58,909 nucleotides of DNA, taken from positions 1 through 58,909 of the forward strand of contig CALXBS010000004.1 of the NCBI GenBank assembly GCA_944386605.1, in the 5' to 3' direction. A program made the translations under genes and the position numbers. Shown here piece after piece: positions 1 through 58,909 of the stretch. A model generated the notes under the pieces. The model ran no database searches and was not told where the DNA came from. It saw only the letters and a list, made by a program, of their open reading frames with translations. Numbering within the stretch: the first letter of the stretch is position 1; every line of letters starts with the position of its first letter. This DNA is from an uncultured Clostridia bacterium (GTDB lineage Bacteria > Bacillota > Clostridia > TANB77 > CAG-465).

Positions 1-107
1 ATTCCAATTTTTCTTTAATTCTAATCTTGCATTTTCTACAATATTTTCATTTAATATATTTTCTATACTTGTAGGTATCTTCATAGTTTCACCTCTTTCA
101 TTTTATC

Positions 108-1484
108 TTACCATTCACATTCTAAATAAGCTAATAATATTTTTATAGTTTTTTCACAAGAACTAATATACATTTTTTCATTTACAGTATGAAAATCTTC
201 TATGATACTTCCAATAGAAATTATATCTAACTCCATTATTCTCTTAGCAATACAACTACATTCTAGTCCTCCATGTGTAATTTCAAAGTCAGGATATTCT
301 CTATTTACTTTATAATAAATATTTGTGTAATCCTCTTTTAGCTTTGACTTTATATTAGGTATCCATGCTGGATCTTGATAAATTTCTTCAACTTCAAAAT
401 TATTGTTATTAGAAATAAGATAATTTTCACTATTTTGTTTATGTAATTCTTTTTCTTCTATACTTCTTAAAATTCCTGTTATAATAACTTTATCCTGTAT
501 AGTTTGTATCATTCCTATATTTCCTGATGTAATTATATTATTTTTAGTTTGAATAAGTCCTTGTTTTAAATTTATTACTTCATTAATGATTTTTTTACTA
601 TCTCCGATTGAAAAAGATAATTCATTTTGTGTTTTATCTACCTGTATCTGTACATTATCTTCTAACAAACTCTTTTCAATCTTATTTTCTATACTTTTAA
701 TTCTAGTTTTTATGATACATTCACATGAAGTTGCTATATCTCCTTCTGACTTTCCTCCTGAAATCTCGCAAATTAACACATCATCTTCTTTTTGTAATTT
801 TTGTATTATTTTAGCCATTATTATAATTGCACTCTTATTACTTCTTTCAATTTCTATACCAGAATTACCACCTTGTACATTGTATATCCTTATTTTATAA
901 GATGGTATGTTATTTCCAATTTGTTTTCCTTTAAAAATATATTTGTTACATATATCTGCATCACAGCCTATAACAATTGAATTATCTTTGCAATGGTCTA
1001 AATTAATCAATCTTTTTCCATTTAATTTTGAATAATCAAAGCTTACTGCACCATTAAAAGTTGTTTCTTCCTCAGTTGTAAATAAACATTCTAAATCTGG
1101 ATGTTTTATTTTACTACTTTCTAGTATTAACAACATAATAGCTAATCCAATTCCTTGATCTGCACCTAATGAAGTATCTTTTGCTGATATAACATCACCG
1201 TTCTTAATTATTTCAATTGGATCTATATCAAAATTATGATTACTATTCTCCCTCTTTACACATACCATATCTACATGTGCTTGTAATATTACTGGCTCAT
1301 TGTTTTCTTTGTTTCCGTGCTTTTTTATTAAAACATTGTTACTTCTATCTCTATAACATTCCAAATTATTTTCTTTAGCAAATATTTCTAAGAAATCAGC
1401 AAATTTCTTTTCTTTGCCAGATTCTCTTGGTATTTGTGATATTTTATAAAATAATTCTAAAAATCTATTTGTTATTTTATTCAT
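108..1484 (-). CDS. pepD: aminoacyl-histidine dipeptidase (peptidase M20C, PepD-like)
   Basis: 458-aa ORF. PepD-type motifs are LQAHVDMV, SLGADQGIGLA and FTTEEETTFNGA. Overall layout matches E. coli PepD. Confidence 0.85.
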   Translation of the reverse strand: MNKITNRFLELFYKISQIPRESGKEKKFADFLEIFAKENNLECYRDRSNNVLIKKHGNKENNEPVILQAHVDMVCVKRENSNHNFDIDPIEIIKNGDVISAKDTSLGADQGIGLAIMLLILESSKIKHPDLECLFTTEEETTFNGAVSFDYSKLNGKRLINLDHCKDNSIVIGCDADICNKYIFKGKQIGNNIPSYKIRIYNVQGGNSGIEIERSNKSAIIIMAKIIQKLQKEDDVLICEISGGKSEGDIATSCECIIKTRIKSIENKIEKSLLEDNVQIQVDKTQNELSFSIGDSKKIINEVINLKQGLIQTKNNIITSGNIGMIQTIQDKVIITGILRSIEEKELHKQNSENYLISNNNNFEVEEIYQDPAWIPNIKSKLKEDYTNIYYKVNREYPDFEITHGGLECSCIAKRIMELDIISIGSIIEDFHTVNEKMYISSCEKTIKILLAYLECEW

Positions 1485-1522
1485 CTTTTACCTCACTAAC
1501 ACTTTATGTTCTTTCTCCTGTA

Positions 1523-2161
1523 TCACTTTTTCAAAATAAATTCCCATAAGGCTTTTTTTCTATTTAATCTAACTGTTACATTTTCATTTAAAACTATAAC
1601 ATCCCATCCATTAGTTAAAATATCAAACTGTTCTTTATTAAATAATCGAAAATACCTTCCATAATCATAGTAAAAATTTTTTTCAATTTCTTTAGTAGTT
1701 TCTTTTATATATCCTTCATTTTTATCTGAATTCACTCTTCCTATAAATAAACCATTTGTCTTTAATATTCTATGTATTTCATTAAATATATTTTTAGTAT
1801 TTTCCATATCAAAATAATGAATTGAGAGGTTAGCATCAATTAAACCTATTGAGTTATCTTCAAAAGGTAATTTTTCTTTAATATCAATTTGCATAGTGTT
1901 ACTTTCTGGTATTAATTCCTTCAATTTATTTAAGGCTATATCTGAAATATCACAAGAGATAACATCAAAGCCTTTATCTAATAGCCACTTTGTATCTTGA
2001 CCTATACCACATCCTAAATCTATTACTTTCTTAGATTCGACATTCATTATTTCTTCACTATATTTTTCCATCCAACTATCTTTCATAAAATCCGTTTTAT
2101 TATTCTTTATATTATCTTCCCAATACCCATTATTCCAATATTCTTTACTATTTTCTAACAT
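1523..2161 (-). CDS. class I SAM-dependent methyltransferase
   Basis: SAM-binding motif I is VIDLGCGIGQD. I moved the start to ATG 2161, behind a GAGGAGAAAGG RBS; the track's start at 2176 is a TTG inside that RBS. Confidence 0.75.
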   Translation of the reverse strand: MLENSKEYWNNGYWEDNIKNNKTDFMKDSWMEKYSEEIMNVESKKVIDLGCGIGQDTKWLLDKGFDVISCDISDIALNKLKELIPESNTMQIDIKEKLPFEDNSIGLIDANLSIHYFDMENTKNIFNEIHRILKTNGLFIGRVNSDKNEGYIKETTKEIEKNFYYDYGRYFRLFNKEQFDILTNGWDVIVLNENVTVRLNRKKALWEFILKK

Positions 2162-2405
2162 AACCTTTCTCCTCAATTTATGATATAACTATTCTACCAT
2201 AAAAGCTAAAAAAAAGAAAGTGCTTTCAAAACACTTTCAATTAATTTTTATCTCCAAACATTTTAAATTTTCTGCTCTATAAATTACTGCTCCGAGCACC
2301 ATATCAACTTCTATCGTTACTTTAATTTTATAATTTTCTGTTCTTTTAATCTTTTTTACCTTTTCTATCAAAAGTAATAAAATCTAAAAAAACAGTAAAC
2401 TCAAA

Positions 2406-3776
2406 CTATTTTATCGTATCTTTTAGACATAGCAACGCTACACATTCCACATTACTTGTCTGTGGAAACATATCAACAGGAACAATCTCTACAACATTAT
2501 AGCAACGTTCAAGAAGTTTTAAATCTCTAGCAAGCGTTGAAGGCTTACAACTAACATATCCAATTTTCTTTGGCCTAAATTGTAATAAATATTCTATACT
2601 TTTTTCATCTAGCCCTTTTCTTGGTGGATCTACCACAATAACATCTGGTACAATATTTCTTTTTTGAAATTCTACTATTTTTTCTTCTACACTTCCAGCT
2701 ATATACTCCGCATTCTTAACTTGGTTATTTTGAATATTTATATTTGCCATTTGAACTGCTTGTTTTTCTATTTCAATACCATACACTTTTCCTACAAAAT
2801 CGCTTAAGAAAATACCAATAGACCCCACCCCACTATATAAATCAAATAGGGTTTCATCTCCTTTTAAATGTAACATTTTTCTTAATGTCTCATATAACAC
2901 TTCTGCTTGTATTGTATTTACCTGAAAAAATGACTTAGGAGATATAGCATATTTCTTTTCTCCAATATAATCAAAAATATATTCTTTTCCAGAAAGCAAT
3001 ACTTCTTCTTTTCCTAAAATTTCATTTGTTTTACTATCATTTATATTAACATAAACACTAACAATATCCTCAACATTTTGCTCCATTAAAATAGCTATCT
3101 TTTTTAATCTATCTAAAAAATCCCTCTCCTTATGATTGACTATAATAACTATCATTACTTCTCCTGTGTGTAGTCCTCGTCTTACCATAATGTGTCGAAT
3201 ATCTCCAACATTTCTTTTCTCATCATATCCACTAAACTCATTTTCTTTTAAAATCGTAAAAACATACTTTGCAATTGCGTCCAAACGCTCATTTTGAATA
3301 GGGCATTCCGTATTTTGAATCAAATCATGACTACGTTTTGCATAAAATCCCATTTCCATTTCACCATTTGCATTTGCTCTTATCGGGTATTGCACCTTAT
3401 TCCTATAATAAAGTGGAATTCCCATACCAAGAGTAGAATGTAATGTTTGATATTCTACTTTTTGTTTTAGTAACACATTTTTTACCATTTCTTGCTTTAA
3501 AAGAAGTTGCTCAGAATAAGAAAGATGTTGTGCGTTACATCCACCACATCTTTTATACACCTCACAAAAAGGTTCACATCTGTTTTCACTTTTGGTTAAA
3601 AAAGCTTCTATTTTTCCAATTGCATAAGAACGATTCTTCTTAATAATTTTGATTTTTACTTTTTCTCCTTTAATAGCACCTGGTACAAAGATTACCATAT
3701 CTTCTTTTTTAGCAATTCCTTCTAAATCCATTCCATGGTCTATTATCTCTAATTCACATTCTTCATTTTTTTCCAT
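2406..3776 (-). CDS. rlmD: 23S rRNA (uracil-5)-methyltransferase, RumA/RlmD family
   Basis: N-terminal TRAM-like domain, Fe-S Cys cluster (CEPFCEVYKRCGGC), SAM motif DLYSGVGSIG and C-terminal catalytic region VSCKPSTLARD. Confidence 0.85.
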   Translation of the reverse strand: MEKNEECELEIIDHGMDLEGIAKKEDMVIFVPGAIKGEKVKIKIIKKNRSYAIGKIEAFLTKSENRCEPFCEVYKRCGGCNAQHLSYSEQLLLKQEMVKNVLLKQKVEYQTLHSTLGMGIPLYYRNKVQYPIRANANGEMEMGFYAKRSHDLIQNTECPIQNERLDAIAKYVFTILKENEFSGYDEKRNVGDIRHIMVRRGLHTGEVMIVIIVNHKERDFLDRLKKIAILMEQNVEDIVSVYVNINDSKTNEILGKEEVLLSGKEYIFDYIGEKKYAISPKSFFQVNTIQAEVLYETLRKMLHLKGDETLFDLYSGVGSIGIFLSDFVGKVYGIEIEKQAVQMANINIQNNQVKNAEYIAGSVEEKIVEFQKRNIVPDVIVVDPPRKGLDEKSIEYLLQFRPKKIGYVSCKPSTLARDLKLLERCYNVVEIVPVDMFPQTSNVECVALLCLKDTIK

Positions 3777-3787
3777 GAACGTTTCTC

Positions 3788-4345
3788 CTATCTATCTACA
3801 TACTCACATATAATATGCTCTTCTACTAAATTTCCCTCTACATCCATTATACTTTGATCATACAAAGACTTTGCAGGAAAAAAGAAAACATAAGGTGCAG
3901 TGACAATCGCAAGAATTAAGGCAATCTTTTTCTTTGTTTTTTCATCTATATCTGCTTTTTTCAAAGCAATTTTTTGATTAAAAAGATAAATTGCAACTGC
4001 TGAAATGAAAGTGGCAATTGCTACATACAAAAATCCATATATATTTTGAAACGGATTAATCGTTGCTGCAATTGTAATATCCTTTAAAATTCCTTCCGAA
4101 GGGAAAAATTGAGTTAATAACAGTATAACTGAACCTAGCATGTCTGCTATAAAGCCAAATATCCAAATTTTAAAAATACATTTTTTATATTGTTCTTTAA
4201 TAGTGGTAATTTTAAAAACTTTTAAAGCAATTAAAAAAACAATGGTATCAATGATAAAATTGGCTGGAAGTACAAAAATCCAACTCATAGGAAACATCAT
4301 TAAAAACCAAATTGGAAATATAACATTATATAATTTCTTTTTCAT
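3788..4345 (-). CDS. hypothetical multi-pass membrane protein
   Basis: Several hydrophobic helices. ATG 4345 is preceded by an AAAGGAG RBS. No family recognised. Confidence 0.5.
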   Translation of the reverse strand: MKKKLYNVIFPIWFLMMFPMSWIFVLPANFIIDTIVFLIALKVFKITTIKEQYKKCIFKIWIFGFIADMLGSVILLLTQFFPSEGILKDITIAATINPFQNIYGFLYVAIATFISAVAIYLFNQKIALKKADIDEKTKKKIALILAIVTAPYVFFFPAKSLYDQSIMDVEGNLVEEHIICEYVDR

Positions 4346-4531
4346 AATAACTCCTTTACACATACTACTATTATACCACGTCTATCATTATTAATCTATA
4401 CTATCTTTCATTTTATTTTATACTTTCTTTTTATATTTTTTCTTTTTATTTTTGTCACAACCAACAAATAAAGAGAATATAGTATATTAAGTTAGATAAA
4501 ACATCTAACAAACTTCAAAGGAGTGTTATAT

Positions 4532-4657
4532 ATGTGCAAAGACAATTCTATATTATGGTTTCTTTTACTCCTATTCATATTTTTCGGATGTAATTGTAGA
4601 GATAATTCATCTACACCATTGAGCTTTGATACTTTTTTTGAGTTAGAAAGCTCATAA
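4532..4657 (+). CDS. small hydrophobic peptide (41 aa), possible tiny lipoprotein or membrane peptide
   Basis: Not in the ORF track because it is under 60 aa. An AAAGGAG RBS lies 8 nt before the ATG. Sequence is MCKDNSILWFLLLLFIFFGCNCRDNSSTPLSFDTFFELESS. It sits 23 nt upstream of the Cys-rich ORF. Confidence 0.35.
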   Translation: MCKDNSILWFLLLLFIFFGCNCRDNSSTPLSFDTFFELESS

Positions 4658-4680
4658 ATGAAAAAAGAGGTGAATTGACA

Positions 4681-4842
4681 ATGGATGAAAGATGCGGATG
4701 CGGATGTGGATGCAACAGTGGTTGCGGATGTGGATGCAACACTGGTTGTGGATGTGGATGCAACAATGGCGTATTCGGTGGTGGAAACTGCTGCATATGG
4801 ATTATCTTAATCATAATCGTTTTATGTTGTTGCTGTTGCTAA
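4681..4842 (+). CDS. Cys/Gly-rich tiny membrane protein (53 aa), architecture like YjcZ-type sporulation peptides
   Basis: Not in the ORF track. An AAGAGGTGA RBS lies 7 nt before the ATG. Sequence is MDERCGCGCGCNSGCGCGCNTGCGCGCNNGVFGGGNCCIWIILIIIVLCCCCC. A strong terminator follows. The two track ORFs here (4611..4814 - and 4692..4913 +) are off-frame readings of the same repeat. Confidence 0.55.
   Translation: MDERCGCGCGCNSGCGCGCNTGCGCGCNNGVFGGGNCCIWIILIIIVLCCCCC
4693..4770 (+). repeat. three tandem in-frame units (30+24+24 nt) encoding CGCGC(GC)NxG
   Basis: tgcggatgcggatgtggatgcaacagtggt / tgcggatgtggatgcaacactggt / tgtggatgtggatgcaacaatggc. Confidence 0.85.
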
Positions 4843-4871
4843 TAAATTGCACATACTATAATGTATTACAT

Positions 4872-4900
4872 AAAAAGTACCACGCTTGTGGTACTTTTTT
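4872..4900. terminator. bidirectional rho-independent terminator
   Basis: AAAAGTACCAC-gctt-GTGGTACTTTTTT, between the convergent peptide operon (+) and the LytTR gene (-). Confidence 0.75.
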
Positions 4901-5567
4901 AATTTTCTTTTAAAAACTGAATAAATTTCTCTCTTGTCTCTTTACATTTTAACTGACTAATAGGGATTTTTTCACCTGTTTTTAAGAGCAAATCTTTTGC
5001 CTTCATTTCTCTTACCATATCAAAATTAACAATATAACTTTGATGACACCTTACAAAATAATTTGGTAAAACTTCTTCCAAATCACTTAATTTTAAATAT
5101 ATTTTTCTGTCTAAATCTTGTTCATGAATGATAGCAGTTCTCTTTTCACTTTCTATATATTTGATATCAGAAAACTTAATAATAACAATATTTCCTTTTA
5201 ATGCAATACATAAACTATCTTTTTGACAAAAAAGTAATTTTTTCTCGTTTTGTAATTCTAGCTCTTTTTGACTGACTAAATAAGATAATAATTTATTAAT
5301 TAAATGATATTCCTCTTCATTTTGAGACGATAAATAGAATACAGGTATTGGTAATTTAGCTTGTACCACATATTTTATGATTTCTAAATGATTTTCCTTC
5401 ATCAAACGAAAATCTAAAAATAAACTAATTACCTCATATTCTTCCAAAATTTTTATAAGTTCTTTTAAATTTTTAAAAGAAAGTATCTGATAATTTGGAT
5501 TATTTTGAAAAATTTTTCCCCATTTTTCAGATAAACTAAAACTTTGCTCCATTGCTATATAAACCAT
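4899..5567 (-). CDS. LytTR-family DNA-binding protein with a degenerate receiver-like N-terminus
   Basis: C-terminal LytTR signature (FVRCHQSYIVNFDMV...). The N-terminus lacks the acidic DD pair of canonical receivers. Confidence 0.7.
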   Translation of the reverse strand: MVYIAMEQSFSLSEKWGKIFQNNPNYQILSFKNLKELIKILEEYEVISLFLDFRLMKENHLEIIKYVVQAKLPIPVFYLSSQNEEEYHLINKLLSYLVSQKELELQNEKKLLFCQKDSLCIALKGNIVIIKFSDIKYIESEKRTAIIHEQDLDRKIYLKLSDLEEVLPNYFVRCHQSYIVNFDMVREMKAKDLLLKTGEKIPISQLKCKETREKFIQFLKEN

Positions 5568-5701
5568 ATGTCCTCCTCTTTTTATAGATAACTGATTCTT
5601 TCACTATATTAATAGATCCCATTTTGTTCCTTTTTGTTGCAAAAAGTTTTATTTTTTTACATTATCTTAAAAGAAAAGGAAAGTTTTTTTACAAAAAGCA
5701 T

Positions 5702-5745
5702 AAAAATCCCTTATTATATCCGTTCATATAATAAGGGAATTATTT
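5702..5745 (-). terminator. rho-independent terminator downstream of uvrA
   Basis: 13-bp perfect stem TCCCTTATTATAT-ccgttc-ATATAATAAGGGA, flanked by A/T runs. Confidence 0.8.
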
Positions 5746-8583
5746 TTATTTTAACATCTTTTTAAGAAATAAACCTGTATAACTTTCTTCACATTGTGCA
5801 ATTTTTTCAGGAGTTCCTGTTGCAAGAATTGTGCCTCCATTATCTCCTCCCTCTGGCCCTAAATCAACAATATAATCAGCTGATTTAATAACATCTAAAT
5901 TATGTTCAATCACAATCAATGTATTATTTGCATCTGTCAGTCTTTGCAAAATTTTAATTAGCTTATTTACATCATCCATATGTAAGCCTGTCGTTGGTTC
6001 ATCTAAAATATATAATGTCTGTCCAGTAGATCTTTTAGATAATTCTGTTGCAAGTTTTATTCTTTGTGCCTCTCCTCCTGAAAGAGTTGTAGAAGATTGA
6101 CCAAGTTTAATATATCCTAATCCAACATCTAATAGCGTTTGTAATTTATTAAAAATAGTAGGAACATGTTGAAAAAAGGTTGCTGCCTCTTCTACTGTCA
6201 TATCTAAAACATCACTAATACTTTTTCCTTTATATTTTACTTCTAAAGTCTCTCTACTATATCTTTTTCCTTTACATACCTCACAAGGCACATAAACATC
6301 TGGCAAAAAGTGCATTTCAATTTTAATAATACCATCTCCAGAACAAGCCTCACATCTTCCTCCTGGAATATTAAAACTAAATCTACCTTTTTGGTATCCT
6401 CTCATTTTTGCCTCATTAGTAGAAGCAAATAAATCTCTAATTGGATCAAACATTCCTGTATAAGTAGCTGGATTAGAGCGAGGTGTTCTACCAATTGGTG
6501 ACTGATCAATATTAATTACTTTATCAATTTTTTCTAATCCTAAAATTTCTTTATGCAATCCTGGTTTGGTAATTGCTCGATTAATCTTTTTAGCAGCAGA
6601 TTTATATAATATTTCATTTACCAAAGTAGACTTTCCACTACCAGATACCCCTGTTACACAAGTAAATAAGCCTACTGGAAATTTGACATTGATATTTTTT
6701 AAATTATGTTCTTTTGCACCTTTTACTTCAATATATCCGTTTTTAGCTTTTCTTCTTGTTTTTGGTACCTCTATCTTTAATTTTCCACTAAGATATTTTC
6801 CTGTAATCGATTCTTCGCAATCTAATATCTTATCTGGTGTTCCAGCAAATACAACATTTCCACCATGTACACCTGCTTTTGGACCAATATCAACGATATA
6901 GTCTGCTTGATTCATCGTATCTTCGTCATGCTCTACTACGATTAATGTATTTCCCAAATCACGCATTTTTTTTAAAGAATTTAATAATTTTTCATTATCT
7001 CTTTGATGAAGTCCTATACTTGGTTCATCTAAAATATACAATACTCCAGTAAGCCCAGAACCAATTTGAGTTGCAAGACGAATTCTTTGTGATTCCCCAC
7101 CAGATAGGGTACCCGCACTTCTAGATAAAGTTAAATAAGAAAGACCTACATCAATTAAAAATTGTAATCTACTATTTAATTCTTTAATAATCTGCTCTGC
7201 AATCATTTTATTTTTTTGTGACATCTTTGTCTCATATACATTGTTTATAAATTCTTTAATGTTCTTAATATTTTTATTACATAACTCATAAATATTAATA
7301 CCACCAACTTTTACGGCTAATGCCTCTTTCTTTAATCTTGCTCCATCACATGCATCGCAATGACTCGTAGACATAAATTGCTCATAATATAGCTTCATTC
7401 CAGCAGATTTTGTCTCTGCAAATCTTCTTTCTAATGTATGTACAACACCCTCAAATTCTGCTTCAAATTCACGTTTTAGTGTTTTAGATTCATGATTAAA
7501 TTTGATCAGCTCACCATTGCTACCATATAGCAATACCTGCATAAACTTTTCTGGTAAATCTTTTAATTTGGTATTTGGATCTACTTGATAATGATTGCAA
7601 AGTCCATTAATATACATCCTACTAATGTTATCTACAATCGTTCCTGCACCAGACCATCCTTTAATTGCACCATAATCATTTAACTTTTTATCTTTATTTG
7701 GCATAATTTTTTCTACATCAATTTTTAGCAATTCACCTAATCCTGTACAATCAGGACATGCACCAAATGGACTATTAAAAGAAAACATTCTAGGGGTTAA
7801 CTCTTCTATATTAATTCCACAATCAGGACATGCATAATTTTGACTAAAAAGTTGTTCTTCTCCATCAACTTTTGCTACCATGACCAAATTATTTGCATGA
7901 TGAGAAGCAAGTTCTACAGAATCTGCAATTCTTTGTCTATCTTTAGAAGATACCACAATTCTATCTACAATAATTTCAATATTATGCTTCTTTTGTTTAT
8001 CTAAACTTGGAATTTCATCAGATAAATCAACCATATTTCCATCTACTCGAACACGAATAAATCCATCTCTTAAAGTCTGTTCAAAAAATTTAACATACTC
8101 ACCTTTTTTTCCTCTTACAACTGGTGCCATGATAAGAATTTTAGTTCCTTCTTCATATTCTAATATTTGATCTACAATTTCATCTACTGTTTGCTTTTTA
8201 ATCCTTTTTCCACAATTAGGACAATATGGAACCCCCACTCTTGCATATAGTAATCTTAAATAATCATAAATTTCTGTTACAGTCCCAACAGTAGAACGTG
8301 GATTCTTAGAAGTTGTCTTTTGATCAATTGAAATGGCTGGAGAAAGTCCTTCAATAGATTCTACATCTGGTTTTTCCATTAATCCTAAAAACTGCCTTGC
8401 ATAAGAAGATAAAGATTCTACATATCTTCTTTGACCTTCGGCATAAATCGTATCAAAAGCAAGTGAAGATTTTCCACTGCCTGAAAGACCTGTAAACACC
8501 ACTAACTGGTTTCTTGGAATTTCAAGATTTATGTCTTTTAAATTATTTTCTTTTGCGCCTTTTATTATTATTTTCTCATTCAT
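5746..8583 (-). CDS. uvrA: excinuclease ABC subunit A
   Basis: 945 aa. Two ABC ATPase modules (GLSGSGKSS and [14 protein letters not shown] signatures) plus zinc-finger CxxC pairs. Confidence 0.97.
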
Positions 8584-8608
8584 AATTAACTCCTTAAAAT
8601 TCGCTATT

Positions 8609-8638
8609 ATTATATACTATAAACGTTTGTTTTGTCAA
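8609..8638 (-). promoter_or_regulatory. putative uvrA sigma-A promoter with a LexA-box-like palindrome in the spacer
   Basis: Minus strand reads TTGACA-18 nt-TATAAT. The spacer contains AAACaaacGTTT, which resembles the Firmicute GAAC-N4-GTTC SOS box with two symmetric mismatches. Confidence 0.4.
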
Positions 8639-8712
8639 CATTTGTTTCCTATTTTCTAAAACTTACCAATTGACAAAAAAACAACTATATATGATAATCT
8701 ATATAGGAGAGG

Positions 8713-10449
8713 ATGATCATGTTAAAAAAAGTTATCATAACTATCTTAATTCTTTTGGTGGTAATTGGATTATGTATTGGTGGATATTTTGCATATTCCT
8801 ATTTAACAGCACCAACGGATCTAAAAGTATATTTAAATGAAAAAGAATTTACTTTAGGAAATACCGATTTACAAACCTATTCTACAGACCTTTATATAAA
8901 TTGGGATAATCAAAATTTTAAAGTAACTTGTAATGGATATGAAATATTACCAAATACTTTATTAAATGAAAGTGGTACTTATCAAATTATATTTGCATTT
9001 AAAAAAGTATCTCATGAAATTAATATTGAAATTGATAAAAGTCTTACCTTTACCCTACAAGATTATGATGGAAATGAAATTCATAATTATACTACAAATA
9101 CAAAACCTTTTATGGTTATTTCTGAAGATTCAAGCTTAAAAATTAACAATCTATCACAAGATTTATCTTATGGATTCTACGAAGCAGGTGATTATAAATT
9201 TACTTCTAAAAACTTTGATACAAGGATTATTAAATTAAATGGAATACAAAGTCCTAATGAATATCATTTTTATATTACTTCTGCCATGCTTCCAACACTA
9301 TATATGGCATTAGATTTAAGTAAAACTGCTCTTCCAAGTTATGTTTGGTACACAGAAACAGACCTTCTTAATCAAGAGGTACTAAGTCAAAATGAAAATA
9401 TTACACTTTTACCATATATTGGTCAAGCAAACAAGCTTACAACGGATGTCGTTACACAAATTCAAACTACCATTCAAGAGATTTTAAATAACGATTCTAA
9501 TGCATATTTTCATCTTTATACAGATGATACTTTCCATTGGTTAGAATACCCTATCTTTGCCGAACTAGGTTTAGAAGACGCTCGATATGATATCACTTAT
9601 TATTCAGATGGTTATACCAATTATATTCATTTAAATGGATATCCTTATTCGGGTGAAGATGGATACAAACAATTTTTAGAAGTACAACAAGAACAACTAA
9701 AACTATTGCATGAAGTAAGATCTAATAAATATCATCATGAAACTAATCAATATTTACTAGGATATTTACCTGATAAATATGACTACAAAAATGAATATAT
9801 TTTCCCTTCTTCTTCAAGAGAAAATGTAAGCTATGTTCTTCTTTATCCAGAGTTAATTCAGTTTCAAGATACTAAAATTACAGAAGTAATTTTAGACGAT
9901 CATTTCATAAAAGCATCTCCACAAGATCTTTATGAAGAACTTACAACCGATCAAAAAGAAACATTTTTAAACATCACTTATTTTTCTCAAGAAGAATTTG
10001 ATAATACTTACTTTTCAGAAGGAAATAAAACTCCTTATTTAATTATTACAGGCACTTCTTCCCTTGATGAAAATATAGGAATTGAAACATTTGAAAGTTA
10101 TATAAAATTGATTTATCAGACGTACAAAGAAGATTACCAACTATTATACCAACCTCCTTCTTTTGCAAAATTAGATAAGACTTATCAAGAAATATTAGAA
10201 AAATATGACATTACTATATTACCAGAAGACTTACCTATTGAAATGATTCCTATTATTTACGAAAATGTTTATTTTGGTGGTTTTAGTAATAGCCTATACT
10301 TAACCATTCCTAATCAAAAAGTTTTGTTTTTCTTTATGGAAGAAGACGAAGAATTAATTAGTCCTTTAGATATATTATTTGAAGACACCTCTTTAATTTA
10401 TCCGAAAAATATAACTGAAGAAACACTTCCAATTGACAAACAAAGCTAA
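8713..10449 (+). CDS. hypothetical membrane-anchored protein
   Basis: 578 aa with a single N-terminal TM helix. The start may instead be ATG 8719, which is better spaced from the AGGAGAGG RBS. No family recognised. Confidence 0.6.
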   Translation: MIMLKKVIITILILLVVIGLCIGGYFAYSYLTAPTDLKVYLNEKEFTLGNTDLQTYSTDLYINWDNQNFKVTCNGYEILPNTLLNESGTYQIIFAFKKVSHEINIEIDKSLTFTLQDYDGNEIHNYTTNTKPFMVISEDSSLKINNLSQDLSYGFYEAGDYKFTSKNFDTRIIKLNGIQSPNEYHFYITSAMLPTLYMALDLSKTALPSYVWYTETDLLNQEVLSQNENITLLPYIGQANKLTTDVVTQIQTTIQEILNNDSNAYFHLYTDDTFHWLEYPIFAELGLEDARYDITYYSDGYTNYIHLNGYPYSGEDGYKQFLEVQQEQLKLLHEVRSNKYHHETNQYLLGYLPDKYDYKNEYIFPSSSRENVSYVLLYPELIQFQDTKITEVILDDHFIKASPQDLYEELTTDQKETFLNITYFSQEEFDNTYFSEGNKTPYLIITGTSSLDENIGIETFESYIKLIYQTYKEDYQLLYQPPSFAKLDKTYQEILEKYDITILPEDLPIEMIPIIYENVYFGGFSNSLYLTIPNQKVLFFFMEEDEELISPLDILFEDTSLIYPKNITEETLPIDKQS

Positions 10450-10479
10450 ATTGTATAAAATAAACTTAGGAGAACCACA

Positions 10480-11067
10480 ATGAAAAATTATTATGAAATA
10501 TTAGAAGTAAACCCAAAAGCAAGTATGGATATCATTCACAAAGTTTTTAAAATTCACATCAAAAAATGGCATCCTGATTTATACCAGGGAGAAGAAAAAA
10601 TACAGGCAGAACAAAAAACAAAAGAATTAACCGAAGCCTATGAAACTTTATCCGATGAGAAAAAAAGAGCAGAATATGATGAAATTTTAGAACAAAATAA
10701 CAATGACTCCAAGCTACAAAATCTCATGGTAGAAAATGAAAACTTGAAAAATGGAATTGAAAAAAGAGATTATATTATTCGAAACTTGTTAGAAAAAGCA
10801 GGACTTCGTTTAGAAGAAGATCCATATGATTCTTCTTATGAGGAAGAAGAAGAGGAAATGTTTGATACTCAGTATGATGAGACTTATGAAAATTATAAGC
10901 AAAAAAAAGCAGAATTTGAAAGAGATTATCAAGAAACCCAAAACAAAAATTTTCAAGGATTTCTTTTTAAAATTATTGTTTGCTTTTTCATCATTGCTAT
11001 TGGAATATCTATTATCTATGTTCTTTATCATAATTTATTATCTTATTTTTCGACACAATCTCTTTAA
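10480..11067 (+). CDS. J-domain (DnaJ-like) protein with a C-terminal TM anchor
   Basis: N-terminal YYEILEV...HPD J-domain signature, an acidic middle region, and a C-terminal hydrophobic helix. Confidence 0.75.
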   Translation: MKNYYEILEVNPKASMDIIHKVFKIHIKKWHPDLYQGEEKIQAEQKTKELTEAYETLSDEKKRAEYDEILEQNNNDSKLQNLMVENENLKNGIEKRDYIIRNLLEKAGLRLEEDPYDSSYEEEEEEMFDTQYDETYENYKQKKAEFERDYQETQNKNFQGFLFKIIVCFFIIAIGISIIYVLYHNLLSYFSTQSL

Positions 11068-11084
11068 AAATAAAAAAACAAATG

Positions 11085-11112
11085 AAGCCGTTTTTAAAAC
11101 GGCTTTTTTATT
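11085..11112. terminator. bidirectional terminator
   Basis: AAGCCGTTTT/AAAACGGCTT hairpin followed by a T-run, between convergent genes. Confidence 0.7.
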
Positions 11113-11114
11113 TT

Positions 11115-12596
11115 CTATAAAATAATACAAATTAGTCCTCCACTTCCCTCATTAATAATTTTTTGTAATGTTTCTTGTAATTTCATTTGAGCCTCATCTG
11201 GCATTCTATATAATTTATTATGAAGGCCTTCATTTACCAGTTCATGTAAAGATTTTCCGAAAATATTAGATTCCCAAATCTTTCTTGGATCTGTTTCAAA
11301 TTCACTTAATAAATATTTTACCAAATCCTCAGACTGCTTTTCACTTCCAACAATAGGAGACACTTCAGTTTCTATGTTTGCTTTAATCATGTGAATCGAA
11401 GGTGCAGACGCCTTTAGCTTAACCCCGTACTTATTTCCCTGTTTTACAATTTCTGGTTCTTCAAGTGTAAGTTCATCAATTTGAGGAGTTACAATTCCAT
11501 ATCCTTTTACTCTTACCTCTTCTAAAGCCATCGCTATTTTGTCATATTCTTGTTTGGTTTTTGAAAAATCTTTTAATAAAGTAAATATGTCTTCATCTGA
11601 CTGAATTTGAAAAGAAGAAATTTCACTTAACACTTTATAAAACATTTTTGGACTAATATTCATCTTGATTTGAATGCTTCCATCTTCCATTTTAGCATTT
11701 TCAATTTTTATTTCTTCAAATATTTCATTTTCATTACTAAGTCTACCAATGACATCTTGAATTTGTCTTAAAGAATAATCTTCTTGAAAATTTTCTCTTA
11801 CAAGATTAATTACATCTTGTTTTAGCCAGTGTTCTAAATCTAGTATGCTAAACCATTCCGGTAATTTAAATCCCATTTCTGTTACTGGGAATTCTTCTAA
11901 AACTCTTTCAAATACTTGCCCAATTTCTTTTTCCGTAATGTTAACTGCGTCAATTGGAATAACAGCAGAATCATATTTCTCACTCAAGTCTTCTGCTAAT
12001 TTTCGTGTTTCTTCTGCATTTGGATGTGTAGAATTTAATAACACAACAAAAGGCTTATTAATTTCTTTTAATTCATTGATCACTCTCATTTCTGCGTCTA
12101 CATAATTTTCTCTTGCAAGATCTGTAATCGTTCCATCCGTTGTCACAACAAATCCTATTGTAGAATGATCTGTAATCACTTTTTTCGTTCCAATTTCTGC
12201 AGCTCTTGCAAATGGCATATCTTCTTCAGACCATGGGGTTCTTACCATTCTAGGCAAATCATTTTCTAAATGTCCTACTGCTCCATCTACTAAATATCCA
12301 ACACAATCTACTAGTCTTGTTTTAAAACTAATTTTATTATCTAGTGTAATTTCTACTGATTCATTAGGGATAAATTTAGGTTCTGTAGTCATAATGGTCT
12401 TTCCAGAAGCACTTTGAGGTAATTCATCTTTTGCTCTATCTTGTTTATATGAATTACTAATATTAGGAATCACAAGTCTTTCCATAAAGTTTTTTATAAA
12501 TGTAGATTTACCACTTCGAACAGGTCCTACAACACCAATATATATATCACCATTTGTTCTTGATGATATATCCTTATAAATATCTAAATCTTTCAT
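11115..12596 (-). CDS. spoIVA: stage IV sporulation protein A
   Basis: 493 aa. N-terminus is MKDLDIYKDISSRTNGDIYIGVVGPVRSGKSTFIK, with a Walker A motif. Typical SpoIVA length. Confidence 0.93.
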   Translation of the reverse strand: MKDLDIYKDISSRTNGDIYIGVVGPVRSGKSTFIKNFMERLVIPNISNSYKQDRAKDELPQSASGKTIMTTEPKFIPNESVEITLDNKISFKTRLVDCVGYLVDGAVGHLENDLPRMVRTPWSEEDMPFARAAEIGTKKVITDHSTIGFVVTTDGTITDLARENYVDAEMRVINELKEINKPFVVLLNSTHPNAEETRKLAEDLSEKYDSAVIPIDAVNITEKEIGQVFERVLEEFPVTEMGFKLPEWFSILDLEHWLKQDVINLVRENFQEDYSLRQIQDVIGRLSNENEIFEEIKIENAKMEDGSIQIKMNISPKMFYKVLSEISSFQIQSDEDIFTLLKDFSKTKQEYDKIAMALEEVRVKGYGIVTPQIDELTLEEPEIVKQGNKYGVKLKASAPSIHMIKANIETEVSPIVGSEKQSEDLVKYLLSEFETDPRKIWESNIFGKSLHELVNEGLHNKLYRMPDEAQMKLQETLQKIINEGSGGLICIIL

Positions 12597-12694
12597 TTTT
12601 TACCTCCAGTTTAACTATTTAATACCAATATATTCTAAAAAAATGGTAATATGATAAAAAAATAATAAATTCAGATATTTCATTCATTCTTTTT

Positions 12695-12733
12695 AAAAAA
12701 AGAGAAAAACCAGATCATTTTCTATCCAGTTTT
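12695..12733 (-). terminator. putative terminator after the response-regulator gene
   Basis: 10-bp stem. Its two imperfect positions are G-U wobbles only in the minus-strand RNA. A U-run follows. Confidence 0.5.
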
Positions 12734-12741
12734 TCTTCTAT

Positions 12742-13128
12742 TTATTCTTTTATCTCTTTATATTTTTCAATACATTCTTCCAAAATTCCTACATTACAAA
12801 TTGGTTTTTGAATGATTTTAATCACCTTTTGATCGTTTGCTCTTTGAAATAAATTTAAATTTTTATCACCGGTCACTAAAACAAATTGAGGATTTTTCTC
12901 TAAATGCAACTCATTGATTTTGGTTATAAGATCAATTCCATTCAGTTTTGGCATTGTATTATCTGTAAATACTAAATCAGGGTGCAAATCTAGTATTTTT
13001 TCATAGGCTTCTTCGCCATCTTGAGCGCATCCAATTACATTTATTTCCTCATTCGTTTCTAACATATCTTTTAACATTTGTAAAATAATTTCCATATCAT
13101 CTGCGATTAATACATTGATTTTTGTCAT
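12742..13128 (-). CDS. single-domain response regulator (CheY/Spo0F-like receiver)
   Basis: 128 aa. Carries the DD pair (LIADDME), the phospho-acceptor context LVFTDNTMP, and a conserved K-P (QKPI). No output domain. Confidence 0.8.
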   Translation of the reverse strand: MTKINVLIADDMEIILQMLKDMLETNEEINVIGCAQDGEEAYEKILDLHPDLVFTDNTMPKLNGIDLITKINELHLEKNPQFVLVTGDKNLNLFQRANDQKVIKIIQKPICNVGILEECIEKYKEIKE

Positions 13129-13275
13129 AAGCTCTCCTTTCTTGTCGTATATGGTCGAAAAATTTACATAATATTTGGATGTTACATGTATTATACCACG
13201 TAAAGTCCTATTAGTCTACTAAAATGGACTTTTTTTTAAAATTTATTGATATAATTTTTATATAAGGGGGGAAAT

Positions 13276-13512
13276 ATGAAGTTAACTGACGCTATTCGTA
13301 AAAGAATTAATTATTATTTAAGAAATAATAATATGACAGTATGGCAATTGTATAAAGCAACAGGAATTCCAAAATCCACTTTATGTGCTATTATTAACGG
13401 AACTTCTAAAATTCCTAGAAACGATACCCTACTTCATATTTGTGAAGGGTTTGGAATAACCCTTAGAGAATTTTATGACGATGAATTGTTCGAAAATGTG
13501 GAACAAGATTAA
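13276..13512 (+). CDS. XRE-family helix-turn-helix protein
   Basis: 78 aa with an HTH_3-like segment (WQLYKATGIPKSTLCAIING). Confidence 0.75.
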   Translation: MKLTDAIRKRINYYLRNNNMTVWQLYKATGIPKSTLCAIINGTSKIPRNDTLLHICEGFGITLREFYDDELFENVEQD

Positions 13513-13530
13513 AAATTTGCTTTTTCTAGG

Positions 13531-13568
13531 AAAAAAGCAGGAAGTTTTTGAATGCTTCCTGCTTTTTA
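13531..13568. terminator. bidirectional terminator
   Basis: AGCAGGAAG-N10-CTTCCTGCT flanked by A- and T-runs. Confidence 0.75.
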
Positions 13569-13572
13569 AGTT

Positions 13573-14247
13573 TTATCCTTTCATTAAAACTTTCAAATGC
13601 CTTGCTCCATCCCTAAAAGGTCTTAAATGTGGCTTCCTATCTCTTTTATCTTTTCGAAAAGCAATATCCACCTCTGTCATTTTTAAATTCTTTTTTTTGG
13701 CTTGAATAAGCATTTCTGTAGCATATTCCATTCCATCATAGCTTAAATTTAATGCCTGCAATTTATCCTTTTGATATCCACGAAGTCCAGAATTAAAATC
13801 TTGAATACCTATTCCATATTTTACATTTCCAATAAAGGAAATAACAGGGGTTCCAACATAACGATGTAAAAACGGCATAGCGCCTTTTTCTATATTTTTA
13901 TTTAAACGGTTTCCAATAACAAGCTCATATCCTTCTGTTAATTTATCATAAATTTCTTTTAAATGATAAAAATCATAAGACATATCCGCGTCTCCCATAA
14001 TGACAAATTTTCCCTTTGCCTCTTTCGTTCCTTCTCTTAAAGCACTTCCATATCCCTTTTTCTTTACTTCAACAACTCTTGCTCCCAGGTTATCTGCTAT
14101 TTTTACGGACTTATCTGTACTTCCATTATCTGCAATTAATACCTCTCCATCAATTTGGTTTTCTTCCAAAAATTGTTTTGCCTCTTGAATTACTTGCCCT
14201 AATGTTTTCTCTTCATTTAAACATGGTATTAATAACGTTAAATCCAT
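13573..14247 (-). CDS. family 2 glycosyltransferase (polyprenyl-phosphate glycosyltransferase-like)
   Basis: Motifs LLIPCLNEE, IADNGSTD and MGDADMSYD (a DxD motif). Confidence 0.8.
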   Translation of the reverse strand: MDLTLLIPCLNEEKTLGQVIQEAKQFLEENQIDGEVLIADNGSTDKSVKIADNLGARVVEVKKKGYGSALREGTKEAKGKFVIMGDADMSYDFYHLKEIYDKLTEGYELVIGNRLNKNIEKGAMPFLHRYVGTPVISFIGNVKYGIGIQDFNSGLRGYQKDKLQALNLSYDGMEYATEMLIQAKKKNLKMTEVDIAFRKDKRDRKPHLRPFRDGARHLKVLMKG

Positions 14248-14256
14248 ATCTTCCTC

Positions 14257-15303
14257 CTATTTTAACATTTCTTTTGCAATTTCTCCTCCTCCTAAAACAA
14301 CATCTCCTATATAAAAAACTATAGATTGTCCTGGAGTAATCGCTCTTACTTTTTCTTCAAATTTCACTGTTAATGTTTGATCTTGATTCACAAAAATAGT
14401 TGCTTTTTTTCCTTCTGCTGCATAGCGCACCTTAGCAGTAACAACTGTTCCATCCTCTATTTTTTCTCCTAATAAAAGATTTACATTTTCTACTTTTACC
14501 TGATCTGAAAAAATATCTTTTTCCTCTCCTACTACCAGTTCATTTTTCTTTTCATCTAAATAAATCACATACAATGGATGTACACTTGCAATACCCATTC
14601 CTCTCCTTTGACCAATGGTATAACGATGTAACCCCTCATGTCTTCCTAAAATATGGTGCTCCTTGTTAACAATATTTCCTGGTTTCTTTTTTTGCTTCAT
14701 ATGTTGTTCTAAAAATCGTACATAATCATGATCTGGAATAAAACAAATATCTTCACTATCTTTTTTATCTGCTACTTTTAATCCATATTTTCTTGCAATT
14801 TCTCTAATTTCTTCTTTTTCTTGAAACCCTCCTAAAGGAAATAAAATATAAGGTAAAACCTCCTTAGGAATACTATATAGTACATAACTTTGATCTTTTT
14901 TAATAGAATCGGATTTTTTTAATACATAACTTTGATACGTTTCATCATACTCGACTTTTGCATAATGTCCTGTTGCGATATATTTGCAACCAAATTCTTT
15001 TGCTTTTTCATACATAAGTCCAAATTTTAAATAACGATTACATTTAATACATGGATTTGGCGTATAACATTTCTCATATTTTTCAATAAAATCGGAAATC
15101 ACATTTTGTTCAAATTCTTTTCTTGCGTCAATTACATAATGTTTGATGTGTAACTTTTTACAAACTTCTTGTGCAGAAGTAATATCCTCTAATTTAGATA
15201 AATGCATGGTTACCCCAATTACTTCATATCCTTGTTGTTGTAGCAAGATTGCAGCTACAGAGCTATCTACGCCACCACTCATCCCTAATAATACTTTTTC
15301 CAC
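14257..15303 (-). CDS. mnmA: tRNA 2-thiouridine(34) synthase
   Basis: PP-loop motif LLGMSGGVDSSVAA. 348 aa with an MnmA-typical layout. Confidence 0.93.
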   Translation of the reverse strand: MEKVLLGMSGGVDSSVAAILLQQQGYEVIGVTMHLSKLEDITSAQEVCKKLHIKHYVIDARKEFEQNVISDFIEKYEKCYTPNPCIKCNRYLKFGLMYEKAKEFGCKYIATGHYAKVEYDETYQSYVLKKSDSIKKDQSYVLYSIPKEVLPYILFPLGGFQEKEEIREIARKYGLKVADKKDSEDICFIPDHDYVRFLEQHMKQKKKPGNIVNKEHHILGRHEGLHRYTIGQRRGMGIASVHPLYVIYLDEKKNELVVGEEKDIFSDQVKVENVNLLLGEKIEDGTVVTAKVRYAAEGKKATIFVNQDQTLTVKFEEKVRAITPGQSIVFYIGDVVLGGGEIAKEMLK

Positions 15304-15435
15304 CGTTTCCTCCTACTTTTATCACCTATTATATTTTATTTTGCTAATTTTGTCAACCAAACGCAAACTAGAGCGTTCTTCCTATTTTTTATTGCCATTT
15401 ACACAATTTTCTGATATAATAAGGATGGTGATTTT

Positions 15436-15927
15436 ATGGATTTTATAGATAGGAATCATTTACACGCTATTCCTAACTTTTTAGAAAATGCTCATGAGCC
15501 TATTAATATTCATTATGTTTCTAATAGTTTAGAAGATACAACGGCTCTTGCTAACTACCTAGCCCCTTATTTTAAACAAGGTGATATTATTGTATTAAAC
15601 GGAGAGTTAGGTTCTGGAAAAACAGCATTTTTAACAGGAATTGCGCAATTTTTTCATATAGAAGATAAAATATCGAGTCCTACCTTTACCATTGTAAATG
15701 AATATGACATTGCTAATCATTGTCCTATTTATCATTTTGATGTTTATCGTTTAGAAAATAGCGATGAATTTTTAGAAGGAATTGGAACCGATTATTTTGA
15801 TACTGGAATTTGTTTTATTGAATGGGGAAATATTATCAAAGACATTTTACCCGCTAAAACCATTTATATAGATATTACAAAAGACTTAAAAAACGATACC
15901 ACTAGGTATTTTCATATAAGGAGGTAA
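15436..15927 (+). CDS. tsaE: tRNA t6A biosynthesis ATPase TsaE
   Basis: P-loop LNGELGSGKTAF and SPTFT motif. Followed by tsaB and rimI in the conserved order. Confidence 0.85.
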   Translation: MDFIDRNHLHAIPNFLENAHEPINIHYVSNSLEDTTALANYLAPYFKQGDIIVLNGELGSGKTAFLTGIAQFFHIEDKISSPTFTIVNEYDIANHCPIYHFDVYRLENSDEFLEGIGTDYFDTGICFIEWGNIIKDILPAKTIYIDITKDLKNDTTRYFHIRR

Positions 15928-15930
15928 ATT

Positions 15931-16650
15931 ATGAATATACTGGCTATTGATACAACCACTAAGGTTGCGAGTGTTTCTTTTTTAAAACAAAATGTGATTT
16001 ATCATCATCAAATTGATAATGAAATTACACATTCAGAAAAGTTACTACCTTTAATTGATCAAACATTAAAAGAAGCCAATGTAACCATTGCAAATGTAGA
16101 TGAATATGCTTGCATGAATGGTCCAGGTTCCTTTACAGGAATTCGTATCGGACTTGCTACTTTAAAAGCTTTTGCACAAGTACAAAACAAAAAGATTTTT
16201 TCGCTTACATCGTTAGATACGATTGCTTATTCTGCTTTTTTAACATTTAATGTAGAATATATTATATCCATCATAGACGCAAAAAACGATAGAATTTACT
16301 ATCAAATGACAAAACTACAAAAACAAAAAAATGGAAAAATTTCACTTACAAGTGTCATAGAACCATCTAATGAGCTAATTGATGATGCCATTTATATATT
16401 GAAAAAATACTTAACTGAAAATGCAATTAAAAATGTAGTGGTTGCAGGAAATGCAGTCAATCAATTTAAAGACAAACTAAGTGTACTTAGTCAAAATTTA
16501 TCGGACTTTTATCCTACCCCTACTACATTAATTACGGCGCTTTCTCAAATTGAAAATCCTGCCGCTTATACTTTTGACGCATACACTTTAGACGCTACTT
16601 ATGCAAGACTTTCACAAGCAGAAAGGTTGCAAAATCATGAAAAAATCTAA
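15931..16650 (+). CDS. tsaB: tRNA t6A biosynthesis protein TsaB
   Basis: YeaZ-like N-terminus (ILAIDTTT..., GPGSFTGIRIG). An AGGAGG RBS overlaps the tsaE stop. Confidence 0.85.
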   Translation: MNILAIDTTTKVASVSFLKQNVIYHHQIDNEITHSEKLLPLIDQTLKEANVTIANVDEYACMNGPGSFTGIRIGLATLKAFAQVQNKKIFSLTSLDTIAYSAFLTFNVEYIISIIDAKNDRIYYQMTKLQKQKNGKISLTSVIEPSNELIDDAIYILKKYLTENAIKNVVVAGNAVNQFKDKLSVLSQNLSDFYPTPTTLITALSQIENPAAYTFDAYTLDATYARLSQAERLQNHEKI

Positions 16651-17092
16651 TCCATTAGAAATACAAGAATTAAAAGAACAAGATATTTTGCTATTAAAAA
16701 AAATAGAAGAAGAACAAAATATATCAATTACTTCTCTTACTACTTTTTCACAAGCATTGCATTCTACCAATTATCACTATTTTGTGGCAAAATATCAAGA
16801 AGAAATTGTTGGATATATTGGAATCTCTACTGTATTAGATACAATGGATATTTTAGCAATTGTTGTAAAAAAAGAGTATCAACGACAAAATATTGCTTCT
16901 TCCTTACTAAGTTATATTTTATCTATTCCAAATATCCATACTTATTTATTGGAAGTAAGAGCTTCTAATCTGCCAGCTCAGAAATTATATGAGAAGTTTC
17001 ATTTTCAAAAAATTCATGTAAGAAAAAAATATTATCCTGACAATTTAGAAGATGCCTATATTTATGAATTAAAAAAATTGGATGAGCCTTAA
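16637..17092 (+). CDS. rimI: ribosomal-protein-alanine N-acetyltransferase (GNAT)
   Basis: GNAT core (VVKKEYQRQNIASSLL). Start set to ATG 16637, which overlaps the tsaB end. The conserved position after tsaB supports the call. Confidence 0.8.
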   Translation: MKKSNPLEIQELKEQDILLLKKIEEEQNISITSLTTFSQALHSTNYHYFVAKYQEEIVGYIGISTVLDTMDILAIVVKKEYQRQNIASSLLSYILSIPNIHTYLLEVRASNLPAQKLYEKFHFQKIHVRKKYYPDNLEDAYIYELKKLDEP

Positions 17093-17109
17093 AGCCATCC
17101 AATTTTTCA

Positions 17110-17805
17110 TTATTCTATTGTAATACTATTTGTTTTTGTAATTAAAGCATTATATTCATCAATAAAAGTTTGATCCGTTGATTTTAATACATCATCTTCA
17201 ATAAACCATTTATCTTTATTTGCAGTTAAATAATCTAATACTTCTAAAACAGAAGCTAAAAATTCATCAAATTTAGTATCTGCTGCAATAATGGTATCTA
17301 CTCCCTCTTTTAATTTCATGTTGCTTTCTACATCTTTGTATAAAGTTGCAAATTTATCCGTTAAACCATTATCTGCGATTTTTTTATTCATTTCTTCTTC
17401 AGAAACAATTGCCTTTAAAGCATTAGAAGCTGCTATATTTTCATCTTTGATTGCTTGTACTGCAGGTCTTGTATTTGCAAAATCAGGACCATCTGTTTTA
17501 AGTACTTCAATGTTTAATGGTTGTAAAGAAGCAAATTCTGTATAATTAGCAGTTAAAATGTCTGCACTTTCCATATAGGTTTTAAAATCATTTTTTACAA
17601 TTCCTTCTACTACACCATACATTCCTTTAGTTGTAATATCTGTATTGATATTGGTTTCTGATAAACTATTAATAGATGTCGTAAATTTATTTTTCTGATC
17701 GATTTCATCAAAAATAAAAAAGGCTGCTACTCCTACACAAGCAATTAATATTATTGGTAATACAATAAATAACAAGATTTTTTGACTCTTTTTCACATAA
17801 ATCAC
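17110..17805 (-). CDS. hypothetical membrane-anchored protein
   Basis: 231 aa with an N-terminal TM helix and a helical extracytoplasmic part. No family recognised. Confidence 0.55.
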   Translation of the reverse strand: MIYVKKSQKILLFIVLPIILIACVGVAAFFIFDEIDQKNKFTTSINSLSETNINTDITTKGMYGVVEGIVKNDFKTYMESADILTANYTEFASLQPLNIEVLKTDGPDFANTRPAVQAIKDENIAASNALKAIVSEEEMNKKIADNGLTDKFATLYKDVESNMKLKEGVDTIIAADTKFDEFLASVLEVLDYLTANKDKWFIEDDVLKSTDQTFIDEYNALITKTNSITIE

Positions 17806-17972
17806 TCCTTAAATTATCTAATGCTATTATACAATTATTTCTTTCAAAAGTAAATATCTATTTTTAAAACTATAAAAATATTACTTTTTTTTTCGATTTT
17901 ATTGAATAATCTTTTTAATTATAATACAATGTAAGTGTAATTAAAACAAAAGAATATTTGGAGGAAAAACAT

Positions 17973-20396
17973 ATGAAAAAATTTAAAGAATTAAGATATA
18001 CAGAATTACGTAATGATTTTGATTCTACCATACTTAATTTCAAAGATACATCTGAAATAGAGCCTTTTAATGGGATTATAGGGCAAGAACGTGCTTTAGA
18101 AGCCATCAAATCTGCTATGCAAATTCCACAAAAAGGATTTAATCTTTATGTATCAGGAAGTATTGGAATTGGAAAAACTTCTTATGCCTTATCCGTTGTC
18201 AATAACTTAAGTTTAAAGCAAAGCGTTCCAAATGATTATTGCTACGTATATAACTTTGATAATCCAAACGAACCAATTGCCATTAGTTTGGAAGCTGGTA
18301 TGGGAACAGAGTTTAAACAAGATATGAATCGTTTTATTAATGCACTACTTGCAAGACTTTCTAAAGATCTAAGTGGTGATATGTACGAAAAAGAAAAAAA
18401 GAATATTTTAGATCGTTATGAAAATTCCAAACAACAAATTATGAAGGAATTTGAAAAATCTACTTATGAACAAGGATTTAAAGTAAGAAATACAGAGCAT
18501 GGTATTTATTTCTCCCCTGTTCATAATGGCGTTGTTTTAAATGAAAAAGAATACCATATTTTAGATGAAAAAACGAAAAAATATTTTGAAGAAAAAAGTC
18601 CTCAAATTCAAGAACAAACATTACAAGTATTAAAAGAACTGGATGCTCTAGATAAAAAAGCGGCACAAGTTATCGAAGAATGGCAAACTAATCTTACTAC
18701 CTTTGCGGTTACACAATGTATGAGTGATTTAAAAATAAAATACAAAAAGAATTTAAAAATTCAAAACTTTTTGTATTCTATTCAAAGTGATGTTGTTAAA
18801 AATATTGAAGCTTTTAAACAATATGAAGATACGATGAATAAACAAGCTAGTCCAAATCTTTCACAACAAATGCTTATGCAAAACTTAATGTTAAAAAAAG
18901 ATGTAAAACCTTGGGAAAACTATCGTGTTAATTTATTAGTAGATAATGATCGATTAACTCATGCTCCAGTAGTACTTTGCAAAAATCCAAATTATTTTGA
19001 TTTATTTGGAAAATTAGAATTTGAAACGACTTCTGCTGGTACTAGAACAAGTTACCGCTTACTAAAACCAGGTCTTGTACATAAAGCAAATGGTGGCTAC
19101 TTAATTGTCAATATTCGTGATCTATTAAATAGTATGCCTACTTGGGAAGCTTTTAAAAGAGTTTTACGTAACCAAGAACTTTCTATTGATAGCTCTCGTG
19201 ATATTTCACAACCCGTTACGGTTGTTTCTTTAAAACCAGAACCTATTCCAATTAATATGCAAGTAGTTTTAATTGGATCTGAAATGCATTATCAACAATT
19301 ATGCTCACTAGATGTAGATTTCAAAAAATTGTTTAAAGTAAAAGCAGATTTTGATGATTATTATATAAAAAATAGAGAAAATGTAAAACGTTTTATCCAG
19401 CATATCTCTTATGTTTGTAAACAATATGACTTACTTCACGTAACAAGTGATGGTATTAGAGAGTTAATTGAATATAGCTCTAGATGTGCAAGTGATAAAA
19501 GCAGAATGACGGCTATTATGCAAGATATTACAGATATTGTGATTGAAGCAAATTTTATCGCCGTAAATGCTAAAAAGAAAAAAATTAGCGAAGAAGAAAT
19601 TATAAAAGCACTAGAAACCAAGAGAAAAAGATTTTCAAAATATAACGACAATTTAAATAAAATGATTTGCGATGGAGATATCATTATTTCAACAGAAGGA
19701 GAAAAAGTAGGACAGATTAATGGACTAACTATTGCCATGACAGGAGACTGTACCTTTGGGCAACCTGTTAGAATCACTGCCAATACCTTTATTGGAAAAA
19801 GTGGAGTTGTTAACATTGAAAGAGAAGTTTCTATGAGTGGAAATACACATTCAAAAGGCGTTTATATTTTATCTGCCTATATTGGTGAAAAATATGCCCA
19901 AGATAATCCACTTTCTTTAACTGCTAGTATTTGTTTTGAACAATTGTACAATGGAATTGATGGAGATAGTGCTTCTTCAACAGAGCTTTATGCTATTCTT
20001 TCTTCTCTTGCTGGAGTCCCAATCAAGCAAAGCTTAGCTGTAACTGGATCTGTTAACCAAAAAGGCGAAATTCAACCAATTGGTGGAGTTACTGATAAAA
20101 TCGAAGGATTTTTTAGAGTATGTAAAGCAAAAGGTCTTAATAAAGAAAATGGGGTTTTAATTCCTTATCAAAATGTGAAAAATCTTACTTTAAATGACGA
20201 AGTATTAGAGGCTGTTAAAAATGGAGACTTTCACATCTACCCTATTTCTTCTATTGATGAAGGAATTGAAATTTTAACAGGAATGGAAGCTGGTAAATTA
20301 GATGAGTATGGACAATACCAAAAAGATACTATCAATTATTTGGTATCTGAAAAACTAAAAAAATATGCAGAAAAAAGCATTCAATTTAACAATTAA
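17973..20396 (+). CDS. Lon-like ATP-dependent protease (long Lon-related family with a helical insertion)
   Basis: Walker A motif GSIGIGKT and a C-terminal S16 protease domain (GIDGDSASS ... GGVTDKIEG). Start moved to ATG 17973, behind a GGAGG RBS. Confidence 0.85.
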   Translation: MKKFKELRYTELRNDFDSTILNFKDTSEIEPFNGIIGQERALEAIKSAMQIPQKGFNLYVSGSIGIGKTSYALSVVNNLSLKQSVPNDYCYVYNFDNPNEPIAISLEAGMGTEFKQDMNRFINALLARLSKDLSGDMYEKEKKNILDRYENSKQQIMKEFEKSTYEQGFKVRNTEHGIYFSPVHNGVVLNEKEYHILDEKTKKYFEEKSPQIQEQTLQVLKELDALDKKAAQVIEEWQTNLTTFAVTQCMSDLKIKYKKNLKIQNFLYSIQSDVVKNIEAFKQYEDTMNKQASPNLSQQMLMQNLMLKKDVKPWENYRVNLLVDNDRLTHAPVVLCKNPNYFDLFGKLEFETTSAGTRTSYRLLKPGLVHKANGGYLIVNIRDLLNSMPTWEAFKRVLRNQELSIDSSRDISQPVTVVSLKPEPIPINMQVVLIGSEMHYQQLCSLDVDFKKLFKVKADFDDYYIKNRENVKRFIQHISYVCKQYDLLHVTSDGIRELIEYSSRCASDKSRMTAIMQDITDIVIEANFIAVNAKKKKISEEEIIKALETKRKRFSKYNDNLNKMICDGDIIISTEGEKVGQINGLTIAMTGDCTFGQPVRITANTFIGKSGVVNIEREVSMSGNTHSKGVYILSAYIGEKYAQDNPLSLTASICFEQLYNGIDGDSASSTELYAILSSLAGVPIKQSLAVTGSVNQKGEIQPIGGVTDKIEGFFRVCKAKGLNKENGVLIPYQNVKNLTLNDEVLEAVKNGDFHIYPISSIDEGIEILTGMEAGKLDEYGQYQKDTINYLVSEKLKKYAEKSIQFNN

Positions 20397-20422
20397 TATT
20401 CTCCGTTAAAAAGGCGCCTAAT

Positions 20423-21967
20423 TTAGGCGTCTTTTAACTTTTTATCATCATATGCTTTTAAATACTTTTTGGCTAAGAAACTATCTGTTTCATAAGGAAC
20501 ATATTCCTTTCCAACTTTCTGTGTTTGATCATTTCCTTTTCCAAGTAATAATACCATCACGTTTTCTTTCTGGCTTGCAGCATGAATAATTGCAGACTTA
20601 ATTGCTTGTTCCCTATCTTCTATTTTCTCACAATTTTGATTATACTTTTTTACGTATTTTTCAATTTCATTGGAAATATCCTCTACTCTTTCGGTTGCAG
20701 GATCATCTGCTGTAATATAAATTTTGTCTGCATTTTGTCCAGCGATTTCCCCTAAATCCTTTCTTCTCATCTGTGCTTTTCCTCCAACAGAACCAAATAC
20801 GACAACTTTATACCTATCTGGATATTCTTCTTTCATAGAATGAAATACTCTTTCAAAACTCAAACGATTATGTGCGTAATCAACTAACACCATAATCTTT
20901 TTATCAAGGGACGAATATAACTCCATTCTTCCTTTAGATTTTGCCTTTTTTAACCCTTCTACAATGTAACCAACAGGAACATTTAAAATATAGGCAGAAG
21001 CAATTGCTACCAAAGCATTTTCAACATTAAAAATTCCTGGTACGGTTAATAAAAATTCTACATCTTCATTTTGAAATTGAACTTTAAAAATTGTATCTTC
21101 TCCTACCTTTTTGATATCATAAGCATAAAAATCTGCGTCTTGATTCTTTAAAGAAATGGTATACACTTTTTGCGCATTTTCTAACGCTTTTTGATAAATT
21201 TTTTCTCCTAAAGGATCATCTAAATTCACAATTGCATTCTTTGTTCTCTCAAACAGCTTTAACTTTGAAGAAAAATAATCTTCAAAATTTGGATGTTCAA
21301 TTGGACTAATATGATCCTCGGAAATATTTAAGAAAGCTCCTATTGTAAAAAAGACATCTGCAGTTCGGTTGTATTTTAAACCTTGGGATGAAACTTCCAT
21401 AACTAAATTTTTTATTCCACTCATTTTTGCGTTATAAAAATGTCTTTGTAAATCATAAGATTCAGGAGTGGTAATGTGTGATTCAAAATGTTCTTTTCCA
21501 TCATAGGTATCAATGGTAGAAATAATTGCTGTATCTTTCTTATGCGTATTGCTTGCATATTCATCTAGTATTGCTTTTAAAAAATAAGCGGTAGTTGTTT
21601 TCCCTTTTGTTCCCGTGATCCCTATAATATTTAAATCTTTTCCAGGATGATTAAAAAACAAACACGCAATACGGGATAATGCAAGTTTTACATCCGTTAC
21701 AATAATACCGGGAATCAAAACCTCTAGTGGCTTTTCACTAACATAAATAAAAACCCCTGCCTGTATTGCCTCTTTTAAATATTTTTCTTGAAAAGAAGCA
21801 CCTTTACACACAAATAACGTATCCTCTATTACCTCCTTGGAATTGTAAGAAACATAATTTACTTCCTTTTCTAATATATCATTGCAATCTATGATTTCTT
21901 TGATTAAATCTTCTTTTTGTAGCAGCTCAATATATTCTTTTACTAAATATTTTTTCATGTCAAACAC
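20423..21967 (-). CDS. murE: UDP-N-acetylmuramoyl-L-alanyl-D-glutamate ligase MurE (motif suggests the L-Lys-adding type)
   Basis: Mur ligase P-loop GITGTKGKTTT. The C-terminal motif is DDPA, not the DNPR of meso-DAP-adding enzymes. Confidence 0.85.
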   Translation of the reverse strand: MFDMKKYLVKEYIELLQKEDLIKEIIDCNDILEKEVNYVSYNSKEVIEDTLFVCKGASFQEKYLKEAIQAGVFIYVSEKPLEVLIPGIIVTDVKLALSRIACLFFNHPGKDLNIIGITGTKGKTTTAYFLKAILDEYASNTHKKDTAIISTIDTYDGKEHFESHITTPESYDLQRHFYNAKMSGIKNLVMEVSSQGLKYNRTADVFFTIGAFLNISEDHISPIEHPNFEDYFSSKLKLFERTKNAIVNLDDPLGEKIYQKALENAQKVYTISLKNQDADFYAYDIKKVGEDTIFKVQFQNEDVEFLLTVPGIFNVENALVAIASAYILNVPVGYIVEGLKKAKSKGRMELYSSLDKKIMVLVDYAHNRLSFERVFHSMKEEYPDRYKVVVFGSVGGKAQMRRKDLGEIAGQNADKIYITADDPATERVEDISNEIEKYVKKYNQNCEKIEDREQAIKSAIIHAASQKENVMVLLLGKGNDQTQKVGKEYVPYETDSFLAKKYLKAYDDKKLKDA

Positions 21968-22117
21968 CTCTATTTTGTTAGATTATACACTATTACTAGC
22001 AGAAAAGCAAGAAGAGAAGGATTGCTAAATTTTATCTTCTTTACTTTTTATGTCATGTATGATATAATAGAATGCATAGTTTATGGCACCTAAAATAATT
22101 ATATAAAGGAGAATGAG

Positions 22118-22879
22118 ATGAACATGCCAATTTTACAAGACCTCTTAAACCAGGCTACCAAAAAATTTACTTTAACAGAAGAAGGATATATACAATTACG
22201 GTCTCTTCTTGACCTTATCTTTATAGACGATCCGATTCCTTTTTCTGTGATGAATGGCGGGTATATTGAAATTTTAACAGAACACGGAAGTGATTTATTC
22301 TTCATTCAATTCTCTTCCAAATCCAAACTTACTTGTACCGCCTACTGCAATAAAGTCCTGGTTAGTGTTATTGACATTGAAAATGTTTTACGTACCACAG
22401 AGGAGCTGGATGAAAAGTACAAAAATTTCAAGCTGGTAGGAAATATGACGAGTCAAAAAGCATTTCCAATTACACTACGCTATTTTAACTTTGAGTTTCT
22501 TAAATTTTATCAACCGGAGCAATATGCATTGTTATGTTTAAACATCATTACAAATGTTTCTTTGTATTTAGCACTGCATAACAATCATGTAAAGGTAGAA
22601 AACCAGCCACGCACTTTGCAAGTAAAAACGAGTGATTCTCTTGCAGGAAATCGTGAAAGTCGCCGGAAAGCAAAGAAAAATATGCCTTCTTCCTATGTAA
22701 CGGTTACGAGAAATCTTTGTGTGAGCACCTTACCAGATTCTAATACTATAGAAAAAGTCATTATGTCACATTATCCTATTTCAAAAAGAGTAGTAAAAGC
22801 GCATAATCGCACTTTAAGAAATGGAAATGTGAAGTTTTTCCCTGAAAAGACTTACTACAAATTAAAACAGTTACAGTAA
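22118..22879 (+). CDS. hypothetical protein with a basic C-terminus
   Basis: 253 aa with an AAGGAGA RBS and its own terminator. No family recognised. Looks more G/C-rich than its neighbours by eye. Confidence 0.6.
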   Translation: MNMPILQDLLNQATKKFTLTEEGYIQLRSLLDLIFIDDPIPFSVMNGGYIEILTEHGSDLFFIQFSSKSKLTCTAYCNKVLVSVIDIENVLRTTEELDEKYKNFKLVGNMTSQKAFPITLRYFNFEFLKFYQPEQYALLCLNIITNVSLYLALHNNHVKVENQPRTLQVKTSDSLAGNRESRRKAKKNMPSSYVTVTRNLCVSTLPDSNTIEKVIMSHYPISKRVVKAHNRTLRNGNVKFFPEKTYYKLKQLQ

Positions 22880-22949
22880 AAATTTGTCTCATAAGACTTA
22901 AATGGTAGGTAACAGACTTCAAAAGAATTTTTAAAGTTACACAAGCAAG

Positions 22950-22979
22950 CCCCAAAAGGAAACACTTTTGGGGTTTTGT
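22950..22979 (+). terminator. rho-independent terminator
   Basis: CCCCAAAAG-gaaacac-CTTTTGGGG followed by TTTTG. Confidence 0.75.
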
Positions 22980-23128
22980 TCTTTCTTATTCTTCTTTTTA
23001 TTCCATGTATTTCTTTGTTTTATATATTTCTTTATTTATCATTTCACATTTTCCTTTTTTAATATAATTTTTGCAAAAAATAAAAGACTCCAGCAAAAGA
23101 GCTAGAGCCTTTTAGGTGTGGTAAGCAG

Positions 23129-23626
23129 TTACTTGATTTCTGTTGCAAATCCATATTTAAACGCATCGATAGATCCAACGTACCACCCTTCTCTTAATTT
23201 TGTTTTAACTTCTTCTTTTGTAAAGAAATAGTGGCATTTTTCAAAGATTTCCTCTACAATGCCATTGTACATTTCTTCCAGAACTTCCATCATCTTTTTG
23301 AGTTCTGAGTATGTACTATTCAATTCCTGTGAAGGCTCGTGAAAGAGTAATTGTGCTTCTTTTCCAATCATAACTCTTTCACTTCCAAGCAGAAAAATCA
23401 TTCCAGCTGTTGAATAAGCATCTCCAATGCATACTGTCTTTACGACAGGGTTATATACATTAATTAAACTTTTGATCTGCCGATACAGTTTCAATGATCC
23501 ACCTCCAGAATTAATAAGTAATGTTATCTTCTTACCCTTTACACATCCTTCTAAAAAATCTTGAGTAATTCTAGGCATAATCTCAGGTGTCAATTCCCCA
23601 TAAATCCGTATAAATTTTTCTTCCAT
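23129..23626 (-). CDS. short ClpP/S14-family serine protease-like protein
   Basis: ClpP-like blocks are INSGGGS, CIGDAYSTAGMIFLLG (Ser nucleophile context) and LLFHEPS (His). At 165 aa it is shorter than canonical ClpP. Confidence 0.65.
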   Translation of the reverse strand: MEEKFIRIYGELTPEIMPRITQDFLEGCVKGKKITLLINSGGGSLKLYRQIKSLINVYNPVVKTVCIGDAYSTAGMIFLLGSERVMIGKEAQLLFHEPSQELNSTYSELKKMMEVLEEMYNGIVEEIFEKCHYFFTKEEVKTKLREGWYVGSIDAFKYGFATEIK

Positions 23627-23952
23627 TTTTCAGTCTCCTTTATAAAATTATTTTATTGAGTTAATATAAAATCTATAATTATTATAACATTTTTTTAGCA
23701 AAAGTCAACATTATGTAAACTTTTTAAAAACACTATCTCGTTATAAGAAATAAAACAAAATTATAGTGAATGGAGATAAAAGATTTATATCATTTTATGA
23801 TGATTGCAATAACGAACTAGAAGAATATTTATACTTTGCAAAAATAGAGAGTATAAAAAATATAAAAAGTAATGATAATTATAGGGCTGTAAAAAAAGTC
23901 CAAAAGAAAAAGGGGCTATAAAAAAGTCCCTTCCATCTTTTTATTTTTGATT

Positions 23953-24492
23953 CTATATAACAGAATTATTCATAGACGCTGCTTCAGCAACTACTCCTGC
24001 TGTATAGGACGCTTTAATGGTCTCTTCAATTTTATGATCAAGAATATCATGGTCTAGTCCTTCTGCAAGTACCATTTCACTTAATAAGATATCCTTTGCA
24101 GTAGCAAGCATTTTCTTTTCACCAATAGAAAGACCTCTTTCCATATGTCTATGAGAAAGTTCACGTACGACTTCAGCTACTTCTAAAATATTACCAGATT
24201 TGATTTTATCAACATTCTGATTATATCTTTTACTCCAATTTGCGTCGTGAATATATGGATCCTTAGGTTTTTCTAATATATCAAATACTTTCTCAGCTTC
24301 TGATTTTTCTGAGATTTCTCTTACCCCAATATCGTTTACTTTACTGTTTGGTACCATAAGTTTCATACCACCAATCGGCATTTTAATAATGTAGTAGTCT
24401 TCTGAATTTCCAAGCATTTCTTTTTCTTCAATTGCTTCAATTGTTCCTGCTCCATGCATTGGATATACTACTTTATCACCTATATTGAACAT
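23953..24492 (-). CDS. carD: CarD/CdnL-family RNA polymerase-binding regulator
   Basis: N-terminus MFNIGDKVVYPMHGAGTIEAIEEKE. Start moved to ATG 24492, behind an AAGGAGG RBS. Confidence 0.85.
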   Translation of the reverse strand: MFNIGDKVVYPMHGAGTIEAIEEKEMLGNSEDYYIIKMPIGGMKLMVPNSKVNDIGVREISEKSEAEKVFDILEKPKDPYIHDANWSKRYNQNVDKIKSGNILEVAEVVRELSHRHMERGLSIGEKKMLATAKDILLSEMVLAEGLDHDILDHKIEETIKASYTAGVVAEAASMNNSVI

Positions 24493-24594
24493 GACCACTC
24501 CTCCTTTACGTTCCTGCTCCAAATACACTTATATTATATCACAAAATAGCGTAAAAGTAAAGGAAAAACTTGATTTTAAATCGAAAAAAATTGT

Positions 24595-25299
24595 CTAATT
24601 TGCTCCAAAACGCCTATTTCTTTTTTGGTATTCTTCGATTGCTTTTTCTAAACATTTCTTATCAAAATCAGGCCATAAAACTTCTGGAAAATATAGCTCT
24701 GAATAAGTAATTTGCCATGGTAAGAAATTGCTTGTCCTATACTCTCCACTTGTTCTAATAACAAGATCCGGATCAGGAATATTTCCTGTATAAAGATATG
24801 AAGAAAATAGCTTTTCATCAATATCTTCTAATTTTAATTTGTTTTCTTTAACCTGCATAGCAATTTCTTGTGTAGCTCTTAAGATTTCTTGCCTTCCACC
24901 ATAATTTAAGCAAATACCAAATACAAGCTTTTTGCGATCCTTCGTATTCTCTTCTAAATATGCTATATTTTTTTGAATCTTAGGATCTAGCCTACTTTTA
25001 TCTCCATAAATTCTAATACAAATATCTTTATCACTTTGCTCTTTTATTAATCTTTCTGTATACTGATATAACAGTTTCATTAATCCTTCTACTTCTTCTT
25101 CACTACGCTTCCAGTTTTCTGTCGAAAAAGCATATACAGTAACATATTCTATTCCTAATTCATATGCATTTTCAATTAATTCTTCTACTCTACTTGCTCC
25201 TTTTTTATGACCAGCAGATACAGGCAATAAATGCTTTTTTGCCCATCTTCTATTTCCATCTAAAATCACTGCAATATGTTTGGGTAATATTTTTTCCAT
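24595..25299 (-). CDS. uppS: isoprenyl transferase (undecaprenyl-diphosphate synthase)
   Basis: Motifs HIAVILDGNRRWA, YAFSTENWKR and IRTSGEYRTSNFLPWQ. Confidence 0.93.
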   Translation of the reverse strand: MEKILPKHIAVILDGNRRWAKKHLLPVSAGHKKGASRVEELIENAYELGIEYVTVYAFSTENWKRSEEEVEGLMKLLYQYTERLIKEQSDKDICIRIYGDKSRLDPKIQKNIAYLEENTKDRKKLVFGICLNYGGRQEILRATQEIAMQVKENKLKLEDIDEKLFSSYLYTGNIPDPDLVIRTSGEYRTSNFLPWQITYSELYFPEVLWPDFDKKCLEKAIEEYQKRNRRFGAN

Positions 25300-25308
25300 A
25301 ATTTCCTC

Positions 25309-26214
25309 CTACTTTTCCCTTTCCTCTATATAATAAGCTAATTCCTTTAAAAAGGTGCTTTTTTCACCAAAAATAGAAATCTTAAGAACTGCCTCTTTAA
25401 CAAGCTCCTCTAATATTTGTTTGCTTTTTTCTAGTCCATATTTTGAAATATACGTATTTTTATTTTTGTTTCTATCATTTCCTACTGGTTTTCCCATTTT
25501 TTCTACATTTCCTATTTCTGATAAAATATCATCTTTTACTTGAAAAGCAAGACCTATATTATCTGCATAATGCATTAATGCTTCCATTTGTTCTTGATCT
25601 GCTCCTCCTAAAAGAGCCCCCATTTTAATGGATTCTTTGATTAAAGCTCCTGTTTTATTCTTATGCATATACGCAAGTAAATCTATATCAATTACTTGAT
25701 TTTCTGTTTCAACATCTACAAATTCACCAATAATCATTCTTTCAACTGCCATAGAAAATTCATGTAAAACTTTTTGCTTTAAGACAAGTTTTTGAGGATC
25801 TTTTTCATTTACAATATCTCTTGTCATCACTACATATGCTCTATTTAAAAGCGTATCTCCTGCAAGAAGAGCAGTAGCTTCTCCAAAAACTTTGTGATTA
25901 GATGGTTTTCCATGTCTTAAATCATCATTATCAATACATGGCATATCATCATGAATTAACGAAAAATTATGTACCATTTCCATTCCAACAAAATAAGGAA
26001 TACACTCATGATAATCCGATTTAAAAAGAAAATACGTTGCAAGAAGTAAAATGGGTCTTAAACGCTTTCCTCCTGCAAGCAAACTATAGCACATTGCTTC
26101 CTCTAACTTTTTTTCTGGCACATCTGAAAAAACAGAGTATTTTTCTAAACTAGCATTTACAAGCTCCTGTAACCTTGTAAGCTCTTGTTGAAACTGATTT
26201 TCTTTTTCTCCCAT
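25309..26214 (-). CDS. ispA: polyprenyl (farnesyl/geranylgeranyl) diphosphate synthase
   Basis: First and second Asp-rich motifs are LIHDDMPCIDNDD and FQVKDDILS. Confidence 0.85.
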   Translation of the reverse strand: MGEKENQFQQELTRLQELVNASLEKYSVFSDVPEKKLEEAMCYSLLAGGKRLRPILLLATYFLFKSDYHECIPYFVGMEMVHNFSLIHDDMPCIDNDDLRHGKPSNHKVFGEATALLAGDTLLNRAYVVMTRDIVNEKDPQKLVLKQKVLHEFSMAVERMIIGEFVDVETENQVIDIDLLAYMHKNKTGALIKESIKMGALLGGADQEQMEALMHYADNIGLAFQVKDDILSEIGNVEKMGKPVGNDRNKNKNTYISKYGLEKSKQILEELVKEAVLKISIFGEKSTFLKELAYYIEEREK

Positions 26215-26241
26215 AATATATTTCTCTCCATTCTTTTCCTT

Positions 26242-27321
26242 TTATATATTATATCCTTTTAAAATATATTGCTCTTGCAATCTTCTTAAAGACTGATAGA
26301 TAATTTTTGCTCTTACCTCACCTACGCCGTCTACCTCGTCTAACTCATCTAACGTAGCCGTACAAATTCCCTGTAAAGAACCAAAAGCATTTACCACTTT
26401 ATCAATTACATATACAGGCATTTTAGGTACTTTATTTAGCATTCTATAGCCTTTTGCAGAAACATTTAAATCTAGTATTTCCGGATGAATTTCATAGCCG
26501 AGTAATTTTACAATTTTTTCTGCTACAATTAGATCTTTTCTTTCTAATTTTCTAATTTCTTTTAAAATACTATCTGCTGTTCTTCCTTTTCCTTTTACAA
26601 TCATATAATCTTGAATAATTTGTTTTTCTTCCGATTCTACATTTGCAATAATCTCTTCTAATTGAATGTTTACAAGTCTTCCCTCGGTTCCAAGTTCCAC
26701 TATATTTAATTTAATCTCTGCTTCCATACGCATAATCATTTCGCTTCGATAAATACAATTTGCTACCGTTTCTAAAGAAACAATATCATCAAATTCATGT
26801 TCACTTAAAATATTTAAGGTATGATCAAAAACCGTTTTGTATTTTTCTAGTGCTTCTAATGTTTGATTTGCTCTCATAAGTACAACCGATGTTTCGTTAA
26901 TTACATATCTAAAGTCACCTTTAAATATGGTAATAATTCCTCTTCTTTGCGAAATACAAATAACAATTTTATTGGTTTGTCTTGCCACACGTTCTGCAGT
27001 TCTATGTCTTGTTCCTGTTTCAATAGTAACCATTCTATAATCTGGATTTAACTGAACATTTGCCATCAGAATATTTTTTAAATCTTTGCTAATAATAATT
27101 GCACCATCCATTTTTGCAAGCTCATATAAAGCAGCTGGAGAAAAACTTTGCTCTAATTTAAAGCCTCCGTCAATAATGGATCCTAATTCTTCTACATTTG
27201 ATATCACAATAAGAGCTCCTGTTTTTGCTTTTACAATGTTATCCAATCCTTCTCTTAGAGGAGTTCCTGGAGCCATGATCTTTAATAATTCTAATAATTC
27301 TTTTTGTTGCACTTTTTTCAC
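26242..27321 (-). CDS. disA: DNA integrity scanning protein / diadenylate cyclase
   Basis: DisA_N motifs (GALIVIS, DGAIIIS, TRHRTAER) and a C-terminal HhH. Lies immediately downstream of radA, as in other Firmicutes. Confidence 0.92.
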   Translation of the reverse strand: MKKVQQKELLELLKIMAPGTPLREGLDNIVKAKTGALIVISNVEELGSIIDGGFKLEQSFSPAALYELAKMDGAIIISKDLKNILMANVQLNPDYRMVTIETGTRHRTAERVARQTNKIVICISQRRGIITIFKGDFRYVINETSVVLMRANQTLEALEKYKTVFDHTLNILSEHEFDDIVSLETVANCIYRSEMIMRMEAEIKLNIVELGTEGRLVNIQLEEIIANVESEEKQIIQDYMIVKGKGRTADSILKEIRKLERKDLIVAEKIVKLLGYEIHPEILDLNVSAKGYRMLNKVPKMPVYVIDKVVNAFGSLQGICTATLDELDEVDGVGEVRAKIIYQSLRRLQEQYILKGYNI

Positions 27322-28712
27322 CTATCCATTCTCTATAATTTGATTAATTGCTTGTTCTATTGTTCCAATTCCTACTAGCTGAATTGTCATAGATGTATTT
27401 TCCTTCTTTAAATTTTCAATTTGTTTGCAATTTCCAATAATCTTTTGATATCCCATTTTTTCAACTTCTTTTACTCGTTTTTCAAATTGATTAATACTTC
27501 GAATTTCTCCTGTTAATCCAACCTCTCCTATAAATACCGTCTTATTATCAATTACAATATTTTTATAACTAGAAACAATTGCCATAGCAACCGCTAAATC
27601 TACTGCAGGTTCGTCAATTCTTATTCCACCAATGACATTGATATACACATCTTGTGTTCCAAGATTAATATGACATCTTTTTTCAAGTACTGCTAAAATC
27701 ATGCTCAATCGGTTCATATCAATTCCATTAGCGACTCTTCTAGGAATGTTATAATAAGAATGGGATGTTAAGGCTTGCACTTCTAGTAAATAGTAGAAGT
27801 CCCTTCTACAGTAGCAACAATACAAGTTCCCGGTAAATTTTGAGGTGCGTCAGATAAAAAAACTTCTGACATATTATTTACTTCTACCATTCCTATATCT
27901 TGCATATCAAAAATTCCGATTTCATTGGTTGAACCAAACCTATTTTTCACCCCTCTTACAATTCTATGTGAAAAAAATCTTTCTCCCTCGATATATAACA
28001 CCGTATCTACCATATGTTCTAAAATTCTAGGCCCTGCAATCACACCATCTTTGGTAACATGCCCAATCACAATGACTGTAATTCCTTTTTTCTTTGCTAA
28101 GTACATCATCCTAGCAGTTACTTCTTTTACTTGTGATACACTTCCTGGTACAGAAGAAATTTCTTCATCATACATTGTTTGAATAGAATCAATGATACAA
28201 AACTTTGGTTCTACCATCTCTATTTTCGATTCTATTTCAGAAATATTTGTTTCACTTAAAAATAATATCTCATCCGATACTACTTTCAAACGATCTGCTC
28301 TCATTTTCACTTGTACTTCTGATTCCTCTCCTGAAACATAAAGCACTTTTCCAGTTTTAGCTAAATTTCCGCAAACTTGCATAATAAGTGTTGATTTTCC
28401 AATACCAGGTTCTCCTCCAATTAAATTTAAAGAACCTTCTACCAGTCCATTTCCTAAAACACGGTCTAACTCTTCAAAACCTGAACTAATTCTTACTGTT
28501 TTAGAAATCACAATTTCATTTAATTTTTTTACTTCCGCTTTTTCATGAAAAGGAGTGGCAAAACTCCTTGTAGAAGACTTACTACTGCTTTTTTTAACTA
28601 CTTTTTCTTCTACAAAAGTATTCCAATTATTACATCCAGGACATCTTCCTAGCCATTTTGCACTTTCATATCCACATTCTTTACAAAAAAATACTGTATT
28701 TGCTCCTGCCAT
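27322..28712 (-). pseudogene. radA: DNA repair protein RadA/Sms, reading frame broken by a single-base frameshift
   Basis: The N-terminal ORF (27783..28712) has a zinc ribbon CKECGYES...CPGC and a Walker A motif GGEPGIGKST. It ends ...VATVEGTSTIY*. The C-terminal Lon-like part (LLEVQALTS...) continues in the -1 frame at 27322..27789. One extra T in the coding-strand T3 run (+ strand AAA at 27788-27790) would give a protein of about 463 aa. Confidence 0.85.
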
Positions 28713-29441
28713 TTACTCACCAACTTTTTTAATGCTTTCTTTTAAAAATTGATACAAATCACTTTCTACACGATAGTCTCTTTCAAATCCCTCATCAATT
28801 GCATTTTTCTCTAGTAACTTTAAATAATCATTTCTTGTGTTTTCATCATAGACACAAATCGATATCCCATGATTTTCTTTTACAAAATTCATAGAATAAA
28901 AATCGGTAAATCCATCCCCTATATAAATGATATTCGTACAATTACTACTATTTTCATTAATTTCTAACAATTTTTTTACTTTATCTTTTGCCTCTACCAC
29001 TTCTTTTACTCCAATGATTTCATTAGAAGAATTGTACAGAAAACTAGAACCTTTTATGGCAGTAAAATATTTTGCTATTTTAGTTTTTTCTAAAAATTCT
29101 TGCATACCAGAAGTGATAATATAATGCTCTAATTTTACTTGATGAAACTTTGCTGCTTTATTAATTGCTTCAAAAAACTCTTCTACTCCTTCTGCAAAAG
29201 ATATCGTTTCTGCCCCCAAACAAATATTTTCATAAGAAGGTGCTAAACCTTTCTTATGAAACAAATCTATATATATATGCATAAATCTTTCTACCAACTG
29301 ATCTTTATCTTTTATAAATTCCTTTGCATTTTTTATCATATCAACAATAGAAATTCCTAATTTCTTCATCACAGGATAACTAGGAAATACATGATCTGTT
29401 AATGTTCCATCAAAATCATACACTATTTTTATTTCTTTCAT
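28713..29441 (-). CDS. HAD-superfamily hydrolase
   Basis: HAD motif I is YDFDGTLTD. A later GDGFTD motif is also present. Confidence 0.7.
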   Translation of the reverse strand: MKEIKIVYDFDGTLTDHVFPSYPVMKKLGISIVDMIKNAKEFIKDKDQLVERFMHIYIDLFHKKGLAPSYENICLGAETISFAEGVEEFFEAINKAAKFHQVKLEHYIITSGMQEFLEKTKIAKYFTAIKGSSFLYNSSNEIIGVKEVVEAKDKVKKLLEINENSSNCTNIIYIGDGFTDFYSMNFVKENHGISICVYDENTRNDYLKLLEKNAIDEGFERDYRVESDLYQFLKESIKKVGE

Positions 29442-29557
29442 AATCGCTCCTTAAAAACAATTATATTATACTATATTCCCCTCTGACATTCAATAGAAAC
29501 CTTTTGAAACAAAGAAAAATAGGCATGAATATTTACTATCATGTCTATTTTAAAACA

Positions 29558-29788
29558 TTATTTTCTATGACTCATTATGTTTTGTAATTCAAAACGATGA
29601 ACTTGCCCATTTTTATTTACTTCATCTATAAATAAAGAATAAGGTCTTACCCATAACGGAGCATTTTCATATAATCCTCTATAAATAACCATTTTTTCGC
29701 CAGTTTCACTATGACAAGCAATGTCTTCTACAAGATAATAATCCCCTTTATAATGCTTATAAATTCCTTTTATTTTTACTTCTTCCAT
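29558..29788 (-). CDS. DUF1653-like small protein
   Basis: 76 aa. YKHYKGDYYLV...IYRGLY...WVRPYSLF is the typical DUF1653 pattern. Confidence 0.65.
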   Translation of the reverse strand: MEEVKIKGIYKHYKGDYYLVEDIACHSETGEKMVIYRGLYENAPLWVRPYSLFIDEVNKNGQVHRFELQNIMSHRK

Positions 29789-29960
29789 TTTAGCTCCTCC
29801 TTTTTTTGTATTTTATCATATCAAAACTGATTACGCAACATCAAAATATTATGCAATCTTTTTTGCTTTAAATCCTTGTAAACTTGCTTTTTAATACTAA
29901 TAATGATATAATACTATCAATTGTTTTTTATTGTCCAAAAAAATTTTAAAGGAGGCATTT

Positions 29961-30707
29961 ATGTATTATCGAAGCAAAAGAATTTCTAGAGTGTCACGGT
30001 TGTGCTTAAGACATCCTAAGAAAATGTTACTCATCATTTCTTCTTTAGCATTTCTAATTGGTTTTTTCTGTATTCCCTTGCGAACCATGGAAGAAGCAGA
30101 ATTTAAATCTTTAGAGACGACTGCCTATACCATTTATGACAAAATCACTTCTTATACGCCTTTAGAGCCAAATAAGATTGTCATAAATCAAGATAGTCAT
30201 GGGAAAGCAATACATGTTTTCTTTGACCTTTCTAAGCAAGATAAAAATATTTCTTTTTTAAACAAGATTTCATCCAAAGCAATTTTAAGTATAGATGATC
30301 TCTCTGGAAATGTTTCTATTGAGCTTACGAACAGTAATTTAGGAATGAATCTTTCCATCTACCCACAAGAGCAGGAGAAAAAAAGTCCGGTTTTAAAGCA
30401 GATAGCATATAAGTTATACGATATCTTTTCGCCTATCTTCTTTGAACAAATACAAGACTTAACACTAACGCAAAAGAATCAAAAAATAACGATTTCTCTT
30501 ACTACTAGTTCTTTTAATACGGATATTGGTGGAGTTACATTAATCAATGAAAATGGAAAACTTACCTATCAAAGAAGCTTTCTTCCCGGACTTCGCTTTA
30601 ATTTGATGTTTGGTATTTGTTTTTCTTTATCTAGTATTGTGTTATTCCTTATTGCTTATGATTCTCTAAAAAAGAAACATAAAGTATCCTATCAATATTT
30701 AAGGTAG
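29961..30707 (+). CDS. hypothetical protein with TM helices at both ends
   Basis: Start set to ATG 29961, behind an AAAGGAGG RBS. Has N- and C-terminal hydrophobic helices. No family recognised. Confidence 0.55.
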   Translation: MYYRSKRISRVSRLCLRHPKKMLLIISSLAFLIGFFCIPLRTMEEAEFKSLETTAYTIYDKITSYTPLEPNKIVINQDSHGKAIHVFFDLSKQDKNISFLNKISSKAILSIDDLSGNVSIELTNSNLGMNLSIYPQEQEKKSPVLKQIAYKLYDIFSPIFFEQIQDLTLTQKNQKITISLTTSSFNTDIGGVTLINENGKLTYQRSFLPGLRFNLMFGICFSLSSIVLFLIAYDSLKKKHKVSYQYLR

Positions 30708-30783
30708 TAAAGGAGGGAAAAATGAAAACATTTGGAAATGACAAGAAAAAAGGCTAAAAATAATCTATAGTAGGAGGTGTCTT

Positions 30784-31623
30784 ATGATCAGAACATATAA
30801 TGGAAATATCAATCGGCAATCTATTTACGATCTTAAAAAAATATGTGCTGCTAATGCACAAGACAAAGAAACACTCAAAGAAGAATGTGAGAAATATGGT
30901 AGTATCATCGTCTGTTCTCATTTAAATCCTTTCACAGGACTTCCAGATAATTTCTCACCTGCACTTACTTTATATACAGAAAAAGATATCGAAGAATATG
31001 TACATGACTACTTCTTAGAAAGACTTGAAGGATATTTAAAAATTCACCCCACACAAAAAGATCCGTTACTAGAAGCTCTGCTTTCATATGTACAAGAACA
31101 TTTTGGTTGTTTCCCAAATAAAGAAGAATTCAAGCAAATGGAAAAGGAAGCAGAAGCAAAACGGCTTTCAAAATCATCACAAAAAACTACAATTCTTCCT
31201 CCACCCATTACTGAACAACTTCTTTTACGAGAAATTTTGGAAATGGCAGAGGAAATCTTTGCGGTATATAGTGACACTATTCCAAAGGCTCGCAAAGAAT
31301 ATGATGACTTTGAATATTTCCCGATTCAGTCTGGTTTAAAAGGTGCTATTTCTCATAAAATTCATTTTCCCAAAAATTCTTTTTTAGATTATACCTGCAT
31401 GGTGAAAATGGTCGGAGAAAAAAAGGAGCCTATTTTTATCACGATCACCTATTATCCTAATGGCAATGCATACTGCTATGCTGAAGATATATTGGATCAG
31501 GAGCTTGATATTCCGTTAACTGCAAAACTCATTACCATTCATCAAACGTTTTTAAATATGCTTCAAGAATATGGAATTTCTCTTAAAAGCGAAATTTCAA
31601 ATTACCAGGATATAACTTCCTAA
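30784..31623 (+). CDS. hypothetical protein
   Basis: 279 aa with a TAGGAGGTG RBS and a strong terminator. No family recognised. Confidence 0.6.
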   Translation: MIRTYNGNINRQSIYDLKKICAANAQDKETLKEECEKYGSIIVCSHLNPFTGLPDNFSPALTLYTEKDIEEYVHDYFLERLEGYLKIHPTQKDPLLEALLSYVQEHFGCFPNKEEFKQMEKEAEAKRLSKSSQKTTILPPPITEQLLLREILEMAEEIFAVYSDTIPKARKEYDDFEYFPIQSGLKGAISHKIHFPKNSFLDYTCMVKMVGEKKEPIFITITYYPNGNAYCYAEDILDQELDIPLTAKLITIHQTFLNMLQEYGISLKSEISNYQDITS

Positions 31624-31629
31624 CAAAGC

Positions 31630-31667
31630 AAAGCTACTGGACACTGATTCTCGTCCAGTAGCTTTTT
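31630..31667. terminator. bidirectional terminator
   Basis: 13-bp stem AAAGCTACTGGAC-N10-GTCCAGTAGCTTT, between convergent genes. Confidence 0.8.
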
Positions 31668-31673
31668 GCACTG

Positions 31674-32045
31674 TTATGCGCATTCAATAAAAATTGGAAG
31701 CTCCTCTACTGCAAATTCTACCGAATAGTTACCGAGCAAATGCGGGCTTTTCCTGCACAACTCACAAAATGCTTTATTAAAGGAACTCTTGTCACTTTCT
31801 GCCATAGCAAAATAAATTGGTACCGACATATGGAACATATGCAAACACAAACCATCTCCGTCTCCTAGCAACAATTGATTTGACCAAACTGTCCAATAGC
31901 CTTTTTCATTCTTAAAGGTAATAAAATGACAAAAGCCATTATCTAGAGTAGCTCTTTCAATGATGAGTGTTCCCTCCATATTGCAGATGGTGTAATATAA
32001 TTTTCTTGCGATCCGTTCCATCTCATTTTCTGTCCTTACTTCCAT
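31674..32045 (-). CDS. hypothetical protein
   Basis: 123-aa soluble protein. No family recognised. Confidence 0.55.
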   Translation of the reverse strand: MEVRTENEMERIARKLYYTICNMEGTLIIERATLDNGFCHFITFKNEKGYWTVWSNQLLLGDGDGLCLHMFHMSVPIYFAMAESDKSSFNKAFCELCRKSPHLLGNYSVEFAVEELPIFIECA

Positions 32046-32221
32046 ATTTCCCTCCTATATTTTATATTATTTTCATAAAATAAAACATTTAACTAATTAG
32101 TTTTAAAAACTAAAAACATATAAAACCTCATATTTAAATTATACATTACTTTACATAAAAAGTCAAATTTACAACAAAAAAAGAAATGCTCTAATAAACC
32201 AATTAGAGCACTTCCAAAAAG

Positions 32222-33109
32222 TCATTTTAAAATTTCTTTTAGACCTTCTTCCATATTAATTTTGGTAGGAATAATATATTTTGCATGAACTTTATGAGAT
32301 ATGAGATTTGTGATTACTTTTAACGCCCTTATCCCATCAAACCATAGTGGATTATCACTTCTTTTCCTTATTTCATCTAAAGAAGTAATAAAAGCATTTT
32401 GGTCATAGACATCACTCATTTTTCTTGTTAACATATATTTTTGATTTTCTTTTTCATATAATGTATTTTTCTCTAAGGAATACTTTGCATGATGATACCA
32501 ATATAAATGATCTGTCCCTGCTAGAATTAAGACATCCGCTTTTTCTTCTATATTCCCTACTAATTTTTCAACTGCTTGATAGACTTCCTCAAAAGTACAA
32601 GTAGGAAAATCCTCTATTAGATCACTAAACTGACTATTAATGTCAACCACACCAAAAGAATAATATTTAGTTTTAAGAACTTTTCCCTGCTTTACAAAAA
32701 GTAACTCAATAGAACCTCCTCCAGTAATTAATATGCAAAGATTTCCATTATAAGGATGATTACTGTAACAACCTAAAGCAGTATATTTTGCTTCCATTTC
32801 CTGTGATACCACTTCTATTTGCAAATGAAATCTTTGATATAACTTTTGATTGATCGTTTTTAACTCCTCTTCTGTCATATCTCTAAAAATACTACATCCA
32901 TATACATGTACGTTTTTCGTATATTGTAAAGCATGATCAATCACCTTGTATAACTGTTCCAAGTCCGTTTGTCTTATCTTTCCTTCTTTTTTATAATTTT
33001 TCTTAAATTCTATTGTTACACTATTTTCATGAATTAGTTTCTCTCCTTCATAAACATGTGTTTTCGTATTTATACTACCAATTTCTATAATTGCAATTCT
33101 TTTCTCCAT
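32222..33109 (-). CDS. Ppx/GppA-family phosphatase-like (ASKHA fold)
   Basis: Motifs IAIIEIGSINTK, VVSQEMEAKYTALG and ILITGGGSIELLF match the Ppx/GppA N-terminal phosphate-binding blocks. Confidence 0.6.
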   Translation of the reverse strand: MEKRIAIIEIGSINTKTHVYEGEKLIHENSVTIEFKKNYKKEGKIRQTDLEQLYKVIDHALQYTKNVHVYGCSIFRDMTEEELKTINQKLYQRFHLQIEVVSQEMEAKYTALGCYSNHPYNGNLCILITGGGSIELLFVKQGKVLKTKYYSFGVVDINSQFSDLIEDFPTCTFEEVYQAVEKLVGNIEEKADVLILAGTDHLYWYHHAKYSLEKNTLYEKENQKYMLTRKMSDVYDQNAFITSLDEIRKRSDNPLWFDGIRALKVITNLISHKVHAKYIIPTKINMEEGLKEILK

Positions 33110-33241
33110 TTTTTTCTCCCTTACAAATTTGTTTACAAGTGCCTAATTCTTCATTTAAAGTTTTCTTTTTTTATGCCTCCTAACTTTTAAAACTTGTATC
33201 TATCAGGATAACCAAATGACATTCTTGTTTTATCATATTTT

Positions 33242-34354
33242 TTAAGATAAATCAATTATTTTTTCCCATTCTAAATCTTTTTTGCCAAAGTGTCCATAAT
33301 TGGTCGTTTTCGAATAAATAGGTCTTTTTAGCTTTAAATATGCAATCATTCCATTAGGAGTTAAATCAAATTTATTCTGAATGAGTGCTATCAGTTCTTG
33401 GTCGGTTTTATTTCCAGTCCCAAAAGTATTTACATAAATAGATAATGGTTCTTGAACACCGATTGCATAAGAAACTTGTATTTCACATTTGATAGCATAT
33501 CCATTTGCAACAATATTTTTTGCAATATGTCTTAACATATAGGCAGCTGATCGATCCACTTTGCTAGGATCTTTTCCAGAAAAAGCCCCACCTCCATGTT
33601 TGCTATATCCACCATATGTATCTACGATCAATTTTCTTCCTGTTAATCCAGTATCTCCTAATGGTCCCCCTATTACAAATCTTCCAGTTGGATTAATATA
33701 TATTTTGGTATTAAAATCAATCATCTTTTGATCCACAGTAGTATCAATTACTTTTTCTTGAATATCTTTTCGAATTTGCTCTAGTGAAATATTTTCTAAA
33801 TGTTGTGCTGAAATTACAATTGCTTCTATTCTTTTCGGATGATCTTGCTCATATTCTACTGTTACTTGTGTTTTTCCATCTGGTCTTAAATATGGAATCT
33901 GTTTATTTTTTCTAACTTCTGTAAGTTTTTGCGCCAACTGATGAGCAACAGAAAGTGCATAAGGCATATACTCTGGAGTCTCTTTGCATGCATATCCAAA
34001 GATAATTCCTTGATCTCCTGCTCCTCCATGATCTACTCCTAATGCAATATCTAAACTTTGTTTTGCAATATCTATGTTGATTTTACAAGTTCGATAATCC
34101 ATATCTAATTTTTCATCATCAAATCCAATCTCTTTTATTTTTTCTCTTACAAGTTGTTCAATAGAAAAATTTGCTTGACTTGTAATTTGCCCTGCAATGG
34201 TAATTGTATTTTTATGAGCAAGCGTTTCAACTGCTACTCTTGCATTTTCGTCTTGTTTTAAACATTCATCTAAAATCATGTCAGAAATGGTATCACATAA
34301 CTTATCTGGGTGCCCTTCTGTTACACTTTCTGACGTAAAATAATATTTTCTCAT
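33242..34354 (-). CDS. metK: S-adenosylmethionine synthetase
   Basis: Motifs TSESVTEGHPDKLCD, GAGDQGIIFGYA and GGGAFSGKDPSKVDRSAAY. Confidence 0.95.
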   Translation of the reverse strand: MRKYYFTSESVTEGHPDKLCDTISDMILDECLKQDENARVAVETLAHKNTITIAGQITSQANFSIEQLVREKIKEIGFDDEKLDMDYRTCKINIDIAKQSLDIALGVDHGGAGDQGIIFGYACKETPEYMPYALSVAHQLAQKLTEVRKNKQIPYLRPDGKTQVTVEYEQDHPKRIEAIVISAQHLENISLEQIRKDIQEKVIDTTVDQKMIDFNTKIYINPTGRFVIGGPLGDTGLTGRKLIVDTYGGYSKHGGGAFSGKDPSKVDRSAAYMLRHIAKNIVANGYAIKCEIQVSYAIGVQEPLSIYVNTFGTGNKTDQELIALIQNKFDLTPNGMIAYLKLKRPIYSKTTNYGHFGKKDLEWEKIIDLS

Positions 34355-34386
34355 TTTTTCACCTACTTATTTATTTTAATATAGCA

Positions 34387-34415
34387 ATTGTATCATATGC
34401 CTTTTTATTTCACAA
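34387..34415 (-). promoter_or_regulatory. putative metK sigma-A promoter
   Basis: Minus strand reads TTGTGA-17 nt-TACAAT, about 35 nt upstream of the ATG. The leader is too short for an S-box riboswitch. Confidence 0.5.
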
Positions 34416-34435
34416 GTTCTCTTATGAAATCACAA

Positions 34436-34467
34436 GAGAAAAGTTCTGGAGAAAAATTCTCCAGAAC
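34436..34467 (-). terminator. terminator after the 189-aa membrane protein gene
   Basis: GTTCTGGAGA-N5-TCTCCAGAAC followed by a U-rich tract on the minus strand. Confidence 0.7.
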
Positions 34468-34470
34468 CCA

Positions 34471-35040
34471 TTATGAAAAGCTTTTTCTTGTATTTAATTT
34501 CTTTAGTGAAATAAAAAGTATTAATAATGAATTTATTATCCCGTAAAGAGACGCAACTATCATCCAAGTAACCACTCCAAATATAGGGATAGAAATAGCA
34601 AAACCTAGTCTCTCTCCTAGTACATATTCTTTCCAAATATTAGGTTGTTGATCTAAAATTTTTAAGTCTTTGGATAACGTTACTTTAGTACTTACAGATG
34701 TTGGGAAAATTTCTAGATCCTGTTTTTTAAGATAACACGTAAACAATATATGATCCTTTTTATCCTCTATTTGATAGCCGACATCTTCTGGTATTGCGCT
34801 AATATCGATTTTATCTTGTTTTATTACATCACTGATTACTTGGTCAAGGTATCCATATGAGTTTTTCGCATAAAGTTCTAACTCTTTTCCGTACCTCGGC
34901 AATAACATAAAAGAATAGATAATGCTACTAAGCATTGTGATCACTCCAAAAGAAATTATAAATGCCAAAGAAATTGTAACCTTTTTACTTTTCTTAACTC
35001 TTTTTAACGCTAAATCACAAAAATACCGTTTTTCTTTCAT
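34471..35040 (-). CDS. hypothetical protein, TM - extracytoplasmic domain - TM
   Basis: 189 aa with hydrophobic helices near both termini. No family recognised. Confidence 0.55.
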   Translation of the reverse strand: MKEKRYFCDLALKRVKKSKKVTISLAFIISFGVITMLSSIIYSFMLLPRYGKELELYAKNSYGYLDQVISDVIKQDKIDISAIPEDVGYQIEDKKDHILFTCYLKKQDLEIFPTSVSTKVTLSKDLKILDQQPNIWKEYVLGERLGFAISIPIFGVVTWMIVASLYGIINSLLILFISLKKLNTRKSFS

Positions 35041-35125
35041 GCTAATCCTCCTTGAAAATAATTATTTTATTCTTTCAAACTAAATTCCCCTCTCTGCGAA
35101 AACAGAGAGGGAATGAAAATTATAT

Positions 35126-35656
35126 TTACCATATATCATCCAAGTATACTCTCATCCATAAAACAGCGCAAGCAATAAAAGAAAGTACTCCCCAAATGCA
35201 ATATAAAACATTGTTAGGATAAATACTAATTCCATCTGGATGTGTAACGGAAACACTTGATTCCTTCTGATCCGTTAATGTCTCACGAAGTTTCATGAGT
35301 ACATTTGTTTTTTCTAAAGCAGTGGCCTCTTCTGGAAGTTCCTCAAGTTCTTCATAAGACTTTTTCATGTTTTGATACCAATAACCTATATCATTTTTCG
35401 GCTGATGTAAAATAATAGATACAACACCTTCTGTTAAACCATGCTCTTCTGCATAAGAAATCGCCTGAGCAAGTTCTTCCTTTGCCAATTCAACCGTTCC
35501 AGCGTTTGCAGCTCTTTTAATATATTGCTCACAGTTTATATTAAATGATACTGCATTTTTAATCCGTAATACCATACATGCACCGCACATAATGGTTGCT
35601 AAAATAGCAAACACCAAAAAAACAACTTTACTGTTAGATTCCGTTCTTTGACTCAT
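35126..35656 (-). CDS. hypothetical protein, TM - helical domain - TM
   Basis: 176 aa with N- and C-terminal TM helices. It has its own extended -10 promoter (TATGTTATAAT) downstream of the radical-SAM operon terminator. Confidence 0.55.
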   Translation of the reverse strand: MSQRTESNSKVVFLVFAILATIMCGACMVLRIKNAVSFNINCEQYIKRAANAGTVELAKEELAQAISYAEEHGLTEGVVSIILHQPKNDIGYWYQNMKKSYEELEELPEEATALEKTNVLMKLRETLTDQKESSVSVTHPDGISIYPNNVLYCIWGVLSFIACAVLWMRVYLDDIW

Positions 35657-35770
35657 ATGAAAACCTCCTATTAAATTATTATAGAATATATGAAAACATG
35701 CAAGTTTATTATAACATAGTTTACTTAAAATTACAATAAAAATTTTATCTTCCCCTATTTTCTACCTAAG

Positions 35771-35811
35771 AAAAAAATACAGATGAGCAATGTAAAATCT
35801 CATCTGTATTT
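35771..35811 (-). terminator. strong rho-independent terminator closing the radical-SAM/JAMM operon
   Basis: 13-bp perfect stem AAATACAGATGAG-N11-CTCATCTGTATTT followed by U7 on the minus strand. It starts 5 nt after the stop codon. Confidence 0.85.
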
Positions 35812-35815
35812 GTGG

Positions 35816-37429
35816 TTATTTAGATAACAAAACTAATTTTGCTTGTGCACAATCTTCCCCTGAAAAGCATACGATTTTTTCCTTCTGCGGATTAAGAATA
35901 ACGGACAAAAAATCTCCATATTGTTGTGTAAAATCTTGGTGATTTTTCGTATCATGAATGCTAAACCGAAACTCTGTCTCTCCTGGGTGACTATGGGCAA
36001 ATCCTAAAAACTTCACCTCTCCCAATGAGTCTTGATAAACAGTGTCTGATTTGGATAAATTTTCATTAATGATTGCTACTTCATCCATTACCTGACTTAC
36101 GCAAAAATCATCCATCGTAGCCATATTATGTGCTCGATTGTATAGAATACTTGGTACAGCATATTTTACCAAAGATACCGTATCAAAACTATGCCCTATT
36201 AAAGCCATTTGTTGTTCATATAGATTGCTTGGATGTCGCTCTCCATAATGAAAGAAACTGTATAAATCTTTCGTTGCTTGTGGCGTAAAGATGACCGTTT
36301 TGCTAGCTTCAAACTTAGCAGGGCTAATCGTATGATGTTGCAATGTTCCATTCTTTTGAATTAACAAAGAAAGAAGCTTTTTAGCAGATACTTCCTGTTC
36401 ATCTTCATGAAGTTTCTTTGTAAAAAAATCCCTGTAACAAAATAATGGGGTATTTGTTTCAAAATCAAATGTATGGAAACTATCTCCCTTACAATTCTCC
36501 CAATAGTTACAATTTTCACATTGCTTAGCTTTCGTTCTATCAGGATCTCTGTAAAATTCAAAACGATTTTTCCAAACTTCACAGAAAGGATCCTTTAAAA
36601 CGTTTCCTTGTATCAATTCTTTTCTTCTTGGAATATTAGGACATCCAAAAATATCCCCATTTGAAAGAATTGAAGCAACACAAATTCCAGTATGACAAGC
36701 AAACTTTTTACCTGTTGGATCTAGCGTATCTTGAGTATTTCCAAAATAATGTGTACAACTCCATACAACAGGAAGCGAGGAAAAGGCATGTTTCTTCATA
36801 AAGTCAAAGAGAAAATAATAATCCTCTTCACTTAACATTAAGGGCTCATTGTCTTTTGCTCTACCAATAGGATCAATTCCACTAATTCTAAATGAATCAA
36901 TTTGCAAAGAACTTAATAGCTGATAAACTTTTTCTAACTCATGAATATTCTTTTTGGTGGCGATAAAAGTAACCTGAATATGTTCAATAAAATTACTTTC
37001 TTTTAACCTTTTAATAGCAGAAATAATTCTATCAAACGAACCAGGAACATGTCTAAATGCTTCATGCGTCTCTTTCATTCCATCAAGGCTAATTGTTATT
37101 GTAGACATGTGTGTTTCTTTCATCTTCCTAATAACATCTTCTGTAATTAACATTCCATTTGTTACCAGTCCCCACTTAAATCCAAGTCTATCTGCATGTC
37201 CTGTAATTTCAAATAGATCCTTTCGTATAAGTGGTTCTCCACCTGTTATATTAAGCATAATCGTTTGGGTTCCAAAATTTTCAGCTACCTCATCCAGTAC
37301 TCTTTTAAAAGTATCTGCAGATAATTCATCCCTTTTATCCGCAGTACATCTGCTACCACAATGATCGCAAAGAGCATTACAGCGACTAGTAACCTCCAAA
37401 AAGAGTGTGTTTAATGGATAATTCCTCAT
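35816..37429 (-). CDS. radical SAM / SPASM-like maturase fused to a C-terminal JAMM (MPN+) metalloprotease domain
   Basis: CX3CX2C motif (CNALCDHC, 37358-37381), GGEPL, and a Cys-rich extension (CX7GX4C, CENCNYWENC). The C-terminus has YEQQMALIGH and HSHPGETEFRFSIHD (35951-35995), a JAMM-type H-x-H...S-x-x-D motif. Start set to ATG 37429, behind an AAGGAGGG RBS. Confidence 0.8.
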   Translation of the reverse strand: MRNYPLNTLFLEVTSRCNALCDHCGSRCTADKRDELSADTFKRVLDEVAENFGTQTIMLNITGGEPLIRKDLFEITGHADRLGFKWGLVTNGMLITEDVIRKMKETHMSTITISLDGMKETHEAFRHVPGSFDRIISAIKRLKESNFIEHIQVTFIATKKNIHELEKVYQLLSSLQIDSFRISGIDPIGRAKDNEPLMLSEEDYYFLFDFMKKHAFSSLPVVWSCTHYFGNTQDTLDPTGKKFACHTGICVASILSNGDIFGCPNIPRRKELIQGNVLKDPFCEVWKNRFEFYRDPDRTKAKQCENCNYWENCKGDSFHTFDFETNTPLFCYRDFFTKKLHEDEQEVSAKKLLSLLIQKNGTLQHHTISPAKFEASKTVIFTPQATKDLYSFFHYGERHPSNLYEQQMALIGHSFDTVSLVKYAVPSILYNRAHNMATMDDFCVSQVMDEVAIINENLSKSDTVYQDSLGEVKFLGFAHSHPGETEFRFSIHDTKNHQDFTQQYGDFLSVILNPQKEKIVCFSGEDCAQAKLVLLSK

Positions 37430-37444
37430 ATACCCTCCTTTCAA

Positions 37445-37885
37445 TTACTTAGATTCTTCTACCGTCCCTGTTGCCACTATGCTATCTTTTTCAGAATACC
37501 GTTCCGCTTCATTGATTGCCTCTTCAACACTACGAGCCATTGGACACCCATAAAGACATCTTCCTCCACCTAAAGAAGATCTATTACGTACCACAGGTCT
37601 AGGTTCTGGCTTTCCATCTTGAATCACGATACGACTTTTTTCTTGAATACCTAATTCTTTTAAAGATCGACATTTATCTGTACAAATCTCTGTAAGATTT
37701 GTTTTTGTATCATCTTCTAAGAATACCTTGGTTGTAGAGTATGACTCCCGATAAGAAGAGATATAACCTAAATCTCTCAAATAGGCTTTTAACACCACCT
37801 CATTCATATCTGCAGGAATTGTTACCTGACTATATTCCTTCCGATTACGTGTTACATACAAATGCATAAGTTCTCTTGCTGACAT
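37445..37885 (-). CDS. putative substrate/precursor: ubiquitin-like N-terminal domain, SLGGG motif, di-Cys segment and acidic tail
   Basis: 146 aa with a GGAGA RBS. Contains ...RSLKELGIQEKSRIVIQ, then DGKPEPRPVVRNRSSLGGG, then RCLYGCPMARSVEEAINEAERYSEKDSIVATGTVEESK. The stop lies 15 nt before the maturase ATG. Confidence 0.7.
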   Translation of the reverse strand: MSARELMHLYVTRNRKEYSQVTIPADMNEVVLKAYLRDLGYISSYRESYSTTKVFLEDDTKTNLTEICTDKCRSLKELGIQEKSRIVIQDGKPEPRPVVRNRSSLGGGRCLYGCPMARSVEEAINEAERYSEKDSIVATGTVEESK

Positions 37886-38014
37886 TTTCCTAAATCTCCT
37901 TTCATGGTATATTCATCTGTTTGTTACTAAAAACCCCCTCCTTTTCATAAACTTTTACCAAATGAAGTATTAACTTACATTAAAAATTTTGCTATAAGCA
38001 AATTTTATGCAAAC

Positions 38015-38043
38015 ATTCTATCATCTTTTTTACATAAAGTCAA
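38015..38043 (-). promoter_or_regulatory. putative sigma-A promoter of the precursor/maturase operon
   Basis: Minus strand reads TTGACT-17 nt-TAGAAT with a TG extended -10 (aTGaTAGAAT), about 120 nt upstream of ATG 37885. Confidence 0.45.
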
Positions 38044-38193
38044 ACGAAATATTTAAAGAAACAAATCAGTTTTAATTGCTACTATATTTTCACCAAACAC
38101 TGCATAATCCTTGCTTTTTCATGTTGTGTATGCTAAACTATTGTTGTCAAAATCATTTTTTAACATTTTAATAAAGGTTAAGGAGGAAAAAGT

Positions 38194-38898
38194 ATGATTA
38201 TTATTAACAATGGACCAGTTTCAAGAAGAAATATAATAAGTATCTCACATGGTACAAACGTCGAAGAAACTGGTAAATTTGAAGAATTTAACCAAAAGAA
38301 AGTAAAAGATTCTAGCGATATTGATAAGATAACAATCGATTCAAAATTTGTCGATGTTCATGTTTTAGCTTCCAATTCATCCAAGATCCAAGCACACTTC
38401 TATGGTGAGGCAAATATTGATGGAGATGTCATCTTTGATGTTCAAGTGGTAAATCGTGAACTTAGAATTACGTTAAAGTTTACTGGCATCTGTGTTAGTG
38501 GAAATTTAAACCTCGATGTTACTGTACCCCACAAGATGTTTGAAATGATTTCTTTGAAGAGTTCATCAGCAGACTTCACCTTAAATGAGGGGGTTCAAAC
38601 TGACTATCTTAAAATAGAAACAAAGTCTGGTGATTTGGAAACTCATGCAACCGTAAACAATGTTTCCATTTCCACAATGAGCGGAGATATCGATCTTTAC
38701 ATCAATGCAGAACAAAATGTTAGCGTTGAAGTTTCTACAATGAGCGGTGACGTATCAGTAGAATTTAGCAATATTAGACATGTCAACCTTTCTGCAAGTT
38801 CTATGAGTGGTAAAGTTAAGAATCGTCACAACGGTAACAGAGGTTTTACCGCTAACGTAAATATTTCTACAATGGGTGGAGATATAAAAATTAGATAA
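38194..38898 (+). CDS. DUF4097-type beta-strand repeat protein (LiaG-like putative adhesin fold)
   Basis: Repeated (I/V)STMSGD(I/V) strands at the C-terminus, and an AAGGAGG RBS. Divergent from the radical-SAM operon. Confidence 0.7.
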   Translation: MIIINNGPVSRRNIISISHGTNVEETGKFEEFNQKKVKDSSDIDKITIDSKFVDVHVLASNSSKIQAHFYGEANIDGDVIFDVQVVNRELRITLKFTGICVSGNLNLDVTVPHKMFEMISLKSSSADFTLNEGVQTDYLKIETKSGDLETHATVNNVSISTMSGDIDLYINAEQNVSVEVSTMSGDVSVEFSNIRHVNLSASSMSGKVKNRHNGNRGFTANVNISTMGGDIKIR

Positions 38899-38916
38899 TT
38901 TATGTTCCATAATTTT

Positions 38917-38953
38917 ACAAGCTGTGTTATTAATAATAGCGCAGCTTGTTTTT
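38917..38953 (+). terminator. rho-independent terminator
   Basis: ACAAGCTG-N17-CAGCTTGT followed by TTTTT. Confidence 0.7.
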
Positions 38954-39208
38954 AATGAATAAACGTAAAAAAAGTACTAAAATAACAGTACTTCTTCACA
39001 AACAAATTTAATATTAGTGCCAATAGTATAGTTATCTACAACTTTCTGGCTCTCTTAACGATTGATATAAAAATCAATTCATTTACTAAAGTATATCATA
39101 TTTTGATAAATTACAAAGAATCACAAAAAATTAGTTTAAAATAGCAAAAAAGGAGACAAAGTCCTCTTCATTGCGTGCTATCCACTTTTTATTCTTTTCA
39201 GCTACAAA

Positions 39209-39607
39209 TTAGTAGAGAATTATCTCCTTTTTTGAATCTTCCATTCCTGCACGAATAAGTCCAAAATTTGCTCCACTAAGAGCACCGACAAGTCCTGTTC
39301 CAATCGATATTGAAGCTACAGGTTTATCTCCAGGAATTGCATCAAAGCACTTCTTAATGATTTCCCGCTGATTATTCCAGCCTTTATCCAAGGAATGGCA
39401 ACAGAGAGCAAAGAATTCAATACCATCAACCTTTTTAGTTAACACTGTACCTAACTTGGTTTCTCCAATGTAAGCCAGTTCAGGCCAAAATTTTCTAGAA
39501 ATCATTCCTGCAAACCCGGAGTCATTTATTCCTTCGGTGTTGACAGCAAAAGCTATCCGTTTTTCGTTACCTTTGAGAATGTCCCCATTTTTTGTTTTAA
39601 TAATCAT
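39209..39607 (-). CDS. stand-alone macro domain protein (ADP-ribose binding/hydrolase-like)
   Basis: 132 aa from ATG 39607, behind a GGAGG RBS. AFAVNTEGINDSGFAGMI and SISIGTGLVGALSG resemble the macro-domain N-x6-GGG and G-x-G-x-x-G blocks. Confidence 0.6.
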   Translation of the reverse strand: MIIKTKNGDILKGNEKRIAFAVNTEGINDSGFAGMISRKFWPELAYIGETKLGTVLTKKVDGIEFFALCCHSLDKGWNNQREIIKKCFDAIPGDKPVASISIGTGLVGALSGANFGLIRAGMEDSKKEIILY

Positions 39608-39862
39608 AATGCCATTTCCTCCTAACCAAATATTTTTAGAATAAATATTATTACATAGGATTATTATAGCACAAAACTCCAATTTTTCAACGTTTTACCA
39701 TAATAATTTAGAATAAGTTTATAATATTGAAAAAATTCCTAGCAAAAAAGATCCATCAAAATTTATATATATCTAACTTAATAAAAATTTTTAATTAATA
39801 CAATTTTAACACAACTAGACTATTTTTATATCATTTTGTTAATTTTTATGAAATAAATGCAA

Positions 39863-39908
39863 AATAAAAAAGTAGTATAATTGCCTGTTTTAAGCCTTTT
39901 ATACTACT
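39863..39908 (-). terminator. terminator downstream of tmRNA
   Basis: AGTAGTATAA-N18-TTATACTACT followed by a U-rich run on the minus strand. Confidence 0.7.
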
Positions 39909-39947
39909 TTATATTATTTTGTAAAATTTTATACAAAAGCATATAAC

Positions 39948-40297
39948 TGGTGGAGATGGTGGGAGTTGAACCCACGTCCATAAATTCTATTCTATCAACT
40001 TCTCCGAGTGCAGTAAATTTTATTTTACAAATTGTTAGCTTAAAAATTTACAAAAATACTATCAACCGAATGGAAAAATCCCCATTAACTTTACCATTAT
40101 CGTTAATTTTGTTGCTAGATCATTCGAAGCCCTTTATTACCCTCTAGCAAAATAATAAAAGACTCGCTACCTTAGGCAGCTAATGCAAATTTATTATTAT
40201 CTGCGTTTAATTTTATTTCTCGTTTTTATAGTGGCCAACGAGAATCCACTACTCGCTATCAATAGAATCAAAATAGATGTCGAAACCTTACATCCCC
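39948..40297 (-). ncRNA. ssrA: transfer-messenger RNA
   Basis: The 5' end is GGGGAUGUAAGGUUUCGAC. The 3' end is GUGGGUUCAACUCCCACCAUCUCCACCA, with a G3-U70 pair in the acceptor stem. The tag ORF GCAGAUAAUAAUAAAUUUGCAUUAGCUGCCUAA (40172-40204) encodes ADNNKFALAA*. Confidence 0.93.
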
Positions 40298-40365
40298 ATA
40301 TAGTTATTATAACATAAAACACTAAAAAAGAATAGCATTTTTTTGAAATATCTAGATCACTTTAC

Positions 40366-40830
40366 TTATTTTTTCCGTAAACATTTTTTAATATATATCA
40401 TTATTTTTTGAAATACATTATATTTTGGAGTTTTTACTAGCAAATTTTGATTATCCATCATATTGTTGCCCTCTACTTCCTCTGAATCAGAAATAGTTGC
40501 CCTTTTAAATGCTTCTTCTGGGCAAAATCCCACCTTCTGTTCTTCTATCATACGTCTATCATCATTTTGTTTTTTTATGATTTTTTCTCTTTGAATATCT
40601 GTAGCCCAGTAATCTCTAAAAAGAATTGCTATAATCCCTTTTGCTATTTTTGAAACATTTTGTTCATTTAGTGTTTTATTAGGTGAATAAGTAAAATGAT
40701 AATTATCATTTGCATTTTCTTTAAACAATTCAATTTTATTTTTAGGTATTTTATTATAATCCTCTAAAGAAACATACTTTAATATTTGCAATACTTCGGT
40801 ATAAGCATTTGCATAGTTTATATCAATCAT
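40366..40830 (-). CDS. hypothetical protein, downstream partner of the 365-aa ORF
   Basis: 154 aa. Starts 10 nt after the stop of 40841..41938. No family recognised. Confidence 0.55.
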   Translation of the reverse strand: MIDINYANAYTEVLQILKYVSLEDYNKIPKNKIELFKENANDNYHFTYSPNKTLNEQNVSKIAKGIIAILFRDYWATDIQREKIIKKQNDDRRMIEEQKVGFCPEEAFKRATISDSEEVEGNNMMDNQNLLVKTPKYNVFQKIMIYIKKCLRKK

Positions 40831-40840
40831 ATTTCATCTC

Positions 40841-41938
40841 CTACCTATTTTGCACATTTTTTTGTGCATTTTGTCGCTCTATCATCATTCTTTCTTGTAC
40901 TTTTTGATCACTTTCTATTTTATCTAAAAAAGCAGTATCTTGTTGTTCTTCCCAACTTTCTAAGCCTAATTTTTCAGTAAATAATTGTTCTTTTTGTTTT
41001 GCATAAAACATAAAATCGTCTAATATATCCAGTTTAATATCTCCATAAACTTTACATCTATCATACATTTCCATTAAAATATGTAACATATCTGTCCTTC
41101 CATTAGAATCTGTTACTTGCATGATTCTTTCTGGCTCGATTTTTGCGTCAAAGTAAGTATGCATATTCCATTTATCCATAACAATACTATTCACATCACT
41201 ATACTCTCCATACATTTCCTTCATGTAAAGGTAAGGTTTTATATTTCCCCTTTCCTTCTGATCAAGTGCATTTTTCTTGTTATAATCTATATCATCAGAT
41301 GAAAAATCTACTTCTGGTTTTAAATCTACTGTCAAAAAAATTTTTTCTTTTAAAGAATGATAGGATAACTCAAAAGCTTTTTCTTTTCGCATATTATCTA
41401 CTAAATATTCTTTACTTAAAAAGGCTTTTCCCCATTCATGATATTTTAAATTCCTCTCTTCTTCCTCTAATCCGTTATAAATGCCAAATTGATTTTTTTC
41501 TCCATACATTCTGTGCATAAGCCATTTTATCCAAGTGTTCGTTCCCTGTAAAGTAGAAATCATGCCAGATGAAAAGAAAATGGATGCTTTTTCATCAATA
41601 CCATCTGAATGCTTACCAATATTTGAAATTAAACCATTTTGATTAATAGACATTAAACTATTTTCATCTGTAAAATGAAAATATGTATTTACAACATCTA
41701 AATCACTCAGCTTACATTTTTTGGGTAATCTATCTTGAAAATGCTTTCTAACATCTTCTATTGTTGAGATATTGTTTCTATCTAATTCTTGTCTAACTTC
41801 CTCATCATCTAAAGTAACAAGTTTATCGATTAATTGTCTAATACTTGTTTTATTTTTTTCATTGATCATGTCATTTAATACATTTATAATATCTTGTTTA
41901 GATATCATTTGTTGAGACATTTCCTTCACATCCTTCAT
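40841..41938 (-). CDS. hypothetical protein
   Basis: 365 aa. The segment YFHFTDENSLMSINQNGL...ASIFFSSG faintly recalls the H-x-T / beta-strand motifs of ADP-ribosyltransferase folds. This is not established. Confidence 0.55.
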   Translation of the reverse strand: MKDVKEMSQQMISKQDIINVLNDMINEKNKTSIRQLIDKLVTLDDEEVRQELDRNNISTIEDVRKHFQDRLPKKCKLSDLDVVNTYFHFTDENSLMSINQNGLISNIGKHSDGIDEKASIFFSSGMISTLQGTNTWIKWLMHRMYGEKNQFGIYNGLEEEERNLKYHEWGKAFLSKEYLVDNMRKEKAFELSYHSLKEKIFLTVDLKPEVDFSSDDIDYNKKNALDQKERGNIKPYLYMKEMYGEYSDVNSIVMDKWNMHTYFDAKIEPERIMQVTDSNGRTDMLHILMEMYDRCKVYGDIKLDILDDFMFYAKQKEQLFTEKLGLESWEEQQDTAFLDKIESDQKVQERMMIERQNAQKNVQNR

Positions 41939-42105
41939 TATCTAAAACCATTATTATCATTATATCATATCGAAAAAAAAATAAAAATATGTCTGAGACA
42001 ATTTTTAAATCTGCTAAGTTCTTCATTTGACTTTTCAAGTATTATGTTATATAATAGAGGGAGTTTTTCGTATATATCCCACTTTTATTAAGAAAGGAGA
42101 CCATT

Positions 42106-42612
42106 ATGGTAAATGATTATTCTAGAACTGCCCTAAAAGAATTATTAACATGGGGCATTCAGTCCATATCCGAATTTACAAACATTCGGGAGCATGTAGG
42201 AAATGCAACGATTGAATTACAGCTTTTTTCCGATAACATGCTTTATACCATGCTTCATTTTATGAATGAGAAAAAGACTTTTGCTGATGAGTCAGAAGCA
42301 AGACATGAAATCATCAACAATTTCATTAATGACTATCGTGCACATCATAGGATTAGAAGAAAAGAAGATTTTTACCCAGAAGAATATGATAACAGACCAG
42401 ATATTCAATTTTTATTTTGGTGTGTTTGGATCATTCCTAATATTCTTGTTAATCCTGTAAGCAATACTTATCATGAAGAGCACGCAAACAAATTTATCAC
42501 TAAAATTCCATATTTACTTTCTATTTATGATGAGCATTTTGCAAATGAACCACAGGAAAATGTCTTTAAAATATTAACACAAGCAATGTCATTTTGTTTA
42601 ATTTTTCCTTAA
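42106..42612 (+). CDS. hypothetical protein
   Basis: 168 aa with an AAAGGAGA RBS. No family recognised. Confidence 0.55.
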   Translation: MVNDYSRTALKELLTWGIQSISEFTNIREHVGNATIELQLFSDNMLYTMLHFMNEKKTFADESEARHEIINNFINDYRAHHRIRRKEDFYPEEYDNRPDIQFLFWCVWIIPNILVNPVSNTYHEEHANKFITKIPYLLSIYDEHFANEPQENVFKILTQAMSFCLIFP

Positions 42613-42616
42613 TATA

Positions 42617-42658
42617 CAAAAATCCCAATAGAATTTTTTCTTCTATTGGGTATTTTTG
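42617..42658. terminator. bidirectional terminator (end of the rplJL operon)
   Basis: CCCAATAGAA-N7-TTCTATTGGG flanked by A/T runs. Confidence 0.8.
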
Positions 42659-42681
42659 TTTACATTTCTGCAAATTTAAAA

Positions 42682-43053
42682 TTATTCCATAACTGCTACG
42701 GCACCAGCTGCTTTTAAAGCTTCTACTAATTTTTCAGCTTCTTCCTTAGGCATAGCTTCTTTTACAGTCTTAGGTGCTGCATCTACTAAATCTTTAGCAT
42801 CTTTTAATCCTAAACCTGTAGCTTCTCTAACTGCTTTGATAACTGCAATTTTAGATGCACCAGCGTCTTTTAATACTACGTTAAATTCTGATTTTTCTTC
42901 AGCTGCTGCAGCTCCACCTGCAACAGGTCCAGCAGCAACAACAGCTGCAGCTGCACTTACTCCAAATTCTTCTTCAATAGCTTTTACTAGATCAGCTAGT
43001 TCTACTACTGATAATCCTTTTATTTCTTCCATTATTTTTTCTATTTTTTCCAT
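42682..43053 (-). CDS. rplL: 50S ribosomal protein L7/L12
   Basis: 123 aa with an Ala/Gly hinge and a C-terminal domain ...LKDAKDLVD...[14 protein letters not shown]. Confidence 0.97.
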
Positions 43054-43107
43054 TTTAAAATCCTCCTTAAATATCTAAAAATAATTTCTTCCTAAATTAA
43101 ATCCATA

Positions 43108-43608
43108 CTATGCATTCTCTTCTTGTTTTTCTTTTACTTGATTTAATACTACTGCAAGATTTCTGATATTTCCAAGTAATGCAGAAGCAAGCATAGTGTA
43201 TAATGTTTCTTTTGATGGTAGATTTGCGATTTTCTTAATTTCGCTTTCTTCAACTTTTCTACCTTCTAAGATTCCTAATTTAATACGATAAAAATCGTGA
43301 TCTTTTGCATAATCATAAACTGCTTTTGCAGCTTCGATGTAATTTTCATTTGCAATAATAACAGCAGTTGGTCCTTCTAAGTTTTCAATTCCTTCTACTT
43401 TAGCATTTTTAGCAGCAAATTCAATTGTAGAATTTTTTACTACCATACATTCATTTCCATTTTCTCTTAAAGCAGCACGTAATTTTGTATCATCTTCAAC
43501 GTTGATACCTCTATATTCTACCAACATGATCATTGTTGCATTTTCAAATTTCTTTGATAATTCTTCTACTTTCTTTTGTTTGATATCTAATACTTTTTTA
43601 CTTGGCAC
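43108..43608 (-). CDS. rplJ: 50S ribosomal protein L10
   Basis: 166 aa with a GTG start. Supported by its position upstream of rplL and L10-like sequence (VEYRGINVEDDTKLR). Confidence 0.93.
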   Translation of the reverse strand: MPSKKVLDIKQKKVEELSKKFENATMIMLVEYRGINVEDDTKLRAALRENGNECMVVKNSTIEFAAKNAKVEGIENLEGPTAVIIANENYIEAAKAVYDYAKDHDFYRIKLGILEGRKVEESEIKKIANLPSKETLYTMLASALLGNIRNLAVVLNQVKEKQEENA

Positions 43609-43745
43609 TTTTTATGACACCTCCTCAAATGCAAAAAAAGTTCTTGTTAAATACTACCAAGATTACACATAGTATCTAACAAGAATTCCGTTCCTATTAG
43701 CTTATCATTGTAACCTCGGTAGGAATTATGGAATTAACATTCCAC
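43609..43745 (-). promoter_or_regulatory. rplJ (L10) leader with an intrinsic attenuator hairpin
   Basis: 137-nt leader between rplA and rplJ. A long hairpin (UUCUUGUU...AACAAGAA, 43633-43686) followed by U7 ends about 25 nt before the start codon. This matches the Firmicute L10-leader attenuation mechanism. Confidence 0.6.
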
Positions 43746-44423
43746 CTACTGTCTTGGGTTTACTTTTATTCCAGCGCCCATAGTTGTTGATATAGCAATT
43801 GATTTTAAGTATGTTCCTTTCGCAGCTGCTGGTTTTGCTTTTACAATAGCATCTAATAATGTATTGTAGTTTTGCATTAACTTTTCAGCACCGAAAGATA
43901 CTTTTCCAATTGGACAATGAATAATATTATTCTTATCTAATCTATATTCAATTTTACCAGCTTTAATTTCAGTAACTGCTTTTGCTACATCCATTGTAAC
44001 AGTACCTGATTTTGGATTTGGCATAAGACCTTTAGGTCCAAGTAGCTTAGCAATTCTTCCTAATGAAGCCATCATATCAGGTGTAGCAACAACAACATCA
44101 TAATCAAACCATCCGCCTTGGATTTTTTGAATCATATCATCATCACCAACAAAATCAGCACCTGCTTCTTTAGCAGCTTCTGCTTTGTCACCTTTAGCAA
44201 TGACTAAAACTTTTTTTGTTTTACCTGTTCCATTTGGAAGCACAATAACGCCTCTTACTTGTTGATCTGCTTGTTTAGAATCAACACCTAATTTAATGTG
44301 CATTTCAACAGTTTCATCAAATTTAGCTTTAGGCATTTTAAGTGCTATATCCATTGCTTCAGATAAGTCATAAAGTTTACCTGGTTCAACTAATTTCATA
44401 GCTTCTTTCATTCTTTTGCTCAT
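43746..44423 (-). CDS. rplA: 50S ribosomal protein L1
   Basis: 225 aa with an L1-typical sequence ([13 protein letters not shown]...QQVRG). Confidence 0.97.
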
Positions 44424-44474
44424 TCTTTTTCCCTCCTTTGGTCATAGCGAACATATTTTTATGCTCTCCCATTA

Positions 44475-44906
44475 TTAGCCTATAACTTCGATCCCCATTG
44501 ATCTAGCTGTACCCTTAATAATAGATACTGCTGATTCTAATGATGATGCGTTAAGGTCTTTCATTTTAATTTTTGCAATTTCTTCCACTTGTGCAAGAGT
44601 TACTTTTCCCACTTTTTCTTTATGTGGTTTACCAGAAGCTTTTTCAATTTTTGCTGCTTGTTTTAAAAGTACTGCTGCAGGTGGGGTTTTTAGAATATAT
44701 TCAAATGATTTGTCTGCATAAACAGTAAGTACAACTGGGAATATCATTCCAGCATCCTTTGCTGTTTTTTCATTGAAATCTTTACAAAATTGCATAATGT
44801 TAATTCCTGTTGGTCCCAATGCAGGTCCTACTGGTGGTGCAGGATTTGCTTTTCCAGCTTGTATTTGCAATTTTACTACATGTGTAACTTTCTTTTCAGC
44901 CATCAT
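44475..44906 (-). CDS. rplK: 50S ribosomal protein L11
   Basis: Sequence [21 protein letters not shown]. Start set to ATG 44906, behind an AAGGAGGTG RBS. Confidence 0.95.
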
Positions 44907-44969
44907 TTTCACCTCCTTAAGCATTGCAATTTATATAAATATATAGAAACTATATACTTAAATACTTAT

Positions 44970-45536
44970 TTATATTTTTTGAATTTGGTTAAAATCTAAT
45001 TCAACAGTAGTTTCTCTGCCAAACATAGATACTTTAACCTTTACTCTTTTTTTATCTTTAAATATTTCTTCAATAACTGCTGAATAATTATAGAATGGTT
45101 CTGCTGTTATTCTAACACTATCTCCTACCTCAAAATCAAGGTTAATAATATCTTCAATTCCTAAAGATTGCATTTCCTTATCTGTTAAAGGTAAAGGCTT
45201 ATCCCCAACTCCAACAAAATTAAAAACACCTTTTATATTTTTAACAACATACCATGTTTCATCAGACATAATCATCTTTACAAGAACATATCCTGGAAAA
45301 ACTTTTTTAATAGAAGTTTTTTGTTTTCCATCTTTAATTTCTATTTCTTCTTCCATTGGGATAATAATTTCTTGAATTTTCTCTTGGAGTCCTCTATTTT
45401 CAACAATTTTTTCTAGAGTTGCTTTTACTTTATTCTCATATCCAGAATAAGTATATACAACATACCAACGTGCTAATTCTGTCTCTTCATGGTTTGTATT
45501 GTCTTCATTTAAAACGTCTTGTTTATTTTCCTCCAC
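44970..45536 (-). CDS. nusG: transcription termination/antitermination factor NusG
   Basis: NGN domain (WYVVYTYSGYENKV) and a KOW domain. Conserved secE-nusG-rplK order. Confidence 0.95.
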   Translation of the reverse strand: MEENKQDVLNEDNTNHEETELARWYVVYTYSGYENKVKATLEKIVENRGLQEKIQEIIIPMEEEIEIKDGKQKTSIKKVFPGYVLVKMIMSDETWYVVKNIKGVFNFVGVGDKPLPLTDKEMQSLGIEDIINLDFEVGDSVRITAEPFYNYSAVIEEIFKDKKRVKVKVSMFGRETTVELDFNQIQKI

Positions 45537-45577
45537 AATTTTCAGCTCCTTTTTTAGTTTTAGTATGATTGATATTG

Positions 45578-45775
45578 TTATCCTATTTTATTTAAGATGA
45601 CATCCCATAATTTGCTATCTGCAAATTCAAGAATCATATCGAAGCCAAGCACTATTACAGCAAAAGCTAATATCAATAGTACTACTAATACTGTATTATT
45701 TATTAATTGTTTTTTGGTTGGCCATACAACTTTTTTTAATTCGGCTTTTACACCTTTAAAAAATCCTTTTGCCAT
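45578..45775 (-). CDS. secE: preprotein translocase subunit SecE
   Basis: 65 aa with a single TM helix. Sits directly upstream of nusG. Confidence 0.85.
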   Translation of the reverse strand: MAKGFFKGVKAELKKVVWPTKKQLINNTVLVVLLILAFAVIVLGFDMILEFADSKLWDVILNKIG

Positions 45776-45928
45776 AACAATCTCTCCTTAAACACAACAT
45801 ACTCCCACCATTCTATGATGAACATAGAATACTGGGGGCTTCTCGTTTTATATTTTTGTTAACGAGCTATCCCCGTGTGTTTCACGGTTCTATAGATTTG
45901 GTTATTTTACAAGTTTTTAACCGTTTTT

Positions 45929-45957
45929 AGTATAGCATTGATCACTTACTTTGTCAA
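45929..45957 (-). promoter_or_regulatory. sigma-A promoter for secE-nusG
   Basis: Minus strand reads TTGACA-17 nt-TATACT. It leaves a leader of about 150 nt. Confidence 0.6.
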
Positions 45958-46010
45958 GCTAAGTACATCCTCTTTCTATACGAAAGACCAACTCTATGAT
46001 TTATCAAAAA

Positions 46011-46160
46011 CTATTTTGTTTCTTTGTGAATTGTATGTTTTCCACAAAATTTACAGAATTTTCTTTTTTCTAATCTATCAGGATTATTTCTTTTATTCTT
46101 CTCTGTTTCATAATTTCTTTGCTTGCATTCAGTACATGCTAATGTTAGATTTTCTCTCAT
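46011..46160 (-). CDS. rpmG: 50S ribosomal protein L33
   Basis: Not in the ORF track (49 aa). Sequence is [49 protein letters not shown], with a GGAGGTG RBS. The track ORF 45938..46162 (+) is antisense to it. Confidence 0.9.
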
Positions 46161-46259
46161 AAAAAACACCTCCACGCTCTATCAATCATGTATGCCAAAT
46201 TATTCTACCATATTTTTATTGTAAAGTCAAGAAAAAATGCGACAAAATTTTATTTAGTA

Positions 46260-47126
46260 CTAGATTAGAACCTTTTTCTCACGCATATTATAAAACAAAT
46301 GTTGTTGTACAATTCCAGCATCTTGTTGAAACATCGTATTTGCATAATCTAAAATATCTTTTTTCTTAACCTTTCCATCATTAATTCTAAAATATAGTAT
46401 TGCCATCACTCTTTCTACCCATACATCAATAGGAAATACCTCTTTTCGATCACACGAAAATAGCATAATGCAATCTGCTACTTTTTGTCCTACTCCTTTC
46501 AAAGTAAGTAATTTTTTTCTTAATTCCTCTGTGGAAAGTTTCTTGATTTCTTCTTCCTCTATTTTATGTGAAAGAATATCTTGAACTGTTTGAACAAGAT
46601 AAGCATCTCTAAAGCCTACACCACATTCTCTAAATTCTTTTTGGGTTACTTTTTCTAACTCTTTCAGAGTAGGAAATAAATAATATTCCTCTCCTTCAAA
46701 AGTTACTTTTTTACCATATCGTTCAGCAATTTTTTGAACAGATCCTTTAATTCTAGGAATATTATTATTTGCTGAAATAATATAAGAAATAAGTGTTTCA
46801 AAAAAATCTTGCTTTAAAAGACGTAATCCACTGGTATTTTCTAATGCATTTTTTATATTCTCATCTATTTTACAAATCCTATTTTCTATTTCTACATAAT
46901 TTTCATCTAAACTAAAATAATGTCTTACGGTTTCTTCTAAATTCTCTTCTACATTACTTTTAATATATAATTTATTTCCTTCTTGTTTTATTTTTAATAC
47001 TCTATCCTTAATAATGCCTATATACTCATTTTTTTCTGGATCAAGCGCTTGCCATCTAAAACATTGACCACATTCTAATGTGTCTTTTAAACAAAAACAT
47101 TCTACATTTAATACGAACTCTTTCAT
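46260..47126 (-). CDS. ogg: 8-oxoguanine DNA glycosylase / HhH-GPD family (Ogg-like)
   Basis: OGG_N-like LECGQCFRWQ and an HhH-GPD region (LLTLKGVGQKVADCIMLF...FPIDVW). Confidence 0.8.
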   Translation of the reverse strand: MKEFVLNVECFCLKDTLECGQCFRWQALDPEKNEYIGIIKDRVLKIKQEGNKLYIKSNVEENLEETVRHYFSLDENYVEIENRICKIDENIKNALENTSGLRLLKQDFFETLISYIISANNNIPRIKGSVQKIAERYGKKVTFEGEEYYLFPTLKELEKVTQKEFRECGVGFRDAYLVQTVQDILSHKIEEEEIKKLSTEELRKKLLTLKGVGQKVADCIMLFSCDRKEVFPIDVWVERVMAILYFRINDGKVKKKDILDYANTMFQQDAGIVQQHLFYNMREKKVLI

Positions 47127-47953
47127 TTTACATCCCTATTTCTTTTAAGCCTTGGAATAAATTTTTCTGCAAATTGATATTCATCACGATTTTTAATATA
47201 TAAATAACCTATAATAGAAAACACAATAGCACCTATAAAATTAACAATTAAATCTTTCATTGTATCTATAATACCAAGATCTAAGTAACCACCTTCTATC
47301 GTTGTTTCTACTAAATTACCATTCTTATCTTCATGATAAATAACGGTATGATCAATATCATCAATCGTATATTCTTTATTTTTTCCTTCTGGGTTTAAAT
47401 GAATACTAGAAATAGAATTTACAATAGTATCTTTTTGCATATCCATTTGAAAAACTTGATCCCCTGTAAATTCAAAAAATTCCCATAAAACACCAATGGT
47501 CATTGAAAAACAAAAAGCTACTACTGCAACAAAAATAGGAGATAAATTAATGTGAACATTTTCACTTTTATTAAATATATCTACCAAAGAAAAACCAATT
47601 GCAGCACACAAGAATCCATTAATGGTATGAAGCATCGTATCCCAATGCTTAAATATTCCATAAAAATTTTGTAATTCTCCCAAAATTTCTGCTGAAAAAA
47701 TAAAAAGTAAAATAATAATTTCCAAAGCATTTGGAAGTTCAATTTTTAACCTTCTATCCACAATAAAAGGTATTAAAAATAAAATAAGTGTTAAAACACA
47801 CAAAAATACATTATCCCAATTCCTATGTAATATTTGTGCAATTAATGAAATAATGACTAATGTTCTTAAAATAAAATATACTATTAAAGTACTTTTTTTG
47901 CTCTCCCTATACGCTTCTTTTACATTTTTTAACATAAACTTCTCCTTATTCAT
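47123..47953 (-). CDS. hypothetical multi-pass membrane protein
   Basis: 276 aa with several TM helices. Overlaps ogg by 4 nt and the DHHW gene by 8 nt, so it is in the same operon. Confidence 0.6.
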   Translation of the reverse strand: MNKEKFMLKNVKEAYRESKKSTLIVYFILRTLVIISLIAQILHRNWDNVFLCVLTLILFLIPFIVDRRLKIELPNALEIIILLFIFSAEILGELQNFYGIFKHWDTMLHTINGFLCAAIGFSLVDIFNKSENVHINLSPIFVAVVAFCFSMTIGVLWEFFEFTGDQVFQMDMQKDTIVNSISSIHLNPEGKNKEYTIDDIDHTVIYHEDKNGNLVETTIEGGYLDLGIIDTMKDLIVNFIGAIVFSIIGYLYIKNRDEYQFAEKFIPRLKRNRDVK

Positions 47954-49073
47954 TACTTTGATTTAATATCGTTTCTAAACTTGTATCCCCAAAAAAGGTA
48001 TTCATATTGTATAAAAATAAAACATCGGTTATTTTTTTACCATTAATAATCTCCATGATATCTCCATAATAATAACGTGGATCAATTACAACAATCTCAC
48101 TATAATATGGAATTAAAAAAGGAATCAAACAATTTGCATAAGAGTCTTTAAAAATCAGTAATCTTTTGTCACCAGATACATTTGTTGCAATATCAATTCT
48201 TGCGTGATTTCCACCAAAAAATACCTCATATGCATTACTACTGTACTGTTTTTCTAAATCATAGACAGTTGTAGCACTTTTTCCTTCTTCTGGATAAGTA
48301 ACATAATAGACAATATCCTCTGTTTTTGGTAAGTAAATTTCTACAACATCCTCTACCTCTTCATAAGAAATTTTGTTAGCAAGTGTCCCTATAAAATGAT
48401 TATTACTAACATATACATCATATTCATATTTTGTTTCCTGATCTTTTAAAAACTCATCTGCCAAATATTTAGCTGAAAGTGTTGTCCAATGATGATCAGT
48501 ATCATAAAATATTTTCTCCTCTTTATGAGCAAGTAAAATATCTTTTGCATTTATTTTTATCATCTTATCTGTTAATTTAGATAAAAATGTATCATAAAAA
48601 TCTAATTGCTGATATTCTGTGTCAATCTCTTCTGCATAAATTCCAGCCTTATTTGGAATTAGCATCATATTCATAATAATATCTGGATTTTGCTCTTGAA
48701 AAGCATTGATTAGATTTGCTTTTAGGTTCATGACCTCTTCTGTAGGATAAACAGGTTCTTGAATAAGTCTACCATTTTCTCCAAAATAAACATCTTGTAT
48801 CTTCTTTACCCCTAATCCTTTTACTAATTTTGTTTTTAAACTCATTAACTTATAGCGTAATGGAAATTGATCCTCTATATATTCTTCATAATTTTTTTGA
48901 AATTTTCCTTCCTGATAACTGGAAATAGAAAAATCTGGTTTTTGTGCAAGTGCTCTTTGTTCTTTTTCAGAAATCTCCTGATCAGGTATGATTATTTGAA
49001 CAAGGAAAATACTGATTAGAATAGCAAATAAAGTAATACCCATTCCTAAATTTTTATTTTTCATCTCTTGCAC
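47946..49073 (-). CDS. DHHW-family protein (AlgJ/AlgX-like acyltransferase partner)
   Basis: N-terminal TM helix and the diagnostic YDTDHHWTT motif. Confidence 0.75.
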   Translation of the reverse strand: MQEMKNKNLGMGITLFAILISIFLVQIIIPDQEISEKEQRALAQKPDFSISSYQEGKFQKNYEEYIEDQFPLRYKLMSLKTKLVKGLGVKKIQDVYFGENGRLIQEPVYPTEEVMNLKANLINAFQEQNPDIIMNMMLIPNKAGIYAEEIDTEYQQLDFYDTFLSKLTDKMIKINAKDILLAHKEEKIFYDTDHHWTTLSAKYLADEFLKDQETKYEYDVYVSNNHFIGTLANKISYEEVEDVVEIYLPKTEDIVYYVTYPEEGKSATTVYDLEKQYSSNAYEVFFGGNHARIDIATNVSGDKRLLIFKDSYANCLIPFLIPYYSEIVVIDPRYYYGDIMEIINGKKITDVLFLYNMNTFFGDTSLETILNQSNE

Positions 49074-49076
49074 CTC

Positions 49077-50447
49077 CTAAAAATTAGAATATAAAAATGA
49101 CACAAAAGTATCACTTACAAGATAAGATGATGTAATGACTAATATGATAATCATTACTGCAATATTTAGTACATTTATCACCAATTGATTTTTGAAATAT
49201 AATACTTTGTATAAATTTTTAAAAATAGGCGTACAAGCAATGATTCCAATTAAATAATAACACCAATTATTTCTAAATAAAAACAAAGATTCAAAATCCG
49301 AAAATCCATTTCCTCCAAATAAGCAACTAATATGATTAGAAATACTTGCAAAATCTGTACAATAGAAAAAAATCCAACCAAAGCTAACTAGTAAAAAACT
49401 ATATAAAATACTAAATATTTTTGGGATTTTTTCTAAAATTTTTCTAAAAAATAATTTTTCTAAAACAATAAGTACACCAAAATAAGCGCCCCAAAGCATA
49501 AAATTTAAAGTTGCTCCATGCCACATTCCTGTTAAGACCCATACAACCATTAGATTCATCACTAATCTTATCTTTCCAACTCTATTTCCGCCTAAAGGAA
49601 TATATACATAATCTTTAAAGAAACTTCCTAAAGTCATATGCCATCTTCTCCAAAAATCAGAAATGCTTGTTGCAAGATAAGGATATTTGAAATTCTCTGG
49701 TAAAATAAATCCAAACATGTTTCCAAGTCCTATTGCCATATGAGAATATCCACAAAAATCAAAATATATTTGAAGTGTAAATGTAAATACTGAAAGCAAT
49801 GCACTGGTTACAGATATGACTTGAATTTGTGAAAGTATACTAGCAAATGTATTTGCAAGAATTACTTTCATCGCAAGCCCAATGATAAAACGCTTCATAC
49901 CATTGTTAAATAATGGTTTTGTAATAGAACGTTTTTTGATCTTTTCCTTTATTTCATCATAACGTGTGATGGGTCCCATAAGAAGCTTTGGAAAAAATGA
50001 CACATATAGTGAAAAATCAATTAGATTTTTTTCTGCTTCTATTTTTTTAGTGTACACATCTACATTATAAGAAATCAGTGAAAAAATATAAAAAGATAAA
50101 CCAATTGGTACCGGTAATATCTGATAATGAATGGTATCTTTTACAATGAAATCTAAAATACCACTATAATATTTATAATAAATTAAAATAAATAAATTGA
50201 TTAGTAGATTCATTATAAAATAAAGCTTCCTATCTTTTCCTTTTTTACAATCTATATATCGATTTGAAAAATAATTATAAATTATTAAAGTTACAAAAAA
50301 TAAAATATTTTTTGGATCTCCCCAAGAATAAAATAATAAACTAACAATTACTAAATAAGCATTTTTTAATTTCTTAGGAATACACAAATAAAGTAAAAAA
50401 ATAATTGGTAATATAGTAAATAAAAATAATATGCTATTAAAGTTCAC
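49077..50447 (-). CDS. MBOAT-family O-acyltransferase (AlgI/DltB-like)
   Basis: Polytopic. Motifs FWRRWHMTLGSFFKDYVYIPLGGNR and TGMWHGAT (catalytic His region). Confidence 0.85.
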   Translation of the reverse strand: MNFNSILFLFTILPIIFLLYLCIPKKLKNAYLVIVSLLFYSWGDPKNILFFVTLIIYNYFSNRYIDCKKGKDRKLYFIMNLLINLFILIYYKYYSGILDFIVKDTIHYQILPVPIGLSFYIFSLISYNVDVYTKKIEAEKNLIDFSLYVSFFPKLLMGPITRYDEIKEKIKKRSITKPLFNNGMKRFIIGLAMKVILANTFASILSQIQVISVTSALLSVFTFTLQIYFDFCGYSHMAIGLGNMFGFILPENFKYPYLATSISDFWRRWHMTLGSFFKDYVYIPLGGNRVGKIRLVMNLMVVWVLTGMWHGATLNFMLWGAYFGVLIVLEKLFFRKILEKIPKIFSILYSFLLVSFGWIFFYCTDFASISNHISCLFGGNGFSDFESLFLFRNNWCYYLIGIIACTPIFKNLYKVLYFKNQLVINVLNIAVMIIILVITSSYLVSDTFVSFLYSNF

Positions 50448-50459
50448 ACTAATTACCTC

Positions 50460-50921
50460 CTAAAAAACGTCATTTAAACAAGTTTCTACTGCATCTATGT
50501 CAGGCAAAACAACGCAAATAATATATTCCTGTTTTTGTATGACCATTGCTTTTTTTAACATTTCTGTCTGTTCAATTCCATATCCTTCAAAACTTTTTAT
50601 CTGGCTATCTATATGACTTTCTACTTTTTCTAAAAGTTGTTGTCTTTTTTGTTTATCGCTCTGCTTAAATATCGTTATTTCTTCTACATTCATATAAGAA
50701 ATTGGGCCATAGCTCATGAAAGATTCATATAAATCTTCTTTTATCTTATAATTCTTCTTCACAATTTCTTCTGATTGCTCTTGCATAATATCCTGCTTTA
50801 CAAAATTTTTCATATTTTCTTGTAAAGTCACAAAATCGACATTTTTTTCTGCTGTTATAAATGGTAAAGCAAGCATAAAAATCATAAATAACATTACAAC
50901 ACTAATATACACTTTTTTCAT
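50460..50921 (-). CDS. small membrane-anchored protein, possibly the DUF4358-type partner of MBOAT/DHHW clusters
   Basis: Start set to ATG 50921, behind an AGGTGA RBS. Has an N-terminal TM helix. The assignment rests on context and size only. Confidence 0.45.
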   Translation of the reverse strand: MKKVYISVVMLFMIFMLALPFITAEKNVDFVTLQENMKNFVKQDIMQEQSEEIVKKNYKIKEDLYESFMSYGPISYMNVEEITIFKQSDKQKRQQLLEKVESHIDSQIKSFEGYGIEQTEMLKKAMVIQKQEYIICVVLPDIDAVETCLNDVF

Positions 50922-50930
50922 TGCAATCAC

Positions 50931-51701
50931 CTAAAACTTTGCTACCCTTATCATATGAATTGCCCATTTTCTATAAAAAAATACATTTGGGTGAATACCA
51001 TCTGGAGAAAATGGTGCATCAGAATTTTCCAAAATAGGAATATTATCAATAAATGTACAATCTTTTTCTTCACATAAAGCTTCTAATTTTTCATTATATA
51101 ATGCATAATATTGAAAATTTGGACTGTTTTGCATAACTTCTTGACTAACTGGTAACACACAATTAATGTAAAGTTCTGTATTTGGTAATTTCTCACGAAT
51201 TAAGTCAATTTGTGTTTCATAAGCATTAATAAATCCATCTACATTTGATCCAAAATTTAAAAGATCATTAGCACCATATTGTAGAAACAACGCTTGGGGT
51301 TGCATGATAATTGCCTTCTCTAAATCCTCATCCATTGTTTTTATTCCTCTTGAACGTATTCCTACAACATTATTACTATACAAAACACCATATCCTACTA
51401 ATCCTTCTGCAAAAGAATCACCTAATACTAAGGCATTTTGGAAAGCTTCCGCACAATTAATTTCATAATCTTCCAAATTAGAATAAATTCCTTCTTCCAC
51501 TTTTTCTGCTTCCTTCGCTTTTGCAATTGTTTGTAAAATTTCTTCTGGGTCTTGACTGTCTAATTGCTTTAACATATTCGTAGCATCCATACAAATTTCA
51601 TAATCTTTTTTATCTACTTTTTGCAAAGATATGTAAATAATGCTAGTGGTTATTGCTATTAAGAATACTACCATCAAAAAACTAAAAAATATTTTTTTCA
51701 T
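50931..51701 (-). CDS. SGNH/GDSL-family hydrolase
   Basis: Blocks LVLGDSFAEG, YGANDL and DGIHPN. Start set to ATG 51701, behind an AAGAGGT RBS. Confidence 0.75.
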   Translation of the reverse strand: MKKIFFSFLMVVFLIAITTSIIYISLQKVDKKDYEICMDATNMLKQLDSQDPEEILQTIAKAKEAEKVEEGIYSNLEDYEINCAEAFQNALVLGDSFAEGLVGYGVLYSNNVVGIRSRGIKTMDEDLEKAIIMQPQALFLQYGANDLLNFGSNVDGFINAYETQIDLIREKLPNTELYINCVLPVSQEVMQNSPNFQYYALYNEKLEALCEEKDCTFIDNIPILENSDAPFSPDGIHPNVFFYRKWAIHMIRVAKF

Positions 51702-51838
51702 TTTATCTACCTCTTTACTATTTTTTACAAAATTCGCTAAAATCATTCTACCATTTTATCATAAAAAAAACAACTATTCTTCATAATGATCTTATTATTT
51801 ATAAAAAATCCTAGAATTTTCCATTCTAGGTTAAATTT

Positions 51839-52768
51839 TCATTCATAAAATAAACTTTTGATTGCCTCTTTATAAATCTCTTTTACTTGATTATAAGAGT
51901 CTTGATTTTGTTCCATGTAATGATCTAACATAACACCACTATTTACTTCTAATACAAAAAATTCATCATGAACGGTTCTAATAATATCAATACTACCAAA
52001 TTTTAAAGGAATTTGTTTTAATAAACATTCTGTGATAAGTATTAACTTTTGTCTTATTTCTTCCTCTTCTATCTTTTTGGAAACAGAACCACAAGATAAA
52101 TTAAATCTCCAATCATATTGAAATTTTTCTTGATTTTTTAAAACTTTATCATATTTTGAATCTTTTAATTTATCTTTAAAATACAAGCCATTAAATTCTA
52201 ACAATAATTCTCTTATACTTTTATTTCCATCTCCTATCACACAAGGAAGATGTTTTTCATATAAGAGTTTTGCCTTTCCATTTAACACAACAATTCTATA
52301 TTCATATTTGATATCATAAAAAGGGCATATGCTAATAGAAGAATGACTTTCAAATAATTTATCTAAAATAGAATCAATTTGTTGTATATCGGTTACATGA
52401 AAAACATGGTGGCCACAAGTTCCATCATTTGGCTTTATAACTATATTTCCATAATGTTTTTTAAAATAATCTTTTACATATGCATAAGTATTACAACCAG
52501 TTGCATACTGTAAATGATTAGAAGGTGGATAAACAATTTCATGCTCAATAACAGGAATATTTTTATATTTTAATACTTCATATAAAGCATATTTGTCATC
52601 TGCAATAAGCCCCATAACATGTTCATTTAAATCAAATTTATATCCTGCAACAAATTTTGTCTTTCCTTCTTTTTCTAAAATAAGTACCCAATCTTTTGAA
52701 ACAAATTTATAATCAATACTTAATTCTTGACATATTTCTCCAATCATTGTCTTTATCACATCTATCAT
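51839..52768 (-). CDS. ATP-grasp domain protein
   Basis: IVIKPNDGTCGHHVF and FVLEVNSGVML resemble ATP-grasp (RimK-like) nucleotide-binding blocks. Confidence 0.6.
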   Translation of the reverse strand: MIDVIKTMIGEICQELSIDYKFVSKDWVLILEKEGKTKFVAGYKFDLNEHVMGLIADDKYALYEVLKYKNIPVIEHEIVYPPSNHLQYATGCNTYAYVKDYFKKHYGNIVIKPNDGTCGHHVFHVTDIQQIDSILDKLFESHSSISICPFYDIKYEYRIVVLNGKAKLLYEKHLPCVIGDGNKSIRELLLEFNGLYFKDKLKDSKYDKVLKNQEKFQYDWRFNLSCGSVSKKIEEEEIRQKLILITECLLKQIPLKFGSIDIIRTVHDEFFVLEVNSGVMLDHYMEQNQDSYNQVKEIYKEAIKSLFYE

Positions 52769-52913
52769 ATTTTTTCTCCTTTATATTGATACATAAAATA
52801 TCTTATTTCTACATATTATATATTACAAGCAAATATATTCTAATATAAATACATATAATAATCAAGATTCATTTTACAACAAAACTAAATTTTAAATTTT
52901 TTTAAAAAAGGTA

Positions 52914-52942
52914 TTGACAAAACATATCAAAATGAATATAAT
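52914..52942 (+). promoter_or_regulatory. consensus sigma-A promoter for tRNA-Gly
   Basis: TTGACA-17 nt-TATAAT, 18 nt upstream of the tRNA 5' end. Confidence 0.7.
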
Positions 52943-52960
52943 AGTTAATGTAAGTTAAAT

Positions 52961-53034
52961 GCGGGTGTAGTTCAATGGTAGAATGTCAGCCTTCCAAGCT
53001 GAACACGTGGGTCCGATTCCCATCACCCGCTCCA
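52961..53034 (+). tRNA. tRNA-Gly (anticodon UCC) with a non-canonical T-loop
   Basis: The cloverleaf folds by hand. Acceptor stem is GCGGGTG/CACCCGC, anticodon arm is TCAGC-CTTCCAA-GCTGA, and the encoded CCA is present. The T-arm is GTGGG-TCCGATT-CCCAT, so position 55 is C rather than the universal U. Confidence 0.85.
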
Positions 53035-53074
53035 ACGACGTATCTGTTCGAACTTTTATGAACAGGAGATACAA

Positions 53075-53108
53075 AATCAATCAGAAAAATAATCTGGTTG
53101 ATTTTTTG
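53075..53108 (+). terminator. terminator after tRNA-Gly
   Basis: AATCAATCAGA-N7-TCTGGTTGATT (one G-U pair) followed by TTTTTT. Confidence 0.65.
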
Positions 53109-53160
53109 TTGTCTAAAAAAGCAATTTAAAATCATCCAAAAAGAAGGGATGGTGTTTTAA

Positions 53161-53358
53161 ATGAAGATAATTAAGCAAAAATTGCAATTTGAGGAATGTC
53201 TAAAACAAAGACTTGAATTTATATGTGAGTTTTCTAAAATTAGCCCTACTTTTATAAATGGTAGCATTAGGAAACTAGAAAAAACAAATCTTACATATAT
53301 TGAGCCACATAGAATGATTATTAGAAATATTACTTTTTCATTTTACAAATTACTATAA
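53161..53358 (+). CDS. questionable small ORF (65 aa)
   Basis: Weak RBS and no recognisable family. It may not be coding. Confidence 0.3.
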   Translation: MKIIKQKLQFEECLKQRLEFICEFSKISPTFINGSIRKLEKTNLTYIEPHRMIIRNITFSFYKLL

Positions 53359-53383
53359 CTGCAAAAGTGACGGCATATTAAAT

Positions 53384-53412
53384 TTGCAATTTTATGTAAA
53401 ACATGCTATAAT
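53384..53412 (+). promoter_or_regulatory. sigma-A promoter, copy 1 of a duplicated promoter module
   Basis: TTGCAA-17 nt-TATAAT. About 30 nt are near-identical to 57163..57191. Confidence 0.6.
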
Positions 53413-53463
53413 TGTATTAGTTATGGTAAATATCCTAAAATAATTGAAAAGGAGAATATTCTT

Positions 53464-53832
53464 ATGAAAAACGAAAAAAGGAAAGAAACAATAAAAAAAT
53501 TGAATCAGGAGATTCAGAAACATCTTAGACAACTGCAGGAACTGATTATGATGGAAGCCGATGTGGAACTTAATAACGGAAATTATATTCCTAAAAAAGC
53601 TCAACGGTATGTTGATTTGAAAAAAATCAAAGAAGATAAGGAGAACTTATTGATTACTATTTCAGATTTAACAACCATCTGCAAGGCTCTGGAACGGGGA
53701 AAGACTACAGTAGTAATTCGTGGCACAGCAAAAAATTGCACTATGATTCTTATCGAGACAAGCAAATCGATTTCGGCAGCTGGCTTAGACCTGGATGGTG
53801 ATGGATTCACTGGTGAAATCTGGTTGAGCTAA
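53464..53832 (+). CDS. hypothetical protein
   Basis: 122 aa with an AAGGAGA RBS and a strong terminator. More G/C-rich than its surroundings by eye. Confidence 0.6.
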   Translation: MKNEKRKETIKKLNQEIQKHLRQLQELIMMEADVELNNGNYIPKKAQRYVDLKKIKEDKENLLITISDLTTICKALERGKTTVVIRGTAKNCTMILIETSKSISAAGLDLDGDGFTGEIWLS

Positions 53833-53840
53833 CTTTCCTA

Positions 53841-53877
53841 CCGACCACCTCTGTTGGTTTTGAGGTGGTTGGTTTTT
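53841..53877 (+). terminator. rho-independent terminator
   Basis: CCGACCACCTC-N10-GAGGTGGTTGG followed by TTTTT. Confidence 0.75.
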
Positions 53878-54057
53878 ATATTTTTAATATAATGTTTTCT
53901 TTCTCTCATTAATCCTCATATTTTGATTATTTATCTAAAAAGTATTGATAAATTAAGAAAGTTATGTTAAAGTAAAGATAATAAATTGATTGATATTTGT
54001 ATCAATCGTTATGAGAGAAAAAAGTTGTAGATAACTACGACGTTCGCTCCAGTAAAA

Positions 54058-54100
54058 AACAACTTATGGACTGTAAAAAGATCATAAGTTGTTATTTTTT
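54058..54100 (+). terminator. rho-independent terminator of a short non-coding unit
   Basis: AACAACTTATG-N14-CATAAGTTGTT followed by ATTTTTT. Confidence 0.7.
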
Positions 54101-54174
54101 ATCTAATGTAAGAGTAATTTAATTGTCTAGCCAGCACTGAATTTGTACTCCCACAGAGGAGTTTTTACATAAAT

Positions 54175-54214
54175 AAAGCATTGAGAACTTATTGTATCAA
54201 TGCTTTATTTTTTT
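54175..54214. terminator. bidirectional terminator (likely ends the minus-strand hydrolase operon)
   Basis: AAAGCATTGA-N12-TCAATGCTTT flanked by A/T runs. Confidence 0.65.
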
Positions 54215-54313
54215 ATGCTTCTCTTAAACTGTTTTCATTAAGCAAAAAATCATTAATGATAATATAAAAGTGATTGTAATTCTTTTTCTTTATTTATTAT
54301 TATCTTCTATTAA

Positions 54314-55270
54314 CTATAAATTTTTCTCTATATTTTGATAAAGACTATTATTATTTATTTCTGCATTTTCTCCAACAAATGCTTTTTTAGCTTCATTATC
54401 GCCTTGAAGATAATACATAAACCATGCAGTTACATATCCATCTGCATAATATAACATTTCTCCATGATCGCAGTCATTTCTTATAGCTAAGACTTTTGAA
54501 ACATCGTTTGATATTTGATTATAAGTTTTCTTTAAACTTTCTAACGGAGAAATTTTTTTATCTGTATCACCATTAGATGCTATCATAAGAGTATTTGTTT
54601 GGATTAAAGAAGAATCACTTTCCCATAAAAACGCCTTTGCAATATCTGTTTCTGTACTAGAAAGTATTACTGCTGCTTTATATATGTCTGAGTGTTTTTG
54701 GTCTGTTATGGCATTTATAACTCCTATTCCACCTTGAGAATGTCCAGCTACTCCTATTTTATCCATATCAATTTTATTGTAGAAAATATTTTCTTTTCCA
54801 TCTTCTTTATATTCATTTATAAATTCTAAATATCTAACTGACATTTCAGCAGAAAAACCATTCCAAGCATATTCTTCTTCTGTTGCTATCGTTATAAATC
54901 CCCAAGAAGCCATGTGTTTTTGAAGTGCTGAATATTTACTACCTTTAATTCCTGTTCCATTAACAAAAATAACAACTGGTAACTTATCCATAGATTCTAT
55001 ATCTTTAGGATAATAGATTTCAAATTTTTTAAATGACATCATTGCTCCTGTTTCATAATAATCTACTTCATGACTACCCATTTTTAAATATTTTTCTTCA
55101 ATCTCTCCACCTGTTTTAACTTTTTTTGTATAGTCATTTGGAACGGATGGTATTTTAGAAAGAATAACACCACAACCTTTTAATATGATTAAAATTATAA
55201 GAATTATTATTGCTATTTTCCCCATAATACCACTTACTTTCTTTTCATTTCTTATATTACTATTTTCCAT
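54314..55270 (-). CDS. alpha/beta hydrolase (membrane-anchored esterase/dienelactone-hydrolase-like)
   Basis: N-terminal TM helix, nucleophile elbow GVAGHSQGG, and a late CDHGE His region. Confidence 0.75.
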   Translation of the reverse strand: MENSNIRNEKKVSGIMGKIAIIILIILIILKGCGVILSKIPSVPNDYTKKVKTGGEIEEKYLKMGSHEVDYYETGAMMSFKKFEIYYPKDIESMDKLPVVIFVNGTGIKGSKYSALQKHMASWGFITIATEEEYAWNGFSAEMSVRYLEFINEYKEDGKENIFYNKIDMDKIGVAGHSQGGIGVINAITDQKHSDIYKAAVILSSTETDIAKAFLWESDSSLIQTNTLMIASNGDTDKKISPLESLKKTYNQISNDVSKVLAIRNDCDHGEMLYYADGYVTAWFMYYLQGDNEAKKAFVGENAEINNNSLYQNIEKNL

Positions 55271-55279
55271 ACATTCTCC

Positions 55280-56251
55280 TTATTTTACTGGCATATATTT
55301 ATTTAAATATTCTTCTACTGTATCCAAATATTTCATATATTCTTTTGTATCATTTTGAAGCCCATGCCCAGAATGTTCTAAAACAAAATATTTATGATCG
55401 ACACCTGCTGCTGTTAATGCCTCATCTAGTCTAACAGAACCTTCATAAGGTTGGAAAATATCATGTTTTCCATAAGCCATTACTGTAGGCACAGTATTTT
55501 CATCTACCCACAAAAGTGCTGATACATCTTTTATAAGTTCATCATATTCTTTTGTTCCAAACATATCTTCTGTTATTTTTTTACCTGTCATATAAGAAAA
55601 TATATCTGCCGCTGCTTTACTATCTTTATCTAAGCCATAACTTTTCCAATCTTCTGGATAAAAACTAGAAGGTCCTACCCCTTCAAAAACCATTCTTACA
55701 GGAACAGGCGCTTCTTTGGCATCTCTATAAGCATATATTAAAGCAAGACATCCTCCGGCAGATCCTCCTGCTATCGTCATTTCATCAATATTATACCCAA
55801 ATTCTTTTGCTTTATTAACTACTATTGGTATTGCTTTTTTGATTTCTTCTGACATTGTTTTGATATTATATTGAGGATTATCATCAGTATTTAAAGTATA
55901 GTTTATTCCTGCTGTTACATACCCTTTAGAAACATAGTATTTTAAAGTATCAGCGTCATCTTTTTTATCACCTGTTCTAAATCCTCCTGCGTGCAAATAA
56001 ACAATTAATCCATAACTTTCTTTGGAATTATCTGATGGTACGTATAAATCAAACTTGTTTGATTCCAGTTCTCCATAAGAAATGTCACTATAAATTTTTC
56101 CTACTTCATCTGTCCAATTAACTTTATATTTTCCATGAAATGGGTCATAAACCAACTTAAAAATTACTCCACCTACAAAAGAAATTATAAATAAAATTAT
56201 ACATAAAAATATAAACATACCTGTTTTATTTCCCTTCTTTTCATTTCTCAT
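55280..56251 (-). CDS. alpha/beta hydrolase (esterase/lipase, HGG-type oxyanion hole)
   Basis: N-terminal TM helix, YLHAGGF, nucleophile elbow IAGGSAGG, and a late HSGHG. Confidence 0.75.
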   Translation of the reverse strand: MRNEKKGNKTGMFIFLCIILFIISFVGGVIFKLVYDPFHGKYKVNWTDEVGKIYSDISYGELESNKFDLYVPSDNSKESYGLIVYLHAGGFRTGDKKDDADTLKYYVSKGYVTAGINYTLNTDDNPQYNIKTMSEEIKKAIPIVVNKAKEFGYNIDEMTIAGGSAGGCLALIYAYRDAKEAPVPVRMVFEGVGPSSFYPEDWKSYGLDKDSKAAADIFSYMTGKKITEDMFGTKEYDELIKDVSALLWVDENTVPTVMAYGKHDIFQPYEGSVRLDEALTAAGVDHKYFVLEHSGHGLQNDTKEYMKYLDTVEEYLNKYMPVK

Positions 56252-56379
56252 AGGAAATTACCTCCAAACAATGTTCCACCTATCATTAAATTAATGATAG
56301 CTCTAGTTGCTAATGCACCAAGATAAAAACCAACTAATACTACAATACCCAAAATAGCAACTCTTTTTTTGGTAAACAT
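56248..56379 (-). CDS. possible 43-aa membrane peptide, translationally coupled to the hydrolase gene
   Basis: Not in the ORF track. Sequence is MFTKKRVAILGIVVLVGFYLGALATRAIINLMIGGTLFGGNFL. Its stop overlaps the next start (ATGA). The RBS is weak (GGGAAGTG). Confidence 0.4.
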   Translation of the reverse strand: MFTKKRVAILGIVVLVGFYLGALATRAIINLMIGGTLFGGNFL

Positions 56380-56415
56380 TTTTTTCACTTCCCTTACTAG
56401 AATTCCAATTAATTT

Positions 56416-56435
56416 TATGATACAATTGTATCATA
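56416..56435. promoter_or_regulatory. perfect 20-bp palindrome, probable TetR operator
   Basis: TATGATACAATTGTATCATA, in the divergent intergenic region between the TetR gene and the peptide/hydrolase operon. Confidence 0.6.
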
Positions 56436-56483
56436 GATAGTTATTTTTAACAATATCTCAAAGTAAAACTGAAACAAAGAGGA

Positions 56484-57005
56484 GTGATTTGTATCATAAA
56501 CAATGAAAAGGTAAATATGCTAGTTAAAGATTCAATAACAGAAGCATTATTACAATTATTAAAAAATAAAACATTAGATAAGATATCGATTATTGAAATT
56601 ACAAATAAGGCTGGCGTTGGTCGTGTTTCTTTTTATCGTAATTTTGAAAGTAAAGAAGATATTTTAAAAAAATATACTGACAACATAACTGATAATTTTG
56701 TAAAAAATCAAAAATTTAAATATAATTCAAAAAGATTTAAAGAATATCTTATTATACTATTTGAACATTTGAATAATCATAAAGACTACTGTCTTTTATT
56801 ATATAAAAACAACTTACTTTATTTAGTAAAAGAAACTTTTGATAAATATTTTTTAAAAAATGCAAAAAATAAGAATGAACAATTTAATCAAATGTTTATT
56901 TCTGGTGGTTTATTTAATATTTTTGAGTTTTGGTTAATAAATGGTTGTAAAGAACAGCCAACTGAATTATCAGAAATGTTTTTTAATTTTATTTATAGTA
57001 ATTAA
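56484..57005 (+). CDS. TetR/AcrR-family transcriptional regulator
   Basis: N-terminal HTH is ISIIEITNKAGVGRVSFYRNFESKEDIL. The true start is uncertain: GTG 56484 or ATG 56517. Confidence 0.8.
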   Translation: MICIINNEKVNMLVKDSITEALLQLLKNKTLDKISIIEITNKAGVGRVSFYRNFESKEDILKKYTDNITDNFVKNQKFKYNSKRFKEYLIILFEHLNNHKDYCLLLYKNNLLYLVKETFDKYFLKNAKNKNEQFNQMFISGGLFNIFEFWLINGCKEQPTELSEMFFNFIYSN

Positions 57006-57162
57006 GTATAAGTTTACATGTGAACTACCCATTGCCTAAAACTAAACGGACTTCCTGCTTCCTTGACCTCGTAATCTACTATCACTATAAAAAACTTACA
57101 AATTGCAAAAAGTCCGTAAATTTTATTTTATATTATAATTAAAACAATTAAACAGTTAAAAT

Positions 57163-57191
57163 TTGCAATATTATGTAAAATATAGTATAAT
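57163..57191 (+). promoter_or_regulatory. sigma-A promoter, copy 2 of a duplicated promoter module
   Basis: TTGCAA-17 nt-TATAAT. Compare AAATTTGCAATATTATGTAAAATATAGTATAAT here with AAATTTGCAATTTTATGTAAAACATGCTATAAT at 53381. Confidence 0.6.
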
Positions 57192-57256
57192 ACAAGATGT
57201 ATTATTGAAAATATGCTAAAAAAATCTAACGTTAAGCAATTCAAGGAGGACAAATT

Positions 57257-57832
57257 ATGAGTTATGATTCAAAATTAGAAGGCATAATGACATTAGCTAT
57301 TGCAATGAGTCCCAAAAATTCACATGAAGGAACAAAAACTGTTCAAAAAGCCCAACAAATTAGAGCCAAAAATTCATGTAAGTTGCCACGGAATATGAGA
57401 CCAAATCAAGCAGCTTTTGAGGCACTTGGTTTTATTTTTACTGATATAGGTGACGATGTTTTGTTTAAAGCAACTTTGCCTGAGGGATGGTCAACAGAGG
57501 AAGAACCGGGAGCAACTATTCTTTGGGAAAAACTAATTGATGATAAAGGGCGTGTACGTGGTAATTACTACTATAAAGCAGCATTCTATAATCGTTCTGG
57601 TCAAATGAATCTATTTTCCAGATATCACTTAACTGACCAGTTCACGGATCCTGATAATTTTAACAGTCCTGTAAATGTTGTTGTTACAGATTTTGATGGT
57701 TCCATTATTTTTAACGCCGGTCAATGCAAAAGATGTTATTCAAAAGAATATGATGCCCTTGTTGAAAAAGCAAAAGAGTATCTGTTGTCTCATTACCCTG
57801 AGTGGAAAGACACCACGAAATACTGGGACTAG
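57257..57832 (+). CDS. hypothetical protein
   Basis: 191 aa with a CAAGGAGG RBS. More G/C-rich than its surroundings by eye. No family recognised. Confidence 0.6.
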   Translation: MSYDSKLEGIMTLAIAMSPKNSHEGTKTVQKAQQIRAKNSCKLPRNMRPNQAAFEALGFIFTDIGDDVLFKATLPEGWSTEEEPGATILWEKLIDDKGRVRGNYYYKAAFYNRSGQMNLFSRYHLTDQFTDPDNFNSPVNVVVTDFDGSIIFNAGQCKRCYSKEYDALVEKAKEYLLSHYPEWKDTTKYWD

Positions 57833-57866
57833 ATAGTTCCTTTTTATCATTTTTCTACATGTGAAC

Positions 57867-57897
57867 AATCACCACCAATTAAAAACTGGTGGTGATT
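57867..57897. terminator. hairpin between convergent genes
   Basis: 11-bp perfect stem AATCACCACCA-N9-TGGTGGTGATT. The U-run is poor on both strands. Confidence 0.55.
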
Positions 57898-57907
57898 ATC
57901 TCTTTTA

Positions 57908-58714
57908 TCATCCTTCTTTATCCTTATCAAATTTTATTTCTCGACTATCAAACATTGACAATCCATATTTTTCATATATTTCATCTGCAGTACAAGATAC
58001 CGTATCATTTATTAAGTAACCAAGTTTGTTTAATATATTTTTTAAATCATCCTCAGACTCTCCCTCAATTTCAACATATGTTGGTATTCCAGGCCATGTA
58101 TCTATATCTAACTCATAATGATCTAAAATATAGGTAATTCTTTCTTTTTCTTGATAGCTTTTATATGCATATCCCAATGCTCTAAGTAAATCACTTGCCT
58201 CTTTCATACTTGGTACTTCTATTTCTGTTTCTACCATTTGTTGAAGAGTTGTTCCGTTATTCGCCAAAATATGCTTTACTGCTATTGTTGTCTTGTCATT
58301 TGTTTGTCTTACTCTTATCCACTTCTTTGAATTATTATGAAATCTATCAATAAATTTAACGAATAAAGCATTATCAAAATAATTCAATATATTTTCTTTA
58401 AAACATAAACAAGAGACATTGTCATAACCAATTATTTCATTTAATTCTTTTTTATCTTTCTCTGTCAAAAGATTATCTAACTCAAAAAATAGTAATTTTA
58501 ATTTTTCTATAGCAGTATCATGTTTAATCTTGCTTTCGTTATCTTTTAATTGTGTTTTAATATCCATAAATCTACCATATATTGTTGGTAAATCATATGT
58601 ATATAGAAACTGTTTAGTTTCATTTTTTAATGTAGCACCTAATTGCTTTATTTTACTTATAAATTCCTCTTTATCAATATCTAGTATTTTCACTTCTAAT
58701 TCCATTTTCTTCAT
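57908..58714 (-). CDS. CYTH-domain protein (CyaB/class IV adenylyl cyclase or triphosphatase-like) with a helical insertion
   Basis: N-terminal ExExK motif (MELEVKIL), then WIRVRQ, TIAVKH, ETEIEV, ELDIDTW and YVEIEG strands. An insert of about 70 aa follows strand 2. The start is ambiguous: 58714, 58705 or 58732. Confidence 0.7.
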   Translation of the reverse strand: MKKMELEVKILDIDKEEFISKIKQLGATLKNETKQFLYTYDLPTIYGRFMDIKTQLKDNESKIKHDTAIEKLKLLFFELDNLLTEKDKKELNEIIGYDNVSCLCFKENILNYFDNALFVKFIDRFHNNSKKWIRVRQTNDKTTIAVKHILANNGTTLQQMVETEIEVPSMKEASDLLRALGYAYKSYQEKERITYILDHYELDIDTWPGIPTYVEIEGESEDDLKNILNKLGYLINDTVSCTADEIYEKYGLSMFDSREIKFDKDKEG

Positions 58715-58909
58715 TTTTAAAATCCCCTTCAAATTTGATCAATTCGATTCCTGCTTCTTTTAGTAAAATTTCTGAATATAAATCAGGATATGGTTCCAAA
58801 TAAAGAATCTTTTTTATTCCAGCATTGATAAGCATTTTCGCACATATAATGCATGGTTGTTTTGTTACATACAAAATGCTATCCTTGACATTTATAGAAT
58901 GATTTAAGG
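58674..58909 (-). CDS. dCMP/cytidine deaminase family protein, C-terminal part (5' end lies outside the window)
   Basis: The ORF is open to the window edge. ...SILYVTKQPCIICAKMLINAGIKKILY carries the PCxxC zinc motif of ComEB/dCMP deaminases. Confidence 0.7.
   Translation of the reverse strand, partial: LNHSINVKDSILYVTKQPCIICAKMLINAGIKKILYLEPYPDLYSEILLKEAGIELIKFEGDFKNEENGIRSENTRY

Follow-up and report, generated by a model that had tools for sequence, protein, structure and literature searches.

Organisation of the locus

The window analysed here comprises 58,909 nt of DNA from an uncultured Clostridia bacterium (contig CALXBS010000004.1), and the two genes of interest are located next to each other on its reverse strand. 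Gene A (37445..37885(-), 146 aa in the ORF list) was assigned, from its ORF, its homologues, an AF2 model and Foldseek matches, as a precursor or substrate composed of a ubiquitin-like (Ubl) carrier, a linker, the motif LYGCP and a follower tail. Gene B (35816..37429(-)) was assigned from its ORF, Pfam, the homologue alignment and fold comparison as a radical SAM/SPASM-JAMM fusion enzyme of 537 aa, counted from the ATG (the mechanical ORF opens at a TTG 15 nt ahead of this codon). Ribosome-binding sites were read from the sequence for both genes: AAAGGAG (37896..37902(-)) has the ATG of gene A 10 nt downstream, and AAGGAGGG (37433..37440(-)) was located inside the 15-nt gap between A and B, where the initial annotation had placed the site of gene B. 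The TTGACT-17 nt-TAGAAT element described upstream of A is likewise present (38015..38043(-), TG-extended -10, 10 of 12 matches); it is plausible as a promoter without being distinctive, and in a stretch this rich in AT promoter-like sites are no more frequent than expected from shuffles (11 versus 12.1). Folding of the region 3' of gene B returned the described intrinsic terminator (35768..35811(-); 13-bp stem, 11-nt loop, U7) with a ΔG of -15.5 kcal/mol and z = -5.8, and none of 200 shuffles folded equally well. It had been missed by the pattern scanner because the 11-nt loop exceeds the scanner's 8-nt limit.

Both genes have large homologue families (105 clusters in the search with gene A; 1222 clusters with gene B, most of the 120 listed being full-length), so the pair is not a chance occurrence, and in the window's clade all 11 loci have A next to B. 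The homologues are named in the databases only as 'radical SAM protein' or 'hypothetical'. Neighbourhoods were compared for 41 loci that encode a fused enzyme: tagged precursors adjoin the enzyme in every one of them, and they are the only gene families that recur in more than five, which bears out the description of A and B as an autonomous unit. A recurring transporter, E1/E2 or RRE gene was not found near the fused enzyme among these loci, in agreement with what had been noted for the window. The module is hosted by gut and rumen Clostridia and was not found in the phage and plasmid records searched.

The precursor and its C-terminal tag

Residues 1-91 of A (37613..37885(-)) were modelled by AF2 (pLDDT 73) as a Ubl beta-grasp with the order b-b-a-b-b-(a)-b. 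The fold that had been claimed was recovered with Foldseek, the top 47 PDB matches of the model all being Ubl, ubiquitin or UBX structures (best E 2e-5; target TM-score ~0.7-0.8 versus single-domain chains). The domain is followed by a Pro-rich, disordered and variable linker (residues 92-110, 37556..37612(-)) that contains SLGGG and Cys110, with a pLDDT <50 at residues 99-106 and unconserved alignment columns; by the core motif LYGCP (residues 111-115, 37541..37555(-)), which is invariant in 26 A homologues; and by an acidic tail (residues 116-146, 37448..37540(-)), which is conserved within the class, carries a predicted helix at residues 118-128 (MARSVEEAINEAERYS..DS) in the AF2 model and is proposed to be a docking element. 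The annotated motifs SLKELGIQEKSRIVIQ, SLGGG and RCLYGCPMAR were all found.

Across the fused loci, the invariant element is x-Y-G-C-P plus a tail of 12-34 residues, borne by otherwise unrelated carriers of at least three types: Ubl; zinc-ribbon plus Ubl; and lipoprotein, transmembrane or amphipathic peptides. The Ubl domain of A is homologous to that of the zinc-ribbon precursors (hhalign probability 96%), and most precursors of the fused clade, being lipoprotein/transmembrane or amphipathic, are without a Ubl. The fused enzyme is adjoined by 65 distinct x-Y-G-C-P precursors in 40 of the 41 loci; in the 41st (L035), an LYGAP precursor, with Ala for Cys, stands beside an intact fused enzyme. 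Tyr-Gly is invariant in all 66 precursors, and the Cys is present in 65. Tagged precursors occur in up to six tandem copies per locus, and in the arrays of L002, L020, L021, L026 and L081 near-identical tails are attached to N-terminal parts that differ in length and sequence. The best explanation is that the substrate is defined by its C-terminal tag, rather than by the Ubl fold, the GGG or the Cys pair. The tail would act as a follower, because tandem paralogues keep it while their N-terminal parts vary and because B is without an N-terminal RRE, its radical SAM core beginning at residue 8.

The initial annotation had proposed that the radical SAM/SPASM domain crosslinks or oxidises Cys110 and Cys114 and that the JAMM domain cuts after GGG (residues 107-109), releasing a Gly-ended Ubl or a Cys-modified peptide. 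The SLGGG-RCLYGCP of the window does combine a Gly run with two Cys residues; Gly-Gly often precedes JAMM peptidase cuts, and Cys is a frequent target of SPASM enzymes. However, GGG is missing from most A homologues (GSM, FSR, GFG, DPY and others stand in its place), many of them have Y, A, V or F at the position of Cys110, neither feature occurs in the lipoprotein/transmembrane or amphipathic precursors, and the LYGAP precursor has no Cys at all. We regard this proposal as scarcely credible. Of the pairing that it predicted for other genomes, the co-localisation held, whereas the shared element proved to be x-Y-G-C/A-P plus tail in place of a GGG/Cys pair.

The conserved Gly residues of A are G91 and G113. 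The former closes the beta-grasp and does not vary among precursors of the Ubl class; it is placed as the C-terminal Gly of a Ubl would be, and a cut specific to this class could fall there. The latter is the only Gly invariant in every precursor class. The N-terminal part might accordingly be a leader or chaperone, the JAMM domain cutting upstream of the motif (e.g., after G91) and the C-terminal peptide with its modified YGCP being the bioactive product. JAMM enzymes do recognise Ubl folds (PMC11601596), and a leader peptidase fused to the maturase would be economical. A leader function is nonetheless unlikely: tandem arrays that keep their tails and vary their N-terminal parts are the reverse of leader/core logic, a comparison across precursor classes found nothing shared upstream of the motif, be it a conserved Gly or another site, many of the N-terminal parts are Sec or lipoprotein signal peptides that would be wasted as cytoplasmic leaders, and no exporter gene recurs in the 41 fused loci.

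The fusion enzyme and its relatives

The composition of B from radical SAM, SPASM and JAMM domains, as first described, agrees with Pfam for the first two domains, with the invariant residues and with profile matches in the PDB. The radical SAM core (residues ~8-215, 36785..37408(-)) matches PF04055 with 82.8 bits versus a cut-off of 29.5 (E 4e-23) and contains GGEPL and C17-x3-C21-x2-C24, the three Cys being invariant in the homologue alignment. The SPASM auxiliary-cluster domain (residues ~223-335, 36425..36763(-)) matches PF13186 with 23.9 bits versus 21.5, and its seven Cys (225, 245, 263, 304, 307, 313 and 331) are invariant. An RRE was not recognised in B by Pfam search, the radical SAM core starting as early as residue 8. 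Whole-chain fold neighbours of B are SkfB, SuiB, CteB, PqqE and anSME. The fused enzymes are monophyletic in an NJ tree, which argues for a single fusion event.

The JAMM/MPN+ metallopeptidase domain (residues ~372-537, 35819..36316(-)) was assigned from its catalytic set and by profile search. It shows the signature E ... H-x-H ... S-x-x-D, and E405, H479, H481, S490 and D493 do not vary among 31 homologues with identities as low as 43% or in a 20-sequence domain alignment, and are present in L035. Of the motifs listed initially for B, CNALCDHC, GGEPL, CENCNYWENC and YEQQ were confirmed, and the JAMM spacing had to be corrected from x8 to HSHP-x7-S-xx-D. With the Pfam model Prok-JAB, B scores 12.9-15.6 bits, under the cut-off of 25; 16 of 20 members match this model, and the clade member P0253 exceeds the cut-off with 27.5 bits. 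In line with the predicted MPN fold, a profile of the C-terminal domain matched only JAMM/MPN+ structures in the PDB (AMSH-LP, Sst2, Rpn11-like and BRCC36; best E 1.2e-4). One could envisage a non-catalytic docking domain in place of an RRE, binding the Ubl or the tail without cleavage and leaving the product at full length. B has no recognisable RRE, and there are familiar examples of MPN- pseudo-enzymes whose only role is Ubl binding; the loss of the five catalytic and zinc positions is, however, characteristic of such inactive domains, and their invariance here, L035 included, makes mere docking very improbable. The conservation suggests that the JAMM domain is probably an active peptidase on the precursor.

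The closest free-standing JAMM relative (31% identity, E 6e-23) is encoded in an E1/E2/Ubl operon, and the operons of the nearest such relatives comprise ThiF/E1, UQ_con/E2 and Ubl genes. The Ubl of A is moderately similar to the tandem Ubl of one of these operons (hhalign probability 72%, E 3.5e-5). These likenesses would fit a conjugation or defence module in which the JAMM domain merely exposes the C-terminal Gly of the Ubl, E1 and E2 encoded elsewhere perform the conjugation, and the radical SAM part is accessory or regulatory. Such a role is highly improbable, since neither E1 nor E2 recurs around the fused enzyme in the 41 loci, most precursors are without any Ubl, a search of phage and plasmid records did not return the module, and the fully conserved radical SAM/SPASM Cys argue for a central catalytic role. 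In addition, PADLOC returned generic viperin-like radical SAM matches and a weak JAB match for the window without a system-level match, and assigned neither the module nor the E1/E2 operons related to it to any known defence system. A does not combine a conserved C-terminal Gly(-Gly) after the fold with a cognate E1, as a conjugatable Ubl does, and of the Bil/Bub set (E1, E2, Ubl and JAB) only a JAB homologue and a Ubl are found.

The failure to match B to a named family was upheld, and no curated family covering A and B was found. The best-scoring one for residues 1-333 is TIGR04133 ('rSAM_w_lipo', Bacteroidales and Treponema; a 'hypothetical equivalog' in NCBIfam), which gives 276.4 bits versus a cut-off of 425; B shares ~33% identity with annotated members, which are without a JAMM domain. 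TIGR04103, which we take to correspond to the PlpX family IPR026482, gives 103.9 bits versus 725, below AhbD (163), NirJ2 (138) and MftC (132); B falls outside the PlpX family as judged from this profile, and the likeness to spliceases discussed below is one of substrate motif and enzyme type. The StsB and PapB models score B far under their cut-offs.

Around sister clades that have the radical SAM part only, Y-G-x-P is 13-fold enriched (1.43 versus 0.11 per 1000 aa; 26 of 42 loci). A YGCP neighbour was not found beside these relatives: beside them and TIGR04133 members, x is I, V, P, T, A, S or M and never Cys. The TIGR04133 partners ('radical SAM-associated putative lipoprotein') resemble many fused-clade precursors in being lipoproteins and in bearing Y-G-x-P, with CEYGSP and SCYGMP among the curated examples. 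In these partners the motif is N-terminal, directly after the lipobox Cys, and x is S, M, A or P, whereas in the fused clade x is Cys and the motif precedes a C-terminal tail.

These data bear on the question of whether Cys114 is the radical SAM target, to be converted into a thioether of the sacti- or ranthipeptide kind, an anSME-like formylglycine or similar before the JAMM domain trims the product. The near-constancy of this Cys in the fused clade is in favour of it, as are the thioether synthases SkfB and CteB and anSME among the fold neighbours and the loose resemblance of C-P-x-[SA]-[KR] to the sulfatase C-x-P-x-R. We consider Cys-centred chemistry improbable all the same: L035 pairs an intact fused enzyme with LYGAP, the radical SAM-only clades and TIGR04133 partners keep Y-G-x-P with other residues at x, and the single conserved Cys has no conserved acceptor residue, in addition to the lack of an RRE. 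The register differs from that of the sulfatase C/S-x-P-x-R, TIGR03942 gives 74 bits versus 349, and no sulfatase domain is present. Because the Cys is dispensable and Y-G-x-P is enriched beside the radical SAM-only relatives, Tyr-Gly is probably the residue pair acted upon.

Proposed maturation and related systems

We propose a self-contained maturation module for proteins or peptides, with A and B as its two components and with tag-defined substrates, in which Y-G would be modified before a JAMM cut at LYG/CP; we infer every catalytic step and give the model as a whole an even chance. The follower tail would dock the tag on B, and its helix may act like the activating helix of spliceases. 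The radical SAM/SPASM domain would then act on Tyr112-Gly113, the favoured reaction being a splicease-type excision of tyramine that would convert Leu111-Tyr112 into an α-keto-β-leucine ketoamide; this assignment, made by analogy, has a chance of somewhat under one half. The fused JAMM domain would subsequently hydrolyse the backbone right after Gly113, between Gly113 and Cys114; the follower would be discarded, and the carrier (which may be a Ubl, a zinc-ribbon-Ubl or a lipid- or membrane-anchored peptide) would retain a newly created C-terminus that is modified and has Gly as its last residue.

The cut is placed after G113 because this is the only class-wide invariant Gly and because JAB peptidases of bacterial Ubl-conjugation operons cut pre-Ubls at the bond that follows a conserved Gly (PMC11601596). 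The exact bond is, by this analogy, a balanced call: the Ubls of two E1/E2/JAMM operons examined end in ..NVA and ..IVA without a terminal Gly, so the rule is borrowed from other JAB lineages. Splicing that needs X-Y-G alone would not account for the near-invariance of Cys-Pro, which may reflect P1'/P2' specificity of the JAMM domain; Cys is also found at P1' in the sites of QbsD (GG/CF) and Mec+ (GG/Cys). The JAMM fold and catalytic set of B are shared with BilC, the BubCD peptidase domain, Cap3, QbsD/QbsE and Mec+/CysO, and in the pre-Ubl JAB systems, as in A, the substrate is often a beta-grasp that continues C-terminally beyond a conserved Gly. In contrast to these systems, substrates of the fused clade are mostly not Ubls and P3-P1 is L/Y-Y-G instead of x-G-G; Bil/Bub-type operons have E1 and E2, which do not recur at the fused loci, where the JAMM domain has a radical SAM enzyme as its fusion partner.

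Spliceases (PlpX, PcpX, RhaX and RasX) are radical SAM/SPASM enzymes that excise tyramine at X-Y-G (PMC11414181, PMC9811515). Spliceotides and A/B have in common a radical SAM/SPASM enzyme beside precursors with an invariant Tyr-Gly after a hydrophobic residue, as seen in the 66 precursors and the Y-G-x-P enrichment near the radical SAM-only relatives. In native PlpA the tags read PIRPLYGLPI and AVAAMYGVVFP (PMC10533398), the L-Y-G-L-P core matching the shape of L-Y-G-C-P, and LYG is spliced in RasA (PMC11626197). Splicing is activated by a substrate helix (PMC11414181), to which the predicted helix of A may correspond; spliceases also include binary enzyme and precursor systems without an RRE, and they accept proteins as well as peptides. 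Spliceotide recognition, however, uses an N-terminal Nif11/NHLP-type leader instead of the C-terminal follower proposed here, and the carriers of the A/B clade are Ubl, zinc-ribbon or lipoprotein. No description of a splicease fused to a JAMM or other protease was found in the splicease literature searched. Spliceases and spliceotides are reportedly the subject of studies by Morinaka (2018) and by Scott et al. (2022), the latter said to predict 939 spliceotide systems; the radical SAM clade of B may overlap with these predictions.

The module is proposed to join a Ubl-processing peptidase lineage to a radical SAM peptide maturase in place of E1/E2. An earlier description of a radical SAM-JAMM/YGCP maturation system was not found in the literature search; if the model is true, the fusion of a JAMM peptidase to a radical SAM maturase would be without precedent in the literature searched, and the module would be the first link of the Ubl-processing peptidase lineage with RiPP-type radical chemistry. 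The x-YGCP tag plus tail is short and portable, being found naturally on folded proteins, lipoproteins and membrane peptides, and a single enzyme that modifies a protein site-specifically at its C-terminus and then removes the tag by itself would be attractive for protein engineering. The model also suggests a role for the entire TIGR04133-like clade, for which NCBIfam names no function: its enzymes would act on Y-G-x-P. A more speculative and rather unlikely extension is an E1/E2-independent arming of carriers, whereby Leu-Tyr would be turned into an electrophilic α-ketoamide and trimming of the follower would leave this warhead at the new ...-Gly C-terminus. The encoded Ubls and lipid-anchored surface peptides could then covalently trap Ser/Cys proteases or join other nucleophiles, and in evolutionary terms the module would be a hybrid, with radical chemistry standing in for the ATP-dependent activation of Ubls. 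The Clostridia that carry it live in gut and rumen, and its products, perhaps ketoamide inhibitors of proteases anchored at the cell surface, could be relevant to interactions between microbe and host or between microbe and phage.

The terms JAMM, JAB and MPN are absent from a review of RiPP proteases (PMC10885120), which describes the removal of the bottromycin follower by the metallo-amidohydrolase PurAH. In bottromycin-type follower RiPPs, as in the A/B model, recognition is C-terminal to the modified site and the follower is removed by a metallohydrolase after modification. The enzymes differ (YcaO and amidohydrolase versus radical SAM/SPASM and JAMM), and, unlike follower RiPPs, the A/B model would retain possibly a whole folded protein.

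Gene pair and domain architecture of its products

Open reading frames were found at the positions already assigned to the precursor gene A (37445..37885, minus strand, 146 aa) and the enzyme gene B (35816..37429, minus strand, 537 aa counted from ATG). All of the peptide motifs quoted in the initial annotation were present in the two translations, with one correction: the JAMM spacing, given there as x8, is HSHP-x7-S-xx-D. The 15-nt gap between the genes includes AAGGAGGG. A promoter-like TTGACT-17-TAGAAT with an extended −10 TG was located by motif match at 38043→38015 on the minus strand. Because hexamers of this kind were no more frequent near the module (11) than in shuffled AT-rich sequence (12.1), this promoter is plausible but statistically not distinctive. 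Gene B is followed by a strong terminator with a 13-bp stem, a loop of 11 nt and U7 (ΔG −15.5 kcal/mol, z=−5.8).

The AlphaFold2 model of A (pLDDT 73) showed the β-β-α-β-β-(α)-β order of a β-grasp in residues 1–91, followed by a disordered linker and a helix at 118–128. The top 47 Foldseek matches in the PDB were all Ubl, ubiquitin or UBX domains, with E values starting at 2e-5 and, for single-domain chains, target TM-scores of about 0.7–0.8, so that the β-grasp suggested initially from the sequence was borne out.

The radical SAM (rSAM), SPASM and JAMM parts that had been read into B were likewise recovered, by Pfam, by the catalytic residues and by comparison of a domain profile with the PDB. 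Pfam Radical_SAM was matched with E 4e-23 and SPASM above threshold. The best curated family was TIGR04133 ("rSAM_w_lipo"), but the score of B, 276 bits, falls short of the 425 required, making it a relative rather than a member. The AlphaFold2 model, obtained with 31 homologues as input, was confident (pLDDT 88), and its whole-chain Foldseek matches were rSAM/SPASM peptide maturases (SkfB, SuiB, CteB, PqqE, anSME, ChlB and EpeE); MPN structures were not listed in this search since the rSAM/SPASM part dominates the match. The C-terminal portion of approximately 165 residues scored weakly on Pfam Prok-JAB, which was matched individually, below threshold, by 16 of 20 domain members. All 31 homologues, with identities as low as 43%, retain the complete JAMM catalytic set (E405, H479, H481, S490, D493) unchanged, and the domain profile retrieved from the PDB only JAMM/MPN+ isopeptidases (AMSH-LP, Sst2, STAMBP, Rpn11-like, BRCC36; best E 1.2e-4), with alignments spanning the HxH..S..D core. 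Taken together, these results make it very likely that B ends in an active JAMM/MPN+ peptidase. PADLOC returned generic viperin-like rSAM matches and a weak JAB match for B and nothing for A, and a known defence system was rejected as the identity of the module on these grounds.

Tagged precursors beside the enzyme and its relatives

Residue conservation in A was determined from an alignment of 26 homologues. The invariant block was L-Y-G-C-P, followed by (M/I)(A/S)xSV and an acidic helical tail. The initial annotation had placed rSAM chemistry on a di-Cys segment of A and JAMM cleavage after GGG; in the alignment, GGG is replaced by GSM, FSR, GFG, DPY and others, and the first Cys varies (C/Y/A/V). 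This model was rejected on the basis of the alignment together with the precursor of locus L035, which carries an intact fused enzyme and is the one apparent exception to the motif (zinc-ribbon precursor "...AVLYGAPAARGM..."). As that precursor lacks the motif Cys, the residue is strongly preferred but dispensable.

The genes upstream of distant B homologues were not A-like, yet the same motif was present in them, both in TM-anchored peptides of 54–76 aa ("...ICLYGCPSVKRK...", "...FLYGCPNSKKVKRP...") and in zinc-ribbon proteins of 154–169 aa ("...VCLYGCPSSEKIE..."). The motif was then scanned in the window, in two loci derived from metagenomes and in 80 loci taken from GTDB genomes. Open reading frames with x-YGCP adjoined the JAMM-fused enzyme in 40 of 41 loci (1–6 each, 65 distinct precursors) and were found beside rSAM-only relatives in none of 42; the single YGCP detected elsewhere lay inside an enzyme. 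On the question raised initially, whether homologues of the fusion enzyme always sit next to a GG(G)-Cys protein, the JAMM-fused enzymes do have an adjacent tagged precursor, and GGG is not conserved in it. Among the 65 precursors, Y and G of the motif were invariant and the residue at −1 was Y (32), L (27), H (5) or F (1); position +4 was mostly N or M and position +5 S or A. The tail past Pro comprised 12–34 residues (median 16) and the N-terminal part 30–180.

Three precursor classes were distinguished: Ubl domains with an acidic tail, in the clade of the window; short peptides with a lipoprotein signal, TM helix or amphipathic N-terminus and a basic tail (NSKKAxKLQLxKKLYR), in up to six tandem copies; and zinc-ribbon proteins with a tail and a domain homologous to the Ubl of A by hhalign (A1 vs. 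A4, probability 96%, E 5.6e-9). Within tandem arrays the tails were near-identical and the N-terminal parts freely divergent. A constant tail behind a variable N-terminus is characteristic of C-terminal recognition ("follower") sequences on variable cargo, and the tails are accordingly read as putative followers. One TM-anchored precursor (L002, 4500–4721) carries a looser and a strict motif in succession (..QVLYGPPPVVTHQILYGCPKSKK..) and may be a natural double substrate.

The rSAM-only relatives originated from Bacilli, Clostridia, Patescibacteria, Methanocella, Deltaproteobacteria and Bacteroidales. Proteins beside them showed a looser consensus, Q-x-[VL]-Y-G-[VIPT]-P, often repeated 2–4 times. 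Y-G-x-P occurred beside the rSAM-only enzyme in 26 of 42 loci. Its density per 1000 aa was 1.43 in neighbouring reading frames of the same strand versus 0.11 in distant ones of the same loci (13-fold). In annotated TIGR04133 loci of Parabacteroides and Treponema, the "radical SAM-associated putative lipoprotein" carries Y-G-x-P right after the lipobox. The partner in Parabacteroides distasonis (L086, 1575–2417) reads ..PCEYGSPH.. and that in Treponema saccharophilum (L087, 2062–2451) ..LTSCYGMPE.., in each case after the lipobox Cys. These sequences suggest Y-G-x-P as a target site of the TIGR04133 family, and the enrichment beside rSAM-only relatives together with the TIGR04133 partner motifs indicates that the whole enzyme clade tracks a Tyr-Gly-x-Pro site. 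The JAMM-fused branch, monophyletic in a neighbour-joining tree (41 tips, no unfused member inside), has fixed x as Cys.

JAMM lineage and content of the module

A profile HMM of the JAMM domain was run exhaustively over 1.84 billion representative proteins and gave 223 matches at E≤1e-3, 48 of them at E≤1e-10. In addition to fragments and fused enzymes, the matches included another architecture, in which proteins of about 376–462 aa begin with the domain and have disordered tails. The operons of two such free-standing proteins, P0255 and P0248, also contain a ThiF/E1-like gene and an E2-like one, the latter with a weak match to UQ_con that was confined to L084, and encode β-grasp proteins, either single or in tandem. 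The JAMM domain of B shared 31% identity with P0255 over 155 residues (E 6e-23), and the Ubl of A showed moderate profile similarity to a tandem Ubl of a related E1/E2 operon (probability 72%, E 3.5e-5). Given these relatives, the JAMM domain of B derives from the lineage serving bacterial ubiquitin-like conjugation systems. No stand-alone JAMM gene was found beside rSAM-only relatives with the domain HMM.

The operons of these closest free-standing relatives (L084, 1643–9488; L085, 3733–7212), each combining E1(ThiF), E2-like, Ubl and JAMM genes, may represent an undescribed Bil/Bub-like system. PADLOC recognised only their E1, weakly, and no known defence system. Further genes of L084 encode a protein kinase, a transglutaminase-core protein, a small NrdG-like rSAM protein, a ClpB-like AAA+ protein and an FHA/zinc-ribbon protein.

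All genes within 6 kb of the enzyme were clustered for the 41 fused loci. Only precursor families recurred in more than five loci, and no transporter, E1/E2, RRE protein or second protease recurred within this distance; the module is minimal, consisting of enzyme and precursors. In L001, the region directly upstream of the YGCP precursors (4106–5357) encodes a Cys-rich protein of 175–180 aa and a small PflA/NrdG-like radical SAM activase of 241 aa. Most carriers were uncultured Clostridia, Lachnospiraceae and Ruminococcaceae of the gut and rumen. A bin assigned to a methanogenic archaeon (L029, contig DALTWG010000001.1, Methanocorpusculum sp. MAG) also contains two CLYGCP precursors beside a complete fused enzyme, which could reflect contamination during binning or horizontal acquisition from gut Clostridia. 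Carriage of the module by mobile elements was rejected, as tblastn matches of B in the phage and plasmid records searched were rSAM-only, covered at most 68% of B and never reached the JAMM part.

The surroundings in the window look like ordinary chromosomal context: a tmRNA gene (39948–40297, minus strand, tag peptide ADNNKFALAA) about 2 kb upstream of the module, a tRNA-Gly(TCC) gene farther away (52961–53034, plus strand) and, downstream, a putative MetK gene (33242–34354, assigned by eye from the translation) and a Ppx/GppA-family gene (32222–33109). A DUF4097 "toastrack" protein (E 3e-22) is encoded divergently at 38194–38898 (plus strand); neighbour clustering gave no conservation of it beside the module in other fused loci.

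Proposed processing and cleavage site

Two independent lines, the motif tracked by the rSAM enzymes and the lineage of the JAMM domain, converge on the same five residues. In the proposed sequence of events, the follower tail would dock on the enzyme, the rSAM/SPASM domain would modify Tyr-Gly, probably by tyramine excision, and the JAMM domain would cut off the follower after the Gly of Y-G (LYG|CP). Depending on the precursor, this would give a Ubl, a zinc-ribbon-Ubl or a peptide anchored by lipid or in the membrane, each ending in a newly formed and modified C-terminus. Domain layout, sequence conservation, gene adjacency and homology were established by the analysis; the docking, the reactions, the site of the cut and the sequence of events are inferred. 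On TIGR04103, taken here to be the PlpX-type model, B scored 104 bits, lower than on the AhbD, NirJ or MftC models. The native PlpA splice tags PIRPLYGLPI and AVAAMYGVVFP (PMC10533398, Table 1) have the same hydrophobic-Y-G-x-P shape, LYG is spliced in RasA (PMC11626197), and binary splicease systems operate without an RRE and need a substrate helix (PMC11414181). In view of these parallels, and because tyramine excision by spliceases was the only experimentally defined rSAM/SPASM reaction found with such a target, splicing is favoured as the leading hypothesis for the rSAM step.

Scott et al. 2022 are reported to have searched for YG enrichment beside rSAM-SPASM genes and to have predicted 939 systems (PMC10849128, PMC10533398). 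The rSAM clade may already be among the predictions covered there, and novelty is limited to the extent that the rSAM half may overlap them. The components are of known kinds (rSAM/SPASM maturase, JAMM peptidase, β-grasp). No family in NCBIfam 20.0 or Pfam covers the fused enzyme, and homologues of A and B are named only "radical SAM protein" or "hypothetical" at source. Neither a YGCP-follower tag on heterogeneous carriers nor a radical enzyme in place of E1/E2 was found in curated families or the searchable literature. Full-text searches for a fusion of radical SAM with JAB/JAMM gave nothing relevant, and the Ubl/JAB comparative-genomics papers retrieved never mention radical SAM.

The proposed cut site follows from two observations: the JAB domain of BubCD cuts BubAB immediately after a conserved Gly, as determined by Edman sequencing (PMC11601596), and the Gly of Y-G is the only one invariant across all precursor classes. 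The assignment is weighed down by the Ubls of the two E1/E2/JAMM operons, which end in ..NVA*/..IVA* and not in Gly, and by G91 of A (37613–37615). This residue lies two residues past the last β-grasp strand (IQDG|KPEP), is invariant in 26 of 26 Ubl-class homologues and, being placed like a Ubl C-terminal Gly, could be an alternative, class-specific JAMM site. With cleavage at LYG|CP as the preferred reading, a P1′/P2′ preference of the JAMM domain may explain why Cys-Pro became fixed in the fused clade. Cys also follows the cut made by QbsD (GG|CF) and by Mec+ (GG|Cys).

Follow-up and report, generated by a model that had tools for sequence, protein, structure and literature searches.

Several groups of described systems come close to the locus analyzed here. 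In radical SAM/SPASM systems for RiPPs (sactipeptides, ranthipeptides such as SCIFF/CteB, streptide, triceptides, and mycofactocin with MftA/MftC), a small precursor gene adjoins that of a radical SAM enzyme containing a SPASM domain, the site of modification carries a short conserved motif, and some loci contain precursors in tandem and in multiple copies. A JAMM-type protease is absent from a 2023 review of RiPP leader proteases (PMC10885120). NHLP and Nif11 leaders are long N-terminal regions (70-100 aa), structured or conserved, that precede a short modified C-terminal segment (PMC12455567). In the spliceotides, the enzymes PlpX, RhaX and RasX act at XYG, with LYG occurring in RasA; binary enzyme-plus-precursor pairs without an accessory protein exist, the precursors can be protein-like, and recognition relies on the residues flanking the core (PMC11626197, PMC11414181).

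A further group of relatives consists of pairs of a ubiquitin-like protein and a JAMM protease (QbsE/QbsD, CysO/Mec+, CxnE/CxnF, SAMP/JAMM1), in which the gene of a JAMM/MPN+ protease adjoins that of a beta-grasp protein with an extended C-terminus. In the CysO-Cys/Mec+ pair, a cysteine follows the scissile glycine. The same is seen in QbsE, where QbsD removes CF from QbsE-GG-CF; known JAMM proteases take GG-CF and GG-decapeptide extensions off sulfur carriers, and CxnF has been proposed to trim CxnE (PMC5925218).

The window (the whole stretch of DNA that was analyzed, 58,909 nucleotides from an uncultured Clostridia bacterium) contains a two-gene cassette that shares features with these systems. 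Its features, all on the minus strand, are as follows.

38015-38043, minus strand: promoter-like site TTGACT-17-TAGAAT with TG, 5' of the precursor gene (consensus scan only)
37445-37885, minus strand: putative precursor/substrate gene, 146 aa, stop codon at 37445-37447, AGGAG ribosome-binding site at 37896-37900, 105 homologues of 135-165 aa
37616-37873, minus strand: predicted beta-grasp (ubiquitin-like) domain, residues about 5-90 (AlphaFold2, Foldseek), with a conserved LRDLGYISSY patch in the alignment
37559-37615, minus strand: Pro/Glu-rich variable linker, residues 91-109, differing in length and sequence in the alignment, with a non-conserved GGG at 37562-37570
37541-37555, minus strand: invariant motif L111-Y112-G113-C114-P115, proposed modification and cleavage site
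37448-37540, minus strand: conserved tail, residues 116-146, MAxSVEEAINQAExYSxxDSxxTTGxI in the alignment, helix predicted for 118-128
35816-37429, minus strand: putative maturase gene, 537 aa from the ATG at 37429, ribosome-binding site AAAGGAGGG before the ATG
36764-37414, minus strand: radical SAM core (PF04055, E 4e-23), CxxxCxxC (C22, C26, C29) at 37358-37381, the three Cys invariant
36425-36763, minus strand: SPASM domain (PF13186), seven invariant Cys at 230, 250, 268, 309, 312, 318 and 336
35819-36313, minus strand: predicted JAMM/MPN+ metalloprotease domain, residues 378-542, with E410 at 36215-36217 and H484-S-H486...S495..D498 at 35951-35995

The first of the two genes had been noticed in a preliminary description as an open reading frame for 146 aa, and both its reading frame and the ribosome-binding site 10 nt 5' of the start agree with that assignment. 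A protein homologue search found the 105 relatives at 45-99% identity, so this is not a chance open reading frame; the gene is genuine and conserved. The protein had no significant match in Pfam, NCBIfam, PADLOC and PHROGs scans, and a profile search found no match among PDB sequences. The promoter-like site upstream is weak evidence, because shuffled sequence yields at least as many such sites as the region does. Terminator-like sites were found 3' of the next gene and none between the precursor and enzyme genes, and an Rfam scan detected no RNA element near the cassette.

The N-terminal 90 residues of the protein are confidently predicted to adopt a beta-grasp (ubiquitin-like) fold. In the AlphaFold2 model, pLDDT is 83-90 across residues 11-90, with the order beta-beta-alpha-beta-beta-beta (strands 6-14, 17-24, 53-57, 64-67 and 84-89, helix 29-39). 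The top Foldseek matches in the PDB were ubiquitin variants, UBX and the ubiquitin-like domains of TBCE/TBCB (E about 1e-4, probability 1.0, target-normalized TM 0.7-0.8). The ubiquitin fold proposed in the preliminary description is thus what structure prediction returned, and the strands and the helix that it had named coincide with the modelled secondary structure. The model also gives pLDDT below 50 for linker residues 100-106. The union of a folded ubiquitin-like domain with a cysteine-bearing C-terminal extension, noted early on as unusual, is likewise supported.

The preliminary description went further and read the ubiquitin-like domain as a leader joined via SLGGG to a short core with two cysteines; spelled out, this model has a cut at SLGGG that frees the core, and a dispensable and variable tail. 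Its landmarks are where it had put them: GGG occupies residues 106-108, RCLYGCP contains Cys110 and Cys114, and the protein ends 32 residues past Cys114. Glycine is moreover frequent 4-8 residues before the motif in other precursors of the cassette family described below. Alignment of the 105 homologues, however, separates these landmarks. LYGCP, with Cys114, is kept in 105/105, against 4/105 for GGG and 74/105 for Cys110, a position otherwise occupied by A (11), Y (10), V (5), F (4) or T (1). GGG and a second Cys are both missing from the other precursor classes. The tail, far from being variable, is the most conserved part of the protein, with an amphipathic helix after the invariant LYGCP: V120 and S135 do not vary, and conservation is 90% or higher at M116, A117, S119, A123, A127, E128, Y130, D134, T139, G140 and I142. 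By the test that the preliminary description itself had set, conservation of GGG and of both cysteines, the specific model fails. We regard it as largely refuted by these alignments and give it hardly any probability.

The second gene was not mentioned in the preliminary description. Its start codon lies 15 nt past the precursor stop codon. The list of open reading frames offers an alternative start, a TTG at 37444, that would give 542 aa; a homologue with 99% identity (P0119) has 537 aa. As the radical SAM motif begins at residue 22, the enzyme has no N-terminal extension. The three cysteines of this motif and the seven of the SPASM region are invariant in the conservation columns, and PF13186 matched with 23.9 bits (cut-off 21.5). 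No PqqD or RiPP recognition element was matched in the enzyme by Pfam. Among PDB entries, the closest relative of the radical SAM part is CteB, a Cys-thioether synthase (E 6e-17, residues 7-323); this similarity is generic, and the domain is about equally far from many characterized SPASM maturases. The closest curated family is TIGR04133 ('rSAM_w_lipo', radical SAM/SPASM protein), which covers residues 6-338 with 277 bits, under its cut-off of 425. Many of the precursors described below are lipoproteins. Unlike the enzyme, the 350-position TIGR04133 model is without a JAMM domain, and the family is functionally uncharacterized; for TIGR04133 and TIGR04103 alike, no paper was found in the literature searched.

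The C-terminal domain of the enzyme is, as judged from motif and model, a JAMM/MPN+ metalloprotease with an intact E...HSH...S..D motif and an MPN fold. E410, H484-S-H486, S495 and D498 are invariant among 32 sequences, with a spacing from His to Ser of 8 residues versus the canonical 7. Pfam Prok-JAB reached E 0.02, below its cut-off, and a profile of the domain matched AMSH-LP, Sst2, Rpn11 and BRCC36 at E 1e-4. The AlphaFold2 model (pLDDT 87.6) retrieved an Rpn11 homologue (Foldseek E 1e-9), then BRCC36, CSN5 and PfJAMM1, with TM up to 0.84. Relatives of the enzyme were collected with the full-length query, as a protein search with its C-terminal 200 aa returned fragments only.

In all, 108 enzyme loci were retrieved from genomes and metagenomes, in Clostridia of the human gut, rodents and ruminants; as compared with spliceotides, the hosts are anaerobic gut Clostridia. 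In 104/108 loci, the enzyme gene adjoins 1-6 small open reading frames on the same strand with YG[C/A]P.[S/A], roughly 15-45 residues from the C-terminus. The 130 distinct precursors have only x-Y-G-[C/A]-P-x-[S/A] plus the tail in common, and can be divided into 24 ubiquitin-like, 5 Zn-ribbon plus ubiquitin-like, 18 lipoprotein, 7 transmembrane, and 76 amphipathic or other proteins. Zn-ribbon and distant ubiquitin-like precursors are homologous to the 146-aa protein by profile comparison, and no NCBIfam model matched the lipoprotein-type and other precursors. Paralogs in a single locus are 48-89% identical in motif plus tail versus 16-38% in the N-terminal part, and the tail hydrophobics V120, A123 and Y130 align with A/V, L and Y in the basic tails of other classes. 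The N-terminal parts of the precursors are evidently interchangeable. The order of precursor and enzyme genes is kept while flanking genes change. Using all-against-all clustering of open reading frames in 53 genome loci, we found no other recurrent gene (transporter, immunity, E1 or recognition-element protein), and Pfam detected no RiPP recognition element, transporter or immunity gene at the locus itself. Apparent clusters of open reading frames in the 53 loci were out-of-frame shadows of the enzyme gene. An association with phages was rejected, the one IMG/VR match being a deletion remnant, as was one with defence, for which PADLOC gave generic viperin-type radical SAM matches only.

The strict co-occurrence of the enzyme with YGCP open reading frames whose N-terminal parts are swapped argues that the two are very probably substrate and enzyme, the latter acting at YGCP. 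Alternatively, the ubiquitin-like protein might be an adaptor, regulator or chaperone that sits on the JAMM domain, as ubiquitin does on a deubiquitinase, with the YGCP cysteine ligating a metal or an Fe-S cluster. The enzyme's own segment around Cys268 reads [F/Y]-G-C-P-N, similar to the substrate motif, and in the AlphaFold2 model C110 and C114 are part of a small hairpin. Invariant JAMM catalytic residues speak against such a role, as do the presence of two motif copies in some precursors (P0281 and the third precursor of locus L007) and the arrays of up to 6 divergent small open reading frames with only motif and tail in common, which typify precursors and not adaptors. We consider a non-substrate role unlikely.

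With a beta-grasp protein and a JAMM protease encoded side by side, a sulfur carrier or conjugatable ubiquitin-like protein also comes to mind (ThiS/MoaD/CysO/QbsE-like). The JAMM domain would then trim the extension of a pro-form and expose a glycine for adenylation, thiocarboxylation or conjugation, and the radical SAM domain would be either unrelated to the ubiquitin-like protein or the user of its sulfur. Such a role would agree with the extensions that known JAMM proteases remove from sulfur carriers (PMC5925218), and the Gly-Cys junction resembles that of CysO-Cys and of QbsE before CF. The conserved glycine of the precursor, however, is that of Tyr-Gly, about 20-23 residues past strand 5 of the fold, so that the new terminus would be Tyr-Gly and not Gly-Gly, at the end of a variable linker. 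No conserved C-terminal Gly-Gly follows the last strand, and GG within the 7 residues before the motif occurs in 12/105 homologues. There was no ThiS/MoaD match in Pfam or NCBIfam, and no E1/ThiF-like gene in the neighbourhoods of the 53 loci. Unlike in the known pairs, the JAMM domain is fused to a radical SAM enzyme, and the same enzyme family serves precursors that are not ubiquitin-like: motif and tail are also found on lipoprotein signals, transmembrane helices and amphipathic peptides, which cannot carry sulfur. The preliminary description had put forward a related alternative, an extension that masks a GG terminus, and this loses ground for the same reasons. We take the sulfur-carrier role to be improbable.

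The RiPP-like reading of the preliminary description comes through in part. It gains strong support from the radical SAM/SPASM-JAMM gene directly downstream, while the GGG junction, the di-Cys core and the variable tail have to be given up. On balance, we favor the view that the 146-aa protein is a dedicated RiPP-like precursor, or substrate, of the downstream enzyme, modified at YGCP and then cut by the JAMM domain. The substrate would consist of a ubiquitin-like beta-grasp carrier, a floppy linker, the L-Y-G-C-P site and an amphipathic helical tail. The tail helix, and perhaps also the ubiquitin-like domain, would dock onto the enzyme. The radical SAM/SPASM domain would then alter the Y-G-C segment by a radical reaction, after which the JAMM domain of the same polypeptide would cleave the backbone, most probably after Gly113, with LYG, the linker and the ubiquitin-like domain on one side of the cut and the Cys-Pro tail on the other.

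A cut after Gly113 is proposed because JAMM proteases cut after the C-terminal glycine of ubiquitin-like proteins, and cleavage next to a cysteine has its precedent in QbsD; we put the chance of a cut between Gly113 and Cys114 at slightly under even. Against the proposed course of events stand tyrosine, a large P2 residue for the groove of a classical JAMM protease, and the spacing of 8 residues, not 7, from His to Ser in the JAMM motif. The lipoprotein-type precursors are exported, and a cytoplasmic cut after YG is not easily reconciled with this.

The chemistry at YGC could be a cross-link (Tyr-Cys, or a thioether of Cys), a cyclophane that spans three residues from Tyr to a C-beta, or splicease-type excision of tyramine at X-Y-G, and any one of these, taken singly, is a tentative assignment at best. 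The thioether synthase CteB, as the nearest solved relative, lends the proposed chemistry some support, though the similarity is generic. As regards the donor cysteine of sactipeptides and ranthipeptides, Cys is present in about 126/129 precursors. A thiol-dependent mechanism is weakened by the 3 of about 130 precursors that have Ala at the position of Cys114, namely both copies of locus L046 and one copy of locus L054. In L046, both precursors have the replacement, yet the adjoining enzyme is intact.

The Cys-to-Ala precursors retain Y, G and P, as would be expected for a spliceotide type of system. There, the radical SAM domain would be a splicease that takes tyramine out of Tyr112 in L-Y-G, leaving an alpha-keto-beta-leucine (ketoamide), and the JAMM domain would be the maturation protease. 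Such a system would be one particular form of the explanation favored above, not a contradiction of it. X-Y-G is invariant in the precursors, the residue before YG being L, Y, H or F, and LYG is among the sites at which spliceases act; binary systems are known there too, with recognition that depends on flanking residues (PMC11626197; PMC11414181). With the Tyr side chain gone, P2-P1 would be slim and Gly-Gly-like, which may suit the JAMM groove. Unlike the known spliceases, the present system combines a near-invariant Cys-Pro after YG, which tyramine excision leaves unexplained, with a fused JAMM domain, and the likeness to spliceases is one of motif. TIGR04103, a Nif11-class radical SAM maturase model that we take to represent spliceases, scored 104 bits versus 277 for the best family. 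Splicease-type chemistry is a possibility, on the doubtful side.

Set against the described systems, the favored precursor/enzyme pair departs from the usual leader-core arrangement of RiPPs in that the C-terminal motif plus tail is conserved and the N-terminal part is variable. Unlike in radical SAM/SPASM RiPP systems, no recognition element (Pfam) and no transporter gene accompany the enzyme, and a folded ubiquitin-like domain serves in some precursors as the carrier. This fold is unrelated to that of NHLP and Nif11 leaders and, in contrast to these, can be swapped for membrane-targeting sequences. A bolder proposal, to which we attach a rather low probability, is that the system represents a new class, in which a single radical SAM-SPASM-JAMM enzyme rewrites the backbone or side chains of Tyr-Gly-Cys through radical chemistry and then, with its deubiquitinase-type domain, cuts after Gly to create a chemically new C-terminus, and in which the tail is a 'follower' recognition peptide and not the product. 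The product would then be the protein with the ubiquitin fold, and that of the sister systems a lipoprotein or a membrane peptide, ending for example in a ketoamide or in a cross-linked Tyr-Gly.

We found no description of a radical SAM/SPASM-JAMM fusion, or of the YGCP substrate motif, in the literature searched. If our interpretation is correct, the cassette would be a modification system of just two genes, found repeatedly in Clostridia of the human gut, rodents and ruminants. Its protease would be the first of the JAMM family to take part in RiPP-type maturation, and its ubiquitin fold the first to serve a radical SAM maturase as carrier or leader. A self-contained enzyme that modifies and cuts, directed by a tag of about 30 residues, could serve protein engineering as spliceases do. 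The finding bears on the recruitment of ubiquitin-like/JAB pairs into different bacterial chemistries, and, should the proposal of a new class hold, ubiquitin-like/JAB processing would be linked to the radical chemistry of RiPPs.

The minus-strand ORF at 37445-37885 encodes, as the preliminary description stated, a 146-aa protein with GGG at residues 106-108 (37562-37570) and cysteines at positions 110 and 114; an AGGAG ribosome-binding site lies 10 nt 5' of its ATG. Judged by sequence, this is not a chance ORF, because a search of 5.8 billion proteins identified 105 homologues (135-165 aa, 45-99% identity). Its profile matched 48 clusters among 1.84 billion cluster representatives, and no Pfam domain was found in the 105 homologues.

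In an AlphaFold2 model based on an alignment of 40 sequences, residues 11-90 had pLDDT values of 83-90. The modelled elements (strands 6-14, 17-24, 53-57, 64-67 and 84-89, helices 29-39 and 46-51) agree with the segments previously picked by eye. The top PDB matches of the model (Foldseek) were ubiquitin-type folds only, namely ubiquitin variants, the UBX domains of FAF1 and UBXD7, and the ubiquitin-like domains of TBCE and TBCB (E about 1e-4, probability 1.0, target-normalised TM 0.7-0.8), so that the predicted structure bears out a beta-grasp N-terminal domain. Sequence-level kinship with ThiS, MoaD or YukD was not detectable in Pfam, NCBIfam and PDB-sequence profile searches.

The folded domain was one part of a proposed hybrid; the other, an SLGGG junction followed by a di-Cys core, is not conserved among the homologues:

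LYGCP (residues 111-115): 105 of 105
Cys at position 110: 74 of 105, the rest having A, Y, V, F or T
GG at most 7 residues upstream of the motif: 12 of 105
GGG: 4 of 105

The linker (residues 91-109) is variable in length and sequence and was modelled with low confidence. The tail (residues 116-146), which had been expected to vary, is instead the best-conserved stretch of the protein (consensus MAxSVEEAINQAExYSxxDSxxTTGxI in the 105-homologue alignment). Judged against the refutation test that came with the preliminary description, the SLGGG/di-Cys-core model fails, whereas the fold part stands.

The start of the next gene (35816-37429, minus strand) lies 15 nt beyond the stop codon of the precursor. 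A mechanical ORF call used a TTG at 37444, abutting that stop codon; the ATG at 37429 is the likely start, because AAAGGAGGG, a strong ribosome-binding site, lies just 5' of it and the 99%-identical homologue P0119 has 537 aa. The predicted enzyme combines three domains:

Radical SAM core: PF04055, E 4e-23, with invariant CxxxCxxC at C22/C26/C29
SPASM domain: PF13186 above cut-off, with seven invariant Cys
C-terminal domain of about 165 aa: JAMM motif, predicted MPN-type structure

Pfam barely detected the C-terminal domain (Prok-JAB, E 0.02). The invariant residues E410, H484-S-H486, S495 and D498 form a JAMM motif with one residue more than usual between His and Ser, and the PDB matches of the domain profile were JAMM deubiquitinases only (AMSH-LP, Sst2, an Rpn11 homologue and BRCC36; E 1e-4 to 5e-2). 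The AlphaFold2 model (pLDDT 87.6) matched the Caldiarchaeum Rpn11 homologue, BRCC36, CSN5 and PfJAMM1 in Foldseek, with E down to 1e-9 and TM up to 0.84. For the radical SAM/SPASM part, the nearest NCBIfam family was the uncharacterised TIGR04133 (277 bits; cut-off 425), followed about equidistantly by AhbD, NirJ, MftC, WgkB, StsB, PapB and others; CteB, the SCIFF thioether synthase, is the best relative of solved structure (E 6e-17, enzyme residues 7-323). At the invariant cluster ligand Cys268, the SPASM segment reads [F/Y]-G-C-P-N (GDIFGCPN, residues about 265-271, 36631-36651), or F-V-C-P-N in rumen-clade enzymes, and is similar to the motif of the substrates, Y-G-C-P-[N/M]. The likeness could be fortuitous, or it could reflect docking of the substrate Cys at an Fe-S cluster.

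A JAMM-domain alignment retrieved 53 related loci from species-representative genomes, 45 from metagenomes and one from IMG/VR. Of the 108 loci analysed in all, 104 have one or more small ORFs on the same strand with YG[C/A]P.[S/A] about 15-45 residues from the C-terminus, usually one per locus and up to six in a few; the distinct sequences number 130. All of them keep Y, G and P; Tyr is preceded by L, Y, H or F, and position Cys+3 is always Ser or Ala. The N-terminal parts, hypervariable in contrast to the motif and tail, are of interchangeable types:

Ubiquitin-like beta-grasp, as in the window: 24 distinct precursors
Zn-ribbon plus ubiquitin-like: 5
True lipoprotein signal peptide, lipobox included: 18
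TM helix: 7
Amphipathic helix rich in Trp/Phe, or other: 76

Profile comparison found the window protein homologous to the Zn-ribbon (97% probability) and distant ubiquitin-like (91%) versions. Paralogues within one locus are 48-89% identical in motif and tail versus 16-38% in the N-terminal part. The ubiquitin-like class has acidic tails and the rumen classes have strongly basic ones (CPNSKKAQKLQLxRKLYR), with a common hydrophobic/aromatic register (V120, A123 and Y130 of the window protein correspond to A/V, L and Y). In locus L007 (2050-3891), six tandem precursors, namely four TM-helix peptides (64-76 aa) and two Zn-ribbon/ubiquitin-like proteins (about 155 aa), precede one enzyme; one of the peptides has an additional degenerate LYGPP copy. 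The lipoprotein P0281 has two full ELYGCP repeats.

Precursor and enzyme genes remain paired while flanking genes differ between lineages (pheST in one, lexA in another, the rplK-rplL cluster in a third). The window holds these neighbours:

34471-35656, minus strand: between metK and the enzyme gene, two small proteins of 176 and 189 aa, both predicted to be membrane proteins
38194-38898, plus strand: divergently transcribed DUF4097 'toastrack'/LiaG-like protein (234 aa; Pfam E 3e-22)
39948-40297, minus strand: tmRNA gene some 2 kb upstream of the cassette (Rfam RF00023, 141 bits)
42682-45536: ribosomal cluster rplJ-rplL, with rplA, rplK and nusG upstream
43627-43776, minus strand: ribosomal protein L10 leader (Rfam RF00557), preceding rplJ-rplL

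The ribosomal cluster also adjoins the cassette in two other loci (L005 and L006), so synteny is partly conserved. The DUF4097 protein is not conserved beside the cassette across 53 loci, and the membrane proteins had no family match and no recurrence in related loci; a terminator-like hairpin (35086-35113) follows the first of their genes. ORF clustering of the 53 loci revealed no further recurrent family, and no transporter, immunity gene, E1 or RRE protein. The divergent locus L008 (2106-3357) has, before its precursors, a second radical SAM protein of 241 aa that is similar to an activating enzyme (Fer4_12 and Radical_SAM), and also a 180-aa Cys-motif protein; neither was seen at other loci. 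Named hosts are all Clostridia MAGs, including Lachnospiraceae, Oscillospiraceae/Ruminococcaceae, Oribacterium and 'Clostridium sp.', from gut or rumen of human, mouse, rabbit, goat, sheep, deer and buffalo. The viral collection, PADLOC and PHROGs gave no support for a phage or defence role. The sole match in the viral collection (IMGVR_UViG_3300010163_001736, 427-967) is a deletion remnant at a contig end, which joins about the first 90 residues of a ubiquitin-like-type precursor to the last 100 of the JAMM domain and lacks the radical SAM/SPASM part.

Because the pairing is strict, the ORFs have a single motif in common and the catalytic residues are intact, the motif ORFs are very probably substrates of the fused enzyme, with Y-G-C-P as the site of action. 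That the 146-aa protein is a sulfur-carrier or conjugatable ubiquitin-like protein with a masked GG, as suggested previously, is not supported: a GG terminus, an E1 at the loci and any family match are absent, and precursors that are not ubiquitin-like would be left unexplained. Tandem arrays of divergent motif ORFs, and precursors in which the motif occurs twice, contradict a role as adaptor only.

From its SPASM architecture, the enzyme would be expected to modify a peptide substrate by radical chemistry, here presumably at the Y-G-C-P segment, and from its JAMM domain, to hydrolyse a peptide bond after Gly. Mec+ cuts CysO-Gly-Gly-Cys before the Cys. Likewise, the bacterial JAMM proteins QbsD and CxnF trim the extension after the ubiquitin-like terminal Gly, CF from QbsE-GG and a decapeptide from CxnE-GG (PMC5925218; pairs characterised or proposed). 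Given these precedents and Gly113 as the sole invariant Gly of the precursors, we tentatively favour the Gly113-Cys114 bond as the one that the fused JAMM domain would hydrolyse. The hypervariable N-terminal 'cargo', the conserved motif and tail, and the register-kept hydrophobic face of the tail, which suits a docking helix, are consistent with a follower peptide at the C-terminus; the N-terminal part would then retain a modified ...X-Y-G end. In the reverse arrangement, the ubiquitin-like domain may be the leader and the Cys-Pro tail the product.

Formally, the motif would suit three known radical SAM/SPASM reactions, which are candidates here: formation of a Cys thioether or a Tyr-Cys link, in keeping with the similarity to CteB and with the seven Cys of the SPASM domain; a three-residue cyclophane (aromatic-X-X3); and a spliceotide-like tyramine excision at X-Y-G. 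Spliceotides include binary systems, and splicing at LYG has been proven among them (PMC11626197, PMC11414181). Natural Cys-to-Ala variants, in both lipoprotein-type precursors (YYGAP) of an Oribacterium MAG (L046, 3240-4231) and in one of two precursors of L054 (4757-4939), argue that the thiol is not indispensable and move weight to Tyr/Gly-centred chemistry. The L046 enzyme is intact (670 aa, with a 130-aa repeat insertion).

In PubMed Central open-access papers and bioRxiv we found no description of a radical SAM protein fused or paired with JAB/JAMM/MPN for peptide maturation, of a ubiquitin-like leader, or of the YGCP motif, splicease-type classification lying outside that scope. JAMM/MPN enzymes go unmentioned in a review of RiPP leader proteases from 2023 (PMC10885120). 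We regard the system not as categorically new but as a variation on two known themes, RiPP maturation by radical SAM/SPASM enzymes and ubiquitin-like/JAMM processing.
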